64,000 nucleotides of DNA from Paramecium tetraurelia (lineage: Eukaryota), in NCBI GenBank assembly GCA_000165425.1, contig CT867996.1:124001-188000 (forward strand). Reading direction: 5' to 3'. The notes beneath the pieces were generated by a model. The model saw nothing but the letters and a program-made list of their open reading frames with translations, had not been told where the DNA came from and made no database searches. Within the stretch, counting starts at the first letter, position 1. Each line of letters opens with the position of its first letter. Made by a program: the position numbers and the translations under genes. Shown here in pieces: positions 1 through 64,000 of the stretch.

Positions 1-3000
1 GTTAATTTAGGTTTCCAATAAATAATTTGATGCCTGATGTGTATAGTAAAGTGCATCCTCAGATTCTAAATGATTACAAACAGACGGGTAAGAGTAACTC
101 TCTCTATTCTCAAAGAAAGATTTATTGTCTTCACAAATCTGGCTTTATGTTTACTGCCTGGAAATTCCTAAAACTTTATGTTGATTTGAATGGCCTATCA
201 TAATTCGTTATTATGGTGAGACCAACTGATTTCGATAATGAGAAGAAGCATGATTACATCATACTTAATAATGATTGGGAGATAAATGGAATGACCAACA
301 ATGTGCTCTCAGGACTTAATCTCGATCCTCGTCTGTTTAAGAAGGCCTCCTCTGATTTCGTACTCTTCAACGTTCTGTTATTTGCACCCAAACTTATTCA
401 ATATTCAAGGATAGCTCCTTTGATAAACGAGGAAAGAGATCTGCCCATCTTTGGTATGATGAAGAATCCTAAGAAACCAGTTCAGAAGAAGATTCACAAT
501 TAAATTGTCCTTGAAAATCAATTATCCAATTCGAGCAAACCCAAAATCAATGTAAATATGCTTGGCTCGTCTTCACTTAAATAATCATTTGGGAAACCCA
601 TTCAAGGCATGTATTCAGATCTCGATTTTGGATCCAAAGTGTTATTGCCCTAACAATCCATCGATTAATAGATACCATAATAATTGGTGATCCAAAATGA
701 AAGAGACAAATTCTTATAACATCAAATGAGTTCTATTAGTGATAAGAATGAATTTGAAGATTTCAATAAATAGATAGGTTAATTTGATAAGATCTAAAAT
801 CTGAATTAAGAAATGGAACGAAGAGCTGAAGAGTAGATTAATCAACTCAAAGAATCATAATTCTAAAACAATTACTAGAAAATTCAAACTATGGGCAAAT
901 AAGATAAGGATGCTTACAGTGAGGATAATGCAAGCAGAGATGAAATGATTGAAAAAATCAAAGGCATTAAAATTTTAGAAGGCAAAATCAATGGGGGAGA
1001 ATAAATTCAATTTAGAATGAAAATTCCAGAAAACATGGATAAAATCATCGAATATTATTCATCTTAAAAATCTAAAATGTACTAATTAAAAAAATAATAA
1101 GATGAAGTATGATATCAATTATTACAATTATTTTAGCACGTTAAATAGGAAGAAATGGTAGATCAAGGGAAGAAGAAAGATAAAGACAAGTTATTTGTCA
1201 AATAAGGCACACAACATAGAGAATTTAGAAAAAAGGCTAGATTGATGTTCTAAAAAGCAGCAGAAATGAAACGATGTTAAGATGATGTGTAAATATACTA
1301 ATCATATGATATAGAAATTTCTATGAATTATTGGTTGAGATCTATTAGAAACTAATATAAGAACAAAAATCTCGTACTTTTAAAGTAAATTGTACAATTT
1401 AATTCATTAAAATTAAAGATGAAAGAGTTGGTATAATCAAGATTATATCAATAAATGAAATAATGAAGATTAAAAGAGTGGCCAGAGAAAGGGATGGCAA
1501 TCGCAAACAATCCTTCTTTCTAAAGAATCTTTAACCTTCTAGAGATTTAGTAGTAAAAGGATCAAAATTGTCTGCTACAAACATTTAAAACCAATTTGAA
1601 AACTCAAAATTTGTCTCTATGGCAAGTGAAAGCGATACGAAACAATAAGCAAGTCCTTTGGAAGTTAAAAATAATTAAAAGAATCCTCTTCTAAAAGATA
1701 AATCTTTTAAGGGAAATTTAGGTTATCAGATGAATGTTCCAGTTCAAGAAATGGATGATGATAAGGATCTATTGATTGATAGTAAGGCTTTTAATAAGAT
1801 GATTAATTGGGATACCTTTTAGTAGCAATTCAAGATGCAATAAGGAGCACTTAACTTTTCACTTAATGCTGGAGATAATATATTCAGGAAAGAAGACAAT
1901 AATAGACCTCGTAAATTCTTGATTAAAATTGCGTATCTAACTTGGTTTTTGAGAATAATGTTTGTTGCCATCATTACTTTAAACCTTTTAACTTACTTCC
2001 TCAAACCCTTCTTAGAATTCAACCCAATGATTTCTTAGGCCAATAGAATCTTAGCCTTATCATAAATGCAAACAACTATGATTGAAACCTATGATACTCT
2101 CTTAGATCTATTAATATATTAAGATGAATCCGATTATAATGATATGGGTATGTCAGACAAATTGACCTATTATAATTATCAATTATCAAAAGTTTAGGAG
2201 AGTTACGATTATATTAAACTGCAGATTAAGGATTTAGATCAACTACAGACCTTTCTTGATGATGATATATTTTACTCTAGTGCCATATCAGATGAATCTA
2301 TTCTTGGCTAAGCCAATACAACTCTTACTTTAGACAGCAAAGACTTCTTCACTAAGTTTATTATGCTAGAACATCAAATATCCATGATGAATGCTTCTTC
2401 ACTAGAGATCATAAGTCCCTCACACCCACTTGTTAAATTTATTCGTTATGTGACTATACCGTAATTATACAATCAACTAAATAATGCTGTTATGGATTTA
2501 TAGTCTATGGTGTTGGAGAAATCCAATTCCATATCTGATTTTGTTATAATAATTCTCAGCATCGAAGGATCATTATTAGCGAGTGGTTTTTTTGGATTGT
2601 TGATTATTATCTTTTGGATTAGTCAAACTTACAAGGCGGTTTTGAAAATCTTCATCCTTATATAAAAGAATGATTTGAATAAGATCGTCAAACAATAAAA
2701 GTTCATTGAACATCAATTCAAGTACATCATTGCAAAAGACCAAGAAATAGCTGGAATTTAACCCAAAGGTGTTTATCAAAGAGTAAACTCTATCTCATCT
2801 AAACAAAATTTTTAATTGCAATAAAACTTCCTCTTAATCAACGAGGAGGAGGATTAGAATATGAATAAGAAAAAAGAGAAAAATATCATAGATCGATAAT
2901 TACTAAAATCTTTGACTCTTAAATTATATGCAACATATATCCTATTAGTGCTTTTACAGGCAGGGACTTCCTTTGCCTTCTTCTTTTCACTAAAATAGGC

Positions 3001-3788
3001 AAGTAGCAACATAAGCCAACTGATTTAAATAGGTCAAGTTTCAATATCTGACTTTTCTAACAATTAACTTCTTTTAGTCTCTGTTAAAGAGCGATACTAC
3101 AATGAGGATAATTATGAATCAAACTATCTTCCAAAAGTGAAGGCTTTACTTGAAATTTAAATTGAAAGCATCAAACAAACCCCTTAAATCGATAATCCTG
3201 GGTATGGGAACTACTATGATGGATTCCAAGCAATATATTTTGATAATCTTTGCGATTATCTTTTTAATCAATCTTGTAAATTAATTATATATTCTCTAGA
3301 ATTAAATTCAACTGAATAGAATGATTGTGGATAATTAGTAAATGGCAAACTTAAAGCTGGTATAGTAGCATTTAATTAATACTTCCTCTCAAATGTGCAA
3401 GACTATGTTCTATTAAATGCTGATAGATTCGGATTTATCAATAGTAAAATAATTTGGAATCTGAATTCCTGTGTGGACTATGTCAAAACTGCCTTTAAAT
3501 ATTTGCTTACTGAATGGGCTCAAGTATTATATCATTATTAAATTACACTAGGATTTAAATTAGCTTATCGATTCTAATATCACTCTGATTTTGGTTTTGC
3601 TTATAGTCATGTAATTGTTTTAATTAATCGTATTTTTGGCAATTGCTGAAATGTATTTGGTAGACCAACTCAATAAGGCATTTTCATTTTATCGATTAGT
3701 TTATAAGTCCTATATGCCAAATGATATCATTCAAAAAGAGAAAATCATTAGAGCCTAATTAATACGTTATAATATAATAAAGAAATGA
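1..3788 (+). CDS. PAS-domain multi-pass membrane protein (TmcB/tiny-macrocyst-like), 5'-truncated by the window edge
   Basis: Ciliate-code frame reads INNLMPDVYSKVHPQILNDYKQTG..IYCLHKSGFMF (PAS-like). Hydrophobic TM segments follow at about 1930-2000, 2540-2620, 2930-2990 and 3580-3650. Several 25-30 nt introns; ends ..IRYNIIKK-TGA at 3786-3788. Confidence 0.75.
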
Positions 3789-3872
3789 CTTTTATATATA
3801 TAATTACAATATTAAATTCTCTTAACTAAAATTAGATTTTCAGTATTAAATAGATTGATAATTGTTTATATA

Positions 3873-5424
3873 TCAAAATGACAATTCAATGGAGGGTCCT
3901 TCTAACTTCTTTTAATGGGACTATTAGATTTGTTATCCCATAAGTTTAAGTTCACGTCCTTAATTCCATAATTAAACACGGCATTCTAATTATGAGTCTA
4001 TTTGATTGGTTTCCAATCTCAATAAATGTTTTAATTCCTAAAAGTCCAACTCCAGATCCACTTCTACGATGCTTTATTGAATCTTGTCAAGTTCCTCCTA
4101 AGTATACTATCCTTTTAATGTGATTGTCATGTAATTAGACAGATGATTATTTTTTAAGAAGTTGATAAGTTCAGATTCTATTGTGACTATGTCTAAATGA
4201 TCATATTAAATAATTTTGTAGACTTCCTCTAAAGTTTTATAGGTTTCAACTTTATAATCAATAATAGAATCCTATTACTTTACAAGTGCGCTTTGACTTA
4301 GATATTAGATCTAGTATTAAAAATAACATGATACATGCTGTTTTTCTTCATCTATTAATTTATATAAATTGCCAAAAAGTGATTTAACTGCCTCATCTTT
4401 ACATAATTGTTATATTTTGCCAAGTATGGCTAAGAAATCTGCTTTTAAAAGTCTAAATTTTCTAACAATTCCTCCCAATAATTTATTTTCCTAATTTACA
4501 AACAATTTATTTATAACAATCTTGGAATTTCTCACATTGTCAAGTAGTGCTCCTTATAACCAAGGATGAGAAAACAATTGCTCATAGTCAATTCTTGTTT
4601 TTTTATTTGAATCCAGCATCTTACTTAATAAGTCTTTTCCAAAATCGGATAATTATATCACTTTATCATCAAAATTTATCTATTTCTATGAAAAAATATA
4701 CTTTAAAATTTTATAATTCTTTGATTAAATCTATTAAGCTCCTAACTTTAGAACTAAAATGATATTTACGATATATCATATAGTAAAGTATAACACCTAA
4801 TGACCAGATATCACATTTATAATCATATTCTTCCTAACTTCATATTTGTAATTTAATTACTTTAGAACTTCTGGAGCCATTGTTGCTGGTGTTCCACAAT
4901 AAGAGGTTAGGACATCATTTTAATTGTAATACTTGGCAAATCCAAAGTCTGCAATCTTCACAACCTAATTTTCATCAATCAAAATGTTATCAATTTTTAA
5001 GTCTCTGTGAACTATTCCCTTTTAGTAAATGTATTTCATCCCTTTTAATATTTCAATAAATATGGGTTTAATTTCTTCTTCTTTGAGATTATTATTTTTA
5101 AGTAAATTATTTAAATCTCCATTCTTACAAAACTCAAACACGCAATAAATTTTTTCATCTTCTCTAAACTCTTCGATCAAAGCCACTACGTTTTCGTTCT
5201 AAATATTTTATAAATGATACTCCATTATCGTTCTTAATATTCTTATAAATTTGGATTTCTTATTCAAAATATTGCAGCTACTTCTGCGAACTCTCTGAAC
5301 CATCGAATTCTATCGTAATTACCTTTATCGCGAATTATTAATTTTAGCTATTCTCAGCTAAATAAACTTTTGCGAATGAGCCTGACCCAATAATCTATAA
5401 GAATTGATAATCCCTTTTTTTCAT
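3873..5424 (-). CDS. Ser/Thr protein kinase (ULK/CAMK-like) with C-terminal helical tail
   Basis: MKKRDYQFLQIIGSGSFAKVY..FAIK..HRDLKIDNIL..DFGFAK..CGTPATMAPE..CDIWSLG; all catalytic motifs are intact; short introns; TGA at 3873-3875. Confidence 0.9.
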
Positions 5425-5478
5425 AATAAACCTATTCATAAAATTAATTGCGAATTAAAATTTATAAACTTATTTATT

Positions 5479-6878
5479 TCATTTTGGAGCCTGCTTAATT
5501 AATTCATTTAATGGAATGTTTTTCTTATTGAGTATCATTTGTAGCACTCCTTCCTTGTTTCTATTTTTGAAGAATGGCAATTGGAGAGCTTGCTCAGCTG
5601 TCAATCTTGTTTTCGAATTCTTGTCTAAGACTTTCTCAATAAATTCTGAGAATTATTTAGAGAATTTAATAGGCAACCGTGGTGGGTCATTAGCAGTAAT
5701 TGAATACATGGCTTTCAATGGAGGCACTCTTAAATAAGGTGGTTCACCTTGGGCCAATTCAATTGCAATGATTCCCACACTCCAGATATCTACTTTTTCA
5801 TCATAATCTTATTTCAATATCAACTCAGGAGACATCCAAGCAGGAGTACCTACAACGGATTTGCGATGCTGCCTCTCTGCTGTCAGCTGAGTTGCAAATC
5901 CAAAGTCAGCAATCTTGATTTCCCCTTTCTTATTCATCAGAATATTGTCACTCTTCAAATCTCTATGGATCTTTTTCTTTTTGTGCATGTAATCGAGACC
6001 TGATAGAATCTCCCCACATATGTAAGCAATTTCAGGTTCCTTCATTTATTTAAAGTTCTAATATATTATTTCCGTCAAACATCCACCATCTAAATATTCT
6101 ACAACCATGAATAAACATGATTGGTATATAAATGAGTCATAATATTTGACAATATTTTAATTTGCACACATTTTCATTAATGCTATTTCCACTTTGATTC
6201 TCTGCATATCGTTACCTATTTTCATCACTCTTACTGCGACTTCATCATTTGTATTTCTATGTATTGCCTTATAGACTTTACACATGGCCCCCTTCCCCAA
6301 CTATTCTGTAAACTTATACAATATGGATGGATCTTATTCTATGAATTTAATATCCATCACTTGTTAAATGAATTCGTCATTTGTTGGTAATGTCAACTTG
6401 GTTTGTCTATAGACTCCATCCTCATAATTTGATATGATTTATATCATCACTTAAGGGTTTTACTCAATATCCGCTTTTTAGAGATCAGCTTTCTAGAGCT
6501 TTTCAATCCACTCAGGGGGAAGACCCTTGAGACCCAGTTATGCAGTTGGATCTATTTCGATATGAATTTTGTGTTGCAAATTAAAAGGTGCACTCATTAT
6601 AGGTTCATTGATCAAATCAAGAATTGCCTCTGGAAGTTCTGATGGTTAAACTGAACTAGGTAGATTCTTAGTCTCCACTGTTTTGTTTTTGTCTGAAATT
6701 AATTATGTGGAATTCAACCTATTTCAAGTTTGAGCCCGTTCAAATCTGCCCATTCTTTAGGAACACCCAACAATTTCCCAGTTACTGGATCTCTAGTGAT
6801 TTGTATATGACTTTAGAAATTCGAAATCTGACCATTAGGAGCATTTGAATTCTTTTCCTTAGAACTGTTCTATCCCAT
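5479..6878 (-). CDS. PAK/STE20-family kinase with N-myristoylation motif and two CRIB/PBD-like segments; beta3 Lys replaced by Arg
   Basis: MGQNSS start; [24 protein letters not shown] (CRIB); [35 protein letters not shown] (PAK signature); beta3 reads VAVR. Confidence 0.9.
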
Positions 6879-6949
6879 AATTCTATATTATTAAAATAAA
6901 TTAATTTGTGATATATAATCTGCTACTTCAACTAGTAATTAAATAATGA

Positions 6950-8065
6950 GTAAGTTCTCTTAATCTAAATGCATAGTATTATGACTTCAACAATATCAGT
7001 CAAGAATTACAACGATGATCTTTAAATCATATCAGGACTAACATAATGGAAATACTAAATGCAGAATATATCTCATTAAAGTTTAGGAATTAATGTTTTG
7101 CATCCTTTATAATAATAATATTTTTAATATTTATAAATTATTTAGTATTAGTTTCTATTAGAAGTAAGAGCATTTCAACTCATATGAATATCAAGTAATT
7201 ATCGTACTTATTCTGCTTTAAAAACATTTAAAGTTGATAATTGATTGATTTGAAATTTGTACAAATCCTCTATTTAGTATCACTCTGTTTGTCTTAATAT
7301 ACAAACCTCATCTCATTCTAATACGTATTAGCGTATAAATACCTATGAGTTAATAAAACCACTAATCAATTTTACAATTATTATATTTCAATATTGATTT
7401 ATCTCTGAACAAAATAAAATTCTATTTTGGGATTTTAATTAAAAAATTTTTTTTTTTAAATTTTGAGTGACTGAAAATTTACTAACAAATAAGGATTCAT
7501 AATCTATATAATTCTTTTGTTTGATTTAATTCTTGCATATATTTCCATATTTCCTATAGTTTTCAACACTTCTCCATATCCTGTGTGATTTTCATATAAA
7601 GTTCATTTAATATATATATGATTATTATATAAAATTATAAAATAGATTAGGTGTTGATGTCTATAAAAATTAAGTTATTATTTTTCATAAAAAATGAATA
7701 TAAATTTAACAAAGAAATTTTCACTATCAAATCTTTATAATAACTTTTTTATGGTAATATTAAATTGACTTCATAATTCTTTACATTGATGTTACAACTA
7801 TCTTATTAACTTTAACTCATCACTCTTTAAATATATTTATATCAAACTTTAATAGTCAAACTAAGATTTTGATTAAATCTGACTCTATTTTGAGAATAGT
7901 TTTACAAGGATTGAACTTGGATATCTGGTAATTAATTATAATTCTTTGATTCCAATTATTTCAACTAATATTCTTTGTTAGGATGCTTGTTTGGGAGTTT
8001 GGCATATTTATTGACTCTGGATTTGGAGTCTATTGAAAGGGCGGATTTTTGTATAAAGTTGTGAT
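6950..8065 (-). pseudogene. Possible decayed gene relic
   Basis: Coding-like stretch (NHNFIQKSALSIDSKSRVNKYAKLPNKHPNKEY..) that lacks an ATG and is interrupted by TGA stops I could not explain as introns. Confidence 0.3.
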
Positions 8066-8093
8066 TAATTTATAAAATTAACAATAACCAAGA

Positions 8094-8945
8094 ATGAGCA
8101 CTCCAAACCATATTTGTCTTATCTTCAGTTACGTCTATGACAAGATAAGCAAGATTCATCCTAACAATGTCACAGAGAGTTTGCGTTCGATTTAGAATAA
8201 CCTGGAGCAAATTCTTGAATAAATGGATGAAGTGACTTAGAATCTTACCTATTCAAATTTAAGGATATTATTTGATTGGGCAAAGGATTGCTAATCACTG
8301 TTGAATAACAATGTATTCTACAATTAAGATTACTCTGAGTTGATGTATAAAATCAACTAAAATTTACTTGAACTATTTTAATAACTACATAATGCTATTG
8401 ACAGAAACTTTGTGATACCACAATCAACGATGTGTATTACTAATGAATTAGGCAATATCATCACACACGAAGATAATTTTTTTGAAATAATGGGATCCTC
8501 AAATTTAGTGAATTTTGCTTAGTTTATCGATGTATATGCCATACCTAACTTTACTTTAAGTTCAGAGAACATCGACAATGCCTAAGCAACATTCTATAAA
8601 CTCAATTACCATGCTTTAGAAAGAGTGTTTACATCAGACAATACTTTAATTTAAATAAAATAAAATGTATCTTAGCAAAGGGAATAATTCTTCTAGAGAT
8701 TCCAATTGAATATCTCAATTGGAAATTTTGAATTCACTAAATATGATGATTAGAATTAATTTTTTTTTTATGACCCCCTATATGCTTTGAATGAAGACAA
8801 TATCAAGAAGTTACTTATAGTTTAATTTGTGGCACTAAACTATTAACAATCAATATAATTAGATGAATTTGTTCAGTCTGCTAAATTTGCTGATTGCATT
8901 GAAAGATTTTATTAGAAATTAATCAGTGCAGTATAAGATGAATGA
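8094..8945 (+). CDS. Intronless hypothetical protein (283 aa) with a PAS-like segment
   Basis: Continuous 852-nt ATG..TGA frame in the ciliate code; MCITNELGNIITHEDNFFEIMG resembles the start of a PAS fold. Confidence 0.65.
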
Positions 8946-9769
8946 TTATTATTAATTCAAAATTTATTTTTTTTAATTAAAAAATATTGAGTCAAAATTG
9001 AACATCGTCATTATGAACTCAGATAGCGCAGATATATATCAAGAATTAAATCTGATAAATTTGTACATCAAAGAATTCTAATATTCATGTAGTAAAATCT
9101 TCATAAATTGTTAACAATATTAATAAACTTCAGAAAATACTCTACCCAATTTGTAATCATTATGAATACAGCAAATTTATCTTAACTAGAGAATATTTGA
9201 AGATTTAATATCACCAATCTAATCAAAGAAGGCATAATTCAGTTTCTCAATATTTTAATGAATATAACTAATATTTAGTATATAATTACAATTTACAATC
9301 TTTTTAAGACTTTTGACTGAATTAAACAAGTTACATAGATAATTAAGAGAGTCTAGCCAAATTTTTCAGATTATTATAGAGTCAATCTAAATTTAAAAAT
9401 TTTAAAAACATATGTTGACATTTTTTAATCATAAAATCAATAATAAGTTCATTAACTAAACTTATTAATATATTAAATACTTAAAATAGATTATCATTAT
9501 TTAATTTGATCTTATGAGAATAAATTTATTTTCTTAATTGTAATAATATAAATTGAATTTATTATTAGTAATGTTGAATTAGAGTGACGCATAATTCTAT
9601 CATAAGATAATGACTTGCTTATTGATTTTGTCTTTAATTAAACAAAATTAATTGAGAAAGCATCTTTCGACTCTTTAAATAAAAAAATTGACAAAACAGT
9701 ATAATTAGTGATTTTTAAGAATAACAAGTATTGATAACAAAGTACAAATAATTATTTAAGAATAATTAA

Positions 9770-12700
9770 TCATTATTTAATAAACCTTTATACTCTGCGT
9801 ATCTTTGTGATTACAAAACATTTGATTGAATAAGGGGATGTGTGTGGTCTTTTATGTTTTTTAAGAGCATCAATTGCAAAACTTTATTATCTGACGATAA
9901 CTTGATCATAATTGTTATGTGGGTAGTAGATCTTATAACATTTCATTTTTTCAAATTTGTTAAAAATGACATCATTTATAAAATATCCTTGATTCTAAAT
10001 TTTCATGTACAATTACATCAGGAGAAGTAATGGCTTAGAATTAGGATAGCTAAGCTAAATTACTCTATTTAGTTCCAGTTCTTTGACTCTTTTATACGTT
10101 TTTGTTCTCATCTGATTAGGTATTGGCACTGTTGGTCTTCTTGCCATTATCTTTTGTTTGACTAGACAATCCCTATGATTTTTTTTATCTTGAATTGGAG
10201 GATGGATTATTAGAGACATCTTTAGAATATGAGTTTGTATATGTATGGGATCTATTCGTAAGTTATCGTTGAGATAATTTCAAATTGCCATAAGAGTACT
10301 ACTATTGAATGAAGTCTTGTTTAATCATATCCTGTTTATTAGCTGTCTAAGGTAGACCTTCTTTTTAAAATTGGAATGTCAATTTGTTTGGACCACTCCT
10401 ATTGGTAGTCGATAAGAACTGTTATTTTTGATTAACTATTTCATTCTTCTACCCCTCTTGTAATTGCATTAGAATCTCCTTTTCATCCTTATCCAGTGTT
10501 GAATAATTTTGACTTTAAGGGTTGCCAACAAATCCAGCAGTTCGATGAGATGTTTTATTTGAATTGTGACGCAATCGCCTTATTGATTGATCCAAAACAG
10601 GAGGGGTTACTTCTTCGTATTATTCTTGTTCATAATTTAATTATTCCAAGCTGTCAACATTGACATTACTATTGGAAATCTATTGATCTTGACTTGGTTT
10701 TTGAAATGGCATTGAATTGCTTATATAACTGACAGAATAAGTTTAATCTAATTGAATAACGAGACATACTTTCAGAATAAGGCAATTGCGATGCTTCAGG
10801 AAGATCTTCAGACATGATTTCCTGGGTTTGCTTATTAATCACCTATTTGGCCTTGTCTTGATTTTGAGTGAGATTTTTCATTGTTAGATATTTCTTGTTC
10901 TTTCTTTTACAAGGTTGCCGAACTTATTTTAAACTATATAAGTATTTCTCAATAACATTTTGTCTTTATGGGAAGTATTAAATGTGTTTACATTCAACAA
11001 CATAATGTCCTTTGATTTTACAATAATAGCAATCGAATAGATGCTAATTGTAGTTTGAATTATCTTTCATCATACAGAAAACTTCATTATCTTAAGGATA
11101 ATTGGAGATTATGTCCAAGAATTCTGATCTTTTGAGTTTCAAGAGAGTGGTGACTCCACAACTGTATATGCTAATGTTTGAAGGCACTCCAGAGATAAAA
11201 GAGTACTATCCAAAGGCTTACCCTTCCTGTAAGCGAGTGACCGACCTTTTATTATTGGCAAGAGACGATCCTTAGAACTGCACTTTGACTTCTCCTTTGA
11301 GAATGTAATACAATCCCAAATCCTCAATTTAGTGTTCCTAATAATATACTAATTGCTTACAATGATGATATTGTCTTCTGGATTGAAGGTCACTTACTCT
11401 ATGGCATACAACAATTGTTATTTGAATTGAGGTGAGAATTTATTCATGAGTTCTATTTTATCGATCATTCTTGTTCTCAAAGACAGATCAATCTCATCCT
11501 ATAAGGCAGGACTCAACTTCTTAGTTAATTGATCTTTCGTTCTCCCTATATCTTCCTATACAATAAAATAAACTATTACATCAATTCTAAACTCTAAATA
11601 AGAGTAACATCTCCTCAAGAGATCGTAATCTTTGCATTTCTCTTTCAACATCTCTACGAATCCTTTCAACAATTTTTGTTTCTCCTCTTGAATCTCCAAT
11701 TCAGGTTTGAGCCAGACAAATAGGAGTATGAGTGTGTAGACATAACATAAATAAGAGATCAACATAAAGGCTGAAACTATGATAGAATTCTATTCTGTGA
11801 TCTCCAGAGCTCATATTAATTCATCAAATATTACAATTAATTGAATTCTAAGTAATCAGTGAGATTGAATACGTTATGTAAAATCCTAGAGAGTATTCCT
11901 CATCATTGAACACTCTTATTATACTAATAAATATACCTTTCAAAAAGCAAGTGCACAACACTATGAATGAAATCCATAATTATACAATAAATATTATATA
12001 ATGAGTCGATTTGTAGACGTTTTCAAACGTTTCCCAAGATCTTATCAAGTCTGAAACAATTAACATAGATGTTAGGATAATAAGAATCACATCCTTATCG
12101 AATTCAAGAAATACAATGGCTACCATCACTATAAGGCGAAATGAATCTAAATATATTTTATTCCAGTCCTTGAAATTGGAGATCAATTTTCCTCGAATAA
12201 TTTTATATGGCCCTCTTAAATAATACAAATCCTATAAAAGAGTCAACATCTTAATCCCAAAGACTATTTACTGAACAATCCTAGGTCCCTCAAATAGATT
12301 GATTAAAGGTATTAAAGTAATTGAAAGTAAATTAGAAAATATTACGGATAAAAACACATACATTGTGAAATAGTAATATCTCAATGGAGAAACTAAAAGT
12401 ATTTAAATTAAATACCATCATTTTATTCTTATGTTACTAGTGGATCATTGTATTTTGAATAGTGAATAGAGTTCAACAACTTCTATTTTATTTAATTTAC
12501 GATAATCCTTACTCTCCCTTGCGTAGACTTCCTATTGTGTTCAGATAGCAAATGGGATTAAAAATGAGATTAGGAAGAAATGTACGAACTATCATTGGAT
12601 ATCAAAACTATTTTCTTTGAATCTGATTTTTGAAGCAATTGGTCCGAACTCTTGTGAGAAGCAATGTTTGTTATTGTGGGAACCTTATAATCATCGCTAC

Positions 12701-12905
12701 TTTAGATGTCTATTGGTTGTTAAGGACAAGTCTGTACAAAGACAGGTTTAATCTAACAAATCTAGGACAAAGAAGAGTGTTCTTCCTCCTCCTGAATGGA
12801 TTCACTATTCTTGTACTATAGAGTCTAGCTAATCCTGTGTTTCGGGTTATAATCCACAACTTCCGGGTCTTTTATTTGCTAGAGTAACTATTTTCTAATT
12901 AACAT
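9770..12905 (-). CDS. Cyclic-nucleotide-binding (EAG/HCN/CNG-like) cation channel homologue with degenerate pore
   Basis: Multiple TM helices (12400-11700); C-linker KKLSPALQDEIDL; CNBD LYYILKGEVKV..LQEGQAFGQYSFISG; zinc knuckle CYYCKIKGHYVVEC; C-terminal FEKMKCYKIYYPHNN after a 22-nt intron; TGA at 9770-9772. Confidence 0.85.
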
Positions 12906-12923
12906 TTAATAAAAATAGTACCC

Positions 12924-13817
12924 ATGCAATAATTGTCTCTCAATAACATCCCTCAAAATTTATTCCCCTTGCCCATTGTGAAATCCCACTATGAGATTCA
13001 ACATCTCCAAGAACTCAGGAATGAACAAGAAAATCAAATTTGGCAAGATCACTCCAAATTACTCAAAGAAAAAACTCCCAATCGCAGAGATTACTCCATG
13101 TTATAGAAGAATAAAAGACAATCGACAGTTACTCACGATGTCAAAAATAGTGTTCGAAAGATTTCTGAATACCAGAGTCATTCATAAGATCAAATACTCA
13201 ATTCTCAACATTCTATTCATAACAACACAATTGATTGCTCTATTAATTATAAATAACTAAATAAGCATATAATAACTGAGTAGCAATTCCAAATAAAATA
13301 AAATCAAATCTAACAAATGATCAGAGAAAAACTCTACACCTCCTATTGCAATTCAATGAAAAAGCATTCCAAATTAAACGGCGTCTTATTATAAAAAATT
13401 AGTGAATTGGCCCCCTTCATATCTCAAGATAAAAATATGCATCAACCCCAAATTAAAAGAATGAATCAATTCTTGAAATTTAGATCTTAGTCAATCCCTC
13501 TAAATCCAAACATTGAATCCGTCTAAAATAGTATCTAAAGAATACAATCCTTACCCAGAAATCAAGATAACACTAGATAGAGAACCGCAAACAAATAATC
13601 CACTCAAAGTCAAGTCATCTGTCAAAATAAGGATGCAGACAGAATTATTCGAAAATTAAACAGAAAAACTCAAAGGCTCTTAAAAGAATCATATCCTGAA
13701 ATCGATCCAACTCCCATTGTAGATTATCAAAAGCAAATCCTCAACCGTATTGAACTCAGAAACTCTACAAAAAAGAAACTTATAGATAGCTTCTAAGAAA
13801 TTATTGATAAATATTGA
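12924..13817 (+). CDS. Hypothetical protein (297 aa, Q/N/K-rich)
   Basis: Uninterrupted 894-nt ATG..TGA frame in the ciliate code (MQQLSLNNIPQ..EIIDKY*). Confidence 0.75.
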
Positions 13818-14629
13818 AAATATTAAACATTTATTCTTTAAATATAAAATATACTTATTTCAGAGATCCTTTGTATCCTATCTTTAATTCACATATCAAA
13901 CACGAAATAAGAATTATTTAATATAATTGGTCAGCTTAAATGAAACATTTAAATCAATTATCCAATTACTTAAACTACCATCAAATTAATAGATAAAATT
14001 ATTCATTTTTAACCAATGCTCATATTCAATAAATACTTAATTTGGCAATTTAATTCTTTAAATGTATAAAATAATTTATTAATAATTCGTGTTTCAATAG
14101 CATTCAAAAGAATTATAATCGCATTTATGAAATAAGTTCTAATAATATATATAATAATTAATAAGTGAAAATTCTCAGTATTTAATCATTAATTATTTCT
14201 TATTTTAATTCAGTTATGATTCGTATAATTCTACACTCTTTAATTCACATCTACTTATAACTACATCAACTAATTAAATTTAAATCTATTTTAGAATTTT
14301 CAACTGATATAATCATATAAGTTTAATAACATTATTTTTTAATCAACAAATGATAAGAATTTGCAAACTATTCTAAATTTAATCAATTAATAGGAATGTA
14401 TAATACTTAAAAATTCCATTATATTTTATAATTTAATGGAAAGTACTTAGTATTTATATATTTATAGATTTCATTTATAAAAATGTTGATCCTTAAAAAT
14501 GCTTTCATTAAAATTAAATATATATTTATATATGAATAAATGCAAATAAAGCAAATTATTCAATAATGTAATCTGATAATCAATTTTTTTGTGTATTTTC
14601 ATTAATAAAAATAACCCCTCAAATTATAA

Positions 14630-16793
14630 ATGAGCTAAGAGAAGTTCAGAAGATATAAGTTAAATGTGTTTTAAGTACAGAAACTCAAAGTGAAATCTGA
14701 AGATAGGGTTATTGTAAACACATCGACAAATTTCAAAGCACTCTCTCCATAGCAATCTCCTAAAATTAAATAAATTGTCAATCGTACCCAATTAGAGCTC
14801 GAAAGATCGAAATCCTCATATAGAATGGAAAATATTATAATACAAATCAAAAAGAATGTATCCAAGAATAATATCAGCATACCCAATACCGCTAAAGACT
14901 TCTTTAAGGAGAGTCCTTTCTCTATTGTGGAAAAGAAGTAAGAGATTAATGTGCAGTTCTTGAGATAATGTAAGGCTAATAACGCCAGAGCTTGTCTCTA
15001 ATTATTAGAACCTACTATTGTTCATTAAGTTTGTAAGTTAATGGGATTAATTTATAGTAAATATTTCGCCCTTGATACCAATAAATGCAGATTTAAAGGC
15101 CAATATCAATTGTTAGGATGGCAATCAAAATTCTGCTCTACATATTGCTGTGAAAAATGGGAATATATAATTAGTTCAAGCATTAATTTACAAATAAATT
15201 AACTTGGAGATAGAAAATTCAGAAAAGATGACTTCATTAATACTGGCTAGTTATCAGTAAAATTATATATTTTAATTTTTAAAGTGGAAATGTGGAGTTA
15301 TTTTAGATCTTAATTAACTCAGGAGCCCAAGTTAATCATTAAGACATCTATGGTAACACATCACTACATTATGCATGTAAATTCAATAGCAAGGAAATTG
15401 TAGCCATTATACTTAAACTTCCGAATCTCATATTTAAGCCAAATCATGATCAGAGGTATCCTGACTACTATGTTCAAGATACTGAGATATTGTAATTATT
15501 TACTTAATTTTAATTGGAACATTCAAAATAAAGTAATTTAACCTACAATTAAATATAGAATAAAAAACAAAAGAGATCAAGATACAGAATATATAAATGG
15601 AAGACTAGTGTCGATCAAATCAATTTTAGAATAATAAATGTAAGTTGCAAAACTGTCCTCTACATAATTTGTCTCCTGATACAAAGCAAAGAGTTCTTCA
15701 ACTTAGCAAAAATATTAAGTAAGAGTAAAAAGGAATTATCAATACTCCTTCTACTATAGATTCGATGAAGTAGTCCAAAAAAGAAGAAAAAGTCTATCCC
15801 CAACAGTTTCGTGTATTGGGTTTGATAGGCAAAGGAAGTTTCGGAAAGGTGTATCTGGTTCAAAAGAACAAAAAGTATTATGCAATGAAGGTACTTCTTA
15901 AGAATATGATCTTCGGTAATAAATCAATTATATTGAAGAACAAAACATTTGTAGATATGCAATAACCGAGAGAAATGTCTTATCTGTGACATCCCACCCC
16001 TTCATAGTCAAATTAAGATATGCATTTTAGACGGGAGACAAATTATTTATGATTCTGGACTATTATCCTGGTGGTGATCTGGGGATGGTTCTTAATAAAA
16101 TTAAGAGATTTCCTGAGGAACTTGTAAAACTGTATGCTTGTGAAATAATTTTGGCTTTGGAGGATCTTCATAAAAGAAATATAATATTTCGTGACTTGAA
16201 ACCTGACAATATCTTACTGGATGCAGAAGGACATGTGTTGTTAACTGATTTTGGATTGTCTAAGGAGGGAATTCCTTTATCAAATCAAGGAGCAAAATCC
16301 TTTTGTGGTTCTGTTGCCTATTTGGCTCCGGAAATGATTAAGAGATAGGGTCATGGAAAAGCTGTGGATTGGTATTTACTAGGAGTGGTGATGTATGAAT
16401 TGCTGTCAGGGTTGCCACCTTATTATACGAATGATAGAGAGGCGTTATTCTATAATATAGAAAATGCCAGTCTAAAAATACCTTAATTCATTTCAATTGA
16501 ATGCAGAAACTTACTAAGATCAGTAAAAGTCTGTTGATTACTTTTAGTTATTGGAGAGAAATCCAAGTCGACGTTTGGGATCAGGATAGGGAGACTCAAT
16601 GGAAATCAGGGGTCATCCTTACTTTGTGGATATAGATTGGGAACGAGTTTTAAAGAGACAACTTTAAATGCCAAAACCAGATTACAGTCTGAAGTTAAGA
16701 CCAATAGGAGAATAGAATATTTTTGATTTACAAAGCTCAGTGGAATTCGAGTAATCTAATGTGAATGGATGGTCGTATGTTCAAACAGAATGA
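14630..16793 (+). CDS. Ankyrin-repeat AGC-family (Akt/RSK/SGK-like) protein kinase
   Basis: Ankyrin motifs (NSALHIAVKNGN, MTSLILAS, GNTSLHYACK) precede GKGSFGKVY..YAMK..HPFIVKLRYAFQT..RDLKPDN..DFG..FCGSVAYLAPE; C-terminal GWSYV hydrophobic motif; TGA at 16791-16793. Confidence 0.9.
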
Positions 16794-16826
16794 AATGCAT
16801 TTGATTCTATTGATTAACTAAATAAT

Positions 16827-17197
16827 TCAATATTATGATGGCTGTTTATCAGATTTGGCACCAAAGAATTTGAGACACAATTACTCAATGTCTTCCAATG
16901 TCACTCTGCCTGTTCCCTTTCCTATTGTCATTAAATATATTAGATACTGTCCAAGATTCTGGAATATGAAGCGATATCTGTGGGTGTTGGATTGAATCCT
17001 TTATTCATGGCTCTGTAGCAATCACTTAACATATATCCAACTTCAAAAGAATCAATATTTCCATCGGAGTTGCCATCATACAGTGCAAGGATTCTCTGAG
17101 CCAATTGTTTGCATTATTCTGGGTCCAAAACTCCTCCGAAATTTACAGCATCTGTGATTTGGTAATGTGAATATTTGATTTACTTATTTGGGTCCAT
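16827..17197 (-). CDS. Small EF-hand calcium-binding protein
   Basis: LYDGNSDGNIDSFEV and ILDRKGTGRVTLEDI EF-hand loops; one short intron. Confidence 0.85.
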
Positions 17198-17258
17198 GAA
17201 AAACTGTTAATTAATTATTGCTTATAAATACTCAAATTCAAATAGTTTAGTATGGAAT

Positions 17259-17711
17259 TCAATCATTATGTTTAGGCATATATTTTTAGACCATCTCCTT
17301 CTGCCAATATAACACATTGTTCACCACATTTATTGGAATATCATACACTTCAGGTAATCCTTCATGCAGTTCTGTCTTCTTGAGATTGTGGAGTCTTGTA
17401 TATTTGTCTAGGTTGATCTCATTCTTCAATACCTTCAACATTTTCATATGAATCCAATTTGTTGCAGAAACAGTAATTCAGAGCTGCATAACCAGTTATC
17501 ACTGTAAAAATAGTGGCTACAAAGAAACTCGGAATTGCCAAAGCCCAATACTTCTAAGGGAAATAATGAATTCCCAATGACTTTTGATGAGTAAGAAGGA
17601 ATCAATTACATGAAATGCTGATTCTGGCAAGAATACCCATGCCAAATAGACTACAAACACTATGTAGGAAGAGATCCATCCAATGAATCCATAGATTTCT
17701 ATGCTTTTCAT
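17259..17711 (-). CDS. PIGP: GPI-GlcNAc transferase subunit P (PIG-P/Gpi19)
   Basis: EIYGFIGWISS..YLAWVFLPE..LGIHYFPQKYWALAIP and C-terminal LPEVYDIPINVVNNVLY match the PIG-P family pattern; two short introns. Confidence 0.9.
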
Positions 17712-17738
17712 AATATAAAAAAAAATAATATAAATGAA

Positions 17739-18332
17739 TCAGAGTAATTTAAACAGTATTTATTTATTTTGTATTCTTTTCTTAATCTCGCAAGGCATGA
17801 ACCTCTCGATTTTCTACAATATTTATTCCTTATCTAAATGCTTTATTTTTTTTACACCATTTATTTTTATGTTATTATTTTTAATCCTTACGTAATGGTT
17901 CCCTAATATTTTATGAATTTTTATTATTTTTTTCTCTTCCTCGCAATTCAAAAATTAACCATTAAAACGTAATCGTCGATCTGCTATTTATTTTCTACAC
18001 TCATAAAGAGTTCTATTCATCCACATCCTCTTTTTTGCTCTGTACCTTTGCAAACATTCTTTGCGAATAAAATTTTTATCAATTAATTTTTCTTCTCCTT
18101 GAGATATTACAACTAGGCTGTCTAATTTAGATTCTTAAACAGTTGATTAGGTTTCGTTTGAAATGAGAAAACTATTAAGAACATTCATTTTCTGCATAAG
18201 TAATTACTACTATTGTAACACTAAATTTAATACAGACTATTTCCCTAAGAATTTTATTAACTCGTTTTTCAGCTCCTAACTGATCTATCCTTAATCATCC
18301 ACGAATTGAGGATAGTTGTATAGATATTGCAT
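17739..18332 (-). CDS. CCT-domain (CONSTANS/CO-like/TOC1 motif) protein
   Basis: RKECLQRYRAKKRMWMNRTLYECRKQIADRRLRFNGQF matches the CCT consensus R...L.RY.EK+..R...K.I.Y..RK..AD.R.R.KG.F. Confidence 0.75.
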
Positions 18333-18522
18333 TTGTTTTTCTAATTAATGTATTAGAAAAAACTAGGATTATTCGATCATTTTGAATCCCAAAAACAATG
18401 TTCTCAGAATAAAAATGCAATGGACCCCCTTTACTTTTAATTAAATTATTTTTATACTATCTTATTCTCAATTATATTAGCCATAATGATGAGACCTTCA
18501 TTTTATATATAAAAATATATAT

Positions 18523-19684
18523 TCATTATTCAATTTCCCTCTTATGGCCACATCCTCCGCAATACTTATGTCCCAATTGCATCTTGTTCCCACATTAAGT
18601 GCAAAATTTTAATTGACTTTTCAACTGAATATCAGTCTCCTTTAGTATCTTTTTCATCTGAGGCTATTAACCGATAATGGCTGGCAAAACAGGCTCCATT
18701 TTTTTTAGTTTCGGCAAATTCGCCTTAATTTTGAACTTCAATTCTTGGGTCGATATTATTAATTCTTACTAAATGATTCCTTACTCATTAATTTCTCGCA
18801 AATAGGAACGTGACGTTGAGCAGCCTTTGGATTAAATTTACGTAAACAGTGAGGACACTCAGTATCCGACAAAGCAGTCGCCCTTGTTTAACAATCCATG
18901 AATCCTAACATAATCACCCACTTATCATACCGAATCCTGTATAGATGGCCTTCTTCAGTTCTGGAAGTTGTCTCTTCTAAACCTCAGCTGTCTTCATCAA
19001 ACTCTAAGCTCGAAAGGATTGCTTCGTTTGATCAATATTCTCGTTCTAATTGGTCGTCGACGCAGTGCTTAACTATGTAGTTCTTTTCAGTTCTTATTGC
19101 TATTTTTTTTTGGGAGGCTTGGGCTTAGCCTTGATTTCCTTGCACTTCGGTATATGTCTCTCAGCAACATCTTCAAATACTTCTTTGAATTGTTACATCT
19201 GTCAAAACTACGTTAACAATGTTCACAAAACACATAATGTGAATTCTCTGCTAATTCTGGAGTCTTTACGGTTCTCTCCTCACCACCTTCATTTTGAACC
19301 TCATTAATTCATTCAATGTACTACCTCTTTTTCCTTTTTATTGCAATGAATCATTTCTTAGAATTACTTATGTTATTCTCTCCAATTATTAACTGTTTTA
19401 TTTTTCACTTGTTTCTCCTTAGCTTCCAACATCTACTAAAGTTCAGCTTTCTTTTATTATTTACGTTTTATTAGCTTATCCCTTTCCTTTTATTTTTATT
19501 AAGCCTTCTCGCACACCTACCTATGCTTTTCAATCCTCTCCGTATGAAATTTTCGGGAACAAATCTCACATTGCTCCAATTCCCCTTCTCCACTCCCTTA
19601 CTGCTCCTATTCCAAGTTCATAAATTCATTATTCTCGTCTAAACACTCTGAATGCTCAAATTATTCCTCATCATATTCATCCAT
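18523..19684 (-). CDS. C2HC zinc-finger protein (ZC2HC1/FAM164-like) with C-terminal zinc ribbon
   Basis: Three CxxC.R.F......H...C fingers (CEICSRKF..HRQVC, CEHCQRSF..HIPKC, CPHCLRKF..HVPIC) and terminal FCTQCG..KYCGGCG. Confidence 0.85.
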
Positions 19685-19947
19685 TAATTATTATATAATA
19701 CTTTATATATCTATAAAACTAATAAAAATAAATAATTCATATATTTTTGATACATCCCTTTCATTACAGAAATTCAATCTTACATTAAGACTTAATTCTC
19801 TAAATTTTTATTAATTTTAAGTTACAAATCTATATGTTTTCTCGATAAACAGACATTAAAAATTTCGAATTAGTTTATAATAACTATTTCAGATTATTTT
19901 GTAAAATTTATATTTTATAATTTGTTTACTACTTAACTTTTAGAATA

Positions 19948-21146
19948 ATGTCAATGAAGAAATCAAAATTTTCAAGCTATCAAAAAATTTAATCAGAAAA
20001 TAGGTACATCCAATTATGATATCAAAGGTAGTCAGTGTCTAAATTAATCAGAGTTTCAAGCATGACCAATTTATCCAACACCAGTAAAATGCTGATACTA
20101 TGAAATATTAGGCACAGTTGTCAAATTGTCCATTAAAGAATTGCTCGAGAAACAAAAGAAAGGCGAAATCACAAAGCTCTCCCAATAAAAAGAAAATTTC
20201 ATCTCCAAAATAGCTCCAATCAAAATATAGACCTAAAACTCAAAAAATAGTTCCCCCCGTTATAGGATTAAGCTACTCTCAAGTCCTCTAAGCACAAATC
20301 GAACCACCTTATCTAAATCATCCTAAGTTTCCCCTCTAAGACAAAATAGAACTCTAGTACCTAAAGACTTCATTTGCTTATCATAACCCCAAATACAAAT
20401 CAGCTAAATAGAAAAATTAGAGGAATTTGTATCTATCTCCAATAACTCTCCAACAAGAATAGATAACATGGAGGATTATTCGCCTAGTATTAGAACCAAA
20501 AATATTGAAATGGAACAAGAAAAAATATTAAAGGAAGATATTAAGCCTCCTAAGAAAACCAAAAAAGAATTAAAAGGCTGTTTATTAAGAGCCTTGAGAA
20601 AACTCAAAGAAATGAATATAAATACAAAAATGATGCTCCAAAAATAAATCTTCTCAAAGAAACCATATCAAAAACCAAATTCGTAAGAGTTCATCCATGC
20701 TGTCAAATTAAATTAATTAGATAAGGTAAAGTAATACATTGAGAAGAACAAATATATTATTTTTGATTTTGATTACTTCAATATGACAGCTCTACATTGG
20801 TCAAGTAAAAAGGGATTCTATGAAATGACAGAATTCCTTATTAAAAATCATGCGGATGTTGATGCTATTGATATTTTGAATAGAACTCCTCTCTTTTTGG
20901 CAATTCAAGAAAATAATATTCCTATAATAGAAGTAGGGCTATATAATAATTTAATTTTAGTTATTATTGAGAAATAAAGCGTATCCATGGTCAACATCCG
21001 TAACTGATTTAGGAGAAGCTGTTGGAAATAATAGAAGAGTTAGAAAAATATTAACTTAAATTCGTAGAGTAAATTTTATCATTATTTGCTAGGTTGATAT
21101 AATTAATATGTGGGGAGAAAAAAAGTTAAAGGAAGAGTTGTTTTGA
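19948..21146 (+). CDS. Ankyrin-repeat protein with low-complexity N-terminus
   Basis: MTALHWSSKKGF..LIKNHADVDAIDILNRTPLFLAI; short introns; TGA at 21144-21146. Confidence 0.85.
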
Positions 21147-22121
21147 ATTATTAATATTGTATTAAGCATTTTATAATTTCGAATTGAACATAAAGAAATT
21201 GTTTTTTCAGTTGATATTTTTATAACTTTAAATTAAATTAGTGAAACAATATTTTTAACAACCGTTCAAGCCTAAGTAAAATTTTATATTATTCAGATGA
21301 TTAGGAATAAATGCTGAACTTGGTTCATTATTGAATATTCTTGATTTAAATAATATAGTTATATTCTAAATAATTTTATTCTCAGCTAAGATATTTTATT
21401 AACTAATTTATAGAAAACTTTATTGATTTTCTGATCATCATCTAAAATAAGTGGTTAATTAGAGTCAACTCGATTATTAAATAGTGATTTCTATTATCAA
21501 CTTTGACTTTGTAATAAGTTTACATATATAATTATATCTAACTCTAGATAAATACTCTAAATTTACAACTTATATAATCTAAAATAAATAATTATAATTC
21601 TTTAGTCTGAGAAATAATAATTAAAAGATAAATATTGAGTAGTCTATTTTAATTTTATAACATGATTTTAAGTTTTGATGTACTAGTCTTAAATATCATT
21701 TAAATTTAGGGCACACTTTAATGCTTGTTTTCTTTATGAAAAATTTTTTGATTGTCTTTTTCACTTAAGGATTATTACTAATTTCTTTTCTTCAAAATTT
21801 GGAGAGAAATTCTAAGCAGTTCTCATTAATTTAAAACAATTAACGTATTCTAATTATTAAATATATATTTGAATAAAAAGAAAAACTCTTATTTAATGAG
21901 ATTTTAAGTCATTCGATGAAAAAATGGGGAAAATAGTATTTGCCATATCCCCCAGATTTCTCTAAATCTAGTGAATACTTCAAAATTATATTTTATTTTA
22001 GAAAAATTAATTGACTAAATTAATACATTTAATTAAAAAAAAATTGAGTATAAAATATTTTGAAAAATTTACTTAATTATGTGATTCAAAATTGAATAAA
22101 AATATCCAAAAAACTCTTTAA

Positions 22122-25100
22122 TCACGCTAAACATCTATGATAATTCTTAGAGATGATCTCTGTCCAAATATGATTAAGTTAAAATGGCTCTATGCTGTCT
22201 CTAAGTGCTGCTTATGCAAAGGCTTAACTGAATCTATCAATTATTCGTTCTAGCGAAGAAGATAGATTTGGCTGGGAACAAGCAAAAAAATAAATTGAAT
22301 CTCGAAATCTTTTTTCTATATTGCAAAATATATCGACTTCGTCATTTTGTTAGTAATTTATAAACCTAGACGGTTTCCCGTCAGTATAAAACAGTATCAC
22401 GGTCCTATTTATGTAATTAAATAATTACTGTGTAAATTCAGAATGTTAAAGAACTAATTCTCTTGCAGCTGATAATGCAGGACCAAATAATGTAAACCAA
22501 CTTCCTTCATATTATATAAGTTCTATTTATTTATCAATATCTACAGCTTAACAGTTGATGACTATTTTAGCAGTTGCACCGAATAGAATCACACTTACTT
22601 TTGCATTTTTCTTTTACTTTATTTATTCAAATTATTCTGCCATACAAATTTTAACTTACAACCAATGCTAGTGCATAGAGGTGGAATTATCTAAAATAAA
22701 TATATAATGAAATGAATTATTCTATTAATTCATTGAGATATCATGTTTTTATGAGAAGACAATTTCTTACTGAAATTGACTTTATAAATCTTTCGAAATT
22801 AATTCCCCAACTCCTCCATTCCAAATTTACATCATTTTTTATATATTTTCATCAACTAATTTCTGCGATTCGAGTTCTTTAAAGATCCAGTCATTGTGAA
22901 TCTTTTTGACTTCACTCCATGACTTTAACCTATTAGTTTCAAATATTTTAATTTCAGCTTCATCAATTATTTCCTCACAAGTATAAGGTGAAGGATAAGA
23001 ATTTATCAAAACTCTATTCATGCCTACAAATTGATATTCATATTACCTCTCTGCTAATGGCCATTTAAGCATTTATGTTTATGATTATCGATTTTATAAT
23101 CAGGGCTGTCGCATTTTCTATTACACATTGGACAAGATTAATCACATCCTATCATATCATTCTGTAGACTATCCAAAATATTTTAAACATTGAATTTTTC
23201 AATCTATGGTTATACTTTCTATATTTTCAAAGCCTCAATTTCCATTATAAAAGATCCCAAAAATGCATCTACTTTGTAACCTATATGTATTATTTTATTT
23301 ATACTTAAATTTTTCACTCCTGGAATACCAAATCTTTTAATACTTTGATTATCAATAATATCAGAGTTTTAAAAATAGTTTAGATTTTCAGCCTATTCTC
23401 CCAATTTAAAATTAAAAATAGCCTAAATAATTTCCTCAGTTTCTTAATCTAAATTGTTATAACCAAAATAATCTAACTGATTTTAATCTTTATTTTCACT
23501 GCTATTTTTAAATTATTATTATAATTCCAAAGAGTTTTTGAGTATTGCATCTAATATTTCATTGATTGAGCATTCATTCTCAAAAATTGTCATTATTTCA
23601 TCTTTAAACTTCTAAATCTCCAAATATACATATTATTCTATAAATTCTTTTTGCCTATAAACGTATGACATAATTTATTCATCTAAATCTTGTTTCATTG
23701 AATTAATTCTTTCCTGACATAATAATAACTTTTAGTCAAGCATTTAAATTATTTCTTAAGATGTTTTAGATTGTTTCATAAGATATTATTAAGTATTTGG
23801 TTAAATTTTTCTATATTGTTAATTAATTAGGTTCTGATAAATGCATTAAGCCAATAATTTTCCATTTCGTATACATACTTCTTTATGGTTTTACAAAATT
23901 ATATCATCAAAAAACTCTTTCATTTCTTTTAGTTTTAAATCTAATGTTTATTTTTCTTGGTCTTATATTGCCCACTTCTTATAGCAAATAAATCTCCATA
24001 TAAGAAATATCGAATAATAATACAATTTTCTTTCTAAAAGTTAGCTTATTTATAAGCCAAAAAAGGCAAACTATTTATTATACTGATTCAATAAGTCTTT
24101 TACTTTTCTCATTATCCTAGAGATTAATTAAAAATTAATTTAAGTCATATCCTCTTCTTTAGATATTGAAGAAGCAATTGTTGAATCAGTATGTATATTC
24201 TAAGACATTATTTCCTTCTTAATTAATTGGTATATGCCCCAACTAAGTCTATCCCATCCTCCACTTTTTTTCATAATATTAATAAATTCATCAGGAAATT
24301 CTTTTCTAAATGTATGTTCATCCATTAATTTTGTCTCCTTTGAGATTATGAATTCAATAAAGTTATAATACCTAGAACCGGGATCTAACTTATTTTTATA
24401 TTCACATTTCTCTGAAATTATAAAATAATTATTTAGATCTTCTTAAAGTTAATTCGATACTTTTTCACTTTATTCAATAAAATCAGGAAAATACTCCCTA
24501 AAAAATTTCAAATTGTAATTCTGAAACTACAAACATTTCATGTTTAGAGAACTCAATTTGAATGTTTATACAATATTTTTTAGTAATTTGAAAATTTAAG
24601 CTTCAATTAGATAATTGCACTAATTAGGACGAGACTTCAACATATCTTCTAAAGACTGGTATAAATTTTAATCAAAATTGATTTATAATTCCTTAACAAA
24701 ATGTATAAAGTTTAAAATAATTTATTCAAACTAATCCTTTTCTTTAATAAGTAATAATTATTTAGTAAAATGTTCAAATTTGTTTTGTAAATGAGATATA
24801 AATTTAGGTTTCTCTATTATTTACTAAATATTATTTATTTCTATATATTCTTTAGGATTGATTATACAATCTTTGGAGATATTTTCAAATCTTTATTTGA
24901 TTGGATTTGAAAAAATATTTAAATAATCTATAGGACTATCTTTGTTCAAATAAACAAAAGAGTATTTTTCAAATTCTTCTTAAAATAATTAATAGGAAAG
25001 TCTTTCTCTATATATTTCCTCACCATTGTCAGGATTACTTTTATTGATTTTTTAGCTAAAAATATACTTAATTTAATCTTTTTGATCTAAATTATAAATA

Positions 25101-28100
25101 TATGACTTTGAAAATAGACATATGCTTTCAATTAGTTACTCTTAAAATTAATCGTAAATAGATTCTATTTAATCAGATGATTTATGAATGATATCCATCC
25201 AAAATTGCTTAAAATAATTTTCTCTGCTTTCTTTATCAGTTTTGTATCGATTTAATTTCTATTCATCATTCAAAATTTCTTTAAGGGCTTTATTAACTTT
25301 TTCCTCAATTAATTAATACTACAATTGAATCTAATATTTAGAAATTTCCTATTAGATTACCAAAGTGCCTTCAACTAAGTGGCTGGATATTAATTCTTAG
25401 GCATGATCTTTAACTTTCTCTAAAATTTTTTTAGAAACATCATAGGTTTATAAAGACAATTCTGAAAAAATATCCTCTTTGATTTAATTTGTGCTTCCCT
25501 TAAAATTATCTTCAATTGAGATTTTAATATTTTGTAAATTTGTTGTTGACAAATTTTATTATTTTTTTATTTCATATTGTATGTCATATATTAATGAGGA
25601 TACTTATTCTGAAAACTATTTATCTCTTTTCTTTATTATTTCATTCAAAATTTTGTTTAGTCTCTCGTAATCCTTTTACTACTTTAATTCTACAAATTCA
25701 ACAACATCAGGAAATCTAGATATAATCTACCAACATTCTTCGAATTTCTTAGTAAAATGTTCCCAAGTTATAAATTATTACATTTCTTTAATAAAAGTCT
25801 TACCTCTACGAATATATCTTAAAATTAAGTTAATTCCCATTGAATAGGCATCCTTAGAATAAACTTCAATAATTCTTTCTTAAGTCCATTCTTTTGAATG
25901 AGTTGAGCAACTTAAATTATTCCATTTATCTGGAACAGATGCCATTCCTAATATTTCAATATCTTCTTCTCGAAATCCTGAGATTTCATAAACGTCCCTT
26001 TACCATTTTTTTTCTTCTTTTAATTTTTCAACTATGTCTTCAATTTAGTTATGAAGTTTTTTTTTATCAGATGTTTGACTATTTTAATTGAAGCACCAAA
26101 TAAATTGAATATTCGAAGATAATTTTTAATGTTCTACTAAAGTGAATAAGCACATCTCAATAAGGTTGTGAAATTGAGAATTTATTTCACCTTTAACATT
26201 GAATATTATGATATCACTAATTGAAACTATAAACAATGCAAGTCTTTTATCAAATACTTAATCTTATTAATTTGGATTTTATAAACCTTCAGAATCTAAC
26301 AATAATATATAATCATATAAATTATCAAATTATTCCTTATTTGATATCTTGAGCAATTATAAATACATCCCTTTCGTACATCTACCTACACTTGTTAAAA
26401 AATGACAGCCAAACATTTTATTTAATAAAGTTGACTTTCCTGAGCTCTAAGGCCCTAAAATGCTAATTATTAGTATTTTATTTTATTCTTTATGTGTAAT
26501 TAATTTTTAACCTAATTACTTCAAAAATTTAAAATTAATGGTAAGATCATCACCGTTGAGAAACTCAAAGGGTTCTCCTCTCTATAGTAATTGTACTATT
26601 ATGTCGATATAATCTAAGTCAAAATGAGGATATCCATTAATAATTTCTCTCCAAAATAGTTCTATACTAACATTTTATAATTTTTAATTATTTTAAAGTA
26701 TTTTGATTTATTGGTCTGTCTCTTCTTTTTTATTTCCATTTAGTTTAGCATTTTCTTGTACTTTTTTGATTGAGGCATCGTTCTCAATTTATAAAATATT
26801 ATTAAATTTGGCTATTTTATCAACTGTCATTAGATAACCTATGTAATAATTATCTAATTTAAAAAGAAAACTAAATATTGAGAGTAAATTTGAAGTTTAA
26901 ACCGTTAAACCTCTTTATTATGATTCAAATTATAAGATACATTCAATTATTTAATACTATTGCTTTTTAAGTTAGTCTAAATTAATATTAATTTCATCCA
27001 TTTCTTTTAGCTTAGCTTCAATCCCATTTATCAAATTTGTTTTGTTCATCTCATCTTAACACTCAGATAATTGCCTTAAATAATTGATTGATCTTTGTTT
27101 ATCCTATAAATTTTGTTAATTTGATTTTATTTCTTTGTCACATTCAGATCTTTACATATGTAATGCTTCAATTTTCCATTCCAAAAATCTTAAAGGAAAA
27201 GCATTTTCATTGTAAAAGCCTTCTGGATTTGATTTAATTATATTTAATTCAATTTCTAAATTATCTATTAACTCTTGAATTTGTAGTATTTTAAAGGTAT
27301 TAATTTCAAAGTTCGTACACACTTAAAGAAATGACTTTTTTAAATCTTATTCTTTAACAAGTTCATTTTCCTTTCCAATCATCTCTAAAATAGTATTTCT
27401 TATTTTGGCTATTTCTCCTTACTAAGGTTGATTATCCATTTATTATAGGTTTTCAATTTGACAAATTTTAATTTTCGAAGCTTTAATTTAATTAATTTAC
27501 TCCATTTTAATTTCTAATTTTTTAGAATCTCTAATTACAAAACAAATCATAGGCTTACAATCCAATAGAGATAGAATATTATTAACTCTATCAATATTTT
27601 CTTTCAATTCTTATTCAGATCTCATTTGAATTATCCAACATTTAAACAATGGAAGTATTAATTAGAATAACTCATCTTAAAATGAACCATGAGCATCTGC
27701 AATAAAAAAATTTCTGCTTCGGTTAAAAGCAAAGTCAAATGTGCAATCAATTGTATTTTTGTTGATCAACGATGAATCGCAGATCTCAAATTTATCATCT
27801 TTGTAAAATAACTTATTAATTAAGTAAGTTTTCCCAATTTTTTCTTAAATTTAAGTAAGGGAAAAATTTATAATAGTGAAATCTTGTTCCAAAAGATAAT
27901 AAATATTTTCATTCAATCTGAACAAATCTAAATCTTTAGTAGCATTTTAAATTTGTGGGTGTTTATAAATTAGAGGAATTGAATTGTTTTTTGAATGTAA
28001 TTTAATTAGTATTGCTTATAACTCTGAATCAGCATTATTATATAATATTTAAAATAAGGATTTCATATTTAAAGAATCCAAATGGTCGAATTTTCTATCC

Positions 28101-29821
28101 TAATTAATTAAATCTAGTAAATGCTATGAGGGTTCCCCTCTTTTAATAATATTAAAATAAAATGGTATTAGATTTTTAAATTTTTTATGATCTTTTCTAT
28201 CGCTTAACCAGTCATTAATAATTTATTTAGAAATTTCAGGATTTTCTTAGATCAGGGTTAAATTAAATTCATTAAGTTTGATCTATAAACTTTGGGGATA
28301 TTTTTCAATTAGATTAATTTAAGAGATCCATTTTGAAATTGACAATGGATTATTTTAGGAATTCTCATTCATATATCTTAGCATAAATTTTAAATGCAAA
28401 AGGTTTTCCTGCAAAATATTATCACCCTACAGATTGATCTTCTTAAATAATTCATTTTTAATTTCGAATAGGTCGACTTTATGCTAGAAAATCAAGTTTA
28501 ATTCCAAAATCATTTATTCTGTATAAGCAGTTGTAGAAACAAATAAGAAAAACAAAATTTCTTGATTTTTACTACCATATAATTATTCCAACTGATAGAA
28601 CTTTAACTAACCAATGTCATTCCAAATTTGAGATAAGTATTAATGATTATTCAATTGTGTTTGTATACTTTCAAATTTATATTATTAATATTACACTTAC
28701 TTAAACTGTTACTTATATTTAGAATAATTCTCATTAAAGTTGTCATCCTTAAAATTAGAAAAAAAAACAATTTTATGAATCAAATATTTAAAGATAAAAT
28801 CTTTTTATTCCTTTGCTAAACTTTCCAATCCTCTCTCCATACATTTCCTTTTATTAGCTGCTTTCTTTAACTTATACTCATACATATCGTTTAAAAATTT
28901 CTACAATTCAAATTTCTCTGAATGTTTTATCCAAAAGTAAATCACTAATTTGAAATATAAAATATCAACTAAATTACTAAAATTTTCAGTCATATTAAAA
29001 AATCTAATGATCTTAGTTTTATCTTGATTATTATATTCAATATTTGGATAATTTTTAATGTATTCTAATAGTTTTTGGTGATAATCGTCTATTTCAATTG
29101 ATAGAAGATCAAATAAATCCAAATTTTATGTATTTTAACTTAAAATTTGGTCCAGTTCTTCCTTCATCTTATCTTTTTATTGTATCAATTAAAGGTTTTT
29201 AATTACTTGTTGATATGCATCGTTATCTTTTTCCTTAAAATTATCAACATAAAGTTCAAATTCGTATAGTTATAATTCTAAGCATGACCCAACAAATTAA
29301 TGAATTTCATCATTCAAATAAAAAATTTTAAGTAAAAGTTCCAAACTCTTCATATAAGAATATCGGATTGTACTTTTCTATTACTCAATTAAATCAAAAA
29401 TCAGTCCAACATTCTGTCCTAACTTCTCAAGTGTTTTTTTATGATCTTTAATTGTTACTGGTATCTAATTTTTTTAGCAAAATTCGGGGTTTGTGATTCT
29501 TTAAATAATTAAATCAAATTATTATTCTTTTAACGCTTCGTTATATATCTATACTAAGTCTTCTTCAGGTTATTCATGATTGTGATTTGGAGTTGATATA
29601 ATGTTAAAATATGTCAAATTTAAGAAAGATCTTCCTTAGAATTTTTAATGTAAATCATTTACATATTATACTCTTCTATCTTCATCAAATTTTTCAAGTA
29701 GCTCTTTCAACTCTTTTTCAATCTACTCATCATTATCAAATACATTATTCTCTATGTCTTAGATTATTTCATTAAGAGAGTTTTGAATAAATTCAATAGA
29801 ATTTTCACCATCTTAATCCAT
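22122..29821 (-). CDS. Very large inducible GTPase (VLIG/GVIN1/URGCP-like) with C-terminal von Willebrand A domain, about 2500 aa
   Basis: ISILGPQSSGKSTLLNKMFGCHFLTSVGRCTKG..LLDSEGL..FDKRLALF..SDIIIFNVKG (VLIG G domain); CPMCNRKC..H.H.C..GH cluster; vWA IILDNSTSM..T.FGPAL..LFYTDG; the introns I located lie near the 3' end; TGA at 22122-22124. Confidence 0.9.
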
Positions 29822-30609
29822 TAATTAATTAATAGAAAATGAAATTTTATTATTAATTATATTATAAACGATGCACAAACTTAGTTTATTGAATAAATAA
29901 AAATAAATCCTATCTTTTATAATTATTAAATAATATTTTATTAAATTTAGTTATTGTAATGATGCAATACATATGCATTCTTGAAATGGTTTGATTTAAT
30001 GCAATCTTTCTATTATAAATCTATCTCTCTTTAACTAAAAAATGAGTCATATTTTTGACTCTCTTGTAAGCTCAAGATGTGTTTACAGGATTTGAGTTTG
30101 AGTTTGATTGTCATCTCATTTAATTGAAATTGATTTTTGTTCTATATTATTAGTGTGATTAATTTCAATACTTTTAACATGGCCAGAATTACAAAAATGA
30201 ACTTTTTGAATTCTGCTAGGCCATTGATTAGGTTAAGTTTAATTTACTTAGATTTTCCTCCTTAATATATTATTTCATTTTTGTGAATTCCCTTAGATAG
30301 AAAAATCAATTCTAGAATAAATTTATTTGATATCAAAGTTTCTTTAAATCTTCATTTGATCTAAGATATTTTAAACAGTAGGGATTGTAATTTTTCTGTA
30401 TTAATTATTCTATAAGAATTAAATCGATAAGATTAAGTCAGCATTCCATTTATAGTGTATTAATTCTTAATTAATGAAGGCTAATTTATTATTTAATGTC
30501 AATTTTCATCTCTACTTTGAGAATTTGTTAAGTTTAGTCTTATGGAAGACTCTTTATTAGTTAAATTATCTTATCAAATTTAAGAATTGATTATTATTAT
30601 ATTATTAAT

Positions 30610-33538
30610 ATGAAATTACTGTAAGAAGCTTATTTGAGTTTAGAGACACATAAATAGAGGGGGTTTTAGAAAATCTTATTGGCTCAGTAGGTAAATGATG
30701 AGTTGGCTATAAATATAGGGCAACTCTAAGGACTGGGACTGCCTGATATTTGCATAATTTGTAAAAGGCAACCATTAGGGATGTTTAAATCAGGGTTTGA
30801 TTAGTGGTCAAGTTTCCATTGCGTATTAGGGATTTGCCCAACATCTTAAGCAGAGGTTTCGGCTTATATACAATCTTTAATAATGAATTAAGAAAAGGAC
30901 ACTTTTTCCAAAATTTTTGGAAGTGATGTCATAATATTTAAAGTATTTTAATTTGTAATGATTTTTAGATTACTTATATTACATATGATATATTTTCAAA
31001 GATCCTCTTGGTATGCCAATTCGAATAGCCAAGCGAAGGTCTATCGTAATTTAAAAATTATGGAATTCAATAAAATAAATAATGCATTCAATTAACTAAA
31101 AGTCATTGGGAAGGAGCTCACATAAGTGGAATTTTAAGGGTATTGGATGCCAATTTCAAAATGCCTAGCATTGGTAGATTCTATAATTAGACTAGTATAA
31201 ATAATCCAAAAACATTATAAAATCTGATTGCAAAATTGCTTTAAAAGATGTCAGGTCTAGATACCTAATTTTAGGAGCTAAATAAAATAAAATCTAAATC
31301 TGAGTTTTCCTCCTCTAAATGATATAATTTTCTATCTTAATTGGCCATTGAGTATCGTCTTCCATTATTTGCATAACACATGTCAATTGGATCTGTTGTT
31401 AGAACAATTCAATAACTTAGATGATAACATTATCTTCAGATTGATCAAATCCTTAATACATTACAAAATGAAGTAATAAAATATTTTATACAATAGAAAT
31501 TATAATAAGAGTTTGTTAGAATTGATAAAATTGTAGGAATCCAATAATTGGTTCAACCTTCCAAAATACATAATGGCAAATGTTTTTATAAAATAAACTA
31601 ATTACGAGAAGGCTTTCATTTTATTAAAGGATCTAATAGTCGAATGTTATGAGAATTAAACAATTTGGATAACTTTGGTATGTAAAAAATATGATAATAT
31701 TTTAGTCTAAAATATTTCGAAAACAGAAGTTATTTCAAATTAGTCTGTTATTCATAAACAAAGCTATTGCCTTGCCATTAAAATAGACAGCAAAATAAAT
31801 ATGGAATGAAATGAGTATTGTCAATTATAGATTATTGACTCAAAATAAAAATTTACAACAGCCTTAATAGATGGATTAGATTTTTAAAATTGTGCATCCT
31901 TTGGCAGCAGATAAAATTGAAAGCTACGTACAACTATGTGGATATCCAAGCATAGAAAATTTGCTAGTTAGACCAAGATTGAGCAATAAGCGAGATTAGA
32001 AAGTATTGTCTTATTCAATCGTCCTTAGCATACAATAGAAATGATGTCGAAGCATATCTCAAGACCAGAGTTCAAAGTTAATTAACAAACATATGATACT
32101 TTAATGCATAATGACTTCTTAGATATCGAAAGTGAGTTATCCTACATTCTCAACGAAGTTATTAAGATTTAACATGTTGTGGGATATTAAAAATTAAAGT
32201 CTTATATCAATTAGTATTTTTACACTACAGCAAAGGTAGTCTAAAAATAAATTGATTAAATCTATGATCCAAGTGAATTCTAAATTGCCTTTAAAAATCA
32301 AAGAAATTTGAATTTAAATGTTAGTTAGATTAGCAATACAAATGTATGAGTTTTATTCTAATAAACCAAGAAAAGTATGTGCAATCCAAGATTACAAGAT
32401 GACATAGAGGACTGTGATTCTGATGAAGAGTAACCTGAGTTTTTGAAAAAACAAAAAGTCAATAAGTCTTTCGATTTTACAAACATAGGTCCTCGAATGT
32501 ATTAAACTCCTTAACATAATAATAAGGCTGCAAAATCGCCATTAAAATTTACAAGCATGAAAAAGAAATAATAACAAATTAAGAAAGCAAACACAATAAT
32601 AATAGAAAATGCTTTTGAAAGTGTTGAATCAGAAAGGTAAAACAAATAATTCATAACCATTGTAAACAGAGTTAATATCTAACAGAATGAAATGATCTCT
32701 TAGGCACCTAAATCAGGATAAGATGTCCAACCATAGAAATCTTTTATATATGGTTTGGTCTCTTACTTGAATTATAATTTAAATCAATAGGAATAAGTGT
32801 TGATGAATGAATAATTGAAAAGGAGGAAGGAACAAGTGAATAGTTCACTATAAGGAATGGTGGAAACCATTAACCGAATATAAACTGAATTAGATTAATT
32901 GTTTTACCTCTCTCAAGATTCAAATAAATAATAGAATAATTTATAAAACTTACAATTAAATTCGACAAATAACTAATAGCCAGTAAACACATCGTCTCAG
33001 TTGTTCAAGTCAAATTTAAAGAAGGCTTTGCAAACTAAACAACATTTGGGTGGATAAATAGAATTAAAGGACTTTTACATAGTACAACCTTTAAACGAAG
33101 AAGAACAAGACAAAGAGAAAACCTATATCGCTTTTATTAAGGCTGAATCAATGTTTTTGTATAAATGTGCTCGTCTGGCATAGAGGTTGAAGAGGAACGA
33201 TTTATGCTTCTCTATCCTATAGCGACTGAATAGCAGAATTATATCTGTGTAAATTACTGCACTGTTCTTTAATATAGTAAAAGACAATAACAAATTATTG
33301 ATTAGACAGTAATTATTTGTATAAATTTATTTTTAGAATCTAAAAGATGTTGGCTGACTTTTAGGATTGTGGAATCAGCCAGGTTGGATTTGTGCCATTA
33401 TGGTTAGAAATGAGAATAGTAAAGATGACAAAGTAATATGGTGCTAATCAAATACTTGCTTTATTATCTTCATCAGAGAGTGACTTCACTTTTTATTTAA
33501 TTAAAAAGATCATTCTAACAACTGACAATTTAATTTGA
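30610..33538 (+). CDS. ChAPs-family (Bch1/Bud7/Chs6) exomer cargo-adaptor-like TPR protein
   Basis: LQGLGLPDICIICK..SSFHCVLG..AEVSAYIQSL..YITYDIFSK matches the ChAPs N-terminal pattern LGPPDL..FHY..G....AY..YN.FS. TPR-like NYEKAFILLKDLI..IWITL follows. The start codon is uncertain; TGA at 33536-33538. Confidence 0.7.
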
Positions 33539-34037
33539 TTATTTAAAACTTAATTATGAAATTAATGATGTATTCAAATCATTTGTCACCCAATATTTTA
33601 ACTAAAAATTAATAAAATAATACTATGACTATCATGGTAATATTTAGATTCAAAAGAGAAGTGCATATGTCTATTCAAGATTTTTTGAGCATTCATATTG
33701 AATTTACTATTAACATACTTTAAACTCCAGTTTATAGAGAGTGTTTTTATGTCTTCTTTAATTTTTCTATTATTTTTTATTAATTTATAGTTTATGAAAA
33801 CAAAAAAATTCTGAAAGAACATATCCAAGAGTCCTTGAAATCAAAATACAATTTTTTGGGCTTTTCATTATGGATTACATTTACTTTTAAAATAAGTTAA
33901 TACAACGTTAATATATTTTTGATCGGGCTCACCTCTTAAAATTTTTAAATTCTTTACTCCAATCTCTTTTAAATATAAACTTGTAATTTTATTTCATCAA
34001 AAGTAATTGAAAACTCTACTCACATTATTAATTATAA

Positions 34038-34765
34038 ATGAATTCCTTATTAGAGTAACCATTTCAATATCGATAACTCAGATCTTAATCACTCAGTCCT
34101 TACAACGACTGCAATCTCATTAAACAACTCAAGAGGTAACTCCATTACCCACCTTAAAAAATGATGTAATTGGCATCCTATGAGTATATGCAGAATCCAG
34201 AATAGGATGAAACAAATGTGATCAGCTCAGGTAAACTTGGTTTTCAATAGAATATAGACTCCATATAACATTATCAGAGGATGATTAAGGAAAGAAAAAA
34301 CTCATTGATTGTTGACTCAGACCTAAATACATTAAAGCAAGAAGCCGCATAAAGTGCAGATATAAATTAACTTAAATAAATTGTACCCAAACTTGTAGTA
34401 GTTAAAAAATTGAATTAGAAGTTATATAGAAAAAAGAAGAAAAAGATAAATCCAGTCAACCCCCAGGATTGTAACGATGACGACATTCTCCACCAAACCA
34501 TTGTTGTACAACCAAATAATTCGATCACATAAGCGTAGCAAAAGAAGGAGGATATGTCCATTTTACCATAAATAAAGAAATAAAAATTGCAAATTGAAGA
34601 ATAGCCAATCAAGAGATCAGCAAGATATGAACAATTAATGGTATTAAAATAGTAATTTAGAAAAAATCTATCGATGATTAATTTGTAGAACTATAATCAT
34701 TAATCAAGAAGATGTAGAAGTCACCAATCAACAGGAAAGATAAAAAAGTTACTTTTCTTCTCTGA
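34038..34765 (+). CDS. Hypothetical protein ending in an RVxF-like motif (KKVTF)
   Basis: Ciliate-code frame MNSLLEQPF..KKVTFLL* with short introns. Confidence 0.65.
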
Positions 34766-35015
34766 AATTCATTGATTTCCAATTGAATCATAATATTTTG
34801 TACTTATGTGTTTAGGTTATAGATAATTATTTGTTTATTTAAAACTAGTTGTCATATAAATTCAAGATCTAAAAATATATTTTCATATTTATCAATAGTT
34901 TTATATCTTTGCATAAATTTATTTAAGATCTGTATAATTGGAGAGCCAATGTTACAATCAAAAATAATCAATTTCAATTAAATGTAATTAACATTAATAT
35001 ATTTTATTCACTTTT

Positions 35016-36935
35016 ATGAAATTAAACACAAGCACATCGAGTGCTCCATTCATACCCCAAAGACCAGTTAGTTAGAATTCCTCATTCGTTTAAGGTAGAA
35101 TGTAAACACCTCCAAGAGTAGCAAGGTTTGCGGATACATCACCGCATGCGTCTTTCGAATTCGAAGATTTGAATTCACTATCACTTGAGGAAATTAATAG
35201 AGAATTAGATTAGAATAGTATGTTTATTTTTAAGTAGTTAATGAGGTGATCATGTTGCTTAATAGGAGAAAAAGTTTAATTTTAAATAAGAAGAGAAGAC
35301 TCAAGGAGGAATTTTCAAACAAAATTGCAGAACTAAAACGTTATCAATAAGAGGATTACATTCAGGATTTACAAAGAATAGAAGATCCATTGATATAATC
35401 ACTCATGCAATAGAAAAGCTTACCTAAAATGCAAAAGTTGTTAGGGAGTGTAATGAGAGATCAACAAGATCGTAAAGTTATGGAATTGAGTAAATCATAG
35501 GAATTTTGGTAACACAATAAGAATGTTGAAACAGAAATTGACAATCTACTCAAAAAGTTGAAGTATTTTGATAATGAACTCGAAAAGGACAATAATGAAA
35601 TCTATGAAATTTGTAGATAATTAGATACAATTGATGATAGCATTAGAGACTTACTTATTACTAAGGTTGATGACAATGTCTAGAGGGCAGAGCCTTTATT
35701 TGCAAATAAATAGCGGTAGTAATCAATCCTCAATGGGAAATTGAATCAAAGATTAAAATTGAAGGATGAAAAAATGAATTTAATATATAAAATTATAGAA
35801 GAATTGCAAAGATTGAGAGGATTAAGGTAAGAGAGGATCAATAAACTAAATGTTGTATTTGGAGATGAAGAAAATATATAAAATTAGAATTACTAAGGAT
35901 TGCAAAATGTTTAAGGTTCATAATAGAATTTAGACTAACCTCAGCCATCAAAATTATAGGCTTATATGGACTTTATGGAATAATTTGATAATATTGCATT
36001 GATGAGGGAGCAAATATCTAAGTTAGAGTAAGCTGAACAGGGGTTATTAAATGATTTGGATAAATTGTATAGAGAGAGTGACCAAGTTTTCAGTGAATTA
36101 ATTAGGAGAATCTCAGAGGAAGCCAAAACATTTAACGAATGGACTGAAAATCTGAAAAGAAGAATTAGATATATAAAAGCAAATGAATATTTCTTCTCAC
36201 AAACCAATTTGCCTGAACAGTCAAATGGATTAGGCAATTCTTTGCAATTGGATTTGAAAGAAGTAAGCAGAAAATTTAAAGAAAATATGAACTATCTGAA
36301 ACCATTAATTGAAGAAGATGCCACAATCAGAGCAGGCTTAGAAAAAACAGGAAGTACTATTTAATAATTTAAGAATATGATTTTGTATCTATTTATTTGT
36401 TATATTATTTATTAGGGCTATTTAAAATGAGAAGGAGAGAAGAAGAGAGTTGCTTTAAATTTTAGAGAATTGTGCTAGATTAAGATAAGAGGAAGATATG
36501 TACTTTAACAGACGTTATTAATAGGAAAACTGAATAATTGAGGAATATAGAATTGGAAATAAATAAGAAATTACAGTAGAAACGCAACTTAGAGGAAGAT
36601 TTAGATGGTGTTCTAGGAGATGCTGATTTGAATACTTTCAAAAAGATCGGTATTAAAATATTAAACGTAAATTAGAATCTTTATTACATGATTTCGATTA
36701 AGAGTTGGTTCATTTGAATAATTAAAAAAGAAAAATAATAAAAGAAATTGAAGAAATTAATTAATCTGTTATCAATCTATTAGCAAGAATAAAAAGTGAT
36801 TATGATGATATACTAAGAGAAATACTGCCAAAAGATTGGACTAATACCTATGATTTGAAGAAAATCACTGATTTAAAAAGAATGAAGAATTACTTAAAAA
36901 AAACTTTCAAACGCTTTGGTATAATGTCAGATTGA
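35016..36935 (+). CDS. Coiled-coil hypothetical protein
   Basis: MKLNTSTSSAP start, long E/K/Q/L heptad-rich exons (includes ORF 36056-36364), short introns, TGA at 36933-36935. Confidence 0.7.
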
Positions 36936-36964
36936 ATACATTATTATTATTATTATTATAGTAA

Positions 36965-38340
36965 TCATTTATTCATACCCAATTATGATTGGGTTCTCCT
37001 TAGCTTTTACACAACATCTTGATATTCAGATTATTAATTGATAAACTTATTTAGTAATTCATTCCTTAATAATCTTCCTTTGATGTTTCCTTAAAACAGT
37101 TCCTATTTCGTAGAAAATGATACTATTGATATTTTATTATGACTATTTGTTGTGAGTAATTATTATTAAGATCTATTAATGCTTAGACTGTTTTATTATT
37201 GAGTCATTTATTTTTCTGGAGTCTGTCTCAACTTAAAAAATCTAGGATTTGCCAACTTAGCAAATCGAAAGTGCTTGGTACTTGTTTAATTGAGCTAGTA
37301 TTATGATTACAGTGATTATTCAACTGGTTGTTCTGGAAATATTCTCTACAATGTCTTTTTCATCTATATACTTTTTTGTGTCTATTTAACATCGTTTATT
37401 CTCTTCGCCACAAACTTCTTATTAATTTACGGTACAATCTAATTCAAAAAATAAACTCCTTCAAATACTAAGACTGATCCTTCATCGCTGATACACAGAG
37501 CCTGGGACTTTCTAGTTTAGTAGAAATTAACACATTCAAAATCCCCTAACAATTGTCCAGGTGTATAAATGTTGAGAGATTTTGTATTGGTTTCCGTTGT
37601 TTCTCGCAACTCAAAGATCCCACTCATGACTAAAAACACTTGTGATGCCTTTTAATTTTAGCTATACAATATATCTTAGCAACAAAGGTGTTAGATAAAG
37701 CTGTTGAGGTAGAATTACCGAACTGTGGTAAATGGCAAAGTCTTAAACAAGTGGAATGCATATATCTGTTAGAGTAAACCATTTATTTTGGAAATCTCAC
37801 ATGTTAACATATTGATTTTAAAGTCCAACTTGGAAATGACGGCTGCTTTACATACTGATTTGGTCTTAACCATCAGGTTTGGGCTTGCTTCCTAAATATG
37901 GAATACATATCTGCATAACAATCATTCCCAAATACTATCAAATTCGACCCAAAATGTTTTGTACACAGCAATTCCTATTCATTAGACTAGACACTGATTT
38001 CACCAGTTAATAATATTATTAATTATTCTTGATTCTCTCTTCCTCTCAAGTAGAGAATTTGATTTTTTTTTAATTATTCGAATTTCATGAGCTAACATAC
38101 AAAACCAATTCATACTTAGCAACATTCCCATAAATAATCTAAGGATGAGTTTCCTTTAAAATATAAATGTGATCGCATGAAGCTCATCAAACGTTAATTG
38201 TCTTCATTTGTTCTTCTTAGTTCCTCCATCTTTAGAACCCTTATACAAGCCATTATGATATTTTGATTTCTAGTAATGTGCTAATCCAGCCTTCTGATGT
38301 CTTCCTCGTTTATATCTGTCATAGTTGCTTAGTTTTGCAT
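36965..38340 (-). CDS. Tandem cyclic-nucleotide-binding domain protein (no TM segments seen)
   Basis: LIILLTGEISV and ILYSQNQKASQVFLVMSGIFEL..YTPGQLLGDFEC, two CNBD-like beta-roll motifs. Confidence 0.75.
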
Positions 38341-39136
38341 TAAAATTTTCAATATAAAAAACATTATAAAATTAAGCAAATTGTTAGGCAAAATGCTGTT
38401 TGGCTGACCTTCTTGATCTTAATATTTTTACTATTACTAAGTTGAAATTGGATTTTTTATAATATTTTAGATATTTGGGAAATACAGCCTTAAAATTTGT
38501 TATCTTTTGAATATTAATTACTGATGGAATTAAAAACACAATGAATATTTTATAGAAAATGCTGAAATTGAATTAGATTGGTAAAAGCAAGTCAGATTAA
38601 TATAAATCATGCACGATTAATTAATCTAAATTGATAATATTTTCTAGAATTTCAATTAGATAATCGAATAGAATTTGTATTTTCAATTATTTAATACAAC
38701 TTAAAAATAGTTTGCATTATCTGTTAAACTATGAAGATCATCTCAAGATTTTGGTTAATTCTAGTTCTTGCTAATATACATCTAATTAGGTCATTTTTAA
38801 TTGAAATCAATAATTTTATGATATTATCTTTTTTAGCACAAAATTCACTTAAATTAACTAATCATTTACTTAAGAAATGTGAAAACTAAAATTATCAGTT
38901 ATGATAATTGTATTATTAATATGAACTAAAATTCAGATTAATGCAGGTTGATCAAATAAATTGAGAACCTCTCTCTGATGCGTTAACCTCATTTTATTTT
39001 TACCAAAAAAGAGAACAAAATTTCAATAAATAAAATTGACTTAAACAAACTTTTACTAGAACTCTTTCAAGATGATTGAATTACTTGAAAAATATGTATT
39101 TATAATTTGATTGTAAAACAAATAAATTGATATTAT

Positions 39137-39848
39137 TCAACAACACCCTCCCAACCATTTCCTATTACCCCCTTAATTTAGTAATGTAATTTAGTTTTAA
39201 ACATTATTACCCTTCCAAATTCCACAATTCTAGATGTCTAATATATTATTAAACCTTGTTGAGCAAATCGATTTAGTTGCTTTTTAATTTTTGGATTATC
39301 TCTTTAGTAATAATAAAAAAAGTATCATCAACATGGTATCCTGTTTTTGCACTTGTCTCAATAAACAAAATATTTTATTCCATAGCCAATTACTATCCTT
39401 CCTCTGTTGTCACTTATCTCATAGACTCTAAATCTGTTTTATTGCCAACCAAAATAATAATCGCCGTCTAACTTCCTTGATCCTTAACTTCTTGAATCCA
39501 TAGTTAAGCATTGTTAAAGGACTCTCTCCTAAGAAATTGTAATAAGTCATTTACTTTATTACATCATAAACAACTAAAACTCCAGCAGCTGGTCGATAAA
39601 ATGATATTGGAATACTTTTATATCGTAATGACCACAAATCATCCCAAACTTGTAATTTTATTTAAAGATCATCAACTTTTATAAATTTTGTTCCAAATTC
39701 CTCCCCTAATAAATCTTTTTATTCCTAACCGAATCTTTTCCCTAATAATTAAAGCATAATCGAGGTTTTACCAACCCCTTTTTATATATATAATCCTACC
39801 TGGGTCTCCTACCATGATATATTTAAAAAGATAATCGTAAGTCATCAT
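39137..39848 (-). CDS. Divergent Rab2-like small GTPase with altered switch I and II
   Basis: YDYLFKYIMVGDPGVGKTS, EFGTKFI, KLQVWD, GNKTDL, ETSAKTG, C-terminal GGCC prenylation motif; three short introns. Confidence 0.9.
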
Positions 39849-40633
39849 CAGAATATATTAAATTATTTACTATTAAAAATAATATAATTTAACATATATT
39901 AATCAAATAGAAATAAAATTTTTATATAATTTTTTTTTGATTAATTTATTAATAATTAGAAACCTTTCGCATTTTTGTTATCATTACATGTTAATATTTT
40001 TCTCAAAAATTCTCTATTGAAAGTAAGATTCTGATAAATTAAAGGGTCTTTACAACACCTTAACTCCAAGATATAACATTCTAACCATTGGATTTCTAAA
40101 TTTATGATACTGTTTGTTGTAATCAATTCACAAAATTCAGTAATAATTAGTCAAATCAAATCATGTTTTATGCTCACATCACCAAAATATATATATGCAT
40201 TTTTTTCAATTAAAAATGTGAGAGACATTTCATTATTTAAGGATATTTCTAATTACTTTTAAGGATGATTATTTATAGATAATGAGTAGGAAATTTCTAG
40301 TCTAATATAACTAATTTTTGTGGACTTAATAAATCTTAAATGGATTATGTAAAACATATGGAGATCTCTATAGTTATTGAACTCTTATTATTGAAAATAT
40401 AATAACTATATTTTCATCAACTCAAAAGAGATTAAAAAAATATTTTAATTTAATACACAAATAATCCATAACTAATTAATAAATTAAGTTAGGAAAGATT
40501 TGCTACTTAATTTAAATGAATGCGTTTAGATAAGAACAGTAATTCTGTTGAGAATATTCAATTCAAATAAATTATTTATAGAATCAATGTTGAAAAACTG
40601 AATAAATCGATTTATTGATTAATTAGAAAATTT

Positions 40634-42020
40634 ATGAATAATTTATGTTTCGATGATATTCTTTCTAAGAGGATAAAATTCGGAAAGGTCTAGATTTAAA
40701 CATTTTTAATCATCAGCTTATTAGATATCATTGATGGATCTGAATTCATGTTTTTGCAATTAATGAACGCAATAATTTATAAAGAGTGGTCTCTAAGTTT
40801 AGGATAATTGATAGTTTTAACAACAATTTTTAATTTGGGTTAGTTTATTGGGGCTATGTTTTATGGATAATTTTCTGATTAAACAGGGCGTAAATCAATG
40901 ATAATTTCCTCATGTTTACTTTAAGTATAAAATATTAGTATTATTGTTCATAGCAACGTTCCTTACGGCATTTGTCTAGGACTTACCATAGTTACTAATA
41001 TTACGGTTTCTATTTGGATTTTTATTTGGCATAACATCACCTGTATCCTCAATATTAATGGCAGAAGTAACTCCTCTTCATATTCGAGGATAATTTATTG
41101 TCACTTTATAGATGATGTGTATAGTTGGTAGAATGTGGGTATTGTTATTGGCCATCTTGTTTTTGGATTCCATAGCCTCAGGAAATTGGAGAGCTCTTGC
41201 GATTACAAATAGTGTTCAGTCAATTATTTGTCTGATCGGCAGTATTATATACCTACATGAATCACCCCGATTTCTTATATCTCAAGGGAAAATCAAGGAA
41301 GGAGTAGAAGGAATTAACTTCATGGGTAGGATGAATGATAAAGACTATGTGGATTTGTCAGATGAGGAAGTATAATCCCTTTAATAATGGAGAAAGATTA
41401 TATTTGAATAATAATATGAAAAGAAGAGTTTTAAAGACTTGTTTAATTAAGAGAATTTGCCGATAACTTGGAGGGCATACTCATTAAGTATCATAGCCAT
41501 GTTGATGTAATCTGGACTTTATATCATAATACCGTTTTTATTTGATGAAGAGGAAAAAACATTGTTGGATTTATTCTATACTGTATTAATTGAAATTCCT
41601 GCTGTTTTATTAGTAGTCTGTTTGATAGACAGAATTGGCAGATTGCCAATTATACTTATAGGAACAGTAACATCTGCGATTGCAATTTTTATAATTTGGT
41701 ATTGGAAAGCCCGATTTCTATTGTTAGGTTTAGTAACCTTCAAATTTTTTAATCGAATGATTTTTATCTCATTCACTCCACTTGTTTTAGAGTCGTATTC
41801 AACAGTATATAGATCTTTGGGAACAGGAACAACAATTGCCTTTGGTAGCGCAACAGGGTTCATTTCTCCAGCTATAATACTACATTTATATGAAAAAGAT
41901 AATTATAGTCCTTTTCTAGTTTCATTCTTTATTTTAATTATTATGACAATCATTTTTGCAACGTACCCTAGAGATTTAACAAGAAAACCACTTGATATTA
42001 AATTTGAAAAGGAAGATTGA
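40634..42020 (+). CDS. Major facilitator superfamily transporter (SV2/organic-cation-like)
   Basis: FSDQTGRK and LIDRIGRLP MFS loop motifs, LRFLFG, MAEVTPLHIRG, ESPRFL; about 12 hydrophobic segments. Confidence 0.9.
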
Positions 42021-42322
42021 ATAAAGTAATATTTCATTTAAATATGTGTTTAATTTGCATTTTCATTTTTCTTATTAGATTATTGATAAACATTGATAGT
42101 TCTTAAATAATCAAATAATAATTTAATTTGACGTAGAAATTGAGTATAAAACAATTTTAATTAAATGTTGATTTTTCTAATTTCCAAAAAAGGATTCAAT
42201 AAATAATAATGGAAAAAGAGTAAACCTAAATCTAAAACCTAGAAAGAGATTAGTTCAATTAAGAATGAGTTTAAGTTGATTGATAACAGCAGACAAATTA
42301 AATAATTGAGTACTTAATAATA

Positions 42323-43967
42323 TCATTAGAAGGAATGACCATTTTAGATAGTTTTGATTATGAATTCCAAAAACTCCTATTCAGATAAGACTGTTTTTTG
42401 CTACAAATTGTTTTTGCGTAGAATATTTGACCAATTCTTATCACTTATTCTATTACCTCCAAAGATTCTTCTCATTTCAATCATTGACAATGCATTATCT
42501 TTATCTACATCCAATTAAGCGAAGACCATTTTCAACTTCTCTACTGTCAATAATTTCTTCTTGTCTTGACAAGCTAATAAGAACTCTGTATTATAGGATT
42601 ATTCAAATACCTGTATAATCTAGATAACCATTCCCATTTGAATCTATTTTCTAAACCAGTTTCTCAATGTCTTTATCCTCCAATTTAGTACTTGTTTAAT
42701 ATTTTTTATATCCTCTATCTATAATCAAATAAGTACCTTCAATTAGTTCTTAGGTGGAAATCTTACCATCTCTATTAGTGTCAAATTCTTAAAATATCTA
42801 GAAGATCTCTCTCTTTTGGTCTTAAGTTAGAGTCATTTATACTATTTACATTATAATGGCTTCCACTAAGACCTCACATTTCTAAAATTTGCGAAGATTG
42901 GTCAATGCAGGATTCATTTTCACTGCTTACTTTTTTTATTTTGCCCTTACAATCCATCTATCCTTTAGAGCATCAGATGCAGAGGGTCTTTGATTTTATG
43001 AAAAGTTTAGTAGTTTTTGTACGAATTCTCTGGCCTCAGGGATTTTATCCCAATCAAATGTATCCTCCAATTTGACAATGCCTCTCATGATTGAATTTTT
43101 AATCGATTATGTCATAATGCCATCAAAAGGCATTGCTCCAGAAAGCAGAAAATGCAACAATACTCCAGCTGACCATATATCAGTTTTGAAACTATAAAAT
43201 CCGTTTATCATCTCGGGAGATTGATAGTGTTGATCTCCAATTGCTAATTGGATGGGATGTTGAATTCTTTTGGCTGCTCCGAATTCCAAAAACGTAATTG
43301 TAAGCTAATCATCGCAAAAAAGGGCGTTATGATCTTAAAATTAATAATTTTCACAATGTAATACTTAGAAAACGATAAATGATATTTTTTGAATGTAAAT
43401 ATACAAAGGTACTTAACACTTACTCTATAATGACGGCAGCCATTTGTTCTGGGTTTCCTCCCTTGTTTATCATCTTGCTTAAGAGATTGCCACCTACGTA
43501 GTCCTCATAAATGATGTAGTAGTACTCAGTTTCATTGAAATATTCCATCATCTTGGCAATATTTGGATGATCCTTGCTTTTACATTAAATTTACTAAGTA
43601 TTGCATGGTGTGTATGTTATTCAAGATCAAAACTGGCTCATCCGATTTTGGATCTGTGGACTTTCTTATAGTTTTAACTAACTTTCGAGAATCAGTTTTT
43701 TTGCAATAGCACCACTGATAAATTCCGTATTCAGTAGTCAGAAATGGGTTGGGATCAATAATATTGTATTCATCCTTAAATAGGTTCTTATTCAGTTGAA
43801 AGCAATCTCCCTGATCAAAAGGCATTTCTGCATAAATAGGGTCTGCTGACATATAGACTCGAATATATACTCTCCAACAATTAATTTTTGGGGATGATTA
43901 CTTTTAATTTAGAGGTAGCTCTTTTCTGCACTTCCTCCTAGTGTTTCCTTGCAAAACAAGAACCCAT
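42323..43967 (-). CDS. Calcium-dependent protein kinase-like pseudokinase (kinase fold plus EF-hands)
   Basis: MGSCF start joined by a 25-nt intron to ORF 43580-43852; DHPNIAK, YQSPEM, TDIWSAGV, PFDG; EF-hands DTNRDGKISTQE and DSNGNGYLDYTE; catalytic motifs are degenerate. Confidence 0.85.
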
Positions 43968-43990
43968 AAGTTTAAAATAAATTAAAAATT

Positions 43991-46568
43991 ATGTCTTAAT
44001 ATCAACCATAACGAATCAATATATCTCGAACACAGCCTTAATAAGACAGCTTATTGCTAGAAGATGATTATCAACAACTCAAGAGTCCCCAATTTGCCTC
44101 AGAGTAAAAGTAAGCATATTCATCAAATTCACAGCACTCTCCCAAAAAGTACTTACAGAACACCAGATGCCAGAGTCAACCAATTTGATGGGGCATCAAA
44201 TGAAGAAATCTATAAGAAAAAGTAAATAGTACTCTATTCTAGAATAAATGAATTGCAGAGATAAAACGATGATCTCAGATAAAAGTACTTATAGGTCTCC
44301 GGTGAAAATTAAGTTATAATCCAAGAGCAACGAGAGGAAATAGAATAATACTTAAATGAGGTTAATTTATTGAAGGAGCAATTGATGCAAAAGGAAATTG
44401 AGATTTAATAGCTTAATAGTCTAAATCAATCCTTAAAATAAGAGGTTAGCGATTCAGAGGGTAGTATTATAATGTAATAAACAAGAGGGATTTGATAAAT
44501 TGGAACAAGATTATAAAAAAAAACTTAAAATCGGAGATGACTCTCAAAAAATATTCTCAGAGGTCTAGTTATTGAGTGAAGAAAATCAGAAATTGCAAGA
44601 AGCACTTCAAGATAAAGATAGACTATATAATCAATGCAAATAATAACTATAAAGTATTCAGATCGATTTGAATTAATTGTAATAGGATAGTTAGTACAAT
44701 CAAGAATTATTGAATCAAAAAGATAGGGAAATTCATGAACTAAATTAATAGATTGAAAGGAATAAGGAACTCTAAAGAAAATAATAGGATTTTTCAAACA
44801 AAGTAGTATTTTTATCTAATCTATAGCAAGATCTCTTGAATAAGGAAGTTTAAAAGTTGAATCAATAAGTGAAACTATTGTAAAAGGAAAATCAAGATTT
44901 GAAGAATGAAAAACAATTAGTCACTTTAGAACTTCAAGAAAATCGAGCCAATCCTGAATATATGGGCAAAATCAATCTTTTGGGATAGGTATATCAATTC
45001 TATAATATCAGGAAGTCGAAAGACTAAATAATACCTTAGCCTTAAAGAGTAGAGAATTAAATGATTATAAAGCTCAGATTACTAGAATGCAGAAGGAAAT
45101 CTAAAATTTAAGAATGAATGAATTTAAATTACAAGACATGAATATGAATTTGGATAGCTTAATTAATCAATACAATAAGTTGAAAGATGACAATTAAATT
45201 CTCAAATAATAAATTGCATAAAAATAAGTGAAAATCAATTCAGATTTGGATAAGAAAATTTAAATACTTCAACAAGAATGTGAAAAGCTCTCAACCTAAC
45301 TCAATTCTAGTAAGAAAGAGAATGATTATTTAAGAGAACAACTAAATGATTCATCTTAATTGGAAGATACAAATAGGTTATTAAAATAATAAGTAGACAA
45401 GTTTTAAATGTAAACTAAGTAGCTTGAAAGTGAAAGATAGAGTCTATTACAGGAATATTAATTACTATCAAATAGTTATAATAGTTAGAAGTATAATTAT
45501 TCTTAGTTGCTACAAGAATAATAAGAAAATAACAATTCAGTATTGTATAATAATTAAAAAATAGGTTCTCCAATTAAAAAATGAAATCTAAAGGTTACAG
45601 AAAATGAAGCCAGAGACAGTAGAGAAAAGTTATAATAATTGCAATCACTAGGATATAATCATTTAATACTAAAAAGATTTGGAAGCAGCTAATAAATAAA
45701 TCCCTTTATTGAAATAAACAATTTAAAAGTTGAAAAATGAACTAGACATAACAAAAGAGTTCATTCCGCAAAATCCTTAATAATAATCATAATAACCATT
45801 TATTTAATCGGATTAAAAGTTAATAGATAAATTATAAAACTATGAAATAAGGTTTCCTCAATTAGTAGAGGAAATCGAGAGACTTAATTAGATACTGACA
45901 GAGAGGAATGAACAAATCTTGATATACAAAAAGAGCTCCTTTTAAGCTGATTAAGTGTTGGAAAAGGTAAGTGCATATGAAGCAGAAATAGAGAGATTAA
46001 GATAGACAATATTTTTAAAATAATAAACGATAGACTCATTGTAGTAATAGAAAGAGAATCCTGGGGTTTAAGATTTAATTTTTAAGTTGCAGGATGAAAA
46101 CAGAAGGTTAACAAGTTTAGTAGGTGTAAGAAATAACGAAATAGCTGAACTTAAATTTAAAGTATCAGAATATGAGTAGAAACAAAAATTATTGAGTGAA
46201 TCTAATTCTGGAAAATATGAATTGTAGAACATGGTATTAAATTAAGAGATTGATTAATTGAACTAGAAATTGTTGGAGGCAAAGAATGAGATTAGTTTGT
46301 TGAAATTGACAAAGAATGATAAATTCAATGAAGAAAGAGTATAAGAATTTATAAATGCTTTTAGGGGAAAGTGTTAACGTAAGAATTAGAGAAGTAGATG
46401 AGGATAAATAAGGAGAATGAAAAAGAATTATTGAATTTAAGATCAAAATTTGCAGAAGTTGTAGATGCAGAAAGAAAATTGATTGATTGCAAATGTCTCT
46501 TAGTTTTATTGTATAATGAAATAGAACGATTGAATTAAGAAAAAGAAAATGATAATTTTTTATTTTGA
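43991..46568 (+). CDS. Long coiled-coil protein (Q/E/K-rich)
   Basis: MSQYQPQRI start; repeated EVERLN/EIERLN-type heptads; many short introns; TGA at 46566-46568. Confidence 0.75.
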
Positions 46569-46593
46569 ATTTATATTAATTTATTTAACAGCT

Positions 46594-47752
46594 ATGGAAA
46601 ACAATAGATTTTATTCAAATCAATCATGTCAGAAAGAATTAGAGTAACAACTAAAGGATTCATTTCTAGAAATTAAACTCTTAAAATAAGAGAACAAATA
46701 TTTGTAATTTCGCTTTTTTTAATTATCATATAGATCATCTACTTTTGAAGATTTTAAATTAAAACAAGAGGAAACTAGAAAATTGCAATCCTTAGTAGTT
46801 GAATTAGAATAAAGAGTGTTAACTTTGGAGGAAGAAAATGCTAAATTGGATGCTGAAATAGGATACCTGTAAAAATTGAAAATATATATTTAATTAGAAG
46901 AGGATTTTCATAAAGCAAAGAAGTTTAGGTAAATTAGAAAGCTAGTTATACATAATTGGAGCAAGAGTTATCTGATTTGTAGGTTTACTTAAGAAAGTAT
47001 ATATAATTATAGGAGTTGTAAGTTATTTAATATATAGTTATAGCCTAATTGAACAAGTGCCTAATATTAATATGTAATTATGTTGGAAGGAAATTAATCA
47101 GATATTTAAAAATCAATTCAATACTAACTAGTAAATTTAGAATTTACAAGATGAGTTAAAACTGATTGAGACTACTTATAAAGAACTTGTTCATTCTAAA
47201 GATAATAATTTGACACCTTTATAAGAGATGGCTAAATGTATTAATACATTATAAAATTCAGAGCAAAGCATAAGAGAATCAAGAGTAGAAATAGAGAGAA
47301 TAAGAAAAGAAGTTCAATTAAAATAGATGGATTTAAAATAATCAGACACAAAATTAAGTGAGTTACAAAATGAGTTTACATACATCAGTAAAATTGAGAC
47401 TAGAAAAAACAATGTTTAAATGGAGGCTGAAAAACAACTAATTGACTTTAGAAGGGGGATCTCGACTACAAAAAATTCTAATCATAATGTTTCATTAATG
47501 AGAGACACTTTCAAAGAAAGAGATACTTATTAAGAAATGATACCTGAGAGATTAAGGGATTAATCGGATGTACTTCCAATCACTTCCTCAATAAAGAGAA
47601 TACAAAGACCCTATATAGAGATCAATGATAGATTTGATGATTATCAAGATGCAGCGAAGACTCCAATTGAAAAAACCATTGATTAAACCAGAAAGAAGTT
47701 AAGTAGACAATTAAGTTAAGCAAGTAGTCTTCGTGATTAAAAATATATTTGA
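46594..47752 (+). CDS. Coiled-coil hypothetical protein
   Basis: MENNRFYS start, heptad-rich exons with short introns, TGA at 47750-47752. Confidence 0.7.
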
Positions 47753-47770
47753 TCATTATAAACTTTTAAT

Positions 47771-49450
47771 TCATGAAGGAAGTTTTTATAGATATAGCCA
47801 TAAGGACGCAGGATTGAAGGATAAGTTCTATTGTAATTGTTGTTATTGGAGTTGTTATTGCTGCATATACTACTATGATTATTCTTGGGTTGGAAGTCTC
47901 AATTAAACATTGTTGGGTATAGAGAATTGCTCCAATTTGATAGGATTCTAGGGGATTAGGAATAAATGCATACACTTTCTTGTTCAGGCATCGAATTTGA
48001 ACTTTGGTTAGGAAGGGCACCTGAAATATGAATAATTTTTCTTATTCTCTCAGGATTAACCAGTTACTCAGGTTCTTTAAGTTCTTTTTTCTTCTTTTTT
48101 TCTGGGATTTTAGCATTATACTCTTCTTCTAATTATTCTTAATCGATTTGATCATCTTCCCTTTTGTATTTTAATAAGGAATTGTAAGCTCTATGGTATG
48201 CTCCTTGGAGTTCATCCTATGATGTAAGTGAGAACAATTACTAGATTTTCAATTTTTGTGAATCCTTTGGGCACATCATTGATGTCCATGATGACTTGTA
48301 CGCAATCGTTGTTAAGAGGATCAAGGAATTCTTGGATTTTTTTCATATTCTATTGAGATTTTGCTTCGTTGCTCTTACAATCGATGTATAGAATGATGAG
48401 TTTCTACTCTATCTTTTGAATTCCTTGTAATGCATTGCTAGTAGAAAGAACGTGTTGTAGAGTTTGGATTAAATTGTCGGGCTAAGGTAAAATAGATGAT
48501 TCAGTAAATTACCTCTGTAAATTTGATTTTGGCAGAATTTACGTACAACGAGATGCAAGCACTGAACTTGAGAAGCAAGAAGATGGGATGCTTGACCTTG
48601 TGGCGAATGTTGGGAGCCGTGAAATAGTTGATGAGTCCATCTATAGAATTTTTAATGACTTCTGAATTCTGGGGTTTGATGATCAGAAACTATTTCTCCA
48701 AATTGTTGGGCAAGAAGGGGTCGAAATATGATTACAGTTTTTGGATCTATGTATTAGTTATGTCGAATTACCTTCTGTTTCACAATATCTCTGGCGGATT
48801 TGCGGGAGTCCACAAATATTGGAGGGGAGATACGAGAGTCTAAGATCTGAGGGAATTCAAATTTGCTCTGACACAAATATAGAGTGATCACTATGTGGAA
48901 TCGTTAATGCTGATCCTATATTTAAACTTTTTACATCATGGTTATAGGAGGTAGTATTAAACTTAAGGCCCGAGAAGATACACTTCCCGTTCTCCATGTC
49001 CACCTTGAGGTTTCCTTTGGCTCCCACTTCCAGCAGATGATGAGTTTTCATCGGAGTTATGATTGGCTTCACAATTTGCAGTTTACACTTGCTAATAATT
49101 TGATGGTTACATAAATGTTGTTCGGAGGGGCTAGACGCTCATTCGTCAACGGGTCTGTAATCTATTTGGAGTTGTAACATATAAAAAAATACTTCCATTT
49201 CCAGACCGATATCTGGAAGGTTCCAACTCTTATGCCAATTCCAACCCAAATTGTCAGTGTATATGAAAGGCCTGCTCTGGTCGATCTTGATGTTGATTAG
49301 GGGATCTATAGTCCCATTCTCTGATGGAATCTTAAGGGAAATTTATGGACTCAAATTCCAAGAAGTCTGAGTATCCTTTACGATTCTTTTGACGTCGTAA
49401 TTGCACGGAACCCATTCCCAGATGTTCTTATCTTGGTCTTATTTCATCAT
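47771..49450 (-). CDS. NDT80/PhoG-like (p53-type Ig-fold) DNA-binding protein with Gln-rich C-terminal tail
   Basis: CIFSGLKFNTTSYNHD..QRFHIVITLY..ISPPIFVDSRKSAR resembles the NDT80 core F.RL.F...T.NN..Q..F.LVV.L..S.PI.VR. The tail reads QQYMQQQQLQQQQLQQN. Confidence 0.65.
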
Positions 49451-49549
49451 TTATTTTTTATAAAATTTTTACAACAATTATCAAATACTGTCATGCTTAT
49501 ATTGTATTATAATCTATAAAGGACTTTAATATTTATTATAAAGAATAGA

Positions 49550-51621
49550 ATGGAGAGGTACAATATTCATTAAATATTTCCCAGTTAACAAATCAATCCA
49601 GTTGAGCAATCCTTACTCAATAATTCTTAGGCTTTCCATCCCCAAGTCAATTTATCTTCAATCTTAGATGAAATGGTCAAGAAAGGAATAGGGAATTAGG
49701 ATATTGATATATTTGTTGAATAGTAATTAATTCCAGTTGATATTTTAGTGTGACTAAAAATTTTGAGACATTTTGGGAAATGTTAATAATCATCAATTTT
49801 GATGAATCCTCCCAAAATGGCAAGTATCATCTAAATTATTATTATAAGTCATCCCTTTATCCTCACTGAAATACTCAGGATGAAGTCCGAAGAGATCTTT
49901 AATCATCTCTTTCAATTCAATCAGATTGAGTATATGGATTCCATGAATTTCCTATTCCAAACTCTTGATAGAGACTGTTTAGATGAGACTGTTGCTGGTT
50001 ATTTTTCAAAAGTCATTTGTAGTTTTATGCAAGTTAGGGGGGCAGACGTATTTCTATTAAATTATAAAAGCTTTGGAAATATTTATAAACAAATGGAAAA
50101 TATATTTATGAGGATCTGATGAAGAATCTTCACATTAATCATATTGCTGATGTTGTTTATAATCTAATAGCATTTTTTAACAAGGGCGATCAAGGTTAGA
50201 ATTATAATTAAGAAAGACTCACTTTGTTAAATAGAACTATTGAAATTCTATTAAATAAAGGTTACGATTTATAAATCGTTGAAAATGTATGCAACATCCT
50301 GATAGACTTATTGAGAAACCTAACAGATTGGGAATTCAAATAGATGATGCTTGATAAGCTGTACATTCCTGATTCCTTCTTTAATTTGATAGTAATTTTT
50401 AGAGTGATCCAATTAGTTTCTCACAAAGTCGCATCTCTTGGCCGACCTTCTAATATAGCTACTCTACGAATCTCAATAATTTACATTCCTCGCCTAATAG
50501 ACTTAGCCACATTTTTAATTTGACTATCAACAATATGAGGTCATTGGCAGGAAATTCAGTCAAGCCCTTACGATGGAACTTAATTTAAGTATGCATTTAA
50601 AATAAATGATTAGATAGCTTCACTACATCCTATGGAATCTAATCGGAAATTTTTGGTTAAACAAAGATCAAACTCATCCAATTCTACCTTAATATTATCT
50701 AAAGCAATAATTTGACTCTGATAAACTACTTCAATCATTAGGATATTTTTAAAAATCTAATGTAGTTTATTTTATAGTATGAATTCAACAATTAACTTTA
50801 AAATTATTTTATGCACATCATTTATTGCATCTTTTGCAATAATAACTTAGAATATGTATAATAATAATTGATCTATGAATTGAACATATTAGGATTCTTG
50901 AGCTACCTTAATTAACAATATTATAAACAAGTAGGTTCGATAAGAAAACCTATCACAAAAGGCTACTAGGGTATGGCCAACAAATTGTCCTTATTTTTCA
51001 AAGATGTAATATATACAGAGGAGTGGAATCAATACATTCAAAATCATCAATAAATTTTTAATATTGAGAATAATTATTTCTTTGGCATTATACCACCAAA
51101 AGAAGAGAAAAAAGAAGAGAATATTGAACAAGGAGGTTTGATGTAAGATTCACATTTAAATTAGAAAACCTGAATAAATAGAGAAGGAAGAAGAATCTCC
51201 CCAATAGGATACAGAAGACAATTTTTCTATTTAATTAAAAGAGGATTAAGATATGAAATTAACCATCTCTTTAGTTCAATAAGAAGTGATGTTGGCGGAG
51301 AATAATTTTTAAGATCAGTCTAATTTGGGAGAGGTGTTTGGAGAGTAGATTCTCAATTAAAATGCAAAATAAAAATAAAATATGTCAAAGAGTTAATAAC
51401 TTGTAATTCCTAAAATTTTTGATTTTGGTACTAAATTTCAAAGGTAGTCGCCTACTTCTATTGAGAGTAACAATAAAAATAAGAGATCTAAATCCTAAGA
51501 GAAAGTTTAAAAAGGCTAGATAGTTTCTATTACTTCAAGCTTTATATTGCCTAGAAGAGTAGAAACAAATAAGAGTCAAGAGATCATTAATTGATTGTTT
51601 TAAGACATTTTATAAGAATGA
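49550..51621 (+). CDS. SIT4-associated/PP6 regulatory subunit (SAPS-domain) protein
   Basis: HPFILTEIL..LDETVAGYFSKVI, EFNNQLQN and KGYQGMANK resemble SAPS-family patterns; acidic tail; TGA at 51619-51621. Confidence 0.75.
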
Positions 51622-51655
51622 TCATTCACAATGGAAATTGTAATTTAAGAAATAA

Positions 51656-53344
51656 TCAATATATATTATAAAACCATTCAAGTACGTTAGTCTTAAATTA
51701 TCCCAATATACAGTTAATTATAAATAAGAATGTATATTCGTTTCTCTCATACTATTGCAACATGATTTCCTTATTCAAAAAATCCTTCACAAAGAAACCA
51801 TTCTTATGCATCCATTTGATTATTGTTAGAGCAAATCTATCAGCAAAAGTATTGCTTTATTCTGAAGATTCAATGGAACTCATAGCTTTACTGATCGTTT
51901 CCTATTTAGAACTGGAATATTGATTCAGTCTTTGAGACAACTAATATAATTGTGTACGCACCGAAATATCACTTAATTCTTGATTATCATTCATAAAATA
52001 ATGGAGTAAGAATTATATTACTTGGAATGGATTTCCACAGTTATCTTGCAATATTCTAAATAACAAATATTCTTTCCATCTGAAGATACCACTCTTAGAT
52101 TACTATAGTATAGCTTACATCTACATTAACTCCAAGAGCCCTGTATATCTTAAGCAATTCATTCTAACAATGTCCACTCAGGTTTTCATTATAAATAACA
52201 AAATATTTCATAGGGATTCCATTTTGAATACTATTCAACATACACAATGATTTGTAATCGATGTAGTATTTGTAGATTAGGTAGTTGTCTAATTTTGGAT
52301 TGCTTTATTTTATTGAGTTAATCATTTCCAAACTTAAATGATCAATACTGTTATCTTGATCATCTTCTAACTCTTGTGACGGTTGTATTACTTTAAATTT
52401 TGGATAGATATTTTGGACCACCAATTTTGGTAATTATACATCATATTCCTTTTAGTACTCCACTAACTACTGAATTTATTTAATTTGCTTTAAATTTTAT
52501 CTAATCAATTCCTATCTTTTGGAACTGCTGTCTCCATACACCACCACATCTTATTTACAACATTAGAGAATCATCTGCTATTTAAATTTCTGTAGTTATT
52601 TGATTCTCTTGCTTATTCGTATGCTTTCCTTAATCTTTGGCAATTGTTTAATCAGTGTCTCTTTAGAGTCTGCACATACCAAAGTCGGCGGATTCCAACC
52701 CAATTAACAGGCATTCAAAATTTCAATTCCATCGAAAAATGAAATCACTTTTATTGGTTTCTTAATCATCTTAGCCAATTGAAACTTTAAATCATTAATC
52801 ACTTGAATGGCTAACTCTCTTGATGGAACAAAGAAATAATCGAACATTTTTTAAATCTATCAATCCAATAAATTTATACCTAATACTCTTCTCCACTTAT
52901 TTTAAGTTGATGAAAAAAATTAATCAACTATTAAACATCTTTAACTTTAGTGAATTGATCACCTTAGAATCTGCTCTAAGGAAAAGAATACGATTATGAA
53001 TAAGGCAAAAAAAGTGCATACGTCTGTTCATTCAATAAATTGGGAATACAATTCTTCGTAAAAGACTCCAATATCTACTTAAAATTAAATTTAAGGTAGT
53101 CATTCAAGCCATTTTCATCTACATAAAATAAATAAGCATATTTTCTGATCTTTTGACTCTGAGTCTTATTTGATTTCCCACAATCCACACTTAAACTTAC
53201 TAAACTATTTCTTAAACTTTTGGCTGGTTTCTCAATCACTGAACTAGTCCTAGTTTAAATTATGGATCTTTCTGTTTGAAACTCTCTCTTGATGTAATTA
53301 TAATTCAAATAAACTTTCTTCGGTTTTATATGTTGATTATACAT
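51656..53344 (-). CDS. Hypothetical protein, possible DCX-like domain and degenerate EF-hand region
   Basis: Ciliate-code frame with short introns; KPIKVISFFDGIEILNACQL..LVCA resembles a doublecortin-like motif; TGA at 51656-51658. Confidence 0.6.
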
Positions 53345-53685
53345 GTAATTAATTAAATTAATTAATAATAACAACTTCATGTTACAATTAATTAATTCTA
53401 TGTCAACACTAGCTTATTGGTGCAACTCTTATTGACCTCACAATTGTAAAGAATTATTTAACAGAATAATTTTAGAAATTAACATCTTTCGATTAAAAAT
53501 ATAACATTACAAGAGATAAATTCGCGAGTTGGGTCCAATTAAATTTAATTTTAAAAATAGTATTCTATCCTTCCTGAAGCCTACTTTCAAGTTTATATTG
53601 ATAAGATTTAGTTATTACTGTTAATTTAAATTGTGCCTCAATGTCTTATGCTTATATGTATTTAAAACTAAATTAATCTTATCAA

Positions 53686-55137
53686 ATGAATAATTTAAAA
53701 AATCTTGATTTATTCGGAGTACCTCTTGTGTATGGGATTGACCAAAGGTAGTCTAAATATAAGAGCGTCTTGGGAGGAACATTATCCTTATTTACATTCT
53801 TAGGCAGTTTTGCTTACGCAATTTGGATATTTTATTTGTGGCAAACCAAATAGATGAATCCTAAGATATCTAACTCCAGATTTGTCTCCGATTACTCCTT
53901 GCTTGACCTTAAAGCAGGATTAATTAGATTATATTATTGGCAGTATGATCAGAATCTAATCGATCCCTTTTAAACTAAAATTCTCTTGCCTCTTGTTATT
54001 TACAACAGAAATAATAAGCTGACAGAGCCATCATTAATAAATGAAACTTCAGTTACAAGTCATGGATTTACTTATATACCTAAAATAGAACTCGGGTTTT
54101 CCAAAATAGATGGAGAGATCTACACTTCAGAAGAAATGTATATAGAAATAGTTAAGTGCTCCGAAATTTATTTATAACCTAATGAGAAGTGTGCATCTCC
54201 TGAGCTATCTGAAAAATTTTTTAAATAATCTTCGAATATAATTGTGTTGCAAATTTATTCGACAACCTTGGATTCTCGAGATGGATCAGAATAAAATGGA
54301 TTACAGGAATTATATATTTAGATAGAAGAAAGCTTCTGTTATACTATGAACACATTTCTTTAAACAAATTTGTATGAACTTCAGGATTACTTTCTTTTTG
54401 GAACATCAAGATATAAAGAATATATTTCTGGAGCAGTCGTACAGACTTAAACAAGTTCAATTAATTATTGTTATAAGGCATTTAATAATGATGCTCTATC
54501 TCTAGTTTACTTAGGAATGAATGGCAATCAAATGAAAACCATTTTTGAGTATCCTCGTGCAGGGGATATCTTAGCAAATATTGGATCAATTGTGTCTTTA
54601 TTATTTATGATCAAGTACATTATTATTGTTTTGAATCAAAATTCTTTAAACTAAATGATAATAGCAGAGCTGATATCTTTCTATTATCCAGAGTTTAAAT
54701 CTATTTGTATAACTAGAAATTGGAGATAAAAAATTACAATGGTTAAAATAAATGAGAAGTAGGTAGTGTTAGAAGAATTTCTGAAATTTTATGATAAAGC
54801 AAAACACCAGATGCATTAAAAATTGAACTACTTAAATTTATTGTATGAAATTTCGAGATTATACTTTATTATTCGATCGTCTAAATACAGAGGGGAACTA
54901 TTTAAGTCTCATAGTGTTGGAATAAAAATGAATCTCAATACGAATAAGGACTTTGATGTTATCTACGATTATAATTCAATTAGCTCAGCGAAATAAAAAA
55001 CGGATAATTTTTTATTAAATGAAGATGATGCCGATATAATATCGTTAACAAGGAGAAAAATATAAATTAATCTTGATTTTATCCCAGATGAAATAATTAA
55101 TGAGAATGATTTTTATAATGCCAATAAAATAGTGTGA
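53686..55137 (+). CDS. Intronless two-TM ciliate-family membrane protein with large extracellular loop (483 aa)
   Basis: 1452-nt open frame; LDLFG..YKSVLGGTLS-TM1, about 260-aa loop with Cys residues, YPRAGDILANIGSIVS-TM2. Confidence 0.85.
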
Positions 55138-55527
55138 TTTTTAACTATTATTCTTTATTTGATTTATAATATATATAAAAATGAAGTATCGAATATTTTC
55201 TATGATTTCCAGTATAAAGGTTGAATTCTGTGTTATGGTGGAAATCATAAACAATGTATAGTATGGTAAGTGTAATTATGTTGATTATGACTTATTTTAT
55301 TTAAGAATTATAACCAGTGTTTAAGTAAATTATAATAATCTCAATTGAAAATATAATTAATTCACTTATTTTTAATATATTAATTATCAAATATGTTATA
55401 ATATTTATCAACCTTCATTTTTTTATCAAAATGCACTCCTTATTATTTCACTCAATTTTAACAATTTTAATCAAGAATATAATCCATAAATAAAATACAT
55501 AATGAAAAATAGATTATTTATAATTTT

Positions 55528-58500
55528 TCAATCTTATAATCCTCTGTAATGCATTTCTATGTTGGGATAGTCGGTTGCTTCGAATTTCATTCTAAGATTA
55601 TTTGAGAATTAATACTTTTCTTTATTCATTTTCTTTCTAAAATAAGATATCAATGTGTAAATAAGGGCAAATGCGAGGATCAAAATAAAAGTATATTTCA
55701 TGTATCTTTTCCACCTCAATTATTTAATATATTCGTTATTAACAGTGATGGGTTTGTAGAATTTTTCTAGATTAATCATTTCTTAATTTCTTAGTTAGAT
55801 AATAGCTAGGAATATAGATAATAATCTTACAATCAGTGTAGATAGTGAATTATATCATTTGTGCATCAGCGAGTTTAGTTTCATCCAATTCTTAACTTAA
55901 TGAAAAAGTCAGTTGATTTTCTTTAGCTGGATTTTCATATCGCATTTCAAACTAATAAGTTTCAAAGCAATAATTAAATGTTTATGTCGACCCATCCTCA
56001 ATAAATTGATAAACCAACACATATGCAACCTATAATAAATTGAAGTTGGGATTCGACTTGACTTACAATTTGTAACCAGTGACTGTCAGATAATATTTAT
56101 CATCCCTCCTTTCTAATTCCCAATTGAGATTTCCATCATTTCCAGGTTGAAGATCATTGAGTGGAATATATGAATCCTGCTTTATAAGTTGAGCAGTGAT
56201 AGTAAATGGAGTTGATGAATCAGATATATAATTGTTTGTACTGGCAACTAGATAGTAATAACCCGACTTTTTGACTTCAATAACTTCCACCAAATGATCA
56301 GTCACTTAATATTGCTTAGAGTATTATCCATTTTTTAAAAGATCGATGTCAGTAGACCCGAATAAGTTCAATGTAGTTCCGCATTGCTGCACCTATAACA
56401 ACAATTGCCCTTCGGATGGACAAAAGTATTCCCAATATTTGGGTTACTATTTTAGAATGCTGACACTTTTTTGACTGGGAACCAATATGTTGAGATAGCT
56501 ATTGCTAAAGATCAAATTAAAGTCGATGCTTAACTAATCATTTTTATTAAAGATTTCGATCTCGTAATCTCCTGCGCGATCCTAAAATTCTGCATAATAA
56601 TATTGAGAAATTTAGGCTTCCTTGTCTGGGAAGAGTTGATGGGATACTTGATTCTCATTGGTATATTTGACAAATATTTTGGGGACTTCTTTCTTGTATT
56701 TGTTATACTCATCTTTTTGATAGGTGTTGAAAAGCATGGTGATGAAAATTGAAAAGGTATTTTCATTCCCTTTCTATACACTATTGTAAATGAATTTCTC
56801 TGATTGGTGAGGGTGTAATAATATAGTATAGACTTCACCGACATTAATAAACTTAGTTCCTTTTATATCTCTGCATTAGATCTTATAAGTAGCACTTTTA
56901 TCAAAAGATTTAATAGTGATATTAAATTGATTTGAAAATTCAGCCGAGACTTTCATTAATTCCTCAATGAAGCCTTAAGCAGATGTTTCTTTGCTCACTC
57001 TTTTTCTTATTGGATCTTTTGAAGGATCACTGCTATATTGAACTTCAACTTTACCTTCTAACACTTCTACTTTCAGAACAGAGTCATAAGGACTGTAATA
57101 ACTGTATGATTAAAAATCCTCTGGATCAAGTTAATTTATCATTATGACATCTTTGGCAAGATAAACTTTGGATGATTTAACTTGAATAGCTAATGTGATA
57201 TCCGAATCTTATTCTGATCTAACAGCAATTAGATACTTGTGTCTATCATTAGGTGTAAACTTCATTTATTTTTTAAATCCCTTCCCCGAATTGTTAAATT
57301 GGAATAACTCCAATTATTTAATGAAGGAATCAGATTCCTTAGAGTCATCAGCTATTTCATCTACGAAATATTCAGCAGTTCCACTCTAAAGTATGAATAA
57401 TATTTAGAAATTCTCCACTATGTATTATTGGTATTTAAAATAGGCTACTTCTCCTGATTTCAGCACTATGTTGTGTGGGATGCCTTATTAAATTTGATAG
57501 TAATGGAGTTTTCCAGTTTGATATACTATACTGTAAGAACAAGTGGAATACCCAATAACACCAATTATATAGAGTCCAGCCATCTTAGGATGTTTTGGAT
57601 TGCCACTTTCGATGACTAATTAGTCTCCCAAATAATCGATGGAGGCCCAATCATAGTTCTCAGCATCTGGATAGTCATCCTTACTGACAACGATATTGAC
57701 ATCGCAAGATGACATAGGAGTGAGGACAATCATAAGGTTGGTATCATTATCATAGACATAGGCTTTATAGTATTTAATGATGGATCTGTCAATGGATCCA
57801 TAATAGGCTATTTGTTCATACAATCCAACGTATCCAGATGAATATTGAATGGAGTATGTCTAATCTTGAGTTATGTAGTATTCTATATCATCAACTTTCT
57901 TTATTGTTATGGCCAAAACACATTAATATTAACAAAATTGCAAGAATCCTTAAGAGAGAGTCACTTAACTATGAGGTATTCCAACAATGGTTTTTGAAAC
58001 TGAAACTATGTTTTTGGATTCTGAATCTGTGGGATACTCATAGACTCCCTTGTTAGGATACTAGGTGGTATCAAATACGGACACTAAGATTTACAATGGT
58101 TATGGTTATCCAAAATTGACAACATTCAAAACGACATCATTTTCCGGCTAATAAAATAAATAATAGTGGTGGTATGAGGCAGGCAAGGTCTAAGTTACAG
58201 GTTCATCTAGAGTCAGCTGAATTTAAGAGTTATCTTTGGAAATGAGTAGTGAGTAGAAGGTGTCTACAGTGCTTGTGACTTAGACTTAAACTTAGCAGTA
58301 AAAGATTTCGGTGATGGAACTCTTACATTTATCCAGAGGCATTTTGGATGCACTCAATATCATTGATCCTGTTATTAATTAGTGTTAATTGCTGTCAACA
58401 AATGCAGTGACAATTAATTCACTATCTTTATGAGAATGAGCTCTTTTGGTAAGCTGAACATCTTCGTTTTTAAAAAAGGTATAGTAGAAATACTGATAGT

Positions 58501-60866
58501 CACCTGCTTCGATCCAAGTATAAAAGTTCTCATTCAGAACCAGCATGTTGTTCTTCCACCCTATTCTATAGATGATTCTGAATGAAACCTAACTAAAAGG
58601 TCCTGTGGGTTCCACTCTCAAATAAATAACTTCTGGGTATTCATCTTCATTGAATTAGATTTGAATCTCCTCAGCACTTTGCCATCTTGATTCATTCAAT
58701 TTGGTTGATGGATGATCAAAACCATAAAGCGATAATTGACCAGTCTCATGCAAGATTTCCACTTTCACATTGTCATGCAATGATTACTTGCTTTGATCAG
58801 TATTCAAGTAGTTAGTGAGATCAATCTTATACAAGCCCACCTCTCCACTAAAAAGAGTAAAATCTTAAGGACTTCCCTCGTACAGTTGAATGTATTGCCA
58901 AGCGAACTTACCTTTTGCACGGAAATCATCACCTGTCCTAATCACTACAACTGTGATTGTATACAGTCCTGCTGTTTCTCCAAATACCGAAATGAAATAT
59001 GTTCCCTCTCGAATTTCTTAGTTCTAGTAACGGATCATATAATTGCTTCCTTGCATCTCGAAGTCTTCCTTATTTGGTCTCTGACTTGTCGTTGATGAAT
59101 AGATCTAAAAGATTCCTTGGATTGGTGTTAAGATGATTGAGATTCTGCTGATATCCTGAGCATTGCCAATGTAAAATTTGAAATAGTTCAAGCTTTGTCT
59201 CTCCACCATCGATTTATGTGGTGTGTTTTCCTTTAATTGAATATGTGAGGATTGAGTAGACACCAAGACTGAATAGGAGCATCGATTGTATAATTGAGTG
59301 TGGGTGTTGCTAGGGTATATGGCTAAGACATAGGTGCAACTGTAGAAATCCCCGAAGGACTTACAAACTTCGGGGTCATAATTGAATACCAGTATTTAAT
59401 TATTTTTTGTTTAGGTAGTGTAAATAAACAAATCCATTGGACTCTGAGACTATCTTTCTTCTAAATGGTTCAGATCATCTTGGATTATTTTGCATTCATC
59501 CTCATAACATCTCTTAAGCACCAAAGCACACTCTTAATCATAATTGGTCAACTCCACTGTGACTGCTCTGGTTTTCGATCCTGACAACACAAACCAATAA
59601 TTGATCATCTCATTATTCTCAATATTCCCCTCATATGGAACATTAATGTTGATGTATTGGTATTCAAAATCTTGGATTCCAGTTTCCAATTCATAAGTGC
59701 ACATCTCATTTCCAAATACTGCGATATACAAGTACTTCTCATTTCCACTCTAGAATTTGAATTAAGCCTTCTCAATTATTAGAACCTGCTGAGTCGTTCG
59801 TTCAAAATGATATTGATATTATTCCAACAGCACTGGCTAATAATCAGGATTCGCATATAGGGTAGCATGTCCAATAAATGGAGTTAATTTAATAAACTAA
59901 ACATAATCTCACTATGATTTACCCATTTTATTTTCCTGTCAATCTCATTCATATCATTATAGCTGTTGTCTTCGATCTTCACTTTGAAAATCCTAGCAGT
60001 GCCAGCTTCCACTATCCCATTGTAAATCTCTTGGAATTTCAATTCTCTTAAGATTCCAGAAGTCTGAGTCTTGATCTAAAAGATAGCCCCAGCCTAACCA
60101 GATATCACAAGAGTCAACTTGGATAAGTGTGGCAATTCTTAAAGCGATAGAGACATTAATTTAGATCCACTCCATGAGTCCTTGGCTACATACTAATGCT
60201 CACTTGATGTAGGTATTGTGGTTCCTACATTCAAATAAACTTGGAAGGCAGCTTCAAATTCATATATGTTTAATGCCTTCACTTCTATTTCTAGTTCCAC
60301 TTCCGATTTGCTGTATTCACCAATATCGATCTTTAAAATCTCACTTTGTTGAGTGTCAGACAATTTAAATTATATAAAATCATCTAATTAATATAAATAT
60401 CCCTTATTTACTTCTTTGGAGCGTGTATTCTTAATCGTAATCAACCCGCAAATCGTATCTACAATTGCCAGTACAAATTACTGAGATATAGAATGGATCG
60501 TCGATTATCAATTTAGATTTGTCAATAATACACAAATCTTATTGAATATAGAATTATTTTACCATTCCCTCTTGACGTGCATGAAGCAATTTCCCCTTCC
60601 TTTTCATTGCTGGCATATTTATTCTCTCTCGATATAAAAATGTTTGGATCTCCTCCTGGATTTATTGCCTTCACCATTATCACGATGTCAGAATCAATCT
60701 TTATTTCCTCCAAAATTAACTCATAAAAGTCTCCATTCTAATTGAGCCACTTTGATTAAGTGCTTATCAATCAATTATTTCTTTACCCTTCTACTCTATG
60801 ACCAATCGTTAATCTCTTGATTTCTTAGGTGAAAACTACATTTAAGAAAATCAATAATGAGAACAT
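55528..60866 (-). CDS. Large type-I membrane protein with signal peptide and repeated beta-sandwich (PPC-like) modules
   Basis: MFSLLIFLNVVFT signal; recurrent GGDPNIFIS / CDVNIVVS..YP..YDW.S..G.YIIGV.G..C.YSI-type modules; single TM near 55650-55700; cytosolic tail ending HYRGLQD*. Confidence 0.85.
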
Positions 60867-61263
60867 GTTCGTAATTAAAATTATTAAATAAATATTATTC
60901 TTTCTATTTAGCTTTGTCATCCACTCCTATTAGGACGAACTTCAACTCTGACATAACTATTTCTCAAAAACGATTTAAACAACAATCCAAACATTTAATA
61001 TTTTGATTCTTGATTTTATTCCTTAAAAATCTATCTAGTTCATTCATAGGTTGAGAGTGTAATCGTTCATGTCTCTTTACCTATTTTACTAAATTTAAAT
61101 GATAAGATACAATAGAAGATGTTAGACACATTTGATTAAGTAATCTTTTTTTGTTGAAATTTCAAAAGAATCACAATCATTCTTTATATGATGTATTAAA
61201 TTAGTATAGAGAAAGTGAATTAATGCAAATCAAATATATAAAAATGACTAGAATTATTATCAT

Positions 61264-62598
61264 TCATGTTTTCTCAAATTTAGTAGTTTCTTTAATTTAT
61301 TCTGCAATTTCAAGCAACTACTTCCTTATTACAGCTTTACAATTCAAATCATTTTCTTTCTAAGCTTACCTAATTAGATTCTCGTATTTCTCATTAAGTC
61401 CTTTGAGTTTGGTTTCGATTTCAAATTGACGAGTAGTTGACAAGGGAGAGAGCAGAGGTTATTTTCTGTTTTCAGATTTTCTATCAGGACTACAAAAATT
61501 GAAATTTTAAGTAGTTTTCATGTCTTCCAAACATTCTCTTATTGCTTGTTTCAATTAGCTTTGTCTCAAACTGCTTTCAATTCTTGGACTGGTCAATGGA
61601 GGTGACATCTAATCGATATTCAATTTAGTAACAGTTTTCTGTTCCTTGTACCCCTATTTAAGTTCAGTTTCCCCTTAACTAAGCTTCCTGCTAATGTACC
61701 TGTGCTATCTCTCCTCATAATCCAATTTAATCTTGACTTGCTGATATTTGAGACTCAAATCCTTATAATCCTGAGTGACTTATTCAACGATTTATTGGTA
61801 CTCGTTGCATTTGCCAATCAAATCCTAGATTCTTCGACTCATTTGTTCCTCTCTTACACTCTTATTGCTTTCGATGTCATCGATGTTCCTAGAGTATTGC
61901 TTGTCTTTCTCATCCAACTAAACTTTTAAGGCATGAATTTGTTTTTCGAAGTCATGCATTTTCATGGGAGGATATTTTGTTTTGTAATTACTAAAATCTT
62001 GGAGGACCTACTCTTTCTCAATTTCCAAGAATTCTATTTTCTTTTCTTATTTTTTTATTTGTTAATCTTTCAGATCAAGTTTTATTTTCAGATCTTAAAC
62101 ATTAGTTAAAAGAGCAGCATTCTCTTCAAATTTCTTAAGTTCCACTTTATGGAGGAACCCTTTTTCATTAGATTTATGTGCTTGCAATTATCTTTGTAAA
62201 CTGTCATGCGCCATTTGAATTTCGTGCTTTTCGTGCTTCAATTCCTCGTTTTTCCTAATTAAATCACTAACTCTATCTTAATAGTCTTTGAGATGCTGTA
62301 ATCTTTCTGCTTGCAAAACTTCGATTTATTGCGATGCTACAAAATTCATCTAACTCTCCTGATTAGTCTTCATCAACAAGTATTACAATCTTTCATTTTC
62401 GTTTTACAGATCATTTACCTGCCTCCTCAGTTGCTCAATTAAATTATCCGAAGGGTTTTCTACGGATTTCCTTAAGCCTTCTACTCCCTTTAATTTCTCT
62501 TACAAAGCTTTGAGGGCTGAAGCATAAGCATTCTAAGGAGCTGAAGTAGGATTAGAAGAAAATGCCCGATGAGACGTTCGAGATTCTCTTTCATTCAT
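61264..62598 (-). CDS. Coiled-coil hypothetical protein
   Basis: MNERESRTSHRAFSSNP..AYASALKALQEK then heptad-rich sequence; TGA at 61264-61266. Confidence 0.75.
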
Positions 62599-63136
62599 TT
62601 TGTTGGTTAAGGATATGAATAAATTTATTTATTATATGAAAACATATTACTTTCAATTTATTTCCTACTGGCTCTTCCAACGATTTTGTAATGCAGAACT
62701 CTCTGTCTTTTCTAGCACAACCTTAGTTTCACTGATTAATCTTTATTTTTTTTAAATTAAAGTCAAATTTCAAATAGGTCTTAGTTCAGAATATCCCATC
62801 AATGGATCTTACTACCCATTCTTTATGAGATCATCCTATTTTCTAAGGATGAGAGAGGAACAAGAACTATTTGATTTTAAGCAAAAGAGATTGGCTAATT
62901 AGACTGCATTTGTGAAATTGTTAAATGAATATTTTAAGATCCATTATGTAAGTGCTATAATTATTATAAATTCTATCTAATCAATTAGGGTAAATATAAT
63001 AAGCTATATGATATCATTCAGGATATATGAGATCAATTTGTCATGACTATTTATAGAGTAATTATAATAAAATAACAATTTGGATGGTTTTGTTTTTATT
63101 TAATATAGTTTATTAATTTATTATAAATCGTAATTA

Positions 63137-64000
63137 ATGTAAAAATTAACTCTTGAGAAACAAATTAATCTTTTGGAAAGAGACATTTAATAGAAATCAA
63201 ATAAGATTGAAGAGTTGACAAAGTAGTTATTATTCCATTTCTAGGGTTGTTGATCAATAATCAAACTTCGTTGAATCGGCCAAAGCAAAAATTAAGAATT
63301 TATAGGACACTCAACAAACGTTGTATTCCCAATTATTTGATATCAAACAAGAGCGAGACAATTTCAAATGTGTTAATCAAATAAAGGAATAACAAATAAT
63401 GAGCTTATAAGAATAAGTGTTAGCAAAAAATCACGTAGCAGATGTAATTTATATTATGTAACATAGACCCAATAATTGAAACACGAACTCCAGGATTAAT
63501 ACAATCAAATACTCGAGTTATAGGTTGATCTCAATACAGTAAGGAATCAATTGGGACACTCTGAATTAGAGCGCCAAAACTTATTGAATGAATTGAAACT
63601 CAAGGCAGTTAGTTCGGTCGTCTAGATTCAAAATGAATTCAACAGCGCTCCCTTGCAAACTTATACTCAATATCTAGATAAATTTGATGAAGAAAGAAAA
63701 TAATATTTGAGACAAATTCATTAATACTAGATACGCGAAGATAAGATAAGTATGAAAGAGATTTAATATTAGAAATTGAAAATAAGAAGAGAATAGATAA
63801 TTTATAATCCATCATTGATAAAGTCGCTGAGGAAAGTAAAAATTAGAAGGAAGAATTAATAACTTTACGAAAGTTGATAGAAATGTATAAACAGCAGTCT
63901 TAGGAGGATATCACTAATTAAAGGATATATGAAGAATAGAAATTACAAAATGAACTAGAAATGAGAGCCCTCATTTAAAAAAAGGATAAATTGATATCAG
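63137..64000 (+). CDS. Coiled-coil protein, 3'-truncated by the window edge
   Basis: MQKLTLEKQINLLERDIQQKS.., short GT..AG introns, frame open to the end of the window. Confidence 0.65.

Follow-up and report, generated by a model that had tools for sequence, protein, structure and literature searches.

Gene Structure and Transcription of GSPATT00029209001

Within the 64,000-nucleotide stretch of Paramecium tetraurelia DNA analyzed here (the window), the minus strand of positions 22122-29821 holds, when read with the ciliate code, the single gene that the original prediction had placed there, and its first in-frame ATG and its TGA stop codon lie exactly at the two ends of this interval (Table 1). 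Two minus-strand frames (NCBI table 6) of 2342 codons (23018-30046) and 325 codons (22122-23099) carry the gene; together they are the largest of the window, as had been claimed, with the next frame in size comprising 1486 codons. The five joined exons reproduce, letter for letter, a public P. tetraurelia protein of 2531 aa (GSPATT00029209001/CAK58173/UniProt A0BI06; 100% identity; P0003 in our protein set), and the identical UniRef entry is named "VLIG-type G domain-containing protein." The gene was thus already public with automatic domain labels.

The expectation of few introns was borne out: four tiny ones (33, 24, 23, and 24 nt) are annotated, and the 23-nt intron alone breaks the frame. 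Annotated intron 1 is probably coding sequence and no intron, and in that case the protein would probably be 2542 aa long. A contig of run X3 (28640-29841) is continuous and gap-free across this segment, and the P. octaurelia orthologue (P0004) possesses the homologous residues QIQYQQYKFE at this position. At the other end of the gene, the X3 contig alignment stops at 23046, the edge of intron 3.

GSPATT00029209001 is transcribed. Besides the X3 contig run, we inspected three raw oligo-dT RNA runs of unspecified condition bearing the same species label; they contain 75, 55, and 45 reads on the gene, all oriented as minus-strand RNA. These reads are clustered on 22102-23305 and cover the vWA exons in sense orientation. 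Together with the exact restoration of the frame by the 23-nt intron, this coverage assigns the vWA exons to the same gene as the preceding exons. Expression was very low in the three runs (roughly 0.3-0.5 reads per kb per million reads); at a depth of only 2-3x, the raw reads yielded no splice joint above the reporting threshold. The long non-coding flanks that had been noted were checked in part: downstream, about 1.1 kb separate the gene from a convergent ankyrin-repeat frame that ends at 21004, and none of the three raw runs has reads in 21500-22101; upstream, the next long frame, at 30478, is about 0.65 kb away. None of the six P. tetraurelia family gene ids is listed in a Caedibacter study's supplementary tables S1 and S2; since these tables comprise only 270 GO-enriched rows of 1037 differentially expressed genes, the absence of the family there is weak evidence.

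Table 1. Coordinates of the gene, its exons and introns, and the protein regions and motifs that it encodes.
Feature	Position	Strand	Remarks
Whole gene	22122..29821	minus	ATG 29821, TGA 22124-22122
Exons	29821-28701, 28667-23305, 23280-23047, 23023-22429, 22404-22125	minus	
Annotated intron 1, 33 nt	28668..28700	minus	in frame, stop-free, AAG end instead of TAG; probably coding
Intron 2, 24 nt, GTA..TAG	23281..23304	minus	exactly 24 nt missing in X3 contig; segment absent from orthologues
Intron 3, 23 nt, GTA..TAG	23024..23046	minus	sole frame-shifting intron; connects Cys/His exon with vWA exons
Intron 4, 24 nt, GTA..TAG	22405..22428	minus	inside vWA domain; 8 residues missing in orthologues and paralogues
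N-terminal region, aa 1-478	28355..29821	minus	without Pfam family; relatives are close Paramecium kin alone
LG1, aa 479-882	27143..28354	minus	helical lead-in and divergent GBP/atlastin-type large GTPase domain
LG1 P-loop EKIGKT	27844-27806	minus	
LG1 IADAHG	27703-27686	minus	
Helical linker, aa 883-1004	26777..27142	minus	helices at end of LG1 model; BLASTP match in 25/120 relatives (best 120 of 482)
LG2, aa 1005-1258	26015..26776	minus	canonical VLIG/URGCP-type G domain; PF25683 E 2.5e-35
GPQSSGKST (G1)	26455-26429	minus	
VGRCTKG (switch I)	26389-26369	minus	
DSEGL (G3)	26296-26282	minus	
FDKRLALF	26254-26231	minus	
Middle ("stalk") region, aa 1330-2190	23195..25801	minus	roughly 860 residues; without family match
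Cys/His module, aa 2200-2320	22782..23167	minus	eight conserved ligands
GCDQSCPMCNRKCD	23149-23108	minus	
HKHKCLNGHQ	23083-23054	minus	
vWA domain, aa 2341-2531	22125..22721	minus	complete MIDAS D2351, S2353, S2355, T2417, D2446
LDNSTSM	22694-22674	minus	
T of GSWFTLFGP	22505-22479	minus	
FYTDGK	22391-22374	minus	

Two GTPase Domains in a Predicted Soluble Giant Protein

From the N- to the C-terminus, the protein consists of a lineage-specific N-terminal region, a first large GTPase domain (LG1), a helical linker, a second one (LG2), a middle region, a Cys/His module, and a vWA domain. Profile searches and the exon map confirm that a VLIG-type giant GTPase, a Cys/His cluster, and a MIDAS-containing vWA domain are combined in one gene, and all motifs quoted in the original prediction were found at the positions given for them; LG1 had been absent from it.

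LG2 matches URGCP_GTPase (PF25683) over 254 residues with 122.4 bits, against a cut-off of 55. An alignment of 35 rows shows no exchange at G1112, K1118, S1119, T1138, D1165, or G1168, and the same holds for N1234 and Q1235, although no G4 motif could be confidently assigned; position 1238 is Q here vs. D in 23 of 35 relatives. The FDKRLALF stretch following G3 presumably resembles Sey1. LG1 retains the Gly-Lys-Thr of the P-loop and a D-x-H-G motif. A comparison of the two domains gave a best BLASTP E-value of 0.42 and an hhalign match of 13 columns in the P-loop helix at a probability of 28%, which leaves an origin of LG1 and LG2 by duplication without sequence proof. Because this profile likeness is confined to the P-loop helix, GTP binding at LG1 is putative. 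The AlphaFold3 model of human GVIN1 likewise has a helical linker between two large GTPase domains.

The N-terminal region was found by BLASTP in 18 of the best 120 of 482 relatives, and a search among 1.84 billion representatives returned four matches, its own cluster and three short proteins. A Kyte-Doolittle scan of the whole protein detected no membrane-spanning hydrophobic segment (the best 19-residue mean, 1.68, is reached in the vWA and G cores). The C-terminus (...HRCLA) has its Cys third from the end and therefore is no CaaX box. The GSPATT00029209001 product is predicted to be a soluble giant GTPase; since no hydrophobic anchor was found, the membrane-remodelling activity that had been proposed for it is unsupported.

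The C-Terminal Cys/His Module and the vWA Domain

The eight ligands of the Cys/His module (C2207, C2211, C2214, C2218, H2230, C2232, H2236, and C2255) are retained in 22-26 of 25-27 occupied alignment rows and would be enough for two putative zinc ions. The resemblance to a cluster in GVIN1 that had been pointed out is genuine: fish GVIN1-like proteins contain a homologous GCxxQCPFCxxxC..H..H cluster, and an HMM of the module made here detected fish P0083 (4.2e-6) and Amia GVIN1 P0076 (0.0036) as well as P0098 and P0079 (E-values for the 120-protein set). The cluster had also been regarded as a fusion partner of the GTPase, a notion that has to be abandoned, as the HMM matches 91 of the best 120 of 482 relatives, fish GVIN1-like proteins included. 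Judged by these profile matches, the cluster is the family's own C-terminal module and homologous to that of the animal GVIN1-like proteins, a finding that is new here. The Atlas ties the module of paralogue P0026, at 0.85-0.86, to clusters of PF26772 GVIN1_C, a link that counts as no more than a lead.

By sequence, the best match of the Cys/His module to a solved structure has an E-value of 0.31, which is at chance level, and the region does not occur among the profile matches to solved structures (60 of 93 matches listed). In contrast to other proteins that combine a zinc finger with a vWA domain, such as archaeal ArnB (PDB 8s05) and the Sec23/24 trunk, the module of the Paramecium protein comprises about 120 residues and eight ligands. 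A search for it in shorter proteins yielded two matches, a 39-aa fragment and P0123, the latter half of a split gene model adjoining P0032; at the sensitivity of this word-based search, no free-standing zinc-vWA protein was found among the shorter proteins.

The C-terminal domain has an alpha/beta vWA fold and scores above the cut-offs of two vWA profiles (VWA, 36.4 bits vs. 23.8; VWA_2, 32.3 bits vs. 27). Its MIDAS residues are widely conserved in the occupied alignment rows (D2351, 20/23; S2353, 18/23; S2355, 21/23; T2417, 16/21; D2446, 18/20). Fold matches include the intracellular vWA domains of TFIIH p44, Rpn10, Ku, Sec24, and INTS14, which serve general complex assembly. The tail is peculiar neither to this gene nor to ciliates: among the best 120 relatives (out of 482 matches), 52 have vWA Pfam families assigned to them.

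Phylogenetic Position, Copy Number, and Divergence

The relatives studied here are the best 120 of 482 protein-search matches (1241-3952 aa), and the paralogue count is derived from these alone. A midpoint-rooted G-domain tree of them, built with no outgroup, separates a clade of 26 animal and fungal rows (clade A) from one of 94 rows with the Paramecium proteins (clade B), each with an SH-aLRT value of 99. The Paramecium protein lies outside the vertebrate GVIN1/URGCP clade: P0003 has no match to the URGCP domain PF25496 at an E-value of 0.01 or better, whereas fish P0079 scores 3.5e-104, and the tree separates the clades. By this phylogeny, the GSPATT00029209001 product belongs to a deeply separated clade that is sister to the GVIN1 group of animals. 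Among the best 120 of 482 matches, its type of LG1 occurs in 88 of 94 clade-B proteins vs. none of the 26 in clade A. As far as the domain assignments reach, the combination of GTPase and vWA domain is the usual layout of the separate clade, which comprises Paramecium, Amoebophrya, rotifers, and a sponge-containing group; this, too, is new here. Other domains are found in some relatives, with MACPF/SNTX in P0090 and, by precomputed Pfam assignments, Death in P0117 and ubiquitin in P0062 and P0096.

One clade unites all 34 proteins that Paramecium contributes to the best 120 of 482 matches, and several of its lineages predate the species split. The family is multi-copy: P. tetraurelia has five or more of these genes among the best 120 of 482 matches, the paralogues bearing gene ids that end in 17216001, 12462001, 32724001, and 4109001/4110001. 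Within the same set, there is no close P. tetraurelia duplicate of GSPATT00029209001, and P. octaurelia and P. sonneborni alone contain orthologues. P0004 and P0005, both orthologues, share its full layout, and the tip branch of GSPATT00029209001 is short (0.027). The protein diverges faster than the one syntenic neighbor compared, with an identity to P. octaurelia of 76% vs. 91%. Within the protein, the G core is 93% identical vs. 63-87% elsewhere.

Discussion

Human GVIN1, the interferon-induced very large GTPase 1, consists, according to a recent preprint, of an N-terminal domain, an LG domain, a helical linker, a second LG domain, plus a C-terminal domain, and it forms a coat on Burkholderia thailandensis (bioRxiv 10.1101/2025.03.24.645074). 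The Paramecium protein resembles it as a giant, predicted soluble protein with a PF25683 G domain, two LG domains, and a helical linker, and its C-terminal Cys/His module is homologous to that of the fish GVIN1-like proteins. It differs from GVIN1 in its position in the sister clade, in lacking PF25496, in its own type of LG1, and in its vWA terminus, which fish GVIN1-like P0079 does not possess. Compared to GBP1, GBP2, and GBP5, it is four times longer, has additional putative zinc and vWA modules, and carries no CaaX box; the Pfam GBP family (PF02263) gave no match to P0003 at an E-value of 0.01 or better, and phmmer returned only weak matches to GBP2, GBP1, and GBP5 (E 0.0034-0.069).

We lean, if only slightly, toward the view that the GSPATT00029209001 product is a soluble giant VLIG-family GTPase that serves as an oligomeric scaffold with a zinc-vWA adaptor in the conflict with intracellular invaders. 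GTP binding at the LG domains would drive self-association into an oligomeric coat or scaffold, as in GBPs and human GVIN1, while the C-terminal zinc module and the vWA domain would jointly act as adaptor, in which the metal of the MIDAS would grip an acidic residue in a protein ligand, either on the target or on a cofactor. Its role might then be cell-autonomous and directed against invaders such as symbionts or bacteria inside the cell. We infer this defence role by analogy, from the homology to GVIN1, the lineage-specific expansion, the patchy retention of orthologues, the faster divergence outside the G core, and the fusion of relatives to pore-forming, death, or ubiquitin domains.

Conceivable, if on the unlikely side, is a scaffold under GTP control that serves a non-immune process peculiar to ciliates, such as sexual or developmental stages, the cortex, or secretory organelles. 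Stage-specific use would then account for the low vegetative expression; the very low read depth in the three polyA RNA runs, the lineage specificity of the N-terminal 474 residues, and the fold matches to vWA domains of general complex assembly speak for this reading. However, the GTPase-vWA layout occurs in Amoebophrya, rotifers, and the sponge-containing clade as well and is therefore not confined to ciliates; among the relatives there are fusions to pore-forming and death domains; and the sole characterized family member reportedly acts in immunity (bioRxiv 10.1101/2025.03.24.645074).

We consider it quite improbable that the protein is a housekeeping GTPase of organelle or membrane dynamics akin to atlastin/Sey1/RHD3, with the shaping or fusion of endomembranes as its task and the vWA tail as a tether. 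Sey1, itself a housekeeping GTPase, is the nearest solved sequence relative of LG2 (profile E 2.6e-15; among 60 of 93 matches listed), but there is no VLIG structure among the PDB matches, so that Sey1 is merely the closest relative with a solved structure. The RHD3_GTPase match (47.7 bits) is limited to profile positions 1-90 of 245, compared with the 122 bits over 254 residues obtained with URGCP_GTPase. Moreover, in contrast to Sey1p/RHD3 and the atlastins, the Paramecium protein has no transmembrane hairpin or other membrane-spanning anchor in the Kyte-Doolittle scan, its family is multi-copy and fast-evolving, and its orthologues are patchy; membership in the atlastin/Sey1/RHD3 group was rejected on the partial profile match and the missing transmembrane anchor. 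A decaying or non-functional paralogue, or a separate gene formed by the vWA exons, is scarcely credible and already largely refuted: the low expression, the lack of a close P. tetraurelia duplicate among the matches listed, and the Q in place of the common D at position 1238 are outweighed by an intact 7.6-kb frame with all G, Cys/His, and MIDAS residues kept, a short tip branch, orthologues of the same full layout, and vWA exons that are joined in frame by the 23-nt intron and covered by sense RNA reads.

To the best of our knowledge, ciliates have no interferon system. Returning to the defence reading, a broader version of it, which we regard as speculative and rather unlikely, would see in the GTPase-vWA giants of alveolates, rotifers, and sponges an old, interferon-independent arm of cell-autonomous immunity. 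A coat driven by GTP would be formed by the two GBP-like GTPase domains, and the zinc module together with the MIDAS-vWA domain would directly grip invaders or recruit an effector. In vertebrates, GVIN1 would represent a derived state in which the vWA tail has been lost and interferon-induced cofactors are needed instead, and the 5-10 diverging Paramecium paralogues per species might be geared to different endosymbionts or to bacteria that the cell ingests.

We found no paper on protist VLIG-type GTPases or on the GTPase-vWA layout in a literature search that had most subscription journals outside its range; the family gene ids occur in no main text found by this search, and PMC3417536, on conflict systems, contains nothing on VLIG-type GTPases. 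We know of no work on how giant GTPases recognize their targets. The coating of an intracellular bacterium by human GVIN1 was shown only recently (bioRxiv 10.1101/2025.03.24.645074). A free-living, genetically tractable ciliate possesses a sister form that shares the core of two GTPase domains along with the Cys/His module and adds to it an obvious putative ligand-binding domain, a vWA domain whose MIDAS is intact. Should the proteins of Paramecium target Holospora, Caedibacter, or bacteria taken as food, they would offer an experimental system, with RNAi by feeding and GFP tagging, for the ancestral mechanism, and they would date an immune GTPase family to before the animals.

Gene Structure and Transcription

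The largest frame of the window encodes a giant relative of GVIN1, and no second copy of this gene was found within the window. Translated with the ciliate code (table 6), the minus strand from 22122 to 30046 contains an open frame of 2342 codons and, after it, one of 325 codons in a different phase. Between the two frames lies a 23-nt Paramecium-type intron, GTAATATGAATATCAATTTGTAG (23046-23024), whose excision joins ...LNGHQQR in frame to GMNRVLINS.... A protein search returned P0003 (2531 aa; GSPATT00029209001, CAK58173, A0BI06), which is 100% identical to the gene's product; a script walking the DNA obtained it exactly from five exons (29821-28701, 28667-23305, 23280-23047, 23023-22429 and 22404-22125), with annotated introns of 33, 24, 23 and 24 nt. 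No in-frame ATG is present upstream of 29821. The gene is already in the databases, under automatic labels: 'unnamed protein product (macronuclear) [Paramecium tetraurelia]' in the protein record and 'VLIG-type G domain-containing protein' in UniRef.

Three raw oligo-dT RNA runs with the same species label placed 75, 55, and 45 reads on 21500-30500; under the unstated conditions of these runs, expression of the gene was very low. The first mate lay on the plus strand in every read, which corresponds to minus-strand RNA if the libraries are of the usual stranded type. Read depth was 2-3x over 22102-23305, the exons for the vWA domain (aa 2341-2531 of P0003) and the Cys/His module (aa 2200-2320), sparse farther upstream, and zero over 21500-22101 in all three runs. 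A fourth run (X3), classed as 'RNA' by an automatic guess, contributed contigs that cover 22644-29841 piecewise. X3 behaves as spliced RNA: in one of its contigs precisely the 24 nt of intron 2 are missing, and the alignment of that contig ends where the 23-nt intron has its donor site. The same run retains intron 1 in a contig (28640-29841) that is continuous across it. Since this contig reads through the annotated intron, and since the orthologue from P. octaurelia possesses residues (QIQYQQYKFE) homologous to its translation, intron 1 was probably mis-called and is probably coding, which would give a protein of 2542 aa. The original prediction had assigned the vWA exons to the same gene as the GTPase; this is borne out by the logic of the reading frame, by the concordant sense reads, and by P0004 and P0005, orthologues whose layout is identical. 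There is no evident link of the GTPase to either the ankyrin-repeat or the CCT-motif frame nearby (see table).

Features of the window discussed in the text
Feature	Coordinates	Strand	Description
CCT-motif frame	17742-18467	-	E 8.8e-11; farther from the GTPase gene
Ankyrin-repeat frame	20096-21004	+	Ank_2, E 3.7e-10; converges on the 3' end of the GTPase gene
Annotated intron 1	28668-28700	-	33 nt, in frame, stop-free, 3' end AAG
Neighbor GSPATT00029224001	55454-59908	-	1728-aa 'transmembrane protein', no Pfam family on record

Two Large GTPase Domains

All motifs quoted in the original prediction lie where it had placed them, and the underlying observation was correct. For the downstream large GTPase domain (LG2, of the VLIG/URGCP type), Pfam reported URGCP_GTPase (PF25683; E 2.5e-35, 122 bits) at aa 1005-1258, together with weaker overlapping matches to MMR_HSR1, Dynamin_N, and RHD3_GTPase (47.7 bits over positions 1-90 of the 245 in the profile). 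G1 (GPQSSGKS), the switch I Thr of GRCTKG, G3 (D-S/T-E-G), N1234, and Q1235 are invariant among 35 aligned family members. Position 1238 (window about 26075-26077) is Q in P0003, D in 23 of the 35 relatives, and Q in six; if this were the base-specificity position, the nucleotide preference of LG2 could differ.

We predicted the structure of aa 479-882 from a 35-row alignment (pLDDT 88.2, pTM 0.87). Since Foldseek ranked the G domain of GBP2 first (E 1.5e-6), followed by SMG9, RNF112, GBP5, GBP1, atlastin-1, and Sey1p, the predicted model identifies a second large GTPase domain (LG1) upstream of LG2. Its residues G652-K653-T/S654, D698, and R753 are present in all 35 rows, H700 and G701 in 30, and its sequence likeness to LG2 is confined to the P-loop helix. 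The order described for human GVIN1 in a recent preprint is N-terminal domain, LG, helical linker, second LG, and C-terminal domain (bioRxiv 10.1101/2025.03.24.645074); as far as that description goes, P0003 shares it, two LGs included. The N-terminal 474 residues are nearly devoid of relatives (four matches in 1.84 billion representatives), and no membrane-spanning segment was found in P0003.

The C-Terminal Cys/His Module and vWA Domain

In a 43-row alignment of the module fragment, C62, C66, C69, C73, G90, H91, and C110 are invariant, while H85, C87, P67, and D74 are conserved at 90% or more. The corresponding ligands in P0003 are C2207, C2211, C2214, C2218, H2230, C2232, H2236, and C2255; eight ligands would suffice for two zinc ions, and we infer from the sequence that the module binds zinc. 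The strict CPxC...HxHxC pattern occurs in 30 of the 120 best relatives, BLASTP with aa 2151-2330 matched 64, and a module HMM recovered 91, among them fish GVIN1-like proteins that keep GCxxQCPFCxxxC..H..H (E-values of the HMMs built here refer to the 120-protein set). As a lead only, the module of a paralogue matched Atlas clusters carrying PF26772 'GVIN1_C' (scores 0.85-0.86). Judged from this distribution, the cluster is the family's own C-terminal module. The domain reading of the original prediction was largely right; it had taken the Cys/His cluster for a fused extra. Solved structures contained no sequence relative of the module. Precomputed vWA families were assigned to 52 of the best 120 relatives (25 from Paramecium, 26 other members of clade B, and P0090 of clade A; clades below). 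Of the 34 Paramecium proteins, a Paramecium-weighted vWA HMM detected 29; the other five are short models.

Family Relationships and Divergence

Querying with the G region produced 482 matches, the best 120 of which underlie our family counts and a quick maximum-likelihood tree of their G domains (LG+G4, SH-aLRT, midpoint root, no outgroup). The tree splits into clade A (26 rows: fish GVIN1-like proteins, molluscs, one crustacean, the sponge Dysidea, and one glomeromycete fungus) and clade B (94 rows: Paramecium, two unnamed proteins, Amoebophrya, rotifers, and a group of 45 rows that includes the sponge Oopsacas). P0003 lacks the URGCP domain that clade A proteins possess, and an LG1 HMM matched 88 of the 94 clade B proteins and none of the 26 in clade A. 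All 34 Paramecium proteins form one group (support 100) beside the two unnamed proteins and Amoebophrya, and several lineages within it predate the aurelia species. Among relatives, P0090 combines thioredoxin-like and fn3 domains with a pore-forming module of the stonustoxin-type MACPF (MACPF/SNTX) kind; a Death domain occurs in P0117 (Mytilus), ubiquitin in P0062 and P0096, and MORN repeats in P0020 (P. primaurelia).

Among the best 120 of 482 matches, P. tetraurelia has at least five family genes, one of them divided between two neighboring models. P0032 (GSPATT00004109001) and P0123 (GSPATT00004110001), which lie side by side on a 703,586-bp contig outside the window, appear to be the G-domain front and the Cys/His and vWA back of one member. 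In the tree, the nearest partner of the gene studied here comes from P. octaurelia (support 99) and the next from P. sonneborni (96); no orthologue from P. primaurelia or P. pentaurelia was among these 120. Its protein is 76% identical (1946/2547) to the P. octaurelia orthologue, compared with 91% (1581/1730) for the neighbor GSPATT00029224001, our single rate comparator. The two P. octaurelia orthologues lie on contigs of equal length (394,036 bp), which suggests conserved synteny. Conservation peaks in the G core (93% to P. octaurelia, 80% to P. sonneborni); in comparison with P. sonneborni, identity drops to 29-37% at the N terminus and in parts of the middle region. The P. tetraurelia tip of the tree is very short (0.027) and that of P. 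octaurelia long (0.21), which could reflect faster change in P. octaurelia or errors in its gene model.

Possible Function

Literature searches returned the paper on the GVIN1 coat and numerous expression lists, and no report on protist VLIG GTPases or a GTPase-vWA layout. New in this analysis are the anatomy (tandem GTPase domains, a family-wide zinc module, and a sister clade of GVIN1 that carries vWA domains) and a minor correction to the gene model. The gene is transcribed and intact, and its giant soluble product combines two GBP-type GTPase domains with a conserved Cys/His module of eight ligands and a vWA domain with a MIDAS.

For its function we offer a hypothesis. By analogy with GBPs and GVIN1, the LG domains would undergo GTP-dependent self-assembly; the MIDAS metal, as in other vWA domains, would bind a protein ligand through one of its acidic side chains, and the C-terminal end might thus serve as an adaptor. 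The protein could also be a non-immune, stage-specific scaffold. A Sey1/atlastin-like housekeeping role, for which the Sey1 match speaks, is weakened by the dynamics of the family, by a profile match that is only partial, and by the absence of a membrane anchor. A pseudogene, or a vWA domain encoded by a separate gene, is essentially excluded.

Tables S1 and S2 of a study of Caedibacter in P. tetraurelia (PMC5814942), which hold GO-enriched genes only (270 rows of 1037 differentially expressed genes), contain none of the six family gene ids; ordinary GBP-like genes, outside the VLIG-type family, appear in table S2. Our best guess is that this GTPase may act in conflict with intracellular microbes, given the one family member that has been studied, the expansions of the family, its patchy orthologues, and the relatives fused to pore-forming, death, and ubiquitin domains.
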